NCBI GenBank assembly: GCA_964643765.1
Contig: CAZXTM010000002.1
Span: 209,237 to 273,236 of the forward strand
Direction of reading: 5' to 3'
From: an uncultured Bifidobacteriaceae bacterium
Lineage (GTDB): Bacteria; Acidobacteriota; Vicinamibacteria; Vicinamibacterales; UBA2999
Length of the DNA stretch: 64,000 nucleotides
Both the position numbers and the translations under genes were made by a program. This document shows, piece after piece, positions 1 to 64,000 of this stretch; the stretch's first letter is position 1, and every line of letters begins with the position of its first letter. The notes under the pieces are model-generated. The model was given only the letters and a program-made list of their open reading frames with translations, had not been told where the DNA came from and did not search any database.

Positions 1-324
1 CGGCGCCGGCACGCAGCAGTCGGCGATCGGCGGCTTCACCGCCGCGCCGATTTCCTGCGGCGTCAGGCTCGACGGCATGTGGATGATCCACAGGTGATCA
101 TCCTCGTCGGCAAACAGCCCGCGGATGTCCCCGAGGATCCAGTCGTTCGGCAGGGTGGGCGGCCAGGTCGGATCGACAGCGTAGATCGGCAGCCGATCGG
201 CCGTGGGCGACCCGGGCGCCGGCCTGGCCAGCGCCCCCTGCGCCCTGAGCACGGGAGATGACCAGTCCGTCAGCGAGCCGGCCGCGGCGGCGGCCAGCGT
301 CGTCAGCATCGTGCGGCGGTTCAT
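1..324 (-). CDS. Exported protein with a twin-arginine leader. Only the N-terminal 108 codons are present; the gene continues past the window start. A beta-propeller/NHL-like family is suspected.
   Basis: Missing from the ORF track because it is open at base 1. Reverse-strand reading from ATG 324 (GGGAG 6 nt upstream) gives MNRRTMLTTLAAAAAGSLTDWSSPVLRAQG...RLPIYAVDPTWPPTLPNDWILGDIRGLFADEDDHLWIIHMP...CCVPAP with no stop down to base 1. The family call is from recollection only. Confidence 0.5.
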   Translation of the reverse strand, partial: MNRRTMLTTLAAAAAGSLTDWSSPVLRAQGALARPAPGSPTADRLPIYAVDPTWPPTLPNDWILGDIRGLFADEDDHLWIIHMPSSLTPQEIGAAVKPPIADCCVPAP

Positions 325-349
325 GGCCATCTCCCTGCCCCGTGCGCGC

Positions 350-1522
350 CTACAGCGCGCTGCTCTGGCCCAGCACCTTGCGGAACACCACCATGGCCCG
401 CTGCATGTCGTCCATGGTGCCCAGCGAGATACGCGTGTGCGTCTTCTCCATCGGCGGGAAGTCGCGGCCGACGATGACGCCCTGCGCCCGGCAGGCATCG
501 CGGAAGCCCACAGCCGGCTGCCGCAGGTTCACGAAGACAAAGTTGGTCTGCGACTCGGGGGCCTCGTAGCCCATCGACCGGAACTGCGCCAGCGTCCACT
601 CGCGGATGCGGCGGTTCTCCTGCCGCTCGCCGTCCATGTGCGCCGTGTCCTTCAACGCCGCCAGACCGGCCACCGCCTGCAGGTCGCCCAGGCTACCCAT
701 GCCCCACGCCCGGCCCACCTTGCCCATGGTCTCGGCCTGGCCGATCGCATAGCCAATCCGCACCCCCGCCATGCCGTAGGCCTTCGAGAAGGTGCGCGCC
801 ATGAACACGCCTGGCAGCTCGAGCGCCAGCTTCGACGTGCTGCCCACGCCCGCCATCGTCGCGTAGTCGATGTACGCCTCGTCGATGAGGATGCCCGTGT
901 CAGGCGACTTTTCCTTGATCGCGCGCACCGCCTTCTCGATGTCCGCCAGCGTGTGCATCGTCGAGGTCGGGTTGTTCGGGTTGCAGAAGAACACGAGGCC
1001 GGCGCCCTGCGAGGCTGCCACCATCGCGTCGAGATCGAGGCGCAGGCCGCTGTCGACCGGAATCGCCTTGACCGGATACTTCATCCGCTGCGCCGTCTGA
1101 ATCGGGGTCCCGTACGACGGGTCAGGCGTCACCAGCGCACGCGTCGGCGAGCAGTAGGCCATCACCGCCCCGGTCAGGATCGCGTCCGAGCCGGTCGCGA
1201 CGACGACGTTGTTGGCCGTGGTGCCGTACATCGTGGCGATGTATTCCTGGAATGCCCGGGTGTTCGGCGGGGGATAACCCAGACCGAGCGCCTTCGACGG
1301 ATGCTGCCGCAGCACCTCGAGCACCTTGGGGCTCGGTCCGCGCAGGTTCTCGTTGCTGCTGATGCGGATGGCGTCAGGGGCCACCGCGGGGCGCATGCCC
1401 TGACCCTGCGCCTCGACGGCCAGCCAGTCTTCGCGGCCGTACCCGATAACCCCGCTGGCCGACGCCAGCGCCGCACTGCCCGCGCTCAACCTGCGCACAA
1501 ATTCACGTCGTGATACCGCCAT
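350..1522 (-). CDS. PLP-dependent class I/II aminotransferase (HisC-like) with a twin-arginine signal peptide
   Basis: The ORF at 350..1609 is trimmed to ATG 1522, which has AGGAGG 7 nt upstream. The N-terminus MAVSRREFVRRLSAGSAALASA is Tat-like. The PLP-lysine motif is RTFSKAYGMAGVRIGYAIG, and the fold resembles histidinol-phosphate aminotransferase throughout. Confidence 0.8.
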   Translation of the reverse strand: MAVSRREFVRRLSAGSAALASASGVIGYGREDWLAVEAQGQGMRPAVAPDAIRISSNENLRGPSPKVLEVLRQHPSKALGLGYPPPNTRAFQEYIATMYGTTANNVVVATGSDAILTGAVMAYCSPTRALVTPDPSYGTPIQTAQRMKYPVKAIPVDSGLRLDLDAMVAASQGAGLVFFCNPNNPTSTMHTLADIEKAVRAIKEKSPDTGILIDEAYIDYATMAGVGSTSKLALELPGVFMARTFSKAYGMAGVRIGYAIGQAETMGKVGRAWGMGSLGDLQAVAGLAALKDTAHMDGERQENRRIREWTLAQFRSMGYEAPESQTNFVFVNLRQPAVGFRDACRAQGVIVGRDFPPMEKTHTRISLGTMDDMQRAMVVFRKVLGQSSAL

Positions 1523-1711
1523 GGTGATGGCCTCCTGAGGCCGCCATCGTAGCACCGCCTCGCAGACCGTCCAACGCATCTTCAGGCAGCGTCCCTTCGG
1601 CCTGTCCATGCATTCCGATTATAGGTATCAGCACGCGCGGGGAGACCGCTCATGCAAAGCACAAACATTCTGTATTGGACATGGATGTATCCGTTTCTAT
1701 TCAATGCGCAC

Positions 1712-3019
1712 ATGCAAGACGCCGTGGCCCCCGCCCACCCCGCCGACCTCGCCTGGATGCTCGTGGCCTGCGCCCTCGTGCTGCTGATGACCCCGGCCCT
1801 GGCCTGCTTCTATGCCGGCATGGTCCGGTCGAAGAACGCCCTCAACACCATGATGATGAGCGTCGTCGCCCTCGGGCCGGTTGCCCTCGTCTGGGCGCTC
1901 GGCGGCTACTCGCTCGCTTTCGCCCCGGGCAATGCGTTCATCGGATCGTTCGATTTCGTGGCCCTGCGCGGAGTCGACCTGGCACCGCATAACGGCATGC
2001 CCCACCTGCTCTTCATGACCTTCCAGGGCACCTTCGCCGTGATTACCACGGCGCTCATCTCGGGCGCGCTCGTCGAACGCCTCAGGTTTCCGGTCTATCT
2101 CGCCTTCATCGCGCTCTGGCTGATCGCCGTCTACGCGCCGGTTGCCCACTGGATCTGGGGCGGCGGCTTCCTGGCCGGCGACGGCGCCCTCGACTTCGCG
2201 GGAGGCACGGTCATCCACGTCAATGCCGCCGCGGCCGCGCTCGTCGCGGCACTGGTCGTCGGCCCCCGCCGTGATTATGGTCGGCAGGCCATGCTTCCTC
2301 ACAGCGTACCGCTGACCCTCGTGGGCACCGGGTTGCTCTGGTTCGGCTGGTTCGGCTTCAATGGCGGCAGCGCACTCGGCGCCAGCACGTCGGCTGCCCT
2401 GGCCTTCGTCAACACCTTCCTGGCGCCGGCCGCCGCCCTCACCACCTGGATCGTCATCGATCTGGCGCGCAGCGGCCGTGCGACCGCCATCGGCGCCGCC
2501 ACCGCCATCGTGGTCGGCCTCGTCGTCATCACCCCGGCCGCCGGCTACGTCGGCCCGCTGGCCGCCATCGCCATGGGCGGGCTGGGCGTCATTCCCAGCT
2601 ACGTCGCACTGATCCTGCGCGCCCGCACACGCCTCGATGATTCCCTCGACGTCGTCGCCGCCCACGGCCTCGGCGGTGCCACCGGGGCGCTGCTCACCGG
2701 CCTCTTCGCCGACCCGGCCTGGAGCGGGGGACCCGCAGGCCTGCTCGCCGGCCATCCCGATCAGCTGCGCATCCAGCTCGTGGGCCTCGTGGTCGTCATC
2801 GCGTATAGCGGTGCCGCCACGTTCGTCATCCTGCGCGCCATGGCGCTCGTCGTGCCGCTGCGCGACGATGCGCGGACGGAAGGGGTGGGGATGGATGTCA
2901 CCCAGCACGGCGAAGAGGCCTACACGACCGGCGACGGCGCCATCCTGATCACCCCCGGCGACCGCCTGCCCCGATCCACCGCCGCGGCGAGCCCCGCACT
3001 TTCGGGAGGTGCCTCGTGA
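1712..3019 (+). CDS. amtB: Ammonium transporter (Amt family)
   Basis: DLAWMLVACALVLLMTPALACFYAGMVRSKN and FAGGTVIHVNAAAAAL are typical Amt motifs. The first 20 codons of the track ORF (1652..) lie in AT-rich sequence that looks non-coding, so ATG 1712 is preferred. The start is uncertain. Confidence 0.85.
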   Translation: MQDAVAPAHPADLAWMLVACALVLLMTPALACFYAGMVRSKNALNTMMMSVVALGPVALVWALGGYSLAFAPGNAFIGSFDFVALRGVDLAPHNGMPHLLFMTFQGTFAVITTALISGALVERLRFPVYLAFIALWLIAVYAPVAHWIWGGGFLAGDGALDFAGGTVIHVNAAAAALVAALVVGPRRDYGRQAMLPHSVPLTLVGTGLLWFGWFGFNGGSALGASTSAALAFVNTFLAPAAALTTWIVIDLARSGRATAIGAATAIVVGLVVITPAAGYVGPLAAIAMGGLGVIPSYVALILRARTRLDDSLDVVAAHGLGGATGALLTGLFADPAWSGGPAGLLAGHPDQLRIQLVGLVVVIAYSGAATFVILRAMALVVPLRDDARTEGVGMDVTQHGEEAYTTGDGAILITPGDRLPRSTAAASPALSGGAS

Positions 3020-3387
3020 AGCTCATCGTCGCCGTCATCCGGCCGGAACAGCTGAGCAGCGTGCTCGAGTCGCTCTTTCACGCCGAGGTGCGCGGCCTCA
3101 CCATCAGCCGCGTGCAGGGCCATGGCGGTGAAATCGAGCAGGTGGAAACCTATCGCGGCACCACCGTGATGATGGCGCTGGCCGAAAAGGTGCGCCTCGA
3201 AATCGCCGTGTCCGAGCCCTTCGTGCAGCCCACCGTGCAGGCCATCCTTTCTGCGGCCCGCACGGGCGAGGTCGGCGACGGCAAGGTGCTCGTACTGCCC
3301 ATTGATCGGATCTACCGCATCCGCACCGGTGAGTGCGATCAGGACGCCGTCACGCCGGTCAGTGTGCCGGCCCCGGCCCGACACTGA
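3016..3387 (+). CDS. glnK: P-II nitrogen regulatory protein (GlnK/GlnB family), divergent T-loop
   Basis: Aligns without gaps to E. coli GlnB over residues 1-65. The GDGK and IRIRTGE motifs are present. The GTG start overlaps the amtB stop (GTGA), the classic amtB-glnK linkage. Confidence 0.9.
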
Positions 3388-3401
3388 GCACCGGAGGTCT
3401 C

Positions 3402-6400
3402 ATGCACACCACTCCCCGTCCTCCACACGCCCAGGGCCTCTACGATCCGCGCGCCGAGCACGATGCCTGCGGCGTGGGCTTTGTCGCTCACCTCGCCGGC
3501 ACGCGCAGCCACGCGCTGGTGCAGCAGGCCCTCACCCTGCTCATCAATCTCGAGCATCGCGGCGCAGCAGGGGCCGATCCGCACACGGGCGACGGCGCCG
3601 GCATCCTCATCCAGATGCCCGACGCTTTCCTCCGGGCCAGCGTCAGCTTCACGCTGCCGCCCGCAGGCACCTATGGCGCCGGCCTCGTCTTCCTGCCTGT
3701 CGATCCCGAGACCCGCTCTACGGTCGTGGGTCTCATCGAGCGAACCATCGCCGACACCGGCCTCGTGTGCCTCGGCTGGCGCGCAGTGCCCGCGCACGTC
3801 GATGCCATCGGGGTCACGGCGGCGGCGGCCGCCCCTGAGTTCCGTCAGCTCTTTGTCACGCACACCGATCCGGCCATCGCCGCCGATCCGGCTGCGTTCG
3901 AGCGCGCCCTGTTCATCCTGCGCAAGCGCATCGAGCTCCGCCTCGACGCCCTCGCGCTCGATCCCGCCGTGCGCCGCGACATCTTCATCGTCAGCCTGTC
4001 GGCACGCACGCTCATCTACAAGGGGATGCTGACCGCCTCGCAGCTCGGCCCGATGTTCCCCGACCTGCAGGACCCGAGGCTCGAATCGGGCCTCGCACTG
4101 GTGCATCAGCGGTTCTCGACCAACACCTTCCCGTCGTGGCCGCTGGCCCATCCCTATCGCTATGTGGCTCACAACGGCGAAATCAACACCGTGCAGGGCA
4201 ACATCGCGTGGATGCATGCGCGCGAGGGCCTGCTGGCCTCGCCGCTGCTCGGCGATGCGCTTGCCGATATCAAGCCCATCATTCGCGCCGGCGGCAGTGA
4301 TACAGCCACCTTCGACAATGTGGTCGAGCTGCTCGTCATGGCCGGCCGCTCGCTGCCGCACGCCGTGCTGATGATGATGCCCGAGCCATGGGAAGGGCAG
4401 CCCGAGATGGACCCGGCCGTGCGGGCGTTCTACCAGTACCACGCATCACTGATGGAACCGTGGGACGGGCCCGCTGCCCTGGCCTTCACCGACGGCACGG
4501 TGATCGGCGCTGTGCTCGATCGCAACGGCCTGCGGCCGGGCCGCTACTGCGTCACCACCGACCAGCTGGTCATCATGGCCTCCGAGTCGGGTGTGCTGCC
4601 CGTGGCCGAAGAGCAGATCGTGCTGCGCGAGCGCCTGCGTCCCGGACGCATGCTGCTCGTTGATACCGCGCAGGGCCGGCTGGTGCCCGACACAGAGCTC
4701 AAGCAGTCGCTGGCGGCCGCGCATCCCTACGCCGAGTGGATTCACCGACGCCAGGTCGACATCGACAGCCTGCCGCCGGCCCGCGCCGAGCGGCCTGACC
4801 ACGCCACCGTGCTCAGGCGGCAGCATGCCTTCGGCTATTCACAGGAAGACCTGCGGCTGCTGCTGACCCCGATGGCGCTGACGGGTGAGGAACCCGTGGG
4901 TTCGATGGGGTCGGACACACCGCTCGCCGTCCTGTCGACGCGCCCGCGGCTGCTCTTCGACTATTTCGTGCAGCGGTTCGCACAGGTCACCAATCCCCCG
5001 CTCGACGCGATCCGCGAAGCCCTGGTCACCTCGATGGCCTCGACGATCGGTCCCGAGGCCAACCTGCTCGACACCGACCCTGATGCGTGCCGGCAGATCC
5101 GCATCCCCACACCCGTCATCCACAACGATCACGTGGCCCGCCTGCGGCATCTGCCGCACACCTCGGCATTCCGCTCGACGACGCTGCCGACGCTGTACGA
5201 TGCGAAGGGTGGAGGGCGCGGGCTCGCCGCGGCGATGGATACGCTCTGTGCCGCCGCCAGCCGGGCCGTCAGAGATGGCTACGGCGTCATCGTCCTCTCG
5301 GATCGAGGCGTCGATGCGCGGCATGCGCCCATTCCCAGCATGCTGGCCGTGGCGGGTGTCCACCACCACCTGGTGCGCGAGGGCACGCGCACGCAGTGCG
5401 GCCTCGTCATCGAGACCGGCGAGGCGCGCGAGGTGCACCACATTGCCCTGCTGATGGGCTACGGCGCCGGCGCCGTGAATCCCTACCTCGCCTTCGAGTC
5501 GCTGCACGACCTCCGCCGGCAGGGCCTGCTGCCGGGGCTCTCCGACGAGGAGGCCATGGCGCGCTACATCAAGGCCCTGAACAAGGGCGTGCTGAAGGTG
5601 ATGTCGAAGATGGGCATCTCGACGCTGCAGAGCTACTGCGGCGCCCAGATCTTCGAGGCCATCGGCCTCGACCAGTCACTGGTCGACACCTATTTCACCG
5701 GCACCACCTCGCACCTTGGCGGTGCAGACCTCGACGTCGTGGCCGAGGAAGTCCGTCGGCGCCATGCGCGAGCATTCGGGCCGGCGCACGACGCACACAC
5801 CGAACTCGACAGCGGAGGCGAGTATCAGTGGCGGCGCGACGGCGAACCGCACCTGTTCAACCCCGAGACGGTCTTCCGGCTGCAGCACGCCACGCGCACG
5901 GGCCAGTACGACATCTTCCGTGACTACACGCGCCGCATCGACAGCCAGGAGCGCTCGCGCAGCACGCTGCGCAGCCTGCTGGCGCCAGTGCCGGCCGGTC
6001 CTCCCGTGCCCCTCGACGAAGTCGAGCCGGTCGACGCGCTGCTGCACCGGTTCTCGACAGGCGCGATGTCGTTCGGGTCGATCAGCCAGGAAGCGCACGA
6101 GACGCTCGCCATCGCCATGAACCGCATGGGCGCGCGATCGAATTCGGGTGAGGGCGGCGAGGATGCCGCGCGCAACCGGCCGGATGCCCGCGGTGATTCG
6201 CGCCGAAGCCGCATCCGGCAGGTGGCGTCCGGACGCTTCGGGGTGACCAGCGACTATCTCGTGCATGCCGACGACATCCAGATCAAGATGGCGCAGGGGG
6301 CCAAGCCTGGCGAGGGTGGACAGCTGCCCGGCCACAAGGTCTATCCCTGGGTCGCGCGCGTCCGTCACTCGACACCGGGCGTTGGCCTCATCTCGCCGCC

Positions 6401-7937
6401 CCCGCATCACGACATTTACTCGATTGAAGACCTCGCGCAGCTGATTGCCGATCTCCAGCAGGCCAACCCGCGCGCCCGCATCCACGTCAAGCTCGTGGCA
6501 CAGTCTGGCATCGGCACGGTCGCAGCCGGTGTGGCCAAGGCGCACGCTGACGTCATCCTGATCTCGGGCCATGACGGCGGCACGGGCGCCGCGCCGCTCA
6601 CCAGCCTCAAGCATGCCGGTGTGCCGTGGGAGCTGGGCCTCGCCGAGGCCCAGCAGGTGCTGATGCTCAACGGCCTGCGCGACCGCGTGACGCTGCAGGT
6701 CGACGGACAGCTCAAGACGGGCCGCGACGTGCTGATTGCCGCGCTGCTCGGGGCCGAAGAGTTTGGCTTCGCCACCGCGCCGCTCGTCGTCATGGGCTGC
6801 GTGATGATGCGTGTCTGCCATCTCAACACCTGCCCCGTCGGCATCGCCACGCAGGATCCCGAACTGCGCCGCAAGTTCACCGGCACGCCAGAGCTGGTTC
6901 AGACGTTCTTCCGGTTCATCGCCGAGGAAGTCCGCGAGGGCATGGCAGCGCTCGGGTTCCGATCGCTCGACGAGATGATCGGCCGCACCGACTGCCTGCG
7001 GCATGTGCCGGACGAATCGCACTGGAAGGCGGCGCATCTCGATCTCTCGCCGCTGCTGCATCGCGTCGAGGGTCCGCGGCACGCGCGCGTCGGGACCACG
7101 GCCGCGCGTCCACCGCACGCCATGGGCGCCCTCGACGCCCGCCTCGTCGCAGGCGCGGGCCCTGCGCTCGAGCACGGCACGGCGGTCGTGCTGCGCGACG
7201 CCATTCGCAACACCGACCGCACCACCGGCACGCGTCTTGGCTATGAGGTCACCCGACGCCATGGCGCACAGGGCCTGCCTGACGGCACCATCGATATCCG
7301 GCTGTCAGGCACCGCGGGTCAGAGCTTCGGGGCGTTCCTGCCGCGCGGCATCACCCTCGCCCTCGAAGGCGATGCCAATGACTTTGTCGGCAAGGGACTG
7401 TCGGGCGGGCAGATCATCGTGGCGCCGTCGCCCCGGGCCACGACGCCGGCGGAAGACAACGTCATCATCGGCAACGTTGCGCTCTACGGCGCCACCAGCG
7501 GCCGGGCCTTTATCCGCGGTCTCGCCGGCGAACGCTTTGCCGTGCGCAACAGCGGCGCTCACGCGGTCGTCGAAGGCGTCGGCGATCACGGCTGCGAGTA
7601 CATGACGGGCGGTGCAGTGGTGGTGCTCGGTCCCACCGGTCGCAACTTTGCCGCAGGCATGAGCGGCGGCGTCGCCTTTGTCTACGATCCCGCACGCACC
7701 CTCACGGCGCGATGCAATCACGAATTGGTCGAGCTCGAGCCGGTGTCGTCTCCAGACGATCTCGACACGCTCACGCAGCTGGTCACCGCCCATCACACCC
7801 TGACGGGCAGTGCCCTCGCCGGTCGGCTGCTGCACGACTGGCCAGTGACTCTCTCGCACTTCGTGCTGGTCATCCCCCGCGAGTTCAAGGCACGCCGCTC
7901 CGTGGCAGCGGCCGATGACGCGCGCCTCAGCGCCTGA
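3402..7937 (+). CDS. gltB: Glutamate synthase (GOGAT) large subunit
   Basis: The amidotransferase N-terminus is ...[13 protein letters not shown] and Fe-S regions and the C-terminal GXGXG domain are recognisable. ATG 3402 follows GGAGG at 3393-3397. The track ORF 3333.. is an N-terminal over-extension that overlaps glnK. Confidence 0.95.
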
Positions 7938-7950
7938 ACTGGAGCAGCTC

Positions 7951-9378
7951 ATGGGAAAACCGACCGGCTTCATCGAATTCATCCGCGTCTCGCAACCTAC
8001 GCGCCCGGTCGCCGAACGTGTGGGCGACTACCGTCACGTGTACGCGCCGCATACACCGGCCGAGCTCACGCGCCAGGCCGCGCGCTGCATGGACTGCGGC
8101 ATTCCGTTCTGTCACCAGGGCTGCCCGCTCGGCAATCTCATTCCCGACTGGAACGATCTCGTCTATCGCGATCAGTGGCGGGCCGCGCTCGACCGCCTGC
8201 ATGCCACCAACAACTTTCCCGAGTTCACCGGGATGCTGTGCCCCGCTCCCTGCGAGGGTGCCTGCGTGCTCGGGCTCAACGCCGACCCGGTCTCAATCAA
8301 ATCGGTCGAACTCGCCATCGTCGATCGGGGATTTGCCGAAGGGTGGATCGTCCCCGAGCCGCCGGTGCGGCGCACATGGAAGCGCGTCGCCATCGTCGGA
8401 TCAGGGCCTGCGGGCCTGGCCGCGGCCGCGCAGCTGAATCGTGCCGGTCACACCGTGACCGTCTTCGAGAAGGCCGATCGCATCGGCGGGCTGCTGCGGT
8501 ACGGCATTCCCGAGTTCAAGCTCGAGAAGCGCCTGCTCGATCGGAGGCTCGCGCTGCTCGAGGAGGAAGGCGTGGTCTTCCGTGCAGGCGTGAATGTCGG
8601 CGTCGACCTGCCGGTCACCGACCTGCAGCATCACTACGATGCCGTGCTGCTGGCCGGCGGTGCCGAGCAGCCCCGCGATCTTCCGCTGCCAGGGCGCCAC
8701 GCCACCGGCATCGTGCAGGCCATGACCTACCTTACGGCACAGAACGAGCGCTGCGAGTCGCCAGACCTTGCCGCCGATCCATCGCTGTCAGCGGCGGGTC
8801 GTCATGTCGTCATCATCGGCGGAGGCGACACCGGAGCCGACTGCGTTGGCACGGCGCACCGGCAGGGCGCCGCGTCGGTGACGCAGCTCGAGCGCATGCC
8901 GATGCCACCGGCCAGCCGCGCTGCCGACAATCCCTGGCCGCTCTGGCCTCATGTGTTCCGCACGTCGACGGCACACGAGGAGGGTGGCACGCGCACCTAC
9001 GCCATCGACACGACTGCGTTCCTCACCGATGACGCAGGACACGTGCGGGCCCTTCGAGCCCAGCAGCTCGAAGCCGTCCCGGGTGGCCGACCGGGCGCCT
9101 TCGCCGCGCGTCCGGATAGCGCGCACGACATTCCCGCCGACCTCGTGATCCTGGCGCTCGGCTTCAGCGGGCCTGCCGCCTCGCCACTGCTCGACGCGCT
9201 CGGCGTGGTTCGCTCTGCGGCAGGTACGATCGTCCGGGACGAGGAGTGGCGCACCTCGGTGCCCGGCATCTATGTCGCCGGCGACATGCAGCGCGGCGCC
9301 TCGCTCATCGTCTGGGCGATTGACGATGGACGAAGGGCGGCGGCAGCGATCGATCGTGACCTGATGCGGCGGACGTAA
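7951..9378 (+). CDS. gltD: Glutamate synthase small subunit (NADPH-dependent)
   Basis: The N-terminus is MGKPTGFIEF. The Cys clusters are CMDCGIPFC and [23 protein letters not shown] is a dinucleotide-binding fold. ATG 7951 is preceded by GGAG. Confidence 0.95.
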   Translation: MGKPTGFIEFIRVSQPTRPVAERVGDYRHVYAPHTPAELTRQAARCMDCGIPFCHQGCPLGNLIPDWNDLVYRDQWRAALDRLHATNNFPEFTGMLCPAPCEGACVLGLNADPVSIKSVELAIVDRGFAEGWIVPEPPVRRTWKRVAIVGSGPAGLAAAAQLNRAGHTVTVFEKADRIGGLLRYGIPEFKLEKRLLDRRLALLEEEGVVFRAGVNVGVDLPVTDLQHHYDAVLLAGGAEQPRDLPLPGRHATGIVQAMTYLTAQNERCESPDLAADPSLSAAGRHVVIIGGGDTGADCVGTAHRQGAASVTQLERMPMPPASRAADNPWPLWPHVFRTSTAHEEGGTRTYAIDTTAFLTDDAGHVRALRAQQLEAVPGGRPGAFAARPDSAHDIPADLVILALGFSGPAASPLLDALGVVRSAAGTIVRDEEWRTSVPGIYVAGDMQRGASLIVWAIDDGRRAAAAIDRDLMRRT

Positions 9379-9847
9379 GTGAGTCCTCGCTGACTGTTGG
9401 CAGGGTTGACATGCGTCCCGAGCAAACCCCGGCTAAGCGAAGCCCCAGGCATGTGCGGCGGCCCGCGTTGCGCGTCGACTTCGACGGAGTGCGTTTCCGG
9501 CTGTGAGCTCGCCCCCGGGCAGACTGGGGAAGGGAGACTGCGCCTGGCCCGGCGGGTGTGTGCGCTCGATTCGGTGCGCAAGACGCCCAATCAGCGTCGA
9601 CTCATGGTGCCGCCGATGGAAATCGTTCCGGCGGGCATTCCGGCTCGAGGGGCTCCGGGTATCTCAGACCAGTTCGTGCGTGAGTGTTGCGGCAGCGCGC
9701 ACGTCAAACTGGAGGTGATGATGTCAAAGTGACAGTCATCACGGCCGCTGAGAGCTCGGCGTCGACACGCCTGCGCCAGGTGGCGGCTACCGCACCGAGC
9801 CCAATTTCGGCCTTGATAAGCAGCTCCGGCCCAATTGATGAGCCTGC

Positions 9848-9876
9848 TTGCGGCGTGTCGCGCCACACGCTACAAT
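9848..9876 (+). promoter_or_regulatory. Candidate sigma-70 type promoter of higBA: TTGCGG-N17-TACAAT
   Basis: TACAAT at 9871-9876 lies 6 nt upstream of the higB GTG. A weak -35 (TTGCGG) sits at 9848-9853. This implies a leaderless or near-leaderless mRNA. Confidence 0.4.
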
Positions 9877-9882
9877 GACAGG

Positions 9883-10161
9883 GTGATCAGAAGCTTCAGG
9901 CACAAAGGCATTGAACGCTTCTTCCGGGCTGGCTCCCTCGCGGGTATTCAGGCCGCTCATGCCCCGCGCCTGGCCCGCCAGTTGTCTGCGCTCGAGTCGG
10001 CAGCGCGGCCCGAAGACATGAATCGCCCGGGTTGGCAGTGGCACCCACTCAAGGGCGCACGCTCTGGGCATTGGGCGGTCGGCGTCAGCGGCAACTGGCG
10101 GTTGACGTTTGCGTTTGAGGACGGCGATGCCGTCCTTGTCGACTATCTTGATTACCACTAG
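9883..10161 (+). CDS. higB: HigB-type toxin (RelE/ParE superfamily, plasmid maintenance system killer protein)
   Basis: From GTG 9883 the product is VIRSFRHKGIERFF...GHWAVGVSGNWRLTFAFEDGDAVLVDYLDYH, the canonical HigB N- and C-termini. The track ORF start at 9835 adds 16 non-homologous residues. Confidence 0.8.
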   Translation: MIRSFRHKGIERFFRAGSLAGIQAAHAPRLARQLSALESAARPEDMNRPGWQWHPLKGARSGHWAVGVSGNWRLTFAFEDGDAVLVDYLDYH

Positions 10162-10168
10162 GGCACAC

Positions 10169-10489
10169 ATGAGCCAGATGTTTAATCCTCCGCACCCCGG
10201 CCTGACACTGAGGGACGACATTCTGCCGGCGTTGAACCTTCAGGTCGGCGAGGCCGCCGCCCAGTTGGGCGTGGATCGCACCACCCTGTCGAAGGTGCTC
10301 AACGGACGGGCCGCCATCAGTCCGGCCATGGCACTGCGCATCGAACGCTGGCTGGGCCGCGACCGGGGCGGCGCCGCCGAGGTGTGGCTGGCTCAGCAGA
10401 CGGCCTACGACGTGTGGCACGCCCGCCGGTTGGCAAAGGCCAGCAGGGCCCTGGCGCGCGTGAGGCCCGTGCGATGGCTGCCGGTGTGA
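10169..10489 (+). CDS. higA: HigA-type antitoxin (XRE-family HTH)
   Basis: MSQMFNPPHPGLTLRDDILPALNLQVGEAAAQLGVDRTTLSKVLNGRAAISPAMALRIERWLG matches the HigA HTH. ATG 10169 lies 8 nt after the higB stop. Confidence 0.8.
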   Translation: MSQMFNPPHPGLTLRDDILPALNLQVGEAAAQLGVDRTTLSKVLNGRAAISPAMALRIERWLGRDRGGAAEVWLAQQTAYDVWHARRLAKASRALARVRPVRWLPV

Positions 10490-10537
10490 GGGTCGCCCGG
10501 TTGGGCGTCGTGCGCAGCCCCGCCCAGTGACGCCGCG

Positions 10538-11374
10538 TCAGTGGTCAGCCGCGGGCCGCACCGCCCGAAGGCCCTGCACGCCGTGCCTGGCTATGAGGTC
10601 GGCCAGCGCACCGGTCGCCACCATGTCGCGGACAAACTGGTCAACGGCCGCAGCGGCTCCCGCAGGGCGGCCCTTCGGCACGGCGAGTCCGTGATTCACG
10701 GTTGTGAATCCGCCATCGAGCACGCGCACGTCGGGCGAGCGATCGTAGGCCTCGTGCAGGGTGGGGGCTAGCCCGGCCACAGCGTCGACCTCGCCCTTCC
10801 GCAGCAGATCCATCGAGGCCTCGCTGGTCGCCGGGCGCAGCAGGGTCGCCTGCTGCAGGGTGCGTGTCAGGAACAGCTCATAGCCCGTGCGCGGGGCCGC
10901 CGCCACGCGGCGCCCGGGACGGTCGACGTCGGCCACCGCGCCAATCACCGAGCCTCGCGCGACGACGTAGGTGGCCTCAATCTCGGTCATCGGCGATGAA
11001 AAGGTCACGACATCGGCGCGGGCCGGTTCGATGGCTAGGATAGCCACGTCCCACGTGCCGCTGCCGGCGCTGGCCGCCACATCACCAGGCGTGGCGTGCA
11101 TGACATGCGTGACCGCCACGCCGAGGCGCTGCCCAAGGGCTGCCACGAGGTCGATGCCGACGCCTCGCGGCGCGCCGGTGGCCGGGTCGCGTGTGGTGAA
11201 GAGTGCGTTGCCGAAATTGACGCCCACGCGCAGCGTGCCGGTGGGCGCGATGAGGGCACGGGCGGCAGCGACGGGATCTGCGGTCCCCTGCGTGGCGCGG
11301 GTGGCGCCTGTCGCGCTCATCACGAGCCACCCCGCAAGAACGCACGCGACGGTCGGCCAACGTGATGCGCGCAT
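10538..11374 (-). CDS. Periplasmic solute-binding protein (family 3, amino-acid ABC type), orphan
   Basis: Signal peptide MRASRWPTVACVLAGWLVMSATGA, then an SBP_bac_3-like body. The track ORF extends to 11545 across the tRNA gene, so it was trimmed to ATG 11374. There is no adjacent permease or ATPase. Confidence 0.7.
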   Translation of the reverse strand: MRASRWPTVACVLAGWLVMSATGATRATQGTADPVAAARALIAPTGTLRVGVNFGNALFTTRDPATGAPRGVGIDLVAALGQRLGVAVTHVMHATPGDVAASAGSGTWDVAILAIEPARADVVTFSSPMTEIEATYVVARGSVIGAVADVDRPGRRVAAAPRTGYELFLTRTLQQATLLRPATSEASMDLLRKGEVDAVAGLAPTLHEAYDRSPDVRVLDGGFTTVNHGLAVPKGRPAGAAAAVDQFVRDMVATGALADLIARHGVQGLRAVRPAADH

Positions 11375-11412
11375 GTGAACCTGAGCCTGCGTGTGAGCCG
11401 CCCCATGGATGC

Positions 11413-11502
<90 letters not shown>

Positions 11503-11569
11503 GCGTGCCCCTGATTATCGCACCATCGCGCTCGGCGGCGTGCACCCCCGCGGCGCGGGACCGTCCGGC

Positions 11570-12862
11570 CTAGGCCCGCGGCGTGCCGATGACCGTGCGT
11601 CCGCCCATGTAGGGGCGCAGCGCCTCGGGCACCACCACCGTGCCGTCGGCCTGCTGATAGTTCTCGAGCACGGCGATGAGCGTGCGGCCCACGGCCAGTC
11701 CCGATCCGTTCAGCGTGTGCACATACTCGGCCTTGCCCGTGCCGTCGGGACGGAAGCGGATGTTTGCCCGGCGCGCCTGGAACGCCTCGCAGTTCGAGCA
11801 CGACGAAATCTCGCGGTAGGTCTGCTGGCTGGGCAGCCACACTTCGATGTCGTACGTCTTCGAGGCCGAAAAGCCCATATCCCCCGTGCACAGCGCCATC
11901 GTCCGGTAGGGCAGCTGCAGCAGCTGCAGCACGCGTTCGGCGTTGGCGGTGAGCGACTCGAGTTCGTCGTACGAGGTGTCGGGCGTGGCGAACTTTACCA
12001 GCTCGACCTTGTCGAACTGGTGCTGACGAATCAGGCCGCGCACATCAGAGCCATACGAGCCGGCCTCGCTGCGGAAACACGGCGTGTAGGCGGTGTACTT
12101 CAGCGGCAGCTGGCGGCCGTCCAGAATCTCACCACGGTAGAGGTTCGTCACCGGCACCTCGGCCGTGGGAATCAGATACAGATCCCACTCGCCCGCAATC
12201 TTGAAGAGGTCAGGCCCGAACTTCGGCAGCTGGCCCGTGCCGTACAGCGTGCTGCCCGACACGAGGAACGGCGGCTCGACCTCGGTGTAGCCGTGGTGAG
12301 TCGAGTGCAGCTCGAGCATGAAGTTGATGAGCGCCCGCTCGAGCTTCGCCCCGTCGCCCATCAGGAACGCAAACCGCGAACCCGACACACGGGTCGCCCG
12401 CTCGAAGTCGATGATGCCGAGCTCGGGGCCGCTGTCCCAGTGCGCCTTCGGCGTAAAGTCGAACACGCGGCGCTCGCCCCAGGCCCGCACCTCGACGTTG
12501 TCGGCGGCACTGCGGCCGACCGGCACCGACGCGTGGGGCAGGTTCGGCAGGATGTCGAGGATGGCCTGCCGCTCCTGCTCGATCGTCTCGAGCTCGGCCT
12601 CCAGGCCCTTGATCGTCTGGCCGCGCTGCTTGTTGGCCTCGAAGATGTGCGACACATCCTCGCCGGCCTTCTTGGCCCGCGCGACGGCCTCGCCCGAGGC
12701 GTTCTGTTCGCGCTTCAGGCCTTCCACCTGCGGAATCATCTGGCGCCGTTTCTGGTCGAGCGCCGCCAGGGTGTCGAGTTCACGGCTGGCATCCATGCCG
12801 CGCGCCGCAAGGCCGGCACGCACACGATCGAGGTGGTCGCGGACGAATGTCGGATCAAGCAT
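11570..12862 (-). CDS. serS: Seryl-tRNA synthetase
   Basis: An N-terminal coiled-coil ([14 protein letters not shown]...) is followed by class II motifs (FRSEAGS..., [18 protein letters not shown]). Confidence 0.95.
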
Positions 12863-12888
12863 GATTCAGGTGTCTTATTCTAGTGCTG

Positions 12889-13779
12889 ATGCATCCGCCT
12901 GTTCGGAAGGCCGTGTTTCCCGCCGCCGGCCTCGGCACCCGGTTCCTGCCGGCCACCAAGGCCCAGCCCAAGGAAATGCTCACGCTCGTCGACAAGCCCG
13001 TCATCCAGTACGGCGTCGAGGAGGCCGTGGCCTCGGGCCTCACCAACATCATCCTCGTCACCGGCCGGGGCAAGAACGCCATCGAAGACCACTTCGATGT
13101 GTCGGCCGAGCTCGAGTCGTTTCTCGAGACCCGCGGCAAGACCGAGCTGCTCGAGGAAGTGCGGGCGATCTCGAACCTCATCAATGTCGCCTATGTGCGC
13201 CAGGGCGAACCGCTCGGTCTGGGCCATGCCGTGCTCGTCACCGAAGACCTCGTGGCCGGTGAGCCCTTTGCCGTCGTGCTGGCTGACGATGTGATTGATG
13301 CGGAGCCGGCGGGGCTGCGGCAGATGATCGACATCTACCAGCGGACAGGCGCACCGGTCATCGCCGTCGAGCGCGTGCCGGAAGAGAGCGTCTCGAGTTA
13401 CGGCATTGTCGACGTCGAGCCTGCCCCCGAGCTCGGGCGCGGCGTGCACCGCATCAGGCACATGGTCGAGAAGCCGCCCCGGGCCGAGGCACCCTCGAAC
13501 CTGGCCATCATCGGCCGCTACATTCTCACGCCCGACATCTTCCCGGCCCTGCATGAAACAGCACGCGACCGCTCGGGCGAGATTCAGCTGACCAACGGGT
13601 TGCGCCGCCTGCTCGAGACGCGCCCCGTATACGCCTTCGAGATCGACGGCGTGCGGCATGATGCCGGCAACAAGCTGGGGTTCCTGAAGGCGGTCGTGTA
13701 CTTCGCGCTCAAGCGGCCCGAGCTGGCGGGTCCGTTCCGCGAGTACCTGGCGTCGCTCAGAGCAACGGGCGGGCGATAG
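12889..13779 (+). CDS. galU: UTP--glucose-1-phosphate uridylyltransferase
   Basis: VRKAVFPAAGLGTRFLPATKAQPKEMLTLVDKPVIQY is the GalU signature. Start is ATG 12889 or GTG 12883. Confidence 0.9.
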   Translation: MHPPVRKAVFPAAGLGTRFLPATKAQPKEMLTLVDKPVIQYGVEEAVASGLTNIILVTGRGKNAIEDHFDVSAELESFLETRGKTELLEEVRAISNLINVAYVRQGEPLGLGHAVLVTEDLVAGEPFAVVLADDVIDAEPAGLRQMIDIYQRTGAPVIAVERVPEESVSSYGIVDVEPAPELGRGVHRIRHMVEKPPRAEAPSNLAIIGRYILTPDIFPALHETARDRSGEIQLTNGLRRLLETRPVYAFEIDGVRHDAGNKLGFLKAVVYFALKRPELAGPFREYLASLRATGGR

Positions 13780-13789
13780 CCCGGCCCGC

Positions 13790-14107
13790 CTACTTCGACG
13801 GGGCGTCGGTCTTGGCAGGGGCCGCAGGCGCCGCCGGAGTCGAGGTGCTGCCGGTCGCGCTGTCTGACGCACCGGTCGATCCGCCTGACTCGTTCTTGCC
13901 GGGTGCCACGTTGCCACCGGATGATCCCGACCGTGCGTAGTCGGTGATGTACCAGCCCGACCCCTTGAACTGAATCGCGGGCGACGACAGCAGCTTGGCC
14001 ACCGGCCCCGAGCAGGTCGGGCACTGCGTCAGGGGCGCGTCCGAAAACTTCTGAATCACCTCGAAGCGGTGTCCACACGCTTCGCACTGATATTCGTAGA
14101 GCGGCAT
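13790..14107 (-). CDS. FmdB-family zinc-ribbon protein (CxxC-CxxC) with a low-complexity tail
   Basis: MPLYEYQCEACGHRFEVIQKFSDAPLTQCPTCSGPV is the FmdB family signature. Confidence 0.8.
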   Translation of the reverse strand: MPLYEYQCEACGHRFEVIQKFSDAPLTQCPTCSGPVAKLLSSPAIQFKGSGWYITDYARSGSSGGNVAPGKNESGGSTGASDSATGSTSTPAAPAAPAKTDAPSK

Positions 14108-14113
14108 GTCGGG

Positions 14114-15775
14114 TTACTCCAGAGGATCGCCGTCGGCGTGCTGCAGCATCAGGCGGCGCAGCTGGGGAAACGTGGCCGCGCCCTGCGACAGGAACGCGTC
14201 GTGGAAGGCCCTGAGCGTGGGCTTGCCCGGCTGCTCGTCCATCCAGTCGCGGCGCAGCTTCTGCAGCATGAGCTTGCCCGCCGAATACACCAGATAGGTC
14301 GGGTCGAACGTGCCGCGTTCCGCCTCGCGACGGGCGGCCGCCTCTTCCAGGTAGGCTTCTTCGCGGAAGAACCGCACCCCCTGCTCGACCGACCAGTCGT
14401 CGGTGTGCAGCTTGAGGCACACCACAAATCGCGCCAGGCGCACCAGGGCCTCGCCGAGCTGGCCCAGCTTCATCGCATGATCGCCACGCCCGAAGCCCGC
14501 CTCGAGCATCATCTCTTCGCAGTAGTGGGCCCACCCTTCGATGTAGGAGAGCGGGGCCAGCAGCGTCGAGCGGCGCACCTTCGACGAGGCGCGGCGCAAA
14601 TGGTGGAAGTGCAGGTAGTGCCCCGGATACACCTCGTGCATCGAGATGTTCCAGAGGGTCGGAATGTTGTAGTCGCGCAGGTGCTCGACCTTCCGATCGT
14701 CGGTCCACCCGGGCTCGACGTCGGTCAGGCAGTAGACGGCCCGCGACATCCGCGTTTCGAACGGCCCGGGCGTCCACATGCTGGCAAACGACCAGCGCAG
14801 GAAATCGGGCGTCGGGGCCACCACCACATCGTCTTCCTGGGGGAGGTCGACGACCGAGCCCTTGGCCAGGAAGGCCCGCAGCTGGGCCACCTGCTCCTGG
14901 GCGGTCGTAATGAGCGCCCCCGGGGCCGGATGCTGCTGCCGCACCTGAGCCCAGATGTCCAGGGGATCGCCGGTGCCGCCGATGCGGGCGGCCGTCTGCC
15001 GGAACTCGTCCTGCACCCGCGACAGCTCGCGCAGGGCGATGGTCAGCAGCCGGTCGGACGACAGCTGGATGCCTTCGTCCAGGCGGAGCTTCTGCTCGAA
15101 GACGTCGCGTCCCAGCCGGAATGAACCCTTGGCGCGCGGACGCAGGTCATTCTCGAGGTAAGCCACATACTCGTCGACCGCCTGCACGGCCTCGGTCGAG
15201 GCATCGGCCAGGTCGGCCAGCAGGTGCAGGTCGTCGACCCGCGAGAAGGCCCGGGGAATGTCGGCATCGATGAACGTGCGCACCCCCCGCCAGCTTTCGA
15301 GGCCAATCTTGATGAAGATGGCGGGCGGTTCCTTGACGTTCTCGCGCGCCGCCTGAATCAGGCGCGGCACCTGCCGCAGCTTCGACAGCACCCGGCGGGC
15401 GCGGTCTTCCTCGGGGGCGTAGGTGAACAGGGCCTGCGCCGCCAGCGATGAGGCCAGCAGGTCGGCGTAGATGTGGGGGTTCTTTTCCCAGGCCCGGGTG
15501 ACCTCGAGGTCGAACTGCCGCGAGCGGATGTTGGCCTCGACCATCGCGCGGTCGGCCTGCTCGCCCGGCGTCAGTCCCTCGGCCGGAATGGCATCGAGCC
15601 GGCGGGCAAACCCGGCCAGCGCTCCAAGATGGCGGTCGATGGCGGTCCGCCGGTAGTCTTCCAGGAGGTCGTCGTTGAGGTGAACGCCGTCAAAAGTCGC
15701 CTGCGTCGGGCATGCCTCGTAGAGATACGTCAGGTAGGCGTCGACGAAGTGGCTCAGGGGTTCCGCAGCATGCAT
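14114..15775 (-). CDS. DUF885-family protein (metallopeptidase-like HExxPGH motif)
   Basis: MHEVYPGHYLHFHH and the overall length fit DUF885. The start is taken at the second Met (15775); the track start is 15802. Confidence 0.7.
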   Translation of the reverse strand: MHAAEPLSHFVDAYLTYLYEACPTQATFDGVHLNDDLLEDYRRTAIDRHLGALAGFARRLDAIPAEGLTPGEQADRAMVEANIRSRQFDLEVTRAWEKNPHIYADLLASSLAAQALFTYAPEEDRARRVLSKLRQVPRLIQAARENVKEPPAIFIKIGLESWRGVRTFIDADIPRAFSRVDDLHLLADLADASTEAVQAVDEYVAYLENDLRPRAKGSFRLGRDVFEQKLRLDEGIQLSSDRLLTIALRELSRVQDEFRQTAARIGGTGDPLDIWAQVRQQHPAPGALITTAQEQVAQLRAFLAKGSVVDLPQEDDVVVAPTPDFLRWSFASMWTPGPFETRMSRAVYCLTDVEPGWTDDRKVEHLRDYNIPTLWNISMHEVYPGHYLHFHHLRRASSKVRRSTLLAPLSYIEGWAHYCEEMMLEAGFGRGDHAMKLGQLGEALVRLARFVVCLKLHTDDWSVEQGVRFFREEAYLEEAAARREAERGTFDPTYLVYSAGKLMLQKLRRDWMDEQPGKPTLRAFHDAFLSQGAATFPQLRRLMLQHADGDPLE

Positions 15776-15777
15776 GA

Positions 15778-16677
15778 GTGGAAGACAGCAGACTCGGTCC
15801 ACGGCGTCTCACCGCAGACATCTCTCAAGGTTACAATAATTTCGTGGCCGGTACGCTCTTTGTCGTCGCGACGCCCATCGGGCATCTGGACGATATCTCC
15901 GTCCGAGCCCTCCGCGTCCTCGGCCAGGTCAACCTGGTGGCCGCCGAAGACACCCGGCGCAGCGGCAACCTGCTGCGGCACTTCGGCATCACGACCCCGC
16001 TTGTGTCGTGCCATGCGCACAACGAAGGGGCGCGCGCCCCGCGCCTGGTCGAGCAACTGCTTGCCGGTCAATCAGTTGCCCTGGTCTCAGATGCCGGCAC
16101 CCCGGGCATTTCCGACCCAGGGGCCGAGCTGGTGCAGATGGCCCGCCGGGCCGGCATCCGGGTCGAAGCCATCCCCGGGCCGAGCGCCGTCGCCGCCGCC
16201 GTCTCGGCAGCCGGCCTCGATCGGCCAGGCTTTTCGTTTCTGGGATTTCCACCTGTTAAGGGAAAAGACCGAAAAGAATGGTTCTCGTGGGCGAACACGG
16301 TGCTCAACCACGGGACCGTCGTCTGCTTCGAAGCGCCTCATCGCGTCAGACAAACGCTGGAAGATCTCGGTGTTTTTGTTGAATACCCGATTCTTGTCTT
16401 CCGAGAGCTGACCAAACTCCACGAAGAAACCATGGAGGGGCGTCCATCCGAGATCGCCGCACGGCTCTCGGTGCCCCAGGGTGAATTCACCCTCGTCATC
16501 CCGCCACGCCCCGAGCCGGCGATGGCGGTCGACGTGCCCTCGGACGAGGCGCTCAGGCAGCTGGTGGCCGAAGCCGCCGCCGATGGCGCACACTCGCCCC
16601 GAGAAGCCGCCAGGATAGTCGCCGACAAATTTGGTCTTTCGACAAAATTTGTCTACAACCTTTCGAAAGACGCCTGA
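15778..16677 (+). CDS. rsmI: 16S rRNA (cytidine1402-2'-O)-methyltransferase
   Basis: LFVVATPIGHLDDISVRALRVLGQVNLVAAEDTRRSGNLLRHFGI is the RsmI signature. GTG 15844 is an alternative start and would relieve the head-to-head abutment with the DUF885 gene. Confidence 0.85.
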   Translation: MEDSRLGPRRLTADISQGYNNFVAGTLFVVATPIGHLDDISVRALRVLGQVNLVAAEDTRRSGNLLRHFGITTPLVSCHAHNEGARAPRLVEQLLAGQSVALVSDAGTPGISDPGAELVQMARRAGIRVEAIPGPSAVAAAVSAAGLDRPGFSFLGFPPVKGKDRKEWFSWANTVLNHGTVVCFEAPHRVRQTLEDLGVFVEYPILVFRELTKLHEETMEGRPSEIAARLSVPQGEFTLVIPPRPEPAMAVDVPSDEALRQLVAEAAADGAHSPREAARIVADKFGLSTKFVYNLSKDA

Positions 16678-16678
16678 C

Positions 16679-18088
16679 ATGTCGACACCCGCTCCCCTCC
16701 ACATTGTGGTCCTCGCCGCCGGCAAGGGCACCCGGATGAAGTCCGCCCGCCCCAAGGTGCTCCACGAAGCGGCCGGGCTCTCACTGCTCCGGCACGTCCT
16801 GCGCACCGCCGACGCCCTCTCCCCCGCGTCCACAACCGTCATCGTCGGCCACGAACATGCGCAGGTGACGGCCCATCTGGCCGACCTGCCCCACGTCACC
16901 ACCGTCATCCAGGAACCCCAGCTGGGCACCGGGCACGCCCTGCTCCAGGGAGAATCCGTGCTGACCGGGCGCCTCGGCACCCTCGTCCTGCTCTCGGGAG
17001 ACGTCCCGCTGCTGACCCCAGCCACGCTCAGCGCCCTGGTCGCCACCCATGACGCCGCCGGCGCCGCCGCCACGGTCATGACCGCCATGATTGAGCGGCC
17101 CACCGGCTACGGCCGGATCCTACGGGCCGAAGGCGGAGACATCACCCGCATCGTCGAGGAACGCGATGCCTCGCCCGCCGAGCGCGAGATCAAGGAAGTG
17201 AACGCCGGCATCTACGCCTTCGACCTAGCCCCGCTGTTCGAGGCCCTGCGCAGCATCGGATCCGCCAACGCCCAGAACGAATACTACCTGCCAGACCTCA
17301 TCGCCATCTACCGGCAGCAGCGCAGGACCGTGGCCACCTGGACCATTCCCAATGCCGCCGAAGTGCGGGGCGTGAACAGCCGTTCGGAACTGGCCGAGGT
17401 GGCGCGCCTCCTCTACCGGCGCAATGCCGACGACCTGATGGCTGCCGGTGTGACCCTCATCAACCCGGTCGCTACGTCCATCGACGTCGGGGTCACCGTG
17501 GGTGCGGACAGCGTGCTCTATCCCGGCGTCATGCTGCAGGGGCGCACCGTCATTGGCCGCGACTGCACCATCCTCCCGGGGTCACGGTTGCTCAATGCCA
17601 CCCTCGGCGACGGCGTGACCGTGCTGGATCACTGCCTCATCACAGACACGCACGTCGGCGACGGTGCCCAAGTCGGTCCCTTCGCGCACCTGCGCCCCGG
17701 AAGCCGCCTGGGCCGGAAGGCCAAGGTGGGCAACTTCGTCGAGCTCAAGAAGGCCTCGCTGGGCGACGGTGCCAAGGTCAACCATCTCTCCTACGTGGGC
17801 GATGCCACGATCGGTGACAAGGCCAATATCGGCGCGGGCACCATCACCTGCAACTATGACGGCGTGCACAAGCACCAGACCGTCGTGGGCGCCGGGGCGT
17901 TTGTGGGCAGCAACTCGACGCTGGTCGCCCCGGTCACCATCGGCGACAATGCCTACGTGGCGGCCGGGTCGACCGTGACAGCGCCCGTCCCAGACGATGC
18001 CCTGGCTGTTGGCCGCGCGCGCCAGCAGAACAAAGATGGCTGGGCAGCCAGACGCCGCGCCAGGCAGCAGGCGTCCTCACGCGACTGA
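16679..18088 (+). CDS. glmU: Bifunctional N-acetylglucosamine-1-phosphate uridyltransferase / glucosamine-1-phosphate acetyltransferase
   Basis: HIVVLAAGKGTRMKS plus C-terminal hexapeptide repeats. ATG 16679 lies 2 nt after the rsmI stop. Confidence 0.95.
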   Translation: MSTPAPLHIVVLAAGKGTRMKSARPKVLHEAAGLSLLRHVLRTADALSPASTTVIVGHEHAQVTAHLADLPHVTTVIQEPQLGTGHALLQGESVLTGRLGTLVLLSGDVPLLTPATLSALVATHDAAGAAATVMTAMIERPTGYGRILRAEGGDITRIVEERDASPAEREIKEVNAGIYAFDLAPLFEALRSIGSANAQNEYYLPDLIAIYRQQRRTVATWTIPNAAEVRGVNSRSELAEVARLLYRRNADDLMAAGVTLINPVATSIDVGVTVGADSVLYPGVMLQGRTVIGRDCTILPGSRLLNATLGDGVTVLDHCLITDTHVGDGAQVGPFAHLRPGSRLGRKAKVGNFVELKKASLGDGAKVNHLSYVGDATIGDKANIGAGTITCNYDGVHKHQTVVGAGAFVGSNSTLVAPVTIGDNAYVAAGSTVTAPVPDDALAVGRARQQNKDGWAARRRARQQASSRD

Positions 18089-18103
18089 GGTCACCACCAC
18101 ACC

Positions 18104-19948
<1,845 letters not shown>

Positions 19949-19953
19949 CGGGC

Positions 19954-22233
19954 TTGGATCTTCTGTCATCGCTCAATGACGAGCAGCAGGCCGCGGTTCG
20001 ACACATCGAGGGCCCGCTGCTCATTCTTGCCGGCGCCGGATCCGGCAAGACCCGCGTCATCGCGCATCGCATCGCTTACCTGATCTCCGAGGGGCATGCG
20101 CGGCCGGACGAGCTGCTGGCTGTTACATTCACCAACAAGGCCGCCGGGGAAATGCGCGAGCGCGTCGAGGCCCTGCTCGATACCGACTGCCGCGCCATGT
20201 GGATCGCCACGTTCCACGCCATGTGCGCCCGCCTGCTGCGACGCGAGGCCACCCACATCGGCCTGACCCGCGACTTCACGATCTACGACTCGGCCGACCA
20301 GCAGGCCGTCATCAAGCAGCTCGTCAAGGAACTCGGCCTTGATGACAACGTCTTCCAGCCGCGCATGGTGCTGGGCCGCATCAGCCAGGCCAAGAACCGC
20401 ATGGAAGGCCCCGAGACCTTCGACACCACCTGGAACCCGCGCGATCGGGAAATCGGCAAGCTCTACGCGGGCTACCAGAAGAGCCTGCGCGAGGCGGCAG
20501 CCGTCGACTTCGACGACCTCCTCCTCAAGACCGTCGAGCTCTTCGAGAAGGTTCCTGACGTGCGGCTGCGCTACGCGCATCGCTTCCGCTTCGTGATGGT
20601 CGACGAGTATCAGGACACCAACCGTCCGCAGTACATGCTCGTGCGGCAGCTGGCCAGCGCCCACCGCAATCTCTGCGTCGTCGGCGATCCCGACCAGTCG
20701 ATCTACAAGTGGCGCGGCGCCGACATCGCCAATATCATGGATTTCGAGAGTGACTTTCCGGAGACCACGGTTGTGCGCCTTGAGCGCAACTACCGCTCCA
20801 CACAGGTCATTCTCGATGCCGCCTCGGCGGTCATCGCCAATAACCGCAACCGCCGGGAGAAGATCCTCTGGACCGACCGGAAGGGCGGCACCAAAATCAC
20901 ATTTTTCCGCGCCGCCGACGAGCTGGAAGAGTCAGAGTTCATCGTGCGCGTCGCGCGCCAGGCGATGCAGGACGACGTCGACGCGACGATGGCCGTCCTT
21001 TACCGCACCAACTCGCAGTCGCGCGCCGTGGAAGATGCCATGCGCGCGGCCAACATCCCCTACCTCATCGTCGGGGGTGTCGGGTTCTACGAGCGCAAGG
21101 AAATCAAGGACGCGCTCGGTTACCTCAAGCTGCTGCTGAACCCCCACGACGACGTGGCGTTGCGCCGCGTGATCAACACGCCGCCCCGCGGCATCGGCAA
21201 GGGCGTGATGGATGCCCTCGACCAGGTCGATGCCACACAGGCGGCATCAGACCTCCCCCCGCTGTTTGCCGGGCTGCAGCCGGTGGTGGTGTCCAATTCG
21301 CTGTGGTCAAAGCTGCTGGTGGCTGTCGACCAGCGCCTGCTGACATCGCGTCAGGTGGCCTCGCTGGCGGCGTTTCGCGACCTGATTGTGGCGCTGGCCG
21401 GCGCGGCGCGGCAGGAAAGCGTGGCGACCACCCTGGGGAAGATCCTCGATCAGTCAGGATATCTGCGCGACCTTCGGGAGGAACGCTCGGAAGAGGCCGA
21501 GACGCGCATCGCCAACCTCATGGAACTAGTGTCGGCCGCGCGCGAGTACGAGGCGCGTGATGCCGAGCCCTCGCTCGGAGGCTTCGTCGATCGACTGGCG
21601 CTGCTCTCCGATGTCGACAAGGAGCAGGGCGGACGCGACGCGCGCGTCCTCATGATGACGCTGCACTCGGCCAAAGGCCTCGAGTTCCCCGTCGTCGTGA
21701 TGGCAGGGATGGAGGACGGCCTGTTTCCCCACTCGCGCTCGCGGGACGATGAGGCAGAGCTCGAGGAGGAACGCCGACTGTGCTACGTCGGCATCACACG
21801 CGCACGGCGCCGGCTGGTGCTGACCAGCGCGGCCCGGCGGCGCGTGTTCGGTGAATATCAGAGCACCGAGCCCTCGCGGTTCATCGACGAAATTCCATCG
21901 GAACTCATCGAGCAGGAACTGTCGTCGGGCAGCTTCGGGGGCCAGATGCGCACCGGGCGATCGGCCGGGTGGGAGTATCGGGTGAATCCGTATGCGCGCC
22001 CCCCGCAGCGCGAGGCCTCGCAGAGTGGCGGCGGGTCCGGGCCGTTCAAGTACGAGGACGAAGACCAGTCGACGGGCCTTCGTCCAGGCATGCGCGTGAA
22101 GCACGCGCAGTTTGGCGCCGGCACCGTCATCAGCGTTGAAGACCTCGGAGACGACCACAAGGTGGTCGTCCGGTTCACGCTGGCCGGGTCGAAGACGCTA
22201 CGCGCCAGGTTTGCGAAGCTCGAGCGGGCCTGA
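19954..22233 (+). CDS. uvrD: ATP-dependent DNA helicase, UvrD/PcrA family
   Basis: Contains AGAGSGKTRV (Walker A), VDEYQDTN and the later helicase motifs. TTG start as in the track. Confidence 0.9.
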   Translation: MDLLSSLNDEQQAAVRHIEGPLLILAGAGSGKTRVIAHRIAYLISEGHARPDELLAVTFTNKAAGEMRERVEALLDTDCRAMWIATFHAMCARLLRREATHIGLTRDFTIYDSADQQAVIKQLVKELGLDDNVFQPRMVLGRISQAKNRMEGPETFDTTWNPRDREIGKLYAGYQKSLREAAAVDFDDLLLKTVELFEKVPDVRLRYAHRFRFVMVDEYQDTNRPQYMLVRQLASAHRNLCVVGDPDQSIYKWRGADIANIMDFESDFPETTVVRLERNYRSTQVILDAASAVIANNRNRREKILWTDRKGGTKITFFRAADELEESEFIVRVARQAMQDDVDATMAVLYRTNSQSRAVEDAMRAANIPYLIVGGVGFYERKEIKDALGYLKLLLNPHDDVALRRVINTPPRGIGKGVMDALDQVDATQAASDLPPLFAGLQPVVVSNSLWSKLLVAVDQRLLTSRQVASLAAFRDLIVALAGAARQESVATTLGKILDQSGYLRDLREERSEEAETRIANLMELVSAAREYEARDAEPSLGGFVDRLALLSDVDKEQGGRDARVLMMTLHSAKGLEFPVVVMAGMEDGLFPHSRSRDDEAELEEERRLCYVGITRARRRLVLTSAARRRVFGEYQSTEPSRFIDEIPSELIEQELSSGSFGGQMRTGRSAGWEYRVNPYARPPQREASQSGGGSGPFKYEDEDQSTGLRPGMRVKHAQFGAGTVISVEDLGDDHKVVVRFTLAGSKTLRARFAKLERA

Positions 22234-22965
22234 CTAGAGACCCGCCACCTTCGTCACAATCCATTTGCCGTCGCGCGCGGTGCCCGCCTGCGTGCCCACG
22301 ACCTTCATCATGGTGACCGTCAGCGCCTTGTCGGCGGTGTCTCCGGCAGGGCTCTTCACCTGCGCGGCGACAGTGACGTCCTTGGTGACGGTTTCACCCT
22401 GGAACGCGGCCGCATCGAACTTGGCCTGACCTGGCTGGGTCAGCGACACTTCGACAGGCGCGGTCGCTGCGACGAGGGCCGCCTTGGTGGTCGTGAGGTT
22501 CCGGACGTATTCAGCGGTTTCGGCGCGCCACTTGTCCCACTCGGCCTTGACGGCCGTCTGTGCGGGTGTGAACTTCGGCGAGTCGGTCCGTTCGAGCTTC
22601 AGAATCTCTTCGATGGTCTTCAGGTTGGCGTCCGAGTACGCCTTCTTCCTGATCTGAAATTCCCGTTCGTCGGTCTGCGCCTTCTCGATGGCGTCCGTCA
22701 GGGTCTTGAACTCGAGCGGCGCCCGACGCTCTTCCGACACGCCCGTGATGGTGAAGCTCTCGACCGACCCCTGCGTGCGAGGGTCGATCGACACCGAAGC
22801 CATCATCGACAGGCTCGTGGCGTCGCGGTTGCGCGCCGCGCGGAAGAACTGGGTGAGCGGCTGCTGCTCGGGAGGTGTCGAGCAGGCGGCCTCAAGGATG
22901 ACCAGCGGTGTCAGCACCAGCAGCACCGTCACGAGTCTTCGGATCATCGGCATCGACATATCCAC
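22234..22965 (-). CDS. Hypothetical secreted protein or lipoprotein
   Basis: Hydrophobic leader MIRRLVTVLLVLTPLVILEAAC followed by a Cys. I recognise no family. High GC3 and a clean frame support coding. It abuts the uvrD stop with no gap. Confidence 0.55.
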   Translation of the reverse strand: MDMSMPMIRRLVTVLLVLTPLVILEAACSTPPEQQPLTQFFRAARNRDATSLSMMASVSIDPRTQGSVESFTITGVSEERRAPLEFKTLTDAIEKAQTDEREFQIRKKAYSDANLKTIEEILKLERTDSPKFTPAQTAVKAEWDKWRAETAEYVRNLTTTKAALVAATAPVEVSLTQPGQAKFDAAAFQGETVTKDVTVAAQVKSPAGDTADKALTVTMMKVVGTQAGTARDGKWIVTKVAGL

Positions 22966-23012
22966 TCCTCCCGGTTCCGTCCGTTTACGCCACCACCGGC
23001 GCCAGGCCTGTG

Positions 23013-25565
23013 TCAGGCCTCAGGCGGCGCCTCGTCTCCTGGCGAGCCGCCGTTGGCATCAGGCTCGGCCGTCGAGGCCAGGCCGTCGCCTACCGGAGTC
23101 TCAGCCGGCTCGGCCAGTACGAGCGCGACCGAGCTGACCTTGTCGTCGGCTTCCAGATCCATGAGGCGAACGCCCTGCGTCGCGCGTCCCACGACGCGAA
23201 TCGACTGCACGGGCGTCCTCAGGATCTTGCCCTTCACCGTGATGGCCAGCAGGTCGGTGTCGGCATGCACCTGCGCGATGTTGACCACCTCGCCGTTCTT
23301 GTCAGTCACCTCGACGTTCTTGATGCCGAGGCCCCCGCGACCCGTCTTGCGATACTCGTCAAGCTCGGTCTGCTTGGCATAGCCGCGTTCGGTCACGGTC
23401 AGCAGCGTGCCTGTGGGCTTGGCCACCTGCATGGCCACGACCTCGTCGCCGTCCCGAAGCTGGATGCCCCGCACGCCATACGCCGTGCGACCCATGGCGC
23501 GCACATCTTCTTCGTGGAAACGGATGGCCTTGCCCTGCCGCGTCCCGATGAACACATCGCTGGCCCCGTCGGAGAGCTGCGCCGCGATGAGGCGGTCCTC
23601 GGCCTCGATGCCCATCGCAATGATGCCGCCCGCCCTCGGGTTGCTGTAGGCCTCGAGCTCGGTCTTCTTGATAGTGCCGAGCCTCGTCCCCATCACGACA
23701 TACTTCGCATCATCGAACGTGCGGATCGTGATGACATCGGCGAGTTTTTCATCCGGGGCCATCTGCACGAGGTTGGCGATCGACTTGCCCCGGCCGTCCG
23801 GGCCCACATCGGGAATCTCGTAGACCTTCAGCCAGTACAGACGTCCCCGGTCCGTGAAGATCAGCAGGTACGAGTGTGTACTGGCCACGAAGAGGTGCCG
23901 CACGATGTCCTCGTCGCGCGTGCGCATGCCGATGCGCCCCTTGCCGCCCCGGCTCTGCGCCCGGTACGTGGTCGTGGGGGTGCGCTTGATGTATCCGGCA
24001 GCCGTCACCGTGACGGCCACGTCCTCGTCCTTGATGAGATCTTCGATGCGGAAGTCGCCTTCGTCCGCGACGATCTCGGTGCGGCGGGCATCCGTGTATT
24101 TCGCCTGCACGGCGCGCAGCTCGTCGACGACAATGCGCATGAGCAGCGGCTGATTCGCCAGGATGGTGCGCAGGCGCTCGATGGTGCGCATGAGCTCCGC
24201 CAGCTCGTCCATGATCTTCTGGCGCTCGAGGCCGGTGAGGCGCTGCAGCTGCATGTCGAGGATGGCCTGCGACTGGATGTCGCTGAGGCCAAACTGCGTC
24301 ATGAGGCCCACTTTCGCCTCGGCCGGGTTCCGCGAACCACGAATCAGGGCGATGACCGCGTCGAGGTGATCGAGCGCGATGCGCAGCCCCTCGAGAATAT
24401 GGGCGCGGGCCTCGGCCTTGCGCAGCTCGAACTCCGTGCGTCGGCGCACGACGTCGCGTCGGAACTCGACGAACTGCTCGAGCATCTCGAGCAGCGTCAG
24501 TACACGCGGACGGCCGCCCACGATCGCCAGCAGGATGATGCCGAAGGTCTGCTGCAGCTGCGTCTGCTTGTACAGGTTGTTCAGCACCACGTCGGGCACT
24601 GCGGCCTGCTTCAGCTCGATGACGATGCGCATGCCGTCGCGGTCTGATTCGTCGCGCAGGTCAGAGATGCCTTCGAGCGCCTTGTCGCGCACCAGATCGG
24701 CGATGCGTTCGAGCAGGTTCTTCTTGTTGACCTGATAAGGAATCTCGGTGACGACGATCTGCGTGCGGTCGCCCTTGCGGGTGGTCTCGACCTCGGCCTT
24801 GGCGCGCACCTGGATGCTGCCTCGCCCGGTCAGGTAGGCCTCGCGGATGCCGCGACGTCCGACGATGAGCCCGCCAGTCGGAAAGTCAGGGCCCGGAATT
24901 CGGGTGAGCAACTCCTGCGTCAGTTCGTCACGAGCGGGCGTGGGCTCTTCGTGGCCGCCCATGTAGGCCTGTTCGATGAGCCACACGGCACCGTCGATGA
25001 CTTCCCCCATGTGGTGCGGAGGAATGTTGGTCGCCATGCCGACGGCGATGCCCGTCGATCCGTTGACCAGCAGGTTCGGATAGGCGGCGGGAAAGACCGT
25101 GGGTTCGTCGGTGGTCTCGTCGAAGTTGGGGACGAAGTCGACCGTGTCCTTGTCGAGGTCCTCCATGAGAACCTCGGCCAGCGATTCGAGGCGGGCCTCG
25201 GTGTAACGATAGGCGGCGGGTGGGTCGCCGTCGACCGACCCGAAGTTGCCCTGGCCGTCGACCAGGGTCTGCCGCATGTTGAAGTCCTGCGCGAGGCGCA
25301 CCAGCGTGTCGTAGGCCGGCGCATCACCGTGCGGGTGATAGTTGCCGATGACTTCGCCGACGATCTTGGCGCACTTGCGATAGGCGCGGTTGCTCGTCAG
25401 GCCCATCTGGCGCATCGCGTACAGCACGCGCCGATGAGCGGGCTTGAGGCCATCCCGCACATCAGGCAGGGCTCGACCAATGATTACGCTCATCGCGTAA
25501 TCGAGGTACGAGCGCTTCATCTCGTCTTCGATGGTTACCGGCAGTCGTGAGTCGGTCGTGGACAT
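23013..25565 (-). CDS. gyrA: DNA gyrase subunit A
   Basis: [21 protein letters not shown], the [10 protein letters not shown] active-site Tyr region and C-terminal beta-pinwheel repeats. Confidence 0.97.
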
Positions 25566-25569
25566 GAGC

Positions 25570-28131
<2,562 letters not shown>

Positions 28132-28140
28132 TCAGGAGGG

Positions 28141-29250
28141 TCACACCCGCATGGGCATGATCACGTAGGTATAGTCGTAGCCCTCGACCCCGACGGGCTT
28201 GAGCACCGCCTGGCTGACTTCGTCCTTGAGGTCGAGGGAAATCACATCGGCCTCGACCGCATTGAGGAAGTCGAGCACGTACTGGGCATTGAAGCAGGTG
28301 GTCAGCGACGGCCCGCTGTAGTCGACGGCCAGAGGTTCGTGGGCCTCGCCGAACTCGGGGCTGCTCGAGGTGACCTCGACCGTGCCGGCCTGCACCACGA
28401 ACTTGAGGGCGCGGGAACGTTCGTTCGAGAGCAGCGAGACGCGCCTCACGGCCGAGATGAGCCGATCCCGCTCGAACTCGAGGTGCTTGTCGTTGCCGCG
28501 GGGAATGACCTTCTCGTAGGCCGGGAACTGACCGTCGATCATCCGTGACATCAGCAGTCGGGGGCCCACCTGGAAGAAGAGGTGGTTCTCGCCGCGCTGG
28601 AAGGTGACGTCGCCGTCACCGTCCGCCAGCAGGCGTCCGAGTTCGGCCAGTGCCTTCCTGGGCAGAATCGGCTTCTCATCGTCTGTGGCCTGCCCTTCCC
28701 GGGTGGCGGTGACCAGCGCGAGGCGATGGCCATCGGTGGCCACCAGCGTCATCTGGTTAGGCTTGACCACAAAGAGGGCGCCGTTGAGGTAGTAGCGCGT
28801 GTCCTCGCCGGTGATGGCGAACTGGGTCTTCGCAATCATCTGCGACAGTGCCGAGCGGCTGAGCACGATGCCAGGGCTGTCGGGAGGTTCCGTGACGGTC
28901 GGAAAGTCTTCCCGCGGCAGGGTCGGCATCTTCGAGCTGAACTGCCCGCCGGTGACCTTGACGTTCTGCTGGTTGCGATCGGCCTCGAGCCGGACATCGC
29001 CGTCGGGCAGGGCACGCACAATCTCGTAGAGCTTCTTGGCGGGCAGCGTCACGGCTCCGTGGCGCGTGACGGCGGCCTGCGTGCGGCTGCGTAGGGTGAC
29101 TTCGAGGTCGGTCGCCAACAGCACCATCTCGTCGCCCGTGGCCTCGATGAGCACGTTCGCGAGGATGGGAATTGTGTTCTTGCGTTCGACAATCTGCTGA
29201 AAGAACTGCAGCTCCCGAACGAGATCGGCTTTGCGAACGACCAGTTCCAT
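28141..29250 (-). CDS. dnaN: DNA polymerase III beta sliding clamp
   Basis: Three-domain clamp ending ...YVIMPMRV. It lies immediately downstream of dnaA. Confidence 0.95.
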   Translation of the reverse strand: MELVVRKADLVRELQFFQQIVERKNTIPILANVLIEATGDEMVLLATDLEVTLRSRTQAAVTRHGAVTLPAKKLYEIVRALPDGDVRLEADRNQQNVKVTGGQFSSKMPTLPREDFPTVTEPPDSPGIVLSRSALSQMIAKTQFAITGEDTRYYLNGALFVVKPNQMTLVATDGHRLALVTATREGQATDDEKPILPRKALAELGRLLADGDGDVTFQRGENHLFFQVGPRLLMSRMIDGQFPAYEKVIPRGNDKHLEFERDRLISAVRRVSLLSNERSRALKFVVQAGTVEVTSSSPEFGEAHEPLAVDYSGPSLTTCFNAQYVLDFLNAVEADVISLDLKDEVSQAVLKPVGVEGYDYTYVIMPMRV

Positions 29251-29264
29251 GCGGCGTGTACCCT

Positions 29265-29474
29265 CAGGAAAAAAGAGACAGAAGGAGAGACACAGAATTA
29301 TACAGGAAGTAGGTCTTGCGGAAGAAATTTTCTGTGTCAGTAAGTGCTTTTAAATCAGGCACTTAAATTGTGGATATTTCTGTGGAGCCGCTGCGGGTTT
29401 CCGGTGCGTCGGTGAGGGGGGATTCGCCCCATCCACAGGCGTCCACAGTTGGTTGTGGAAAACGCTGTGGATTA
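29265..29474. other. Candidate oriC: an AT-rich unwinding region plus a cluster of six DnaA-box-like 9-mers in the dnaA-dnaN spacer
   Basis: The boxes, scored against TTATCCACA or its complement, are: TGTGGATAT 29369-77 (8/9); TGTGGAGCC 29381-89 (6/9); CCATCCACA 29429-37 (7/9); GCGTCCACA 29439-47 (6/9); TGTGGAAAA 29454-62 (8/9); TGTGGATTA 29466-74 (8/9). The purine- and AT-rich stretch 29265-29368 contains the 9-bp inverted repeat GACACAGAA (29289-97) / TTCTGTGTC (29330-38). Confidence 0.6.
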
Positions 29475-30848
29475 CTTGATGGTGCTCAGGAAATTACTGA
29501 CGAGTCCGTCAAAGTCAGGATTGGTTCTGCGTAGTTCTTCCACCTTCTTGATGGAGTGAATGACGGTCGAGTGGTGCTTGCCGCCGAACGACCGGCCAAT
29601 CTCGGGCAGCGAGGCGGTCGTCAGCAGCTTTGCCAGGTACATCGCGATTTGCCGGGGCATGGCGACAGACTTGGCATTGTTTCGCGACTTGAGGTCGACG
29701 AGGCGGAGTTGGTAGTAGTCGGCCACAAAGCGCTGGATCTGCTCGATGGTGACCGCTCGGTCGTCAAGGTCGAGGGTGTTCCTGAGCACATCCTGCGCTA
29801 GGTCGATGGTGAGAGGCAGGCCTTTCAGCGAGGCGTAAGCCACAAGCCGGGTCAGCGAGCCTTCCAGTTCGCGGATGTTCGACTTGATGCGGTTGGCTAT
29901 GAACATGGCCACGCTGTCGGGCAGCGGCACGGCCTCGGTCTCGGCCTTGCGCTTTAGAATCGCAATCTTCGTTTCGATGTCGGGGGGCTGGATGTCAGCG
30001 ATGAGGCCCCATTCGAAGCGCGACCGGAGGCGTTCCTCGAGGGCGGGAATCTCGTGCGGGGGCCGGTCGCTGCTGATGACAATCTGCTTCTGGGCGTCGT
30101 GGAGGGCATTGAAGGTGTGGAAGAACTCCGTCTGGGTGCCTTCCTTGCCCGAGACAAACTGGATGTCGTCGACAAGCAGGATGTCGACACTGCGATACTG
30201 CGCCCGGAAGTCGAGGATGCGGTCGAACCGCAGGGCGTTGATCATCTCATTCATGAACCGCTCTGAGGAGATATACGAGAGGGTCAGGCCGGGGTTGTGG
30301 CGGACGACGTACTGCCCGATGGCGTGCATCAGGTGGGTTTTGCCCAGGCCGACGCCCCCGTAGATGAAGAGCGGGTTGTAGGAGCGCGAGGGTGCCTCGG
30401 CCACGGCGCGGGCCGCCGCGTGCGCGAACTGGTTCGACGGGCCGACAATGAAGGTGTCGAACGTGTAGCGGGGATTGAGGCCGCCTGGCAGCGGGCCGGG
30501 GGCTGGCCGGTCAGCCTGGGGGTCGACTGCCGGCATCGTCGTGTCCTCGACTGTGGCGGGGGGGGCGTCAAGCGAGAAGACCTGGGGTTCGCGCGCAGGC
30601 TCAGGGACGCCGACCTCGAAGATCAGCGAGGTGCCAGCCCGGCCGGCTTCTTCGAGCGCCTCGTGGAGGACACTCGAGTAGTGGCGGGGCAGCCACTCCG
30701 TGAACAGCGGTGCAGGGACGAGCACGGTCAACTGGTGCCCGCCGTCGTGCTTGAGCGAGGTGGGCTTGAACCAGGTGGAATAGCTGTGTGGACCCACCTT
30801 TCCCTCGACGAGGTGCAGAATCCGGTCCCAAATCGTGTCGGTGGCCAT
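29472..30848 (-). CDS. dnaA: Chromosomal replication initiator protein DnaA
   Basis: [11 protein letters not shown]..., AAA+ [15 protein letters not shown], and C-terminal DnaA-box-binding [13 protein letters not shown]. The start is trimmed to ATG 30848. The track extension to 30923 translates the DnaA boxes. Confidence 0.95.
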
Positions 30849-30871
30849 GGTGAGAGGGGGCAAATGGGCGT

Positions 30872-30903
30872 TTTTCCACGAGCTTTTCCACAGATGTGGA
30901 AAA
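30872..30903. promoter_or_regulatory. DnaA-box trio in the divergent dnaA/rpmH promoter region, including the inverted pair TTTTCCACA-GA-TGTGGAAAA
   Basis: TTTTCCACG at 30872-80 (7/9), TTTTCCACA at 30884-92 (8/9) and TGTGGAAAA at 30895-903 (8/9). They lie 24-55 nt upstream of the dnaA start. Confidence 0.6.
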
Positions 30904-30996
30904 CTTCGTGAGCGCTTCGCCACTCTAGCATGCGCTTCGGGGCTTTACAGTGGGCGGGATCACCGCATAAAATCAGTGGTTCGTTCTGAGGAGTTT

Positions 30997-31161
30997 ATGG
31001 CACGAGCTAAGAAGGGCAAGCGTACATACCAGCCGAATAACCGCCACCGCGCGAAGACCCACGGGTTTCTCGTCCGGATGGCCACGAAGGATGGCCGTGA
31101 GGTCATCAAGCGTCGGCGGGCGAAGGGCCGCAAGCGTCTGACCGTTTCAGACGAAGCCTAG
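30997..31161 (+). CDS. rpmH: 50S ribosomal protein L34
   Basis: [50 protein letters not shown], with GAGGAG 4 nt upstream. Confidence 0.95.
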
Positions 31162-31165
31162 GCCC

Positions 31166-31549
31166 ATGGCCAGGTTCCGCGCGCATGAACACATCAGGGC
31201 GCGCGATGAGTTTGAAGCGATGTATAACGGCGGCCGACGCATTTCGGGCCGCCTTATGACGCTATTTATTGGGGCAAACAACAAAAAGAATGCAAGACTG
31301 GGCATCGCTGCCACCAGGAAGATCGGTTCAGCGGTCGTCAGAAACCGGGCCAAGCGGCTGGCCCGGGAAGTCTTCCGTCACCATAAGCCTGAGGCGGGTC
31401 TCGACGTCGTCGTCGTCGCCCGCCGGGAACTGGCCCATGCCCCCTACACTGCGGTCGAAGCCGAATTCCGTGCCCTGCTCGAACGACGCTCCCCATCAGG
31501 ACCGTCACGGGGTGTCACTGCCGGCCGAGGCCGCGCTGTGGCTGATTAG
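31166..31549 (+). CDS. rnpA: Ribonuclease P protein component
   Basis: Sits directly after rpmH. It is a basic protein with ...RLGIAATRKIGSAVVRNRAKRLAREVFR. Confidence 0.9.
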   Translation: MARFRAHEHIRARDEFEAMYNGGRRISGRLMTLFIGANNKKNARLGIAATRKIGSAVVRNRAKRLAREVFRHHKPEAGLDVVVVARRELAHAPYTAVEAEFRALLERRSPSGPSRGVTAGRGRAVAD

Positions 31550-31745
31550 GGGCTATAAGGTGGTCTTTTCACCCTGGTTCAGCGGAGCGTGCCGGTACAC
31601 CCCCGGGTGCGCCGATTACACCGCCGAAGCGATTCGTCGGTTCGGCCTGGCCCAGGGCGGCTGGATCGGCCTTCGGCGCATAGCCCGATGCCACCCCTGG
31701 GGGGGATTCGGCATCGATCCTGTTCCCGATCATCACGGTCAGTAA
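31512..31745 (+). CDS. yidD: Membrane protein insertion efficiency factor YidD
   Basis: LIRGYKVVFSPWFSGACRYTPGCADYTAEAIRRFG...CHPWGGFGIDPVP is the YidD signature. A GTG 31512 start is assumed and overlaps the rnpA end by 38 nt. Confidence 0.75.
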   Translation: MSLPAEAALWLIRGYKVVFSPWFSGACRYTPGCADYTAEAIRRFGLAQGGWIGLRRIARCHPWGGFGIDPVPDHHGQ

Positions 31746-31753
31746 GTGCTCTC

Positions 31754-33406
31754 ATGGAACGTCGCGTCCTGCTCGCCATCTCACTGTCGTTTCTGGTGCT
31801 GTTCCTGTACCAGACCTATGTGATTCCACCCCCTCCCGCAGAGACGACCGCCCAGTCGGCGGCCCTGCCGGCGTCGTCGCCGGTGGCTCCGGCATCGTCC
31901 CCGGCGCCCGCCGTCGCGGCGGCCCAGACCGTATCGGTTCTGACGGGCGAGAGCGACGAACGCGAGATTGTGGTCGAGACATCGACCGTGCGGGCCGTCT
32001 TTACCAATCGCGGGGCGCGGCTGTCGCACTGGATCCTCAAGAATTACAAGAACGATGCTGGACGCCAGCTTGACCTGGTGCCCGACGCCCAGAAGCTGGG
32101 TCCGGCGCTGCTGCCGTTTTCACTGAGGCTGGCCGACGCGGCGGCGACCAGCCGTGCCAATGGCAGCCTCTATCGGGCCTCGGCCCCCAGCGTCGATGCG
32201 ACGACGGCGCCAGGGTCGGTGACGTTCGAGTACGGCGATGCGTCGGGTCTGATGGTGTCGAAAACCTTCACGTTCGACCCCTCCGGCTATGTCGTGACGC
32301 TAGCCGTCTCGGTGCGGCAGGGCGACGCGGTCCTCGTGCCGGCCATCGAATGGGGCCCCGGTCTCGGGGATGACATCGCCCGCGCCCGACCAGCCAGCTT
32401 CCTGTCACCCAGCTACTCGACTCCGGCGCAGGCCATCTACCACCAGGACGGCAGCGTCGAGCGGCTGTCTCAGGCCACACCCGGCAGTGTGTCGGGCGCC
32501 TATCGGTATGTGGGTATCGACGACCACTACTTCACAGCGCTGGCGCTCAACGATTTCTCGGCCCCCGCGTCCCTGACGTTTGCCCACACGCCGTTCGTGG
32601 TGGGGGCGGCTGCCGACGGTACCCCCGAGGGTCGCTATGTGGCCTTCTCGGTGCAGCCGGCGACCGCCGGCGCGCCGCAGCGGTTCTACGTGGGCCCGAA
32701 AGAGTTCGACATCCTGAGGGCCGTTGACACGGAACTGGTGCGCGTCATCAACTTCGGGTTCTTCGCTCCCCTGTCCGTCCCCCTGCTGCGTGCGCTCAAG
32801 TGGGTGCAGACCTACATCGGCAACTGGGGCTGGTCGATCATTGTCCTGACCATTCTCATCAACCTGGCCATGGCTCCTTTCCGCCAGAAGTCGGTCAATT
32901 CGATGAAGAAGATGCAGGAGATTCAGCCGCAGCTGAAGGCGATTCAGGATCGGTATTCGAAGTACTCGATTACGGATCCGGCGCGGCAGAAGATGAACGA
33001 AGAGGTGATGTCCCTGTATAAGGCGAAGGGCGTGAACCCGACGAGCGGCTGCCTGCCGATGCTGCTGACGTTCCCCTTCCTGTTTGCCTTCTACGGCATG
33101 CTGTCGCAGGCCATCGAGATTCGCGGTGCCGAGTTCTTCGGATGGATTGTGGACCTGTCGCGTCCGGACCCCCTGCTGATCACCCCCCTGCTGATGGGCG
33201 CCACGATGTTCTGGCAGCAGCGCATCACGCCGACGTCCGCCGACCCTGTGCAGCAGAAGGTGATGATGATCATGCCGGTGATGTTCACCTTCATGTTCCT
33301 GTCATACCCGAGCGGCCTGGTGATCTACTGGACGCTCAGCAACCTGTGGGCCATTGGCCAGCAGTATCTTTCCACCACGCTGGCCCCGACGCCGGCCCGC
33401 AAGTAA
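31754..33406 (+). CDS. yidC: Membrane protein insertase YidC
   Basis: MERRVLLAISLSFLVLFLYQ, then a periplasmic domain, then the conserved core ...GWSIIVLTILINLAMAPFRQKS...GCLPMLLTFPFLFAFY. ATG 31754. Confidence 0.9.
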   Translation: MERRVLLAISLSFLVLFLYQTYVIPPPPAETTAQSAALPASSPVAPASSPAPAVAAAQTVSVLTGESDEREIVVETSTVRAVFTNRGARLSHWILKNYKNDAGRQLDLVPDAQKLGPALLPFSLRLADAAATSRANGSLYRASAPSVDATTAPGSVTFEYGDASGLMVSKTFTFDPSGYVVTLAVSVRQGDAVLVPAIEWGPGLGDDIARARPASFLSPSYSTPAQAIYHQDGSVERLSQATPGSVSGAYRYVGIDDHYFTALALNDFSAPASLTFAHTPFVVGAAADGTPEGRYVAFSVQPATAGAPQRFYVGPKEFDILRAVDTELVRVINFGFFAPLSVPLLRALKWVQTYIGNWGWSIIVLTILINLAMAPFRQKSVNSMKKMQEIQPQLKAIQDRYSKYSITDPARQKMNEEVMSLYKAKGVNPTSGCLPMLLTFPFLFAFYGMLSQAIEIRGAEFFGWIVDLSRPDPLLITPLLMGATMFWQQRITPTSADPVQQKVMMIMPVMFTFMFLSYPSGLVIYWTLSNLWAIGQQYLSTTLAPTPARK

Positions 33407-33422
33407 GGAGTGAGGAGACGCC

Positions 33423-33869
33423 ATGTCGAAGTCGGCAGAGATTGCCCAGTTTGTCGAGACGGTGGCCCGCCAGATGGGCCTCGAACTGACCGCGCAGGCC
33501 GAGGAGATGGAAGATGGCCTTCGCATCAATCTCGAGGGTGAGCAGGGCGTGATGCTGACGCGACGCCAGGGCGAGGTGCTCGCCTCGCTGCAGCACGTGG
33601 TGTCCTCGGTGTATCGGCAGGAGACGCTCGACGGGCGCCGGCTGGTGGTCGACTGCAACGGATTCCGCAAGGGGAAGGACGCCGAACTGAAGCAGATGGC
33701 CATCTTCCTCGGCGAGAAGGCCAAGTCGACCGGCTTTGCCCAGGAAATGGGACCACTGAATCCCTACGAACGCCGCATCGTCCACCTGGCGATTGGCGAC
33801 ATTCCGGGCGTGTCCTCCGAGAGCATCGGCGACGCGTTCGATAAGACCGTCATCATCTCGGCCGAGTAG
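33423..33869 (+). CDS. jag: Jag/KhpB RNA-binding protein (KH + R3H domains)
   Basis: Lies downstream of yidC. The C-terminal R3H motif is LNPYERRIVHLAIGDIPGVSSES. Confidence 0.85.
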   Translation: MSKSAEIAQFVETVARQMGLELTAQAEEMEDGLRINLEGEQGVMLTRRQGEVLASLQHVVSSVYRQETLDGRRLVVDCNGFRKGKDAELKQMAIFLGEKAKSTGFAQEMGPLNPYERRIVHLAIGDIPGVSSESIGDAFDKTVIISAE

Positions 33870-33892
33870 TCGGTCGTCTGCACGGACGGCCC

Positions 33893-35263
33893 GTGTTTTC
33901 CACGTCCGATACCATTGTCGCGGTGGCGACCCCGTCGGGGCATGGCGCTGTGGGCCTGGTGCGGATCAGTGGGCCGCAGGCGTTCTCGGTCGTGGCTGCG
34001 CTCACGGGTCGACGACAGGGCTTCATCGAGAGGCGGGCGACTCTGTGTCGCCTGGCCCTCGGTGACGACGAGAGGCTGGCGGATGAGGTGGTGGTGACCT
34101 GCTTTCCAGGCCCCGCTTCCTACACGGGCGAAGATGTCGCTGAGATTGCCGGGCACGGAAGTCCCCTGCTGCTGGCCGCCCTGGTGCGGGCAGCCTGCAC
34201 GTCGGGCGCGCGGCTGGCAGAACCGGGAGAGTTCACGCTCAGAAGCGTGCTTGGCGGCAAGCGCGACCTGGTGCAGGCCGAGGCGGTCGCCGATCTCATC
34301 GAGGCAGTGACGCCGGCTCAGGCTCGGGCGGCCTTCGAGCAACTCGAGGGGTCGCTGAGCGCTGCCATTGGCAGCGTCGAGTCGCACGTGTTCGAAGTGC
34401 GTGCGGCCCTGGAGGCCTCGCTCGATTTCCCGGACGAGGGCTATCACTTCATTACGCCAGAGGCCGTGCGCGCGGGTCTTGCATCGGCGCTTCGCGACAT
34501 TGACGCCCTGCTGTCGACCGCCGCGCGTGGCCGGCTGATTCGGGAAGGGGCGCTCGTGGTTTTGGCGGGGGCGCCCAATGCGGGAAAGTCGAGTCTCTTC
34601 AACGCCCTCGTGCACGCACCACGGGCCATTGTCACGGCCCTCCCTGGCACCACTCGTGATTTGCTGACCGAGCGCCTGGTGCTGGAGGGACTGTCGGTGA
34701 CGCTGGTCGACACGGCCGGCGACCGCGTCTCGGCGGATGTGATCGAGCAGGAGGGGGTGGCACGGGCGCGGCAGGCGGCGGCCTCGGCCGACGTGGTGAT
34801 GGTGGTCGTGGACGGGTCGCGGTCGCTCACGGATGACGACCGCGCCGTGCTTGCGGCCACGGCTGGCCGCACACGGGTGGTCGCGGTGAACAAGAGCGAC
34901 TGCGGGCGGCACGTCGAGTGCGCATGGGCGGCCGATGAAGAAGTCGTGGTGTCTGCGCGCACAGGTGACGGGATCGACACGCTGTGTGCGACCGTTGTGG
35001 GTCGCCTGAGCCTCGGCGCTGGCGGAGTGCCGAGCGATCCGCTGGTGACGAATGGGCGGCACATCGCGTGTCTCGAGCGGGCGCGAGCGGCAGTGGCGCG
35101 GGCGCAGGAGGCAGCTGGTGCGGCTGATGGTGACGGGGTGCCTGAGGAATTCCTGGTCGCCGACATCGACGAGGCACAGCGGGCGCTGCAGGAGGTGACG
35201 GGCGCGCGGTCGAGCGATGATGTGCTGGCCTTCGTGTTTTCCCGTTTTTGTCTCGGAAAATAG
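33893..35263 (+). CDS. mnmE: tRNA modification GTPase MnmE
   Basis: DTIVAVATPSGHGAVGLVRISG, G-domain GAPNAGKSSLFNAL, and the C-terminal FCLGK motif. GTG start. Confidence 0.95.
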   Translation: MFSTSDTIVAVATPSGHGAVGLVRISGPQAFSVVAALTGRRQGFIERRATLCRLALGDDERLADEVVVTCFPGPASYTGEDVAEIAGHGSPLLLAALVRAACTSGARLAEPGEFTLRSVLGGKRDLVQAEAVADLIEAVTPAQARAAFEQLEGSLSAAIGSVESHVFEVRAALEASLDFPDEGYHFITPEAVRAGLASALRDIDALLSTAARGRLIREGALVVLAGAPNAGKSSLFNALVHAPRAIVTALPGTTRDLLTERLVLEGLSVTLVDTAGDRVSADVIEQEGVARARQAAASADVVMVVVDGSRSLTDDDRAVLAATAGRTRVVAVNKSDCGRHVECAWAADEEVVVSARTGDGIDTLCATVVGRLSLGAGGVPSDPLVTNGRHIACLERARAAVARAQEAAGAADGDGVPEEFLVADIDEAQRALQEVTGARSSDDVLAFVFSRFCLGK

Positions 35264-35272
35264 ATAGGTGTC

Positions 35273-37144
35273 ATGTCTTTTTTCGATGTGATTGTCATCG
35301 GGGCTGGACACGCAGGCATCGAGGCCGCGTGGGCGGCAGCGCGTCTGGGCTGCCATGTCGGTCTCTGCTCGCTGTCGAAGGACACCGTGGGCCACATGCC
35401 GTGCAATCCAGCCATCGGTGGCACGGCCAAGGGGCATCTGGTCAGGGAAATCGATGCCATGGGTGGGCTGATGGGTCGGGCCATCGATGCGACCGGCCTG
35501 CAGTTCAAGCTGCTGAACCGCAGCCGGGGGCCAGCCGTATGGTCCCCGCGCGCGCAGGCAGACAAGGCCACCTACGGTCAGTGGATTCTCAGGCAACTCG
35601 AGGCTCAGCCGGGGATCGAGTGGATTGAGGGGAAGGCTGGCGCGGTCATCACGGACGGCGGACGCATCGCCGGCGTGAGGCTCGAGGACGGCACCACGCA
35701 TCGCTGCCGTTCCCTGGTGGTGACTACCGGAACCTTCCTGAACGGGCTCGTGCATGTCGGCCGTGATCAGCGGCCGTCAGGTCGTGCTGGCGAGCCTCCG
35801 TCGGTGGACCTGGCGGAATCGCTGCGGTCGTGTGGATTCAGGATGGGGCGACTCAAGACCGGGACCCCTCCACGGCTCGACCGGTCATCGATTGATTTCG
35901 CCGCGGGCGAAGCTGCGGGAGTGTTCCACGTGGAACACGGAGACGACGAGCCCGTACCGTTCTCGTTTTCAACCACGCAATCGCCCGTCAACAGGATGGC
36001 GTGCTGGCTCATGCACACCACCCCCCTGGTGCATGACCTCGTTCGTCGTCACATCGACGAGTCTCCCCTATATAACGGTCAAATCTCCGGGATTGGTCCC
36101 CGCTACTGCCCCTCACTTGAAGACAAGGTGATGCGGTTCCCCGATCGCGAGCGGCATCAGTTGTTTCTGGAACCCGAGGGGCTCGAGGCGCGAGAGATCT
36201 ACGTCAACGGTTTCTCGATGAGCCTTCCGGCCGAGGTTCAGGAGCGCCTGATCCATGCCCTTCCGGGCCTCGAGCGAGCCACGATGCTCCGACCAGGCTA
36301 CGCCATCGAATACGACTTCGTGCAGCCGACGGAGCTGTCTTCGGCACTGGAGGCCCATCGGCTCCCTGGATTGTTCCTCGCGGGACAGATCAATGGGACC
36401 TCGGGTTACGAGGAAGCTGCGGGTCAGGGACTAGTGGCTGGCGCGAATGCCGGGCTTCAGGCGCTTGGCCGAGGGCCGCTCACGTTACGCCGGGACGAGG
36501 CCTATCTGGGCATCATGGTGGATGATCTGGTCACTCGAGGCTGCCTGGAGCCGTATCGGATGTTCACGTCACGGGCCGAGTATCGGTTGCTGCTCCGCAT
36601 CGATAACGCGGATCTGAGGCTGAGCCCGGTTGCGCATCAGCACGGGATGCTCTCCGAATCAGCGTGGGAGCGGTTTCAGCGCCGCAGAGAGCGATTCGAT
36701 CAGAATGTGGCGGCCATTCGTGCGGCTCGGGTGAAGACGGATGCTGGACAGACGGTCTCGGGTGACCAGTGGCTACGCCAGCCGTCGGCCCGCCTCGACG
36801 AACTGATTGCCTCAGGCCGGATTGACTGGAAGGCGCCAGAAGAGCCAACCGCTCCAGGCGTCCATGCCGTGGATCGACTGTCCGTTGAAACGACGGTCAA
36901 GTTCGAGGGCTATCTGCGGCGTCAGATGCAGTCGGTCGAACGCAGTCTTCGGAACGAACAGCGGAAGATTCCCGCAGCATTCCCCTACGGCCGTGTTCCC
37001 GGCTTGTCGAATGAAATGGTGCAGCGATTGACGGAGGTCAGACCAGACACGCTGGGACAGGCGCTGAGAATTCCCGGCGTGACACCGGCAGCCGTGGCCG
37101 TGGTCGGGGCCTACGTTGAGAGATGGGCCCATGGCGTCTCTTGA
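35273..37144 (+). CDS. mnmG: tRNA uridine 5-carboxymethylaminomethyl modification enzyme MnmG (GidA)
   Basis: [23 protein letters not shown]...[18 protein letters not shown] is the GidA signature. Confidence 0.97.
35922..35937. promoter_or_regulatory. parS centromere-like site inside mnmG: TGTTCCACGTGGAACA (perfect 16-bp palindrome)
   Basis: Matches the canonical parS TGTTNCACGTGAAACA at 15 of 16 positions. It encodes GVFHVEHG in mnmG and lies 1.9 kb upstream of parAB. Confidence 0.75.
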
Positions 37145-37802
37145 GCTGCTCGACCGAATCCGCCTCAGATCTGGGGTAGCCGGCCTGTCCTTGAGTGATG
37201 CGCTGCTCGAGGGACTGGCGTGTTACTACGAACTGCTGACCAGGTGGAATGCCAAGGTCAACCTGACGGCGTTCCGGCTCACCCCGTCTGGCGAAGACGA
37301 AGCCATTGATCGGCTGCTGATAGAACCGGTGGTGGCGTCGCGATACGTGTCTTCGGCAGCCACATCCCTGCTGGATGCGGGCAGCGGCGGTGGCAGTCCG
37401 GCGCTGCCGCTTCGTCTTGCGCTTCCCCACCTCTCGCTGAGGATGGTGGAGTCACGCACCAGGAAGGCCTCGTTCCTGCGGGAAGCGATTCGCGCCCTGG
37501 GCCTTCGGGAGGCCTGGGTTGAGGCGTATCGATTCGAAGAACTGATCGAGCGTTGTGAGCTGCGGGAATCAGTGGACGTGGTGAGCGTTCGCGCGGTCAG
37601 AGTCGAACCGGATGTGCTGATGACCCTCCAGGCGTTCCTTCGACCCGGTGGCCAGATGCTGGTGTTCAAGGGCGCAGGGGCGGAAGATGTGATGCGAGTG
37701 GCTCCTCCGCCGCTGACGTGGCTGGCGACCCATCCGCTGCTTGAGAACCTCGGGAGTCGGCTGGTACTGCTGGAAAAAGCACGTGTGGCAGTGAGAGAAT
37801 AG
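37131..37802 (+). CDS. rsmG: 16S rRNA (guanine527-N7)-methyltransferase RsmG (GidB)
   Basis: [17 protein letters not shown]...[20 protein letters not shown] motif. Start is ATG 37131 or ATG 37116. Confidence 0.9.
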
Positions 37803-37808
37803 GCCGTT

Positions 37809-37824
37809 CGTTCCACGTGGAACA
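37809..37824. promoter_or_regulatory. parS site upstream of parA: CGTTCCACGTGGAACA
   Basis: Identical to the 35922 site except at position 1. It sits in the rsmG-parA spacer, 25 nt upstream of the parA ATG. Confidence 0.7.
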
Positions 37825-37848
37825 CAGTTTTAGGTAAAACAACCAAAA

Positions 37849-38631
37849 ATGAGCGTCATCACGGTGACCAATCAGAAAGGCGGGGTGGGTAAGACGACCA
37901 CCGCCATCAATCTGGCTGCGGCCCTGGCCGCGGCTGGCGACCGTGTGCTGCTCGTCGACATGGACCCGCAGGCCAACGCCACGAGTGGTGTCGGCTGCAA
38001 GGGCCAGCGGGCCGAGGCGGGCACCGTCTACGATGCGCTCACGCTGACCGAACCGCCCCCGGTGCCGATGGCCTTCGTGCTGCCCACCACCACACCAGGG
38101 CTGTCAGTCATTCCTGCATCGAGGGAGCTTGCCGGTGCCGAGGTCGAACTCATCACGCTGCCCGAACGCGAGTATCGGCTCAAGGCCCTGCTCGACCGGC
38201 TCCGGCCGCACTTCGACACCCTCCTGATCGACAGTCCTCCCTCGCTCGGACTCCTGACTCTGAACGCCCTTGTTGCAGCAGACCGGGTGCTGATTCCCCT
38301 GCACTGCGAATACTTCGCCCTCGAGGGGCTCGCCGACCTGGTTGGCACCATGCGTCGTGTTCGCGGGGGACTCAACCCCTCGCTCGACGTCGAGGGCGTG
38401 CTGCTGACCATGAATGACGACCGCACGAACCTCGGACAGCAGGTCGCCCGCGACGTCCGCGAGTTCTTCCGTGAGAAGGTCTACTCCACGGTCATTCCCC
38501 GCAACGTTCGGCTTGCGGAAGCCCCCAGTCACGGCCTGCCCGTGACGATGTACGACCCGAAGTCGCGAGGCGCCGAAGCCTACACCGCCCTCGCCCAGGA
38601 ATTCGTGCAGCGCCGACAGGGACTCTCGTGA
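37849..38631 (+). CDS. parA: Chromosome partitioning ATPase ParA/Soj
   Basis: VITVTNQKGGVGKTTTAINLAAAL is the deviant Walker A. Confidence 0.93.
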   Translation: MSVITVTNQKGGVGKTTTAINLAAALAAAGDRVLLVDMDPQANATSGVGCKGQRAEAGTVYDALTLTEPPPVPMAFVLPTTTPGLSVIPASRELAGAEVELITLPEREYRLKALLDRLRPHFDTLLIDSPPSLGLLTLNALVAADRVLIPLHCEYFALEGLADLVGTMRRVRGGLNPSLDVEGVLLTMNDDRTNLGQQVARDVREFFREKVYSTVIPRNVRLAEAPSHGLPVTMYDPKSRGAEAYTALAQEFVQRRQGLS

Positions 38632-39530
38632 TGGACAAAAAGAAACCCGCGCTCGGCAAGGGCCTGAGCGCCCTGATTCCCGACGCCACCTCGACGCCCG
38701 AGGCCCCGCGCACCACCCTCGAAGTCGACATCGATCAGCTCGAGGCGAACCGCTACCAGCCCCGCACCCAATACGACAGCGATCGCCTGACCGACCTGGC
38801 GAACTCGATTGCCTCGTCTGGCATCATCCAGCCCATTGTCGTCAGGCGGCTCGCCGACCAGGGCGGCGCCGTCCGTCCCCGCTACCAGATCATCGCCGGT
38901 GAGCGACGCTGGCGGGCGGCCCAGCAGGCCGGCCTCACCCGTGTGCCAGTCACCGTCAAGGACGTGGACGACACGCAGCACCAGGCGCAGCTCGAGATGG
39001 CGCTGATCGAGAACATCCAGCGCGAGAATCTGAACCCGGTTGAAGAGGCCCTCGCCTACCAGCGCCTTGTCGAGCAATTTCAACTCACCCAGGAAGAAAT
39101 TGGCATCCGCGTCGGGAAGGACCGCGCCACCGTGGCCAACATGCTCCGGTTGCTTCGGCTGCCCGAAGAGGTGCGCGCCGCGGTGGCCGGCGGCGCCCTC
39201 TCGATGGGCCATGCCCGTGCCCTGCTGAGCCTGACGACCGAGGCCGACCAGCGCCGCGTGGCCCGTGACGTGATCGACCGCGCGCTGTCTGTCAGAGACA
39301 CGGAAGCCCTGACCCGTCGGAGTGCGGCGGCACCGCCCGCCACCACAGCCTCGGCGCCAGCGGTGCCGGCCAAGGACGTGCACACCCGCGAGGCCGAGCA
39401 GCAGCTGCGGTTTGCGCTGGGCACGGCCGTCACGATTCACCGCCGCCGGAAAGGCGGCAGCATCGAGGTGAGTTTCACCAGCGAACAGGAACTGCAGCGG
39501 CTGTACGAGTATCTGATGGCGCGTCGCTAG
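38628..39530 (+). CDS. parB: Chromosome partitioning protein ParB/Spo0J
   Basis: GIIQPIVVRR...IIAGERRWRAAQQAGL (ParB box), then the HTH region. The start overlaps the parA stop. Confidence 0.93.
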   Translation: MMDKKKPALGKGLSALIPDATSTPEAPRTTLEVDIDQLEANRYQPRTQYDSDRLTDLANSIASSGIIQPIVVRRLADQGGAVRPRYQIIAGERRWRAAQQAGLTRVPVTVKDVDDTQHQAQLEMALIENIQRENLNPVEEALAYQRLVEQFQLTQEEIGIRVGKDRATVANMLRLLRLPEEVRAAVAGGALSMGHARALLSLTTEADQRRVARDVIDRALSVRDTEALTRRSAAAPPATTASAPAVPAKDVHTREAEQQLRFALGTAVTIHRRRKGGSIEVSFTSEQELQRLYEYLMARR

Positions 39531-39557
39531 ACGTGGCGATGCGGGGAGCGAGGACCG

Positions 39558-40610
39558 ATGTCACTGTTCGGAAAGAAGCGGCTGACCGAGATGGTCAGCT
39601 GCGCCGGTTGAGCCAGTAAACTCGCCGCCGGCGAGCTCGCTCACGTGCTGAGCGACATTCCTCCGTCGAATGACCCCCGTGTCCTGATTGACTTCAGGAC
39701 GGCGGACGATGCCGGTGTGTACGAGTGGGAGGGCGGCCCTGCCCTCGTCCAGACCGTCGACTTCTTCACTCCGATCGTCGATGACCCGTATGTCTTCGGC
39801 CAGATTGCCGCGGCCAATTCCCTGAGCGACATCTACGCCATGGGGGCCCAGCCCCGGACGGCGCTGGCAATCGCCGCGTTTCCCAAGGACGGCCTCGAAC
39901 CGGGCACCATCGAAGCCGTGTTCCGCGGGGGCTATGACAAGCTGCGCGAGGCCCAGACGGCCCTGCTCGGGGGGCATACGGTTCAGGATCAGGAAATCAA
40001 GTTCGGCTACGCAGTGACTGGCGCGGCCGACCCCGGCCGCCTGCACTCGAACGCGGGCGCGCGCCCCGGGGATGTCCTGTTGCTGACCAAGCGCATCGGC
40101 ACGGGCATCATCGGCACGGCCATCAAGGCCGATCGGGCCCCGGCGGCGATCGTGGGCCAGGCGATTGCGTCGATGACCGCCCTCAACAAGACGGCAGCCG
40201 ACGTCATGGCGACGGTCACCGGCGTGCATGCGTGCACGGACATCACCGGCTTCGGCCTGCTGGGGCACGCCTGTGAGGTAGCGCAGGCCAGTGGCGTCAC
40301 CCTGCTGGTCGATGCCGGCGCAGTTCCCCTGTTTGACGGCGTCGAGGCGATGGTGGCCCAGAACCGCTCCGGGGGCCTGACGGCCAATCGCAAGCACTTC
40401 GGCCGGAGGATCAGCCTGCCCGACGACCTGACCCGGGAACGGGCCGACCTGCTGTTTGACCCGCAGACCTCCGGTGGTCTCCTGATCGCGGTCGCCGAAC
40501 CCGGCGCCGACGACCTGCGGCAGCGCCTGCGCGACCGTGGCGTCGAGGTCGCCACCGTTGGCCGGGCGGTCGAGCGGGCCGAGGACGACGCCCTGATTCA
40601 TGTGCGATAG
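39558..40610 (+). CDS. selD: Selenide, water dikinase (selenophosphate synthetase) with a predicted selenocysteine encoded by in-frame TGA 39609-39611
   Basis: The track ORF starts at 39645. The same frame upstream reads ATG 39558 MSLFGKKRLTEMVSCAG-TGA-ASKLAAGELAH. This is colinear with E. coli SelD ...RLTQYSHGAG-C17-GCK20-ISPKVL. The rest (TVDFFTPIVDDPYVFGQIAAANSLSDIYAMG..., TDITGFGLLGH, DPQTSGGLL) is unmistakably SelD. Confidence 0.85.
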
Positions 40611-40657
40611 TCTCCGTCCAGACCCGGTGCGGACCGTGCTATCCTTAGTCGTTTGTC

Positions 40658-41080
40658 ATGATTCCTGACATCTCGACACTTTGGGTCGTGTTCTTCCTGC
40701 TGCTGTGCACGTGGCTGCTGAACACTCTCATCTTTCAGCCCATCCTGAAGGTCATCGACGCCCGCGCGGCGGCCGTGAAGGGCGCCCGCGACCTGGCTGA
40801 CACCGCAGCGGCCCGTGCCGCGGACGCCACCGCACGCTACGACGCCGAAGTCTCGGCGGCGCGCGCCGAGGTGTATGCCCAGATTGACGCCACGCGGAAG
40901 GCGGCGCTCGATCGCCGGGCCCAGATGCTGGCCGAGACACGGACGCTGGTGGAGCAGGAGACGAAGGAGGCCACGGCCACCGTCGCCCGCGAATCCGCGG
41001 CCGCGCGTGAAGCGCTCGAGCGGGATGCGCACGACATGAGCCGGGCGATTGTCATGCGCGTGCTCGGGCGCGCGTCCTGA
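40658..41080 (+). CDS. F0F1 ATP synthase subunit b' (b-type stalk protein)
   Basis: A single N-terminal TM segment (LWVVFFLLLCTWLLNTLIFQPILKVIDAR) is followed by an Ala/Arg/Glu-rich helix. It is the first gene of the atp cluster. Confidence 0.7.
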   Translation: MIPDISTLWVVFFLLLCTWLLNTLIFQPILKVIDARAAAVKGARDLADTAAARAADATARYDAEVSAARAEVYAQIDATRKAALDRRAQMLAETRTLVEQETKEATATVARESAAAREALERDAHDMSRAIVMRVLGRAS

Positions 41081-41113
41081 CCGGCACGACGTGAAGGTGG
41101 AGAACGCGACATC

Positions 41114-41716
41114 GTGAAGACACTGCGTCGAACGGCTTGTGAATTAATGCACAGGGTGCCCACCCCGGCACCGCTGGCGCTGGTGCTCGCGCTCGCCCTG
41201 CCGGCCCTCGCACAGGCGGCCGAAGACGCTGGGCACCACGAGGCCAGCCTGGCCGACCTGCTCTGGCCGACGGCCAATTTCGCCATCATGGTTGCGGTGC
41301 TGGTCTATCTGCTCCGCGTGCCGCTCACGACCTATCTGACCGACCGCAGCACCAGCATCCGCCGCGACCTGGTCGACGCAGCCGCCATGAAGGCGACGGC
41401 GACCGAGCAGCTGTCCGAGATTGACCGCCGGATGCGCGCCCTGCCTGACGAGCTGGCCAGCCTCCGCGCACGCGCCGAAGCCGAGCTTCAGGCCGAGGAG
41501 CAGCGCATTGCGCAGCAGGCCATTGCCGACCGCGACCGCCTGGTCGATCAGGCGCGCAAGCAGATGGATGTCCAGGTGCGCATGGCCAAGCGCGAGCTGA
41601 CCGAGCACGCCGCCAACCTGGCGGTCGACCTGGCCACCCGTGCCGTTGAACAGGACACGACAGCTGATGACCATGCCCGGCTCGTCAAGCGCTATGTGTC
41701 GCAGGTGAGCCGCTAG
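41114..41716 (+). CDS. atpF: F0F1 ATP synthase subunit b
   Basis: TM segment LLWPTANFAIMVAVLVYLL, then a long charged helix. It sits before atpH. The start is uncertain (GTG 41114 or ATG 41147). Confidence 0.75.
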   Translation: MKTLRRTACELMHRVPTPAPLALVLALALPALAQAAEDAGHHEASLADLLWPTANFAIMVAVLVYLLRVPLTTYLTDRSTSIRRDLVDAAAMKATATEQLSEIDRRMRALPDELASLRARAEAELQAEEQRIAQQAIADRDRLVDQARKQMDVQVRMAKRELTEHAANLAVDLATRAVEQDTTADDHARLVKRYVSQVSR

Positions 41717-41718
41717 CC

Positions 41719-42264
41719 ATGTCGACCCGAGCTTCTGCCATCCGCTACGCCCGCGCCCTCTTCGAGGTGGCGCAGGTCGATGCCGACCTGACGAAGGTCG
41801 ATGGCGACCTCGCCGCGCTGGCGCAGGCGCTGCGTGAACACAGCGAACTGGCGCGCGTCATGACCAGCCGCACGGTGCCCGACGCCACCCGCCGCCACAT
41901 CGTGGTGTCGGTGGCCGACGCCCTCGGCGCCGCCGCGCCTGTCGTCAAGCTGGTGGGTCTGCTCGCCGATCGGCGCCGCCTGGCTCTGCTGCCAGACATT
42001 GCTGCGCAGTTCTCGGCCCGCCTGCTCGAGCATCGCAACGTGATTCCCGCGCAGGTGGTGACAGCCGTTCCGTTGTCGCCGGACGCCGCGGCCGCCATCG
42101 AGCAGGGCCTCTCGAAGGCCACGGGCAAGACCGTGGCCATGCAGTTTTCGGTAGACCCCGCGCTGCTGGGCGGGGTGCGGGCCACCGTGGGTGGCACGGT
42201 CTACGACGGCAGTGTTCGCACGCAGTTGAAGAAGATGCGCGACCAACTGGTCGCCCAGGGCTAA
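41719..42264 (+). CDS. atpH: F0F1 ATP synthase subunit delta (OSCP)
   Basis: [12 protein letters not shown]... OSCP-like, positioned between b and alpha. Confidence 0.85.
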
Positions 42265-42268
42265 GACC

Positions 42269-43795
<1,527 letters not shown>

Positions 43796-43822
43796 GGCGG
43801 GAGACTTTCCGGATAGCCGACC

Positions 43823-44698
43823 ATGCCGTCACTGATTGACATCCGCCGCCGCGTCCGCGCGACCAAGTCGACGCAGCAGATCACGAAGGCCATGAAGATG
43901 GTCTCGTCGTCGAAGCTACGCCGGGCGCAGGAGCGGATTGTGCACAACCGCCCGTATGCGCAGGAGATGCTGCGGGTGTTCAACAACCTGGCCACCCGGG
44001 TCGACACCTCCGCGCATCCGCTGCTCAACACCGACCCGACGCAGGGCCGGACGCTGCTGGTGGTGATCACCGCAGACCGCGGCCTGTGCGGCGGCTTCAA
44101 CACGAACGTCATCAAGGGGGCCTCGCAGTTCATTGCGGAGCAGGGCCCCGAGCAGGCCGGTCGCGAGGTCGCACTGGCCCTCGTGGGGCGCAAGGGGCGC
44201 GACTTCTTCCAGCGGCGCGGCTTCGACGTGCTGTATGAAGAAGTGGGCCTCTTCCAGCAGGTGAAGTGGTCGCACGCCCAGGCGATTGCCAAGTCGTGCA
44301 TCGAGGAATTCACCGGGCCTGACGTGAGCTCGGTCTACCTGGTCTACAACGAATTCCGCTCGGTCATCTCGCAGCGAGTCGTCGTCGAGCGGCTGCTACC
44401 GATTGCCCCCATCACGCCGAAGTCAGAGGCGATGGGCGCGTCGATCGATTACCTGTTCGAGCCGTCGCCGCAGGAGCTGCTGGCGACGCTGCTGCCCTAC
44501 CACGTGTCGGTGCAGGTGATGCGCGCGCTGCTGGAATCGTCTGCGGCCGAGCATGCCGCCCGCATGACGGCCATGGATGCGGCGACACGGAATGCCAAGG
44601 AAATGGTCGAGCGCCTGACGTTGTACATGAACAAGGTGCGACAGGCCGCGATTACCCGCGAAATCATCGAGATTGTGGCGGGCGCCCAGTCGGTGTAG
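43823..44698 (+). CDS. atpG: F0F1 ATP synthase subunit gamma
   Basis: IRRRVRATKSTQQITKAMKMVSSSKLRRAQ and a C-terminal ...ITREIIEIVAGA. Confidence 0.95.
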   Translation: MPSLIDIRRRVRATKSTQQITKAMKMVSSSKLRRAQERIVHNRPYAQEMLRVFNNLATRVDTSAHPLLNTDPTQGRTLLVVITADRGLCGGFNTNVIKGASQFIAEQGPEQAGREVALALVGRKGRDFFQRRGFDVLYEEVGLFQQVKWSHAQAIAKSCIEEFTGPDVSSVYLVYNEFRSVISQRVVVERLLPIAPITPKSEAMGASIDYLFEPSPQELLATLLPYHVSVQVMRALLESSAAEHAARMTAMDAATRNAKEMVERLTLYMNKVRQAAITREIIEIVAGAQSV

Positions 44699-46162
<1,464 letters not shown>

Positions 46163-46164
46163 CC

Positions 46165-46587
46165 ATGGCCACTCTTCCGACGAAGCTCACCCTGCACATC
46201 GTCACCCCCGACCGGTCGCAAACGGTCGACGTGGACGAAGTGTCGCTGCCCGGGTCCGAGGGAGATTTCGGCGTGCTGCCCGGGCACACGCCGTTCTTCA
46301 CCTCGCTCAGGACCGGGCCCATGAGCTACCGTCAGGGCACGGCCCGGACGGCGATGGTGGTGTCGATCGGCTTTGCCGAAGTCCTGCCCGACCGGGTGAG
46401 CGTCATTGCCCAGGTGGCCGACACGGTCGATGGCCTCGACGAAGAGCGCGCTCGCGCTGGGATGACGCGGGCCGAGGAGATGATGGCGGACGTGCCGCAC
46501 GACATCGACTTCGAGCGCGCCCGGGTCGCCCTGCTGCGCACGCTGCAGCAGATGCACGCCGAGACGCGCCGCGGGGGCGGCCTCTAG
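46165..46587 (+). CDS. atpC: F0F1 ATP synthase subunit epsilon
   Basis: LHIVTPDRSQTVDVDEVSLPGSEGDFGVLPGHTPF is epsilon-typical. Confidence 0.9.
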   Translation: MATLPTKLTLHIVTPDRSQTVDVDEVSLPGSEGDFGVLPGHTPFFTSLRTGPMSYRQGTARTAMVVSIGFAEVLPDRVSVIAQVADTVDGLDEERARAGMTRAEEMMADVPHDIDFERARVALLRTLQQMHAETRRGGGL

Positions 46588-46593
46588 CGACGC

Positions 46594-46618
46594 CCGGCGG
46601 GACCCGCGCGCCCGCCGG
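46594..46618 (+). terminator. GC-rich hairpin after atpC (CCGGCGGG / CCCGCCGG, 9-nt loop)
   Basis: A perfect 8-bp stem starts 7 nt after the atpC stop. There is no U-tract, so intrinsic-terminator status is uncertain. Confidence 0.3.
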
Positions 46619-46662
46619 CGACACCGGCGCGGCGGGACCCCGGGGCCTCAGGCTTCCGTTCC

Positions 46663-47457
46663 ATGTGGCACAACCTCGCAGCGCTGCCCCGATACCGCGG
46701 CCTGATCCAGACACTGGTGGTTCGTGACCTCAAGGCGCGGTACCGCGGATCGGTGCTGGGCTTCTTCTGGTCTTTCATCAACCCGCTGCTGCTGCTGCTC
46801 ATCTACAACTTCGTCTTCAGCACGGTGATGCCCGGCGTGCGGCCCGCCGACCTCGAGCCCTACGCCCTCTTCATGTTCTGCGGCATCCTGCCGTGGACGT
46901 GGTTCTCCTCCTCACTGCTCGAATCGTCCAGCACGCTGCTGTCGGGCGGCAATCTCATCAAGAAGGTGCTCTTCCCGGCGGAAGTGCTGCCCATCGTCAC
47001 CGTGCTGGCGAACATGGCGCATTTCTTTCTGGGGCTGCCGATTCTGGTGGCGTTCCTTGTCTATTACCGGCGGCCGCTCGACCCGGTCGAACTGCTCTGG
47101 TTTCCCGTGGTGGTCGCCGTGCAGCTGCTGCTGACCATCGGGCTCGCCCTGCTGCTCTCGGCGCTCACGGTACATTTCAGAGACCTGAAAGACCTGCTGG
47201 GCAACCTGCTGACGCTGTGGTTCTTCGCCACGCCCATCATCTATCCCATCAGCCAGGCGCCCGACTACATGCGCTGGGCCATGAACCTCAACCCGATGAC
47301 GCACCTGGCCATCTCGTACCAGGAAGTGCTGTTTTACGTCGGACCCCACGGGCACTGGCGCTGGCTGATGAGCCTGGCGGTGCTGGCGGTGTTCGTGTTC
47401 CTGCTGGGGTACTTCGTGTTCGACCGCCTGCGCGACTCGTTTGCGGAGGAAGTGTGA
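46663..47457 (+). CDS. ABC-2 type polysaccharide/O-antigen exporter permease (Wzm/TagG-like)
   Basis: LVVRDLKARYRGSVLGFFWSFINPLLLLLIY is the ABC-2 signature. Six predicted TM segments. Confidence 0.85.
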   Translation: MWHNLAALPRYRGLIQTLVVRDLKARYRGSVLGFFWSFINPLLLLLIYNFVFSTVMPGVRPADLEPYALFMFCGILPWTWFSSSLLESSSTLLSGGNLIKKVLFPAEVLPIVTVLANMAHFFLGLPILVAFLVYYRRPLDPVELLWFPVVVAVQLLLTIGLALLLSALTVHFRDLKDLLGNLLTLWFFATPIIYPISQAPDYMRWAMNLNPMTHLAISYQEVLFYVGPHGHWRWLMSLAVLAVFVFLLGYFVFDRLRDSFAEEV

Positions 47458-47458
47458 G

Positions 47459-48817
47459 ATGACGCCGGCCATCGATGTCGTCAACGTCTCGAAGGTGTAC
47501 CGGCGCTTTGCGCGCCAGCGCCAGTTCGCCACCCTGAAGAGCGCACTGCTCAAGGGCAGCCTCATCCGCGACCTGCAGCCGGACGAGACGTTCTCGGCCC
47601 TGCGGGGCGTCTCGTTTCAAATACCGAAGGGCTGCACGTACGGCGTAATCGGCCGCAACGGCTCGGGCAAGTCGACGCTGCTCAAGTGCGTGGCCGGCAT
47701 CTCGCGGCCCAGTGCCGGCAGCATCACGGTCGATGGCCGGGTTTCGGCACTGATCGAACTTGGCGCCGGATTCCACCCGGAGATTTCGGGCCGGGAGAAT
47801 GTCTTCATCAACGGCATCATGCTCGGCCTCTCGAAGAAGGAAGTTGAGCGCCGATTCGATGAGATCGTCGAGTTTGCCGAGATGCAGGACTTCATCGATG
47901 CACCGGTGAAGACCTACTCGTCGGGCATGTACATGCGCCTCGGCTTTGCCGTCGCGATTCACGTCGACCCCGAGGTGCTGCTCGTCGACGAAGTGCTGGC
48001 TGTTGGCGACCAGGGCTTCACCATCAAGTGCCTCGACAAATTTGCGGAGTTCCGCCGGAAGAACAAGACCATCCTGCTTGTCACCCACTCGCTCGACCTT
48101 GTCGAGAAGTTCTGTGACCAGGCCCTGTGGCTCGACAAGGGCCAGACCAAGGCCGAGGGTGAGTCGAAGCGCGTGGTGGCGTCGTACATCATCGACGTCG
48201 AGAAGAGCGAGGAGCAGGAGCTGGCCAAGGCCGAGTCGGCGCGCCTGGCGGCTACGGCCTCGGTGGCCGCGGCGGCCGCTGCCCAGCCGGACAGCCCCAC
48301 CGATCCGGTCAGCACCGGTGACGCGCCGACGGACATGTTCAAGGCCACTGAGGGCCGCTGGGGCACGCGTGAGATCGAGATCCTGAAGGTCAGCCTGCTG
48401 GGACCGGACGGCCAACCCGGGCACGTGTTCCACCACGGCGACTCGATTCGCGTGCGGATGCAGGTGCGCGCCCACCAGCCGACCAGGGACTTCGTCTTCG
48501 GCCTTGGCATCTTCAACGCCGATGGCGTGTGCTGCTACGGCACCAACACCTATCTCGAAGAGTACGACCCCGATGAATTCTCGGGCGACGGCCACGTCAC
48601 TTTCGTCGTCGACAGCCTGCAGTTGGTCGAGGGCACGTACCGCTTCGACCTGGCCGCACACAAGCTTGACGGCTACCCCTACGACTATCACCGGCTGCTC
48701 TACACCTTCCGCGTGAAGTCGAGGACCAAGGATGTGGGCATTTACCGGCCTGCCCACCGCTGGGAGTTCTCCCCGGGCATTCGCTTCAAGGCCCTCGACG
48801 CGCCCCGGACTTTCTGA
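47459..48817 (+). CDS. ABC polysaccharide exporter ATP-binding protein (Wzt/TagH-like) with an extra C-terminal domain
   Basis: Contains GRNGSGKSTLLK, YSSGMYMRLGFA and LLVDEVLAVGD. The roughly 200-aa C-terminal extension resembles Wzt carbohydrate-binding domains. ATG 47459 has GGAGGA upstream. Confidence 0.88.
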   Translation: MTPAIDVVNVSKVYRRFARQRQFATLKSALLKGSLIRDLQPDETFSALRGVSFQIPKGCTYGVIGRNGSGKSTLLKCVAGISRPSAGSITVDGRVSALIELGAGFHPEISGRENVFINGIMLGLSKKEVERRFDEIVEFAEMQDFIDAPVKTYSSGMYMRLGFAVAIHVDPEVLLVDEVLAVGDQGFTIKCLDKFAEFRRKNKTILLVTHSLDLVEKFCDQALWLDKGQTKAEGESKRVVASYIIDVEKSEEQELAKAESARLAATASVAAAAAAQPDSPTDPVSTGDAPTDMFKATEGRWGTREIEILKVSLLGPDGQPGHVFHHGDSIRVRMQVRAHQPTRDFVFGLGIFNADGVCCYGTNTYLEEYDPDEFSGDGHVTFVVDSLQLVEGTYRFDLAAHKLDGYPYDYHRLLYTFRVKSRTKDVGIYRPAHRWEFSPGIRFKALDAPRTF

Positions 48818-48850
48818 CCGCCCCCTCGGGCACCCTGCGCACACGCCGAC

Positions 48851-49342
48851 GTGAATACGAGGTCATCCGCTCCACTGACCACCGCCGAGGCCCGCGCCCT
48901 CGCCGCCCGCACACAGGCGGCCGGCGGGCGCGTGGTCTTCACCAACGGCGTCTTCGACCTGCTGCACCCGGGCCATGTTCGCTACCTCGCCGACGCCCGC
49001 TCTCTGGGTGACCTGCTGATCGTCGGCATCAATGCCGACGCGTCGGTGCGGCGCCTGCAGAAGGGGCCTGATCGCCCCATCAATCCGGAGTCGGAGCGGG
49101 CCGAGGTGGTCGCGGCCCTGGCCTGCGTGGATGCGGTGGTGATCTTCACCGAAGACACGCCGCACGCGATCGTGAGTGCCCTGCAACCAGACGTCCTCGT
49201 CAAGGGTGCTGACTGGGCCGCCGATGCGATTGTCGGCCGCGATGTCGTCGAGGCCCGCGGCGGCCGCGTCGAGCGGATTGCCCTCGCCCCCGGCTACTCG
49301 ACGACGGCCCTCCTCGAGCGGCTGCGGCGGGGCGCGCCATGA
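48851..49342 (+). CDS. hldC: D-glycero-beta-D-manno-heptose 1-phosphate adenylyltransferase (RfaE domain II only)
   Basis: [36 protein letters not shown] is the cytidylyltransferase HxGH motif. No kinase domain is attached. Confidence 0.85.
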
Positions 49343-52300
49343 GTGCGACCTTCCTCGCGCTTCAGTCGATTCTGCTGGCCGCTGCACAGCGGTCTGGTCT
49401 CACGCGCGACCTGCACCATCTCACGGGGCTCGACGGTGCCGCCCGGGCGCTGGCCATCGCCGCGACGGCGACCAGAGTGCGCAATAAACCCGTGCTGGTG
49501 ACGGTAGCCACCGACGCCGCCATCGACACCATGGTGGACGACACGCGCTTCCTGCTGGCCGCACTGGAAGGCCTGAGCGCCGACGCGACAGAACGTGTCG
49601 TGCTGCCGCTGCCGTCGCTGCAGGTCGATCCCTACCGGGGCTTGGCGCCGCACTTCCGCGCGGCTTCGTCCCGTGCGCAGGCGCTGCATGCCCTGGCCGG
49701 TGGCCACGCGCGAGTGATCATCGCCTCGGCCGCCGCCGTGCTGCCGCGGGTGGCGCCTCCGACGGCGCTCCGCAGTTTGTCGACCACGCTCAAGCCGGGT
49801 CTCGACTTTTCGCCCGACGACCTCGTGCAGATGCTGGCCGATGGCGGATATCAGCGGCAGGATCCGGTTGACGAGCACGGCGAGTACTGCCTCCGCGGAG
49901 GCATCCTCGATATCTTCGGCGCCGGCGAGGCGCAGCCGATCCGCATCGAGTTCGTGGGTGACACCATCGAGTCGATCCGTCGCGTCGATGCGGCCACGCA
50001 GCGCTCCATCGAGTCGCTCGACCAGTACACGGTCGTTCCGGTTCGTGATTTTTCAGGCCAGCCGGCCGATCCCACCGACCTGCCCACCGCCAGCCTGCTC
50101 GACTATCTGGGCGGGGCCACCCTCGTCGTCATTGAGCCGGACGATGTGCGCGACCAGATGCACCAGGTGTGGGCACGTGTGCAGGCGTCATATGCCGAAC
50201 TGCCCGACGGCGAGCGCGATCGGCGTCCCACTCCGGGTGCGCTGCTGATCGAACCGTCGCAGGTTGAGGCCCGGTGGCCGCAGGGGTTGCGTCTCGAGGC
50301 GCTGGCGCTGGACGCGTCAGGGGCCGCAGGCCTGCATGTGCCCTCGCAACCGACACCAGAGTTCAAGGGGCGCATTCCGCAGTGGTTGGCTGACCTCCGC
50401 GAGGCACGTGACCGCGGCGACACGGTCGTGTTCGTGGCCGGCGCGCGCGGGCGCGCGGAACGGGCCGTCGAGCTGCTGCGCGACTATGACATCCGGGCGG
50501 TCTGGTCAGGGGCGCCCACCGGCGTGGCCGCCACCGGCGCCGTCATCGTCGTCGATGGCCACCTGTCACGCGGGTTCCGGCTGCCGGCCGTCCAGCTGCA
50601 GGTGTACGCCGAGACGGACGTGTTTGACGAGGCCCGTCACCGCCAGCAGGGGCGTGGCCCGCAGCGGTCCGCGAGCGCGGCGTTTCTGTCGGACCTGCGC
50701 GACCTGAAGGTCGGCGACCTGATTGTGCACGTCGATCACGGAATCGGCCAGTTCGTCGGGCTGAAGCAGATCACTGTCGGCGACGACACCTGCGAGTTCC
50801 TCGAAGTGCGGTATCACGGCGACCACAAGCTGTTTGTCCCCGTCGAACGCCTCGACCTGATCCAGAAGTACGGCGGCGGCGGCCAGCCCCCGCTCGACAA
50901 GCTCGGCGGGACGTCGTGGGAGAAAGCCAAGTCGCGCGTGCGCAAGGCCATGCGGGACATGGCCGAGGAACTGCTGAAGCTCTATGCGGCACGCAAGGCG
51001 GTGCCAGGCCATGCCTACGGCGCCGACACGCACTGGCAGGAGGAATTCGAAGCGGCGTTTCCCTGGGAGCTGACGCGGGACCAGGCAACCGCGGTCGCCG
51101 ACATCAAGCGTGACATGGAGTCGTCCGCGCCGATGGATCGCCTGCTCTGCGGCGACGTCGGCTATGGCAAGACCGAGGTGGCTATGCGTGCGGCCTTCAA
51201 GGCCGTGATGGACGGCAAGCAGGTGGCGCTGCTGGCACCCACGACCGTGCTGGCCTTCCAGCACCTGACCACGATGACGCAGCGGTTTGCGGCGTTCCCG
51301 ACCCGCATCGAGATGATCAGCCGCTTCCGCACCCGCCAGGAGATCGCGAAGTCACTGGAAGACCTGGCCGCAGGCCGCCTGGACGTCATTGTCGGTACGC
51401 ACCGGCTGCTGTCGAAGGACGTGCAGTTCCGGGACCTCGGCCTGCTGATCGTCGACGAGGAGCAGCGCTTCGGCGTGGCCCACAAGGAGCGCATCAAGCA
51501 GATGCGCAAGAAAGTCGACGTCCTGACGATGACGGCCACTCCGATTCCACGCACGCTGAACATGTCTCTCGTGGGCATCCGCGACATGTCGGTCATCGAG
51601 ACCCCGCCGCGCGATCGCCTGGCGATCCAGACCAGCGTGGTCAAGTTTGACGCCGAAGTGATCACGCAGGCGATCCGCAGCGAACTGGCGCGGGGCGGAC
51701 AGGTGTACTTCGTGCACAACCGCGTCGAGTCGATCTTCTCGATGGGCAGCCTGCTGCAGCGGCTGATTCCCGAGGCGCGCATCGTGATCGGCCACGGGCA
51801 GATGGGCGATGAAGAGCTCGAGCGGGCGATGCTGGACTTCATGGCGCACAAGTACGACATCCTGCTGGCCACCACGATTGTCGAGAACGGCATCGACATT
51901 CCCAACGCCAACACGATCGTCATCAATCGCGCCGATCGGTACGGCCTGTCGCAGCTGTATCAGCTGCGCGGGCGCGTAGGGCGCAGCGACCGGCCGGCGT
52001 ATGCCTACCTGCTGATCCCCCCCGAGGAATCGCTGTCGGCAGTGGCGCGCAAGCGGCTGGCCGCGATTCGCGAGTTCAGCGACCTGGGCAGCGGCTTCCG
52101 TATCGCCGCGCTCGACCTCGAGATTCGCGGCGCCGGCAATCTCCTGGGCGGGCAGCAGAGCGGACATATCGACGCCGTGGGCTTCGAGATGTACATGAAG
52201 CTGCTTGAGGAGACCATCCGCAAACTGAAGGGTGAAGACCTCGAAGACGACGTGCGGGCGGTGGTGAAGCTCAAGGTCGACTTCCGCCTGCCCGAGGGCT

Positions 52301-52881
52301 ATGTGCCCGACATGAACCAGCGGCTCTCGATCTACCGGCGGATTGCCGGCGCACGGTCGGAGGACGAGATTGCCGGCGTGGTGGACGAAGTGCGCGACCG
52401 CTACGGGGTGCCGCCAACGGCGCTGCTGAACCTGGCCGACTACGCACGCATCCGCGTGCTGGCCGACCGCCTCGGCATCGAGACCCTCGACCGGGACGCC
52501 TCCGGCGTCGTCATAAAGTTCAGGGAGAAGAAATCCGGCGTCGACCCGGTCAGGCTACTGGCGATGGTGCGGGCCCGGACGGACCTGACGCTGTTGCCGC
52601 CGTCGGGCCTGCGGCTGTCGCTGTCGGCGCCGGCCGAGGCGGCCCCGCCCGTGGCGGCTGGTGGCCCCACGCGCCTGGTCGGCGGGTTGCGGCCGGGTCA
52701 GGTGGCGCGACGGCCCGCGCGGAAGCCCGCCTGGTGGGCAGCCCGGGCCACGGCCGGTGAGGTCGCGCCAGGGTTCAGCAAGGCCGAGATTCTGAAGGCG
52801 CCCGAGGAAGATCCCCGGGCGGCCGACGGGGTGCTTGAACGGGTGACCGGCTTCTTGCTGGCGCTCGTCGACGAGCAGTAA
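49339..52881 (+). CDS. mfd: Transcription-repair coupling factor
   Basis: CarD/TRCF domain ([14 protein letters not shown]), helicase motifs [11 protein letters not shown] and DEEQRFG, and a TRG motif region. The start overlaps the hldC stop (ATGA). Confidence 0.95.
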
Positions 52882-52902
52882 AATTGCAGGTTCAGGATTC
52901 CT

Positions 52903-53964
52903 ATGACCATGACCCGACATCTGCTGGCCGTGACCGCGCTTGTGGCCGTGGCGGCGGCCGTGCCCCGTGCCGACATCCTTGAGCAGGTGCTGGTCAAGGT
53001 GAACGGCGACATCATCACCAAGACCGACCTCGAGCAGCGGCAGATTGCGGCGCTGCGGCAGCGCGACCCGAACCTCCGCCCGAACAGCGACGCCGAGCTG
53101 CAGCAGGCGCTGGCGGAAGTCACGCCGAACGTGATTCTGGAAGCGGTGGACGAGCTGCTCATCACGCAGCGCGGCAAGGAACTCGGCTATTCAATGACGA
53201 ACGACCAGTTCGCCGAAATCCTGACCAACATCAAGAAGGAAAACAAGCTCGAAGACGACGCGCAGTTCCAGGCGGCGCTGCAGCAGGAGGGGCTCACGCT
53301 GGCCGACCTGCGGCGGCAGCTCGAGCGGACGATGATCGTGCAGCGCGTGCAGCAGACGGAAGTCATGTCGAAGCTGCAGGTGACCGACGCCGAGCTTAAG
53401 ATGTACTACGACAGCCACCGCGAGACGTTCACCAGCAAGCCGCAGATGACGCTTCGGGAGCTGCTGGTGGCGGTGCCGCAGAGCGAGCAGGGCGTGAACG
53501 TGGGTCTCGAGGAAGAGGCGAAGGCCAAGGCCGACGACATCCGCAAGCGCCTGATGGCCGGCGAGCCCTTCGCCCGCCTGGCGGCCGACCTGTCCGACTC
53601 GCCGTCGAAGGCCAATGGCGGCCTCGTGGGGCCCATCACGGCCGACGTGCTGGCGCCCGAGCTGCAGCAGGCCCTGTCGGCGATCAAACCCGGCGACATC
53701 ACGCCGGTCCTGCGCACCGCGCGCGGCTTCCAGCTGATCAAGCTCGAGACGATGGATCCGGTGACCGTGAAGACGTTTGACGAGGCGCGCGGCGACATCG
53801 CGCAGCGGCTCTCGAACGACAAGCGGCGGGCCGAGTTCACGCGGTTCCTCGACCGGCTGCGGGGACAGGCCATCATCGACTGGAAGAACGCCGATCTGAA
53901 GAAGGCCTATGAGGTTGGGCTGAAGAACGCGGCCGCCCAGCTGGCGGCGTCGGCGACGCCGTGA
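52903..53964 (+). CDS. SurA-like periplasmic chaperone / parvulin-type peptidyl-prolyl isomerase
   Basis: A signal peptide, then a SurA_N-like region (ILEQVLVKVNGDIITKTDLE), then a PpiC domain (SDSPSKANGGLVGPI...GFQLIKL). Confidence 0.8.
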   Translation: MTMTRHLLAVTALVAVAAAVPRADILEQVLVKVNGDIITKTDLEQRQIAALRQRDPNLRPNSDAELQQALAEVTPNVILEAVDELLITQRGKELGYSMTNDQFAEILTNIKKENKLEDDAQFQAALQQEGLTLADLRRQLERTMIVQRVQQTEVMSKLQVTDAELKMYYDSHRETFTSKPQMTLRELLVAVPQSEQGVNVGLEEEAKAKADDIRKRLMAGEPFARLAADLSDSPSKANGGLVGPITADVLAPELQQALSAIKPGDITPVLRTARGFQLIKLETMDPVTVKTFDEARGDIAQRLSNDKRRAEFTRFLDRLRGQAIIDWKNADLKKAYEVGLKNAAAQLAASATP

Positions 53965-54464
53965 GCGACGCCGGGACGCTCGGCTGGTATGCCGTCTGGA
54001 CCCGGTCGCGCGCCGAGAAGTCGGTCCGGGATCAGCTGATCCGGAAAGGCGTCGAGGTGTTCCTGCCCACGGTCATCCAGTGGAGCCGCTGGAAGGACCG
54101 CCGCAAGCAGGTCGAGTGGCCTCTCTTCCCCGGCTACTGCTTCGTGAAAATCGATCCCCGTCACAAGCTGCCCGTCATCTCGTGCGACGGGGTGGTGCAC
54201 ATCGTGAGCGTCGACGGGAAGGCGGCCGAGATTCCCGAAGAGCAGATCACGGCCATCCGGCAGCTGGTGGACAGCACGCTCGCGCTGGATCCGTGCCCGT
54301 TCATCGAGGAAGGCGACCCGGTGCGGGTGGTGGCCGGCCCGCTCTCTGGCGTCAAGGGCCGCCTGCTGCGCAAGGGCACCGATGCGCGCCTGGTGGTGTC
54401 GGTCGAACTGATTGGTCGCGCCGTCAGCGTGCAGGTGCATGCGGCTGATGTGCGGGCCCTCTGA
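53961..54464 (+). CDS. NusG-family paralogue (NGN + KOW; RfaH/UpxY/LoaP-like specialised antiterminator)
   Basis: The NGN domain is WYAVWTRSRAEKSVRDQL...WPLFPGYCFV and the KOW motif is GDPVRVVAGPLSGVKGRL. It is 167 aa. The GTG start overlaps the SurA-like stop (GTGA). It is not in a secE-nusG-rplK context. Confidence 0.8.
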   Translation: MSDAGTLGWYAVWTRSRAEKSVRDQLIRKGVEVFLPTVIQWSRWKDRRKQVEWPLFPGYCFVKIDPRHKLPVISCDGVVHIVSVDGKAAEIPEEQITAIRQLVDSTLALDPCPFIEEGDPVRVVAGPLSGVKGRLLRKGTDARLVVSVELIGRAVSVQVHAADVRAL

Positions 54465-54478
54465 CCCTGGAGATACCT

Positions 54479-55570
54479 GTGGATACGGTTCAGCCCCCAG
54501 CCATCGGGTCGGTGTCGCTGCCATCACCCTTCGTGGTGTCGCCCATGGCCGGCATGACCGATACGGCCTTCCGCCGCCTGGTGAAGCGCCAGGGTGGCTG
54601 CGGCCTGGTCGTCTCTGAAATGGTCAGCAGCGAGGGGCTCGTGCGCGGCATCGACCGCACGCTCGAGTACGCCGAGTACACCGAGGAAGAGCGGCCGGTG
54701 TCGATTCAGATCTTCGGCGGCGAGCCCGAGCGCATGGCCGAGGCGGCGCGCGTTGTGGAAGCCATGGGCGCCGACATCGTCGACGTGAACATGGGCTGCC
54801 CCGTGCCCAAGATCGCGAAGCATCATGCGGGCTGCAGCCTGATGCGCGAGCCGCGGCATGCCGCGGCCATCATCGAAGCCATGACGAAGGCCGTGCGCAT
54901 TCCCGTCACCGTCAAGATGCGGAAGGGCTGGGACGAGACCGACCTGACGGCACCGGAAGTGGCGCGTCGTGTGCAAGACGCCGGCGCCGCCGCCATTGCG
55001 ATTCACGGGCGCACGGCGAAGCAGTCGTACACCGGGCAGGCGGACTGGGACTTCGTGAGTGCCGTGGCCGAGGCCGTGCAGATTCCGGTGTTCGGATCGG
55101 GCGACTGCATCGAACCCGAACAGGTGATTGCGCGACTGCAGAGTGGCGTGAGCGGTGTGTTCGTGGGGCGCGGCGTCCTGCGGAATCCCTGGATCCTGGC
55201 CCAGGCCCGCGACCTGCTCGAGGGGCGGGCACCCCGCGTGGTGACGCTGCACGAGCGAGGCCAGTTCCTGCTCGACTACATCGAGTTGCTGCTCGATGAC
55301 CCGTCGCAGGAAGCCGACGGATTCCGCCACCAGGCGCCGGGTGCCACTGCAGCAGAGCCCCCGGCACGTGTGCTGGGCCGGGAGCGCTGGGTCGTCAACA
55401 AGGTGCGCGCCCTGTGCAGCTGGTACACCAAGGGGCTTGAGGGCGGCTCTCACCTGCGCACGAAGGTGAATGCCGCCGAATCGCTCAGCCACCTGCGGGC
55501 GATCATCCACGAGTTTTTCAGCGAGGACGGGCCCGACTGGCGCAGGCTGCCGGCTGGCCCGGCCGAGTGA
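54479..55570 (+). CDS. tRNA-dihydrouridine synthase (DusB-like)
   Basis: SPMAGMTDTAFRRLVKRQG...DVNMGCPVPKI...IHGRTAKQSYTGQADW are Dus family motifs. Confidence 0.9.
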   Translation: MDTVQPPAIGSVSLPSPFVVSPMAGMTDTAFRRLVKRQGGCGLVVSEMVSSEGLVRGIDRTLEYAEYTEEERPVSIQIFGGEPERMAEAARVVEAMGADIVDVNMGCPVPKIAKHHAGCSLMREPRHAAAIIEAMTKAVRIPVTVKMRKGWDETDLTAPEVARRVQDAGAAAIAIHGRTAKQSYTGQADWDFVSAVAEAVQIPVFGSGDCIEPEQVIARLQSGVSGVFVGRGVLRNPWILAQARDLLEGRAPRVVTLHERGQFLLDYIELLLDDPSQEADGFRHQAPGATAAEPPARVLGRERWVVNKVRALCSWYTKGLEGGSHLRTKVNAAESLSHLRAIIHEFFSEDGPDWRRLPAGPAE

Positions 55571-55634
55571 GGCGACGCCCCTGTCAGGCGCTGCCCACGT
55601 TTCAGGTATAGTCGCCATCGTCCGGAGGTGTGCT

Positions 55635-56120
55635 GTGAGACGACTCTCTGCTGTGCTGCTATGTGTGCTGGCCGCCGTTCCTGCTGCGGCCCAAACGGCG
55701 GCGCCGACCCCCACCGATCGTGGCAAGGCGACCATCTTCACCGCTGAAGACCTGGCCGCGGCGCTTGCGAAGCTGCCGACGGATCGGCCGTCCGGGGCGG
55801 CCCGCGTGTTTGCTCTGGCGCCCTACAACGTCAACGTCGAACAGCGGCAGCCACGCCAGCAGGGAGCCTCGCTGCACGAGGCGCAGGCAGAGTTCTTCCA
55901 TGTCATCGAGGGGTCGGCCACGCTGCTGACTGGCGGCACGCTCACGTCTCCGACCCGCAACGGCAGCAACCTCACGGGGCCCGGCATCGAGGGCGGCGTG
56001 CGGCAGACGTTCAAGAAGGGCGACTTCATGATCGTGCCGTCGGGAGTGCCGCACCAGTTTCTCGACATTACGGCGCCGGTGCGGCTGCTGCAGATCTACC
56101 TGCCGAACGCTCCGCAGTAA
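55635..56120 (+). CDS. Secreted cupin-domain protein
   Basis: GTG 55635 follows GGAGG at 55624-28. The signal peptide is VRRLSAVLLCVLAAVPAAAQ. The cupin strands are FFHVIEGSATLLTGG...GDFMIVPSGVPHQF. Confidence 0.65.
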   Translation: MRRLSAVLLCVLAAVPAAAQTAAPTPTDRGKATIFTAEDLAAALAKLPTDRPSGAARVFALAPYNVNVEQRQPRQQGASLHEAQAEFFHVIEGSATLLTGGTLTSPTRNGSNLTGPGIEGGVRQTFKKGDFMIVPSGVPHQFLDITAPVRLLQIYLPNAPQ

Positions 56121-56240
56121 CCCGCGCAGCCACGCCGTCGCGGGTGCGAGGCTTCCTGTGGCACAGCCGCCGTCTCCGCGGTTGAGAAGGCCGATGCCCT
56201 GCTGCCGGGATTTCCCGGAACGCAGTTACAGGCCGCCATC

Positions 56241-56885
56241 GTGTTCGTGGCCAGGCAGGCCTTTGGCTTTGCCGCCGACGTGGCCCTCCGCGGGGCGACG
56301 GCCCAGGAGGCGCAGTCAGGCCGATCAAACTATCCGGCCACGGGCCTGCTGTGGATCCGCGGGCTGACCGCCTATGGGGCCGGTGACCATGCCACGGCGT
56401 GCGATCTGTTTGCCGCCGAGGCTGAGTATGCCCAGAAGCTCGACTCGGTCTACGCGCGGGAATCGCGCGTGGTGGCGTGCAATTCGCTGGGGTTTGCGCT
56501 GCTGGCCGACGCGCACTACGACGCGGCGCGGGACCCATTTGCCTCGGCCCTTCAGGCCTCCCCGGATCGGGAGCGTGCCCGGATGGGGATTGGTCTGGCG
56601 GAGGCGGCCGGCGCGGCCACGGCTTCCCTGTCTGACGTGGTGACCTCGGTCAGCGCCAGGCTCGAGGCCGGCGGCAAGCCGGTCGAACAGGCGCTGGTCC
56701 TCTCGGCAGCCGCGGCCTGGAGTGGTGAGCCCTCGGTGGCACTGCAGCATGCCGACCGCCTGCTGGCCATGACGCCTGACGACTCGTCGGGGTGGAGCCT
56801 GCCGGCCGACCCGATGTTTGCCCCCCTGCGCCGTGCCGATGGGTACGCGCGGCTGGCCGCCCGACTGGCGGCGCGGGCGGCGTGA
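56241..56885 (+). CDS. Hypothetical TPR-like helical protein, possibly a gene remnant
   Basis: Ala-rich helical repeats. The first usable start (GTG 56241) lies inside sequence that looks coding further upstream. It is in the same frame as the cupin gene. See findings. Confidence 0.35.
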   Translation: MFVARQAFGFAADVALRGATAQEAQSGRSNYPATGLLWIRGLTAYGAGDHATACDLFAAEAEYAQKLDSVYARESRVVACNSLGFALLADAHYDAARDPFASALQASPDRERARMGIGLAEAAGAATASLSDVVTSVSARLEAGGKPVEQALVLSAAAAWSGEPSVALQHADRLLAMTPDDSSGWSLPADPMFAPLRRADGYARLAARLAARAA

Positions 56886-57072
56886 GCGCCCCTCAGCCAC
56901 TTCTCACAACATGACAGCTGACCGCGGTGTGTTCACGGCACGCGTCAACATTGGTTTCAGGTTCTGAACATCTGGGCACGGCGCACGGGGCGACGAGGTA
57001 CCGTCAGACCGTGAGTGGCGCGCATCCTCTGCGGTCGTCTCGTCGGATCGTTCCTGTGGACCTCATGCTAGG

Positions 57073-57633
57073 ATGCCGCGCATGATGCGAACCCTGTTCT
57101 GTGCGGCGACGGGCGTTGTGATGCTGGCGCTGGCCGTGCCTGTGGAGGCACAGTCGATGAAGAAGACGGTGGAAGGCGTGACGAACTTCACGCAGGTCGA
57201 GGCCACCATCGCGTGTGCCGGCGCCACGAGGCCTTCGGCGATCCGGTCTCTCAAGACCATGGGGTATCGGACCGTGGTCAACCTGCGGATGGCGTCGGAG
57301 TCGGGGGCCGACCTCGCCGCCGAGGCGGCCGCAGCAGAAGCGGCGGGCCTGCGTTATGTCCACCTGCCATTCAACACACCGTCCTCGCCCGCCGACGATG
57401 TGTCGGGCACCGTGCGCGAGTTCCTGAACGTGACCAGCGACCCTGCCAATCGGCCGCTGTTTGTGCACTGCGCGGGTGCCGGTCGTGCAGCCGCGATGTG
57501 GATGATCAAGCGGATTGTCGTGGACAAGTGGGATGAAGAACGCGCCTGGAAAGAGGCGCTGATGACTTACGACGAACCGATGTCACCCGCGCTCGTGTGG
57601 GCGCGAGGATACGCTCGAACGTTCAGGCCATAG
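57073..57633 (+). CDS. Secreted phosphatase-like protein (DUF442 / dual-specificity-phosphatase-like fold, CX4R motif)
   Basis: Signal peptide MRTLFCAATGVVMLALAVPVEAQS and active-site-like FVHCAGAGRAAAMW. The architecture resembles DUF442 domains. Confidence 0.6.
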   Translation: MPRMMRTLFCAATGVVMLALAVPVEAQSMKKTVEGVTNFTQVEATIACAGATRPSAIRSLKTMGYRTVVNLRMASESGADLAAEAAAAEAAGLRYVHLPFNTPSSPADDVSGTVREFLNVTSDPANRPLFVHCAGAGRAAAMWMIKRIVVDKWDEERAWKEALMTYDEPMSPALVWARGYARTFRP

Positions 57634-57685
57634 CGGCCCGGACCCTGCCAGACGTCCCTCGGCACCGTGCTCGCCTCAGATCAGG

Positions 57686-58045
57686 CTACGTGAGCGTCTC
57701 GGGGTCGACCAGCGTGCGGAGCTGATCGGGCTCCACAGTTTCGAAATCGTTGGCGAGGGCGACCTGGGCGCACGCGCGGAACTGACGGCCGAGGTCGATG
57801 TGGGCGGGATGCTTCAGATAGGCATCGAGGTCGTCGACCGACTTGAATTCGAGCACCGCGAGGAACTCGAACTGCACCGGCGAGAGATCGTCGTACGAGT
57901 AGCCCAGGCGTCGCCGCCGTCCGACGCGGGCGCGCACGATGGTGGGAATGCCCGAGAAGGCGCGTTCCATCGCCTGCGCCATCGCCTCACGCTCGTCGAC
58001 GGTGAGTGCATCACGGGGCGTCAGCAGCACGATATGCGTGATCAC
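57686..58045 (-). CDS. Dabb-family (stress-responsive alpha/beta barrel) protein
   Basis: From GTG 58045 (GGAGG/GAGGAG upstream) the product is VITHIVLLTPRDALTVDEREAMAQAMERAFSGIPTIVRARVG...LDAYLKHPAH. The track ORF start at 58222 is an over-extension into the upstream gene. Confidence 0.75.
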   Translation of the reverse strand: MITHIVLLTPRDALTVDEREAMAQAMERAFSGIPTIVRARVGRRRRLGYSYDDLSPVQFEFLAVLEFKSVDDLDAYLKHPAHIDLGRQFRACAQVALANDFETVEPDQLRTLVDPETLT

Positions 58046-58482
58046 TCCTCGCCTCCCTTTCGCTCGGGGCCTGCCGTAGGACGGGGACGCCGCGGGGGCA
58101 GCGTGCCGTCGCGGCGGCGCTCGATGTTCTGGCGGATGTTCTGCTTGAAGCGTGTCCACTTCGCCTTCTTCGCGTCGATGTACTTCTGGCGCGGATCGCG
58201 GTGATTGCCGCCGGGGCGCCACTTGCGGTCGCGCGGCGGCTCGTCGGGCCGGCGCTCTTCGCGCTTGCGCTCGGAGGCGGCACGCCGGTCAGCCACGAAG
58301 GTGTCCTGGGCATGCTGGGGCGAGTCCCACAGGCGTCCCGACTGGAACCACATCATGCGCGCCCCGGGATGACGGGCTTTCAGGCGATTGAAGGTCGGCA
58401 GCAGCTCGTCGTACTCGCGTGCGCGGAACGCCGTGGGCTGTCCGTCGACCAGCACGGTCCAGTAGGAAAAGCGGGGAGGCAC
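58042..58482 (-). CDS. Hypothetical protein: a small N-terminal domain plus a highly basic/charged tail
   Basis: MPPRFSYWTVLVDGQPTAFRAREYDELLPTFNRLKARHPGARMMWFQSGRLW... then ERKREERRPDEPPRDRKWRPGGNHRDPRQKYIDAKKAKW. I recognise no family. The stop overlaps the Dabb GTG (GTGA), and it lies 26 nt downstream of the sigma-54 activator gene. Confidence 0.55.
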   Translation of the reverse strand: MPPRFSYWTVLVDGQPTAFRAREYDELLPTFNRLKARHPGARMMWFQSGRLWDSPQHAQDTFVADRRAASERKREERRPDEPPRDRKWRPGGNHRDPRQKYIDAKKAKWTRFKQNIRQNIERRRDGTLPPRRPRPTAGPERKGGEE

Positions 58483-58507
58483 CTCAGTATCGTATCGCGA
58501 GACGTGA

Positions 58508-59893
<1,386 letters not shown>

Positions 59894-59901
59894 TTAGCGG
59901 G

Positions 59902-59931
59902 ATTGTCAATCTATTGACGCGTATTGTCAAT
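59902..59931. repeat. Repeated operator-like motif: ATTGTCAAT (59902-10), 14-bp palindrome GTCAAT-CT-ATTGAC (59905-18), ATTGTCAAT (59923-31)
   Basis: Read directly from the sequence. It is AT-rich in a high-GC genome. It lies 9-38 nt from the activator start codon, in the divergent spacer shared with the small HTH gene. Confidence 0.6.
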
Positions 59932-59941
59932 GCTGCACATC

Positions 59942-59968
59942 TAATCTCATGGTGGCATAAACCGATAC
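59942..59968 (+). promoter_or_regulatory. Sigma-28 (FliA)-like promoter candidate: TAAT-N15-ACCGATAC
   Basis: Compare the consensus TAAA-N15-GCCGATAA. The match is 3/4 plus 6/8 with exact spacing. It lies about 85-110 nt upstream of the small HTH gene. Confidence 0.3.
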
Positions 59969-60051
59969 ACCGGCTGAACACAAACGCTACCCCGCGCTGG
60001 AGCGGGGTGCGAGACCAGGGGGGTCGGGCATCCGACCAGAAGGGAACAGCC

Positions 60052-60243
60052 GTGGAACGTCAGACCGTGAGCATCATGAAGGCCTGCGAGATGGTGGGCG
60101 TCAGTCGTCGCACTATCTACAACTGGATTGCCGCCGGCAAGGTCGAGTATGTGCGCACCGCCGGAGGCAGCATCCGGATCTTCGTCGATACGCTGTGGCG
60201 TCAGCCCGACGGCGCGGCCGTGGCAGCTGCCACCCACGTCTAG
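60052..60243 (+). CDS. Small excisionase-family (HTH_17/MerR-like) DNA-binding protein
   Basis: MKACEMVGVSRRTIYNWIAAGKVEYVRTAGGSIRIFVDTLW is typical of this HTH family. Start is GTG 60052 (AAGGGA upstream) or ATG 60076. The track start at 59878 is rejected because it translates AT-rich promoter DNA. Confidence 0.65.
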   Translation: MERQTVSIMKACEMVGVSRRTIYNWIAAGKVEYVRTAGGSIRIFVDTLWRQPDGAAVAAATHV

Positions 60244-60281
60244 CGACGGTGCGGCGACGGCGACCCGCGCGAGACGTTCAC

Positions 60282-60309
60282 GGCGTGGACCCGGTGACAT
60301 GTCCACGCC
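60282..60309 (+). terminator. Hairpin after the small HTH gene (GGCGTGGAC / GTCCACGCC, 10-nt loop)
   Basis: A perfect 9-bp stem 39 nt after the stop. No U-tract. Confidence 0.35.
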
Positions 60310-60352
60310 CGTGACTGGGTCGTCATTCGTGATGGCAGGCTGAAGCGTCGTG

Positions 60353-60402
60353 TGTCAATAAAATGACCGCGAAGTCGTTCAGCCTGTCACGATATTGACA
60401 AT
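60353..60402. repeat. Second copy set of the motif: TGTCAAT with near-palindrome GTCAAT-AA-AATGAC (60354-67) and ATTGACAAT (60394-402, inverse orientation)
   Basis: Read directly from the sequence. It lies 105-155 nt upstream of the -24/-12 element at 60509, the usual enhancer distance. Confidence 0.55.
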
Positions 60403-60508
60403 CTTTACTGTACTGCACATCAATTCCGCAAAGCTTTCATATCAACAAGTCTATTGAAATCAGTAGCTTAGGAGAAAATTCACGCAGCGGTTCGGAATTG
60501 CACGGTTC

Positions 60509-60524
60509 TGGCATCGAGGTTGCC
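60509..60524 (+). promoter_or_regulatory. Sigma-54 type -24/-12 promoter candidate: TGGCAT-N5-TTGCC
   Basis: GG at 60510-11 and GC at 60522-23 have exact N10 spacing, and it fits TGGCAC-N5-TTGCW at all core positions but one. It sits immediately upstream of the FliA-like sigma factor gene, next to a sigma-54 activator gene. Confidence 0.45.
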
Positions 60525-60537
60525 ACTCACAGGGGGC

Positions 60538-61524
60538 ATGAAGACGCTCGATGCTTACACCAGCGACCGCGTGACTGCCGGCCTCCCGTTCGTCGAGGCA
60601 CTGGCTCGCCGCATGGCCTCGACCATGCCTCACTCCATCGAGGTCGGCGATCTGGTGCAGGATGGCGTGCTCGGCCTGATTGACGCCGCGCAGCGGTTTG
60701 ACGAAGCACGCGGCATCAAGTTCGAGACCTTTGCCGAACGCCGCATCCGTGGCGCCATGATCGATGCGCTGCGCAAGGATGCCTGGCCCAGGGGCGTCCG
60801 CCGCATCCGACGCGAAATCGAAGCCGCGCGGGTGGTGCTCCGCGAGCGTCTGGGCCACGAACCGTCGCTGGCCGACCTGGCCGGGGCCCTTGGACGGGAC
60901 GAAGAGCACCTGCATCGCACGATGGTGCGCATTGCGACCATCGAGTCGACCTCGGCCCAGACCGCGCCCGAGGTGAGCGACGACTATCCGCACGACGGTG
61001 TGCTCATGCCGGCCGAACCCGCGCGTCCCGACGCCCTCTACGAGGCCGATGAACAGCGGCTGCGTGTGCGGAAAGCCATGGCCAGCCTTCCCGAGCGTGA
61101 TCAGCAACTGATCGCGCTCTACTACTTCCGCGACACCACAATGAAAGCCATTGGCGAGCAGCTGGGCGTGAATGAATCACGGGTCTCGCAGCTGCATACC
61201 CGCGCGCTGCGTCGGTTGCGTGAGGCCATGGAGGCGACATCGATGCCTGGCGGGTCGACGGCACAGCCCAGTGCCGCCGTCCTGCCCTTCCCCACCCGGC
61301 CGGGCATGGCCAGGGCCCGCCTGTCGTCGGCGGGACGGCCGTCGACGGCCTACCCGAGTGTGTCGCGCACCGCGCGCACGACGTCGGTCAGCCTGAAGGG
61401 CTTCGAGAGCCAGCGGCAGGCCGTCTCATCGAGGAACCGCTCGGCGTCGGTGCCGACCACATCACCGGTCACGAAGATCACGCGGCGCGCCAGCGCGGGC
61501 ATCGCTGCAGCCATGGCCCGGTAG
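60538..61524 (+). CDS. FliA/WhiG-type (group 3, sigma-28-like) RNA polymerase sigma factor with an unusual C-terminal tail of about 95 aa
   Basis: Region 2: DLVQDGVLGLIDAAQRFDEARGIKFETFAERRIRGAMIDALRK. Region 4.2: LPERDQQLIALYYFRDTTMKAIGEQLGVNESRVSQLHTRALRRLR. The conserved part ends near 61235, but there is no stop until 61524. Confidence 0.8.
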   Translation: MKTLDAYTSDRVTAGLPFVEALARRMASTMPHSIEVGDLVQDGVLGLIDAAQRFDEARGIKFETFAERRIRGAMIDALRKDAWPRGVRRIRREIEAARVVLRERLGHEPSLADLAGALGRDEEHLHRTMVRIATIESTSAQTAPEVSDDYPHDGVLMPAEPARPDALYEADEQRLRVRKAMASLPERDQQLIALYYFRDTTMKAIGEQLGVNESRVSQLHTRALRRLREAMEATSMPGGSTAQPSAAVLPFPTRPGMARARLSSAGRPSTAYPSVSRTARTTSVSLKGFESQRQAVSSRNRSASVPTTSPVTKITRRASAGIAAAMAR

Positions 61525-62885
61525 AACTGCATCCCGTCGATCCGCGGCATCTTCAGGTCGCAGATCACCACGTCGTATGACGACTCGGCAATGCGTGACA
61601 GGCCCTCGGCCCCATCGCTGGCACGGTCGACGACACAGCCTTCGTCGATGAGGGTTTCCGCCACGGCCGTGGCCAGCTCGGGCTCGTCTTCGACGACGAG
61701 TACGCGTGTGCCGGTCAGGGGCTGTGGCGCCTGCGGTGCTGAGGTCCCGGTGCCCGGCCCGACGTCTGCCGCGTGAGCACCCGCGGCCACGGGCAATTCC
61801 ATCACGAACGTGGCGCCCCCCCCGGGTGATGCGGCGACCCGCAGCCGACCCCCGTGTTCGCGCATGAGCGCGTAGGCCACGCTGAGGCCGAGGCCGGTGC
61901 CCTGCCCCACCTCCTTGGTGGTGAAGAACGGATCGAAGATGCGGCCTTCCACCTCGGGCGGCACCCCGGGGCCATCGTCGCTGACTTCCACGAGCACAAC
62001 ACCCTCCGAGGGCGCGTGCCACGACCGCAGCACCAGCACACCCCGCCCGTGGGCACTGCGCATGGCCTGCTCGGCGTTGATGATCAGGTTGAGCAGCACC
62101 TGTTTCAGCTGGTGACCGTCGGCAAACACGGCGGGCAGCCCTGCGGCCAGTGCGTCAATCACCTGGATGTTGTGCAGCCGCTGCTCGTGGGCGCGAAGCG
62201 CAAGTGATTCCCGGGCGATGCGGGTGACATCGACCATTCCCCGTGTCGACTGCCGCTTGCGGGCCACGGTCAGCAGCTGCCGGACGATGCGGGCCGCGCG
62301 CTCCGATTCGCTGAGGATGACGCCGAGCCCGCGTCGTGTGCGCTCGTCGCCGGGAAGGGCCGAGAGGCGCTCGGCCCACGACAGGATCGTGGCCAGCGGA
62401 TTGTTGAGTTCGTGCGCCACGCCGGAAATGGTGTGCCCGAGGGCCGCGAGCTTCTCGGACTGGCGGAGTTCATCCTGCAGGGCGCGCGACTGATCGTCGA
62501 GTGCGCGACGCTCGCCGACATCCCGGCACACGGCCTCGAGCCGCAATGGCGCCGACCCTTCCCCATCAGGCGTGACGCTGGCGGTCACTTCCACCCACGC
62601 GGTCGACCCATCGTCCCGCCGGAGGCGCACGAGATGGTCCGTGAGCACACCGCCTGTGCGGAGCCGTCTGAAAAACTCGCCGTGAGCCTGTGCATCCGCG
62701 AAGCGCTCGCGGGCAAACGGGGTCACCTGGACGTCGGGCGTGTCGAAGGCCTGCCCGAGCAGCAGCCGCAGGTGGATGTTGGCGGCGAGCGTCTGCACCG
62801 CCGAGCCCTCGAGACGGGCGACGTAGAATCCGAGTCGCGCGCGCTCGAAGAAGCTGGCGGCCAGATGGTCCGACATGGCCTCCAA
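61350..62885 (-). CDS. Hybrid sensor histidine kinase (PAS-like, HisKA, HATPase, C-terminal receiver)
   Basis: H-box LAALGHTISGVAHELNNPLATI, G-boxes DDGPGVP and GTGLGLSVAY, and receiver RVLVVEDEP...DVVICDLKMPRIDG...KPF. Start is TTG 62885 or ATG 62876. Confidence 0.9.
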   Translation of the reverse strand: MEAMSDHLAASFFERARLGFYVARLEGSAVQTLAANIHLRLLLGQAFDTPDVQVTPFARERFADAQAHGEFFRRLRTGGVLTDHLVRLRRDDGSTAWVEVTASVTPDGEGSAPLRLEAVCRDVGERRALDDQSRALQDELRQSEKLAALGHTISGVAHELNNPLATILSWAERLSALPGDERTRRGLGVILSESERAARIVRQLLTVARKRQSTRGMVDVTRIARESLALRAHEQRLHNIQVIDALAAGLPAVFADGHQLKQVLLNLIINAEQAMRSAHGRGVLVLRSWHAPSEGVVLVEVSDDGPGVPPEVEGRIFDPFFTTKEVGQGTGLGLSVAYALMREHGGRLRVAASPGGGATFVMELPVAAGAHAADVGPGTGTSAPQAPQPLTGTRVLVVEDEPELATAVAETLIDEGCVVDRASDGAEGLSRIAESSYDVVICDLKMPRIDGMQFYRAMAAAMPALARRVIFVTGDVVGTDAERFLDETACRWLSKPFRLTDVVRAVRDTLG

Positions 62886-62920
62886 TCTACTTCAGCCCCG
62901 CGCGGTATGATGAGCGGCCC

Positions 62921-63817
62921 GTGTCGGATACCCACGCTGATCGCAGACTGGCCTGGATCGCCTGGGCCACGATCTGCCTTGTCTGGGGCACGACCTACCT
63001 GGCGATCAGGGTGGCGCTCGAGAGCATTCCCGTCTTCCTCGTTGCCGGCCTGCGCTGGATGGCGGCCGGCCTGATCCTGACGGCGATCACGCGGCTGCGG
63101 GGCCGTCCGCTGCCCCCGCTCCGTCAATGGGGTCCGCTGGCACTGCTCGGCTTCCTCATGAACGTGCTGGGCAATGGCTTCGTGGTCTGGGCCGAGCAGT
63201 ATGTGGCCAGTGGCCTCACGGCCGTCATCATTGCGTCCGTGCCGTTCTGGTCCGTGGGCTTCGAGGCGGTGCTGCCAGGGGGCGACCGCCTCCGCGGCGG
63301 CACCCTGCTGGCGTTGACGGTCGGATTCGCCGGCATCGTGGTGCTGGTGTGGCCCGAGATGTCGGCCGGGGGCGAGGCAGGCGCGGCCATGCTCGGCGGC
63401 GTGGTGGCCATCCAGATTGCCTGCGCAGGCTGGGCGCTCGGCACCTCGTATGCGAAGCGCCATCCCTCGGCCTCAGATCCCTTCGCCGCCTCGGCCATCC
63501 AGATGCTGGCGAGCGGCACCATGCTGCTGACCATCGCCACGATCAGCGGAGAGTGGACAGCCCTGCAGTTCACGCCGCGCAGCCTCGGCGCTCTCGTATA
63601 CCTCACGATTGCCGGGTCGGTCATTGCCTACACGGCGTACCTGTATACGGTGGCGCACCTGCCGCTGACGACCGTGTCGCTCTACGCCTACATCAATCCG
63701 CTGATTGCCGTCCTGCTGGGTGCGGTGCTGCTCGACGAGCCGCTGTCGCCGCGCATTGCAGTGGCCTCGCTGCTGGTGCTGGCCGGTATGGCGCTGCTGC
63801 GGCGAGTACAATCCTGA
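62921..63817 (+). CDS. EamA/DMT-superfamily transporter
   Basis: Ten hydrophobic segments and two EamA halves (LAWIAWATICLVWGTTYLAIRVAL...). GTG 62921 is chosen because the track start at 62690 overlaps the kinase gene. Confidence 0.85.
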   Translation: MSDTHADRRLAWIAWATICLVWGTTYLAIRVALESIPVFLVAGLRWMAAGLILTAITRLRGRPLPPLRQWGPLALLGFLMNVLGNGFVVWAEQYVASGLTAVIIASVPFWSVGFEAVLPGGDRLRGGTLLALTVGFAGIVVLVWPEMSAGGEAGAAMLGGVVAIQIACAGWALGTSYAKRHPSASDPFAASAIQMLASGTMLLTIATISGEWTALQFTPRSLGALVYLTIAGSVIAYTAYLYTVAHLPLTTVSLYAYINPLIAVLLGAVLLDEPLSPRIAVASLLVLAGMALLRRVQS

Positions 63818-63818
63818 C

Positions 63819-64000
63819 GTGGCCCGCCTTCCCCGCCTCTCAGAGCTGACCTCGGACGATGCCGGTGTCGGGTTCTTCCTGTGCACGATGAAGGAAGTGC
63901 GTCCGACGAAGGTCGGCGGCGAGTTTCTTGACCTGCGCCTGCAGGATGCCTCGGGGCAGGTGGTCGGTCGCGTCTTTGACGACGTGGCCCGCTACGGTGC
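63819..64000 (+). CDS. OB-fold nucleic-acid-binding protein, N-terminal part (YhaM-like OB + HD 3'-5' exoribonuclease family suspected); runs off the window end
   Basis: Not in the track because it is open-ended. From GVG onward (the preceding start-to-LSELTSDDA segment, 63819-63863, could not be re-verified against the sequence) the frame reads GVGFFLCTMKEVRPTKVGGEFLDLRLQDASGQVVGRVFDDVARYG. That is the usual pattern of OB-fold N-termini in this family. Confidence 0.5.
   Translation, partial: MARLPRLSELTSDDAGVGFFLCTMKEVRPTKVGGEFLDLRLQDASGQVVGRVFDDVARYG

Follow-up and report, generated by a model that had tools for sequence, protein, structure and literature searches.

The window, by which we mean the whole stretch of 64,000 nucleotides that was analysed, represents a chromosomal origin region. 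Its genes run from an aminotransferase, amtB, glnB, gltB, gltD, an HTH regulator and a solute-binding protein via tRNA-Ser(UGA), serS, a nucleotidyltransferase, DUF885, glmU, glmS and uvrD/pcrA to the minus-strand genes gyrA, gyrB, dnaN and dnaA, which are followed by yidC, jag, mnmE, mnmG, rsmG, parA, parB and selD; behind selD come the atp operon, an ABC-2 exporter pair, mfd, a surA-like and a nusG-like gene, dus and regulators. The parB frame ends at 39530, 27 nt upstream of the selD start codon, and the intervening DNA holds a purine-rich run in which GGGGAG (39543–39548) lies 9 nt and GAGGA (39550–39554) 3 nt before the ATG (39558–39560). From this ATG, the same frame extends over 351 codons up to a terminal TAG, and translation reveals only one in-frame stop inside it, a TGA at codon 18 (Table 1).

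Table 1. Features of the selD locus, numbered from the first letter of the window.
Feature	Position	Strand	Remarks
Shine-Dalgarno-like purine run	39543–39554	+	Read from the sequence; putative function
Full-length selD CDS	39558–40610	+	350 residues, U at residue 18; stop codon TAG 40608–40610
Cys15 codon TGC	39600–39602	+	Three residues ahead of Sec, motif C-x-x-U; conserved, putative role
In-frame TGA	39609–39611	+	Predicted Sec codon (residue 18); counterpart of Cys17 in E. coli SelD
Lys21 codon AAA	39618–39620	+	Aligned with the essential Lys20 of E. coli SelD
Hairpin H1	39621–39635	+	6-bp stem CUCGCC/GGCGAG, loop GCC; −8.2 kcal/mol; candidate core SECIS
Hairpin H2	39637–39655	+	7-bp stem UCGCUCA/UGAGCGA, loop CGUGC; −8.8 kcal/mol; covarying
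Truncated ORF of the ORF list	39645–40610	+	321 residues, GTG start; annotation artefact

When U is read as C, the 350-residue product scores 359.1 bits against the selD profile TIGR00476 (cut-off 125), with an alignment that covers profile positions 1–309 of 311, and 311.3 bits against NF002098 (cut-off 299); Pfam AIRS and AIRS_C domains are both present. The product can be aligned end to end with the SelD proteins of E. coli (3u0o) and Aquifex (2yye); the latter entry, like 2zod, we take to be the Aquifex aeolicus enzyme crystallised as a Sec-to-Cys variant. In the alignment to 3u0o, U18 falls on Cys17 and K21 on Lys20 (SCAG-U18-AS-K21 versus HGAG-C17-GC-K20), the two residues that are essential in E. 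coli SelD, and the ATP/metal motifs DDAGVY, TVDFF, NSLSD and TDITGFG align with their counterparts in both the E. coli and the Aquifex enzyme. The first two bases (AA) of the Lys21 codon are invariant in columns 13–14 of an ungapped alignment of 54 distinct Sec-type selD genes, referred to as A1 in the following, and Cys15 is kept in 126 of 128 distinct relatives. The match of reading frame, TGA and catalytic column is far beyond chance. On the strength of these alignments we consider it highly probable that the encoded protein is SelD, selenide, water dikinase, complete with selenocysteine in its catalytic N-terminal loop. An earlier note, made from the letters of the DNA, had described the gene in these terms, and every coordinate that it gave is correct by translation: the start at ATG 39558, the single TGA and the 350-residue product as well as the GAGGA just upstream. 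Its further claim that the TGA takes the place of the catalytic Cys, with the Lys three residues on being kept, is borne out by the alignment to 3u0o, and the comparison of the product with SelD families, which it had proposed as a check, yields scores above the equivalog cut-offs of both profiles.

Conservation of the TGA and the surrounding frame

Over the 171 nt that surround the TGA, the window agrees letter for letter with six contigs, each of which stems from a different assembly or run (ERZ27275609, ERZ27275580, SRR8942242, SRR8942243, SRR8942244 and SRR30451276). Because six independent assemblies carry it, the TGA at 39609–39611 is no assembly error. We then compared selD homologues in a set of 80 loci, for which one genome per species was searched. 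The nearest loci belong to metagenome-assembled genomes (MAGs) of Vicinamibacterales or unclassified Acidobacteriota, with a best identity of 86%, and the 30 closest all have TGA in the catalytic column. The same column holds TGA in loci L001–L037 and in further loci, among them relatives labelled Dormibacterota, Chloroflexi, Bacillota, Planctomycetota and others, while TGC or TGT replaces it in twenty remoter loci. A pattern scan of species genomes with the TGA plus the next 32 nt, a pattern that takes in the first hairpin, matched at least 120 of them, almost all with the label Vicinamibacterales, Vicinamibacteria, gp6, Luteitalea sp. or Acidobacteriota. In the organism of the window, TGA is otherwise an ordinary stop codon, which terminates 22 of the window's 45 predicted genes. 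Of the three observations that the earlier note had named as speaking against its reading, two concern this region: an assembly error at 39609–39611 and close relatives with a different or unconserved upstream frame. What was found is the opposite in both respects, for the six assemblies agree, the TGA and the frame upstream of it are conserved in close relatives, and the Cys orthologues described below share this frame.

The manner in which the flanking codons vary is that of a protein-coding sequence. Over codons −1 to −11 before the TGA, 128 distinct sequences display low entropy at the first and second codon positions and high entropy at the third, as for Thr at −8 (0, 0 and 1.25 bits), Leu at −9 (0.5, 0.07 and 1.04 bits) and Arg at −10 (0.66, 0.5 and 1.94 bits); from codon −12 further upstream, all positions lie near 1.9 bits. 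On the other side, the 11 codons between the TGA and GTG 39645 are conserved in frame as protein, so that a consensus K-R-L-T-[EDQ]-[MY]-[VAS]-[SA]-C-A-G-U-A-S-K-L-A-A-G-E-L-A can be written across the TGA. The conservation pattern by codon position and this consensus together indicate that the reading frame continues through the TGA. Judged by the same comparison, the segment upstream of the TGA is evidently translated and under in-frame purifying selection.

Gene callers nevertheless begin selD at GTG 39645, and the automatic call drops the first 29 codons of the gene including the catalytic loop. The resulting 321-residue call appears on all six contigs listed of the 20 that carry selD. Among the 120 closest public proteins, 87 are 312–326 residues long and nearly all of these begin with V/MLSDIP, which corresponds to the GTG just past the hairpins; the other 33 are full length (341–353 residues) and read LTELVSCAG-C-ASKLAAGELA in the region of the loop, and a U is present in none of the 120. 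The systematic truncation of Sec-type selD by gene callers, which the earlier note had asserted for the window, is confirmed by the calls on the six contigs and by these 87 short records.

The full-length public proteins lead to the Cys-type relatives of the gene. In the six Cys-form loci that we examined, selD directly follows parB in every case, parA is visible in four, and in three atpH/atpA come next as in the window. Because of this shared parB–selD context, with parA and atp genes where visible, the Cys forms are orthologues, and Cys and Sec forms make up a classical Sec/Cys orthologue pair. The Cys-type orthologues of this clade (for instance P0030, P0033 and P0099; L442–L447) share the parA–parB–selD context, are 61–67% identical to the protein of the window and contain the same N-terminal peptide SCAG-x-ASKLAAGEL, but have TGC instead of TGA. 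Their hairpins are partly or largely decayed, with 4–6 of 6 pairs left in H1 and 3–6 of 7 in H2 (n = 6). They look like Sec-to-Cys conversions with remnants of a SECIS, as has been described for SelD (PMC1794560).

Two hairpins downstream of the TGA

Immediately behind the TGA, the RNA can form two consecutive stem-loops. The arms of H1 (39621–39626 and 39630–39635) begin 9 nt past the UGA; those of H2 (39637–39643 and 39649–39655) enclose a loop that begins 32 nt past the UGA. Taken jointly, H1 and H2 constitute the minimum-free-energy fold of their segment. Both stem-loops exist as the earlier note had drawn them, with the energies given in Table 1, and both are conserved. The fold energy of 39609–39670 is ordinary for its composition (z = −0.87), and because folding energy alone is not unusual, the case for the structure rests on conservation and covariation.

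Within A1, 79% of the cells are paired in the two-hairpin structure, compared with 25–49% when the partners are slid against each other, and the covariation score amounts to 0.252 versus 0.154 in shuffles, none of 500 shuffles being as high. The most informative position is the H2 pair 39641–39651 (pair 36–46 of A1), which across phyla is formed by UA in 22, CG in 18, AU in 3 and GC in 3 cases. In 129 distinct sequences of the Vicinamibacterales type, the same pair is UA in 69, CG in 59 and UG in one sequence, with zero mismatches; the 3′ arm of H2 lay outside the search pattern that had gathered these sequences, whereas H1 was fixed by that pattern, which makes H1 statistics from this set partly circular. 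Mapped onto a neighbour-joining tree built from the downstream protein, the pair undergoes about 11 changes of state. At the protein level it couples an Ala wobble base to a Ser/Gly exchange three codons further on, and there is no obvious explanation of the covariation at that level. Of 58 Sec-type selD genes, taken from many phyla, 57 have a hairpin at the position of H1, while H2 is absent from several lineages; where H2 is present, its loop, CGUGC in the window, reads GGUGC or GGUCC in the majority of relatives. No consistent hairpins are seen in twenty Cys-type homologues that come from other phyla.

A different structure, a long helix with the UGA at its base, results when the minimum-free-energy fold is computed for 39609–39670. 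It was rejected, as covariation does not support it: the column that faces the A of the UGA is C in 32 of the 54 sequences, without compensation, and covaries with the 3′ arm of H2.

Published criteria for bacterial SECIS elements (bSECIS) call for a loop of 3–9 nt, a stem of 4–16 bp, a G in the first two loop positions, a spacing of 16–37 nt between UGA and loop and an energy of −7.5 kcal/mol or lower (PMC13188914). H2 lies within all of these bounds, with its spacing of 32 nt; H1 lies within those for stem, loop, loop G and energy, and its spacing of 15 nt is one short of the range. For one SelD from the Synergistota, BSepDB records a canonical SECIS at the position that corresponds to H1 (PMC13326102). 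A search of 39450–39800 with the covariance models of the Rfam SECIS families gave no match, even with E-values of up to 10 allowed. Because bacterial SECIS elements vary too much for good coverage in Rfam and are poorly modelled there, we do not count this result against a function of the hairpins.

From position and conservation, H1 is probably the core of the SECIS and H2 an accessory or alternative element. A related proposal is that the selD SECIS could be bipartite, with H2 as one of its functional parts, an arrangement beyond what single-hairpin models describe. The covarying H2, with its GGU-type loop 32 nt past the UGA, recurs in several phyla and is lost in Cys orthologues; we put the proposal forward as a tentative idea whose odds we judge to be clearly on the low side, though better than those of the non-canonical decoding discussed below.

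Decoding of the UGA

The genes that would be needed to insert selenocysteine were sought in the window and around related selD genes. Within the 64 kb of the window, tblastn with the E. coli proteins found neither selA nor selB, ARAGORN and Rfam found no tRNA-Sec, and Pfam annotation revealed no other selenium genes (selU, selA, selB). Likewise, selA, selB and tRNA-Sec are absent from the 20-kb flanks of 30 related selD loci and from 119 further selD loci of 8 kb each. Matches to the machinery were confined, among the 80 selD loci, to two Bacillota-type loci (L041 and L054) with a selA–selB–selC–selD cluster and to a Syntrophomonas locus (L037) with tRNA-Sec near selD. Two pattern scans uncovered tRNA-Sec genes in many Acidobacteriota MAGs; no assembly with both tRNA-Sec and a TGA-type selD is found among the matches listed, and in the acidobacterial tRNA-Sec loci selC stands apart from selA/selB. 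A scan of same-frame ORF pairs for a second gene with an in-frame TGA in the window found none, the pairs being ordinary neighbours (glmU/glmS at 18086, atpF′/atpF at 41078 and wzt/cytidylyltransferase at 48815), and a promoter and terminator scan of 39200–40800 gave nothing informative.

That the Sec machinery is not seen in the window or in about 150 related selD loci would fit a decoding of the UGA outside the SelA/SelB route, be it by a Cys-charged tRNA-Sec-like molecule (selC*/SelB*), an opal suppressor or an allo-tRNA. Irregular allo-tRNAs, which are possible suppressors, have been reported in Acidobacteria, and the opal codon of Desulfomonile selD has served to test a selC*-type tRNA-Cys with a SelB-like factor (PMC5389517). 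However, the machinery is not expected beside selD, and little can be read from its absence in some 1.6 Mb of DNA around selD genes; canonical tRNA-Sec genes, on the other hand, are common in Acidobacteriota. Moreover, the upkeep of a UGA together with a SECIS in at least 120 species would be pointless for the insertion of Cys, for which TGC does the same job, and where Cys orthologues did arise, their hairpins are decaying. We therefore hold non-canonical decoding to be improbable.

The two remaining explanations dispense with recoding altogether. If the TGA were a true stop, the product would comprise the 321 residues from GTG 39645, perhaps accompanied by a 17-residue upstream peptide. An ORF with this start does exist and is the one that public pipelines call, but a protein of this form would be devoid of the Gly-rich loop that bears the catalytic Cys/Sec and the Lys, and the GTG has no ribosome-binding-like sequence ahead of it. 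The in-frame conservation of the 11 codons before the TGA and of the 11 between TGA and GTG, an alignment of the upstream segment to the SelD profile that starts at profile position 1, and the uninterrupted Cys orthologues in this region likewise argue against termination, which makes it a very improbable outcome. A lone in-frame stop also has the look of a recent nonsense mutation or of a wrongly called base, and selD might on that account be taken for a pseudogene or the TGA for a sequencing or assembly artefact. Against this stand the six identical independent assemblies, the same TGA in at least 120 species, purifying selection on both sides of it and the compensatory changes that maintain the downstream hairpin; the probability left to such an origin is next to nil, and the comparative sequence data can be said to have refuted it already.

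Insertion of selenocysteine by the canonical route is thus the reading that we prefer, and it would proceed as follows: Translation would start at ATG 39558, and by the time the ribosome arrives at the UGA, the mRNA just downstream would be folded into one or both of the hairpins, which would serve as a bacterial SECIS and recruit SelB-GTP with Sec-tRNA(Sec), whereupon Sec would be inserted in place of termination. The completed SelD would form selenophosphate from selenide and ATP, and this selenophosphate would in turn be the selenium donor for the synthesis of the Sec-tRNA on which SelD itself depends. Because the UGA is conserved and followed by the hairpins, we infer that SelA, SelB and tRNA-Sec are encoded in the source genome; incorporation of selenium is predicted at residue 18 of SelD.

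Relation to known selenophosphate synthetases

The selD gene described here is an ordinary case of a known type, as Sec-containing SelD has been in the catalogues from the earliest comparative surveys onwards and both its SECIS and its misannotation are documented. Of all bacterial selenoproteins, FdhA and SelD occur most widely, with SelD in second place, and four selenoproteins had been listed for Acidobacteria by 2006 (PMC1794560). Sec-type SelD genes have had their bacterial SECIS described (PMC4561486), and SelD is often misannotated among bacterial selenoproteins (PMC1794560, PMC13188914, PMC13326102, PMC4561486). A literature search for selenocysteine use in Vicinamibacterales found nothing relevant. 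While our understanding of selenoprotein biology is unchanged by this gene, its practical value lies in annotation: The real SelD, here and in more than 100 species of Vicinamibacterales, is 29 residues longer than public records, which miss the catalytic loop, and carriers of a Sec-type selD should be scored as selenium users. Vicinamibacterales, a common acidobacterial order of soil and freshwater, are probably Sec-decoding, which is relevant to surveys of selenium use. The tandem hairpin H2, whose compensatory changes are clean, adds a minor point that could help to refine models of the bacterial SECIS.

Among known Sec-type enzymes, which include the SelD of Aquifex aeolicus, the selD of Desulfomonile tiedjei carries its opal codon at position 15 (PMC5389517) and the SelD of Acetomicrobium mobile is recorded as Sec-containing in BSepDB (PMC13326102). 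The protein of the window belongs to the same family as these known forms; the UGA occupies the matching column of the N-terminal loop G-x-G-U-x-x-K, a hairpin starts 9–12 nt past it, and the gene suffers the same truncation in annotation. The differences are minor and concern the lineage, which here is the order Vicinamibacterales, the second covarying hairpin behind the first, the Cys three residues before Sec (C-A-G-U, not G-U-G-C as expected from the GCGCK loop of E. coli) and the position of selD between parB and the atp operon instead of with selA/selB/selC.

In comparison with E. coli SelD (3u0o), to which residues 8–350 align with 224 bits, the equivalent of Lys20 and the Asp/Asn motifs for ATP and metal, which belong to the AIR-synthase-like fold, are shared; E. 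coli, in contrast, uses Cys17 (TGC) without recoding or SECIS and has a second Cys at +2 that is missing here. With the SECIS of E. coli fdhF and the consensus model derived for such elements, the selD locus has in common a stem-loop inside the coding sequence directly past the UGA, and the H2 loop of the relatives, GGUGC or GGUCC, resembles the GGUC loop of fdhF. The arrangement differs in that two tandem hairpins, with spacings of 15 and 32 nt, take the place of one long helix.

Hairpin remnants in Cys-type selD orthologues

Six selD orthologues of the same clade (L442-L447), which are syntenic with the selD of the window, carry TGC in place of the selenocysteine TGA, followed by partly decayed versions of the two hairpins of the candidate SECIS, H1 and H2, and the degree to which these remnants are retained varies among them: L447 keeps all six pairs of H1 and six of the seven pairs of H2, L443 four of six and three of seven, respectively. 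Within this one clade, Sec appears to have been converted to Cys several times, at different dates. Other contigs with a Vicinamibacterales-type selD, TGA and hairpins (L008, L022/L350, L355, L360, L366, L370, L378, L400) belong to MAGs with non-acidobacterial labels, namely Betaproteobacteria, Burkholderiaceae, Caldimonas, Bifidobacteriaceae and Acidimicrobiia; these foreign labels likely reflect mis-binned contigs rather than transfer.

tRNA-Sec loci of Acidobacteriota

In Acidobacteriota MAGs the tRNA-Sec gene is solitary, often near tRNA-Ala(GGC), and neither selA nor selB lies within 8 kb of it (L147, L154, L161 and other loci). Five Acidobacteriota tRNA-Sec loci share the 5' half GGARGCG...CYGGTG...CGGACTTCAAATCCG. 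Among the first 120 tRNA-Sec loci listed this pattern is confined to Acidobacteria; a wider scan returned matches also in WOR-3, Dehalococcoidia, Zixibacteria and others.

Sequence surroundings of selD in the window

Features of the window
Feature	Position	Strand	Remark
Solute-binding ORF, 335 aa	10538-11545	minus	overlaps tRNA-Ser(UGA)
tRNA-Ser(UGA)	11413-11502	minus	directly downstream of serS
serS	11570-12862	minus	
gyrA, gyrB, dnaN, dnaA	23013-30923	minus	
dnaA-yidC gap, 666 nt	30924-31588		
yidC, jag, mnmE, mnmG, rsmG, parA, parB	from 31589	plus	
7-bp inverted repeat GCTGACC...GGTCAGC	39581-39599		inside selD N-terminal coding segment; ends 9 nt 5' of TGA
Two consecutive ATP-synt_B genes (subunit b / b')	40658-41716		3' of selD

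The inverted repeat ahead of the TGA was scored as terminator-like on the minus strand. Its arms are not conserved, relatives reading GTC TCC or GTC GCC where the window reads GTC AGC, and because of this variation the repeat is probably due to chance. Two further in-frame TGAs were rejected as recoding candidates, since they separate ordinary neighbouring genes: TGA 41078, between the two ATP-synt_B genes, which share a frame, and TGA 18086 at glmU/glmS.

The segment 23013-33406 is the neighbourhood of the chromosomal replication origin, in which the dnaA-yidC gap is expected to contain rpmH/rnpA and may also include oriC. Given its overlap with tRNA-Ser(UGA), the solute-binding ORF probably has its true start further in.

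A cysteine near selenocysteine in the catalytic loop

The selenocysteine of the window SelD is preceded by a cysteine in the motif C-A-G-U (39600-39611), and this cysteine is kept in 126 of 128 distinct relatives; Cys-type orthologues have it too, as C-A-G-C. Within the catalytic loop, such a cysteine could permit a selenenylsulfide or a redox pair resembling CxxC. The arrangement differs from that of E. coli SelD: there the second cysteine lies two residues past Cys17, whereas in the window SelD it stands three residues ahead of selenocysteine.
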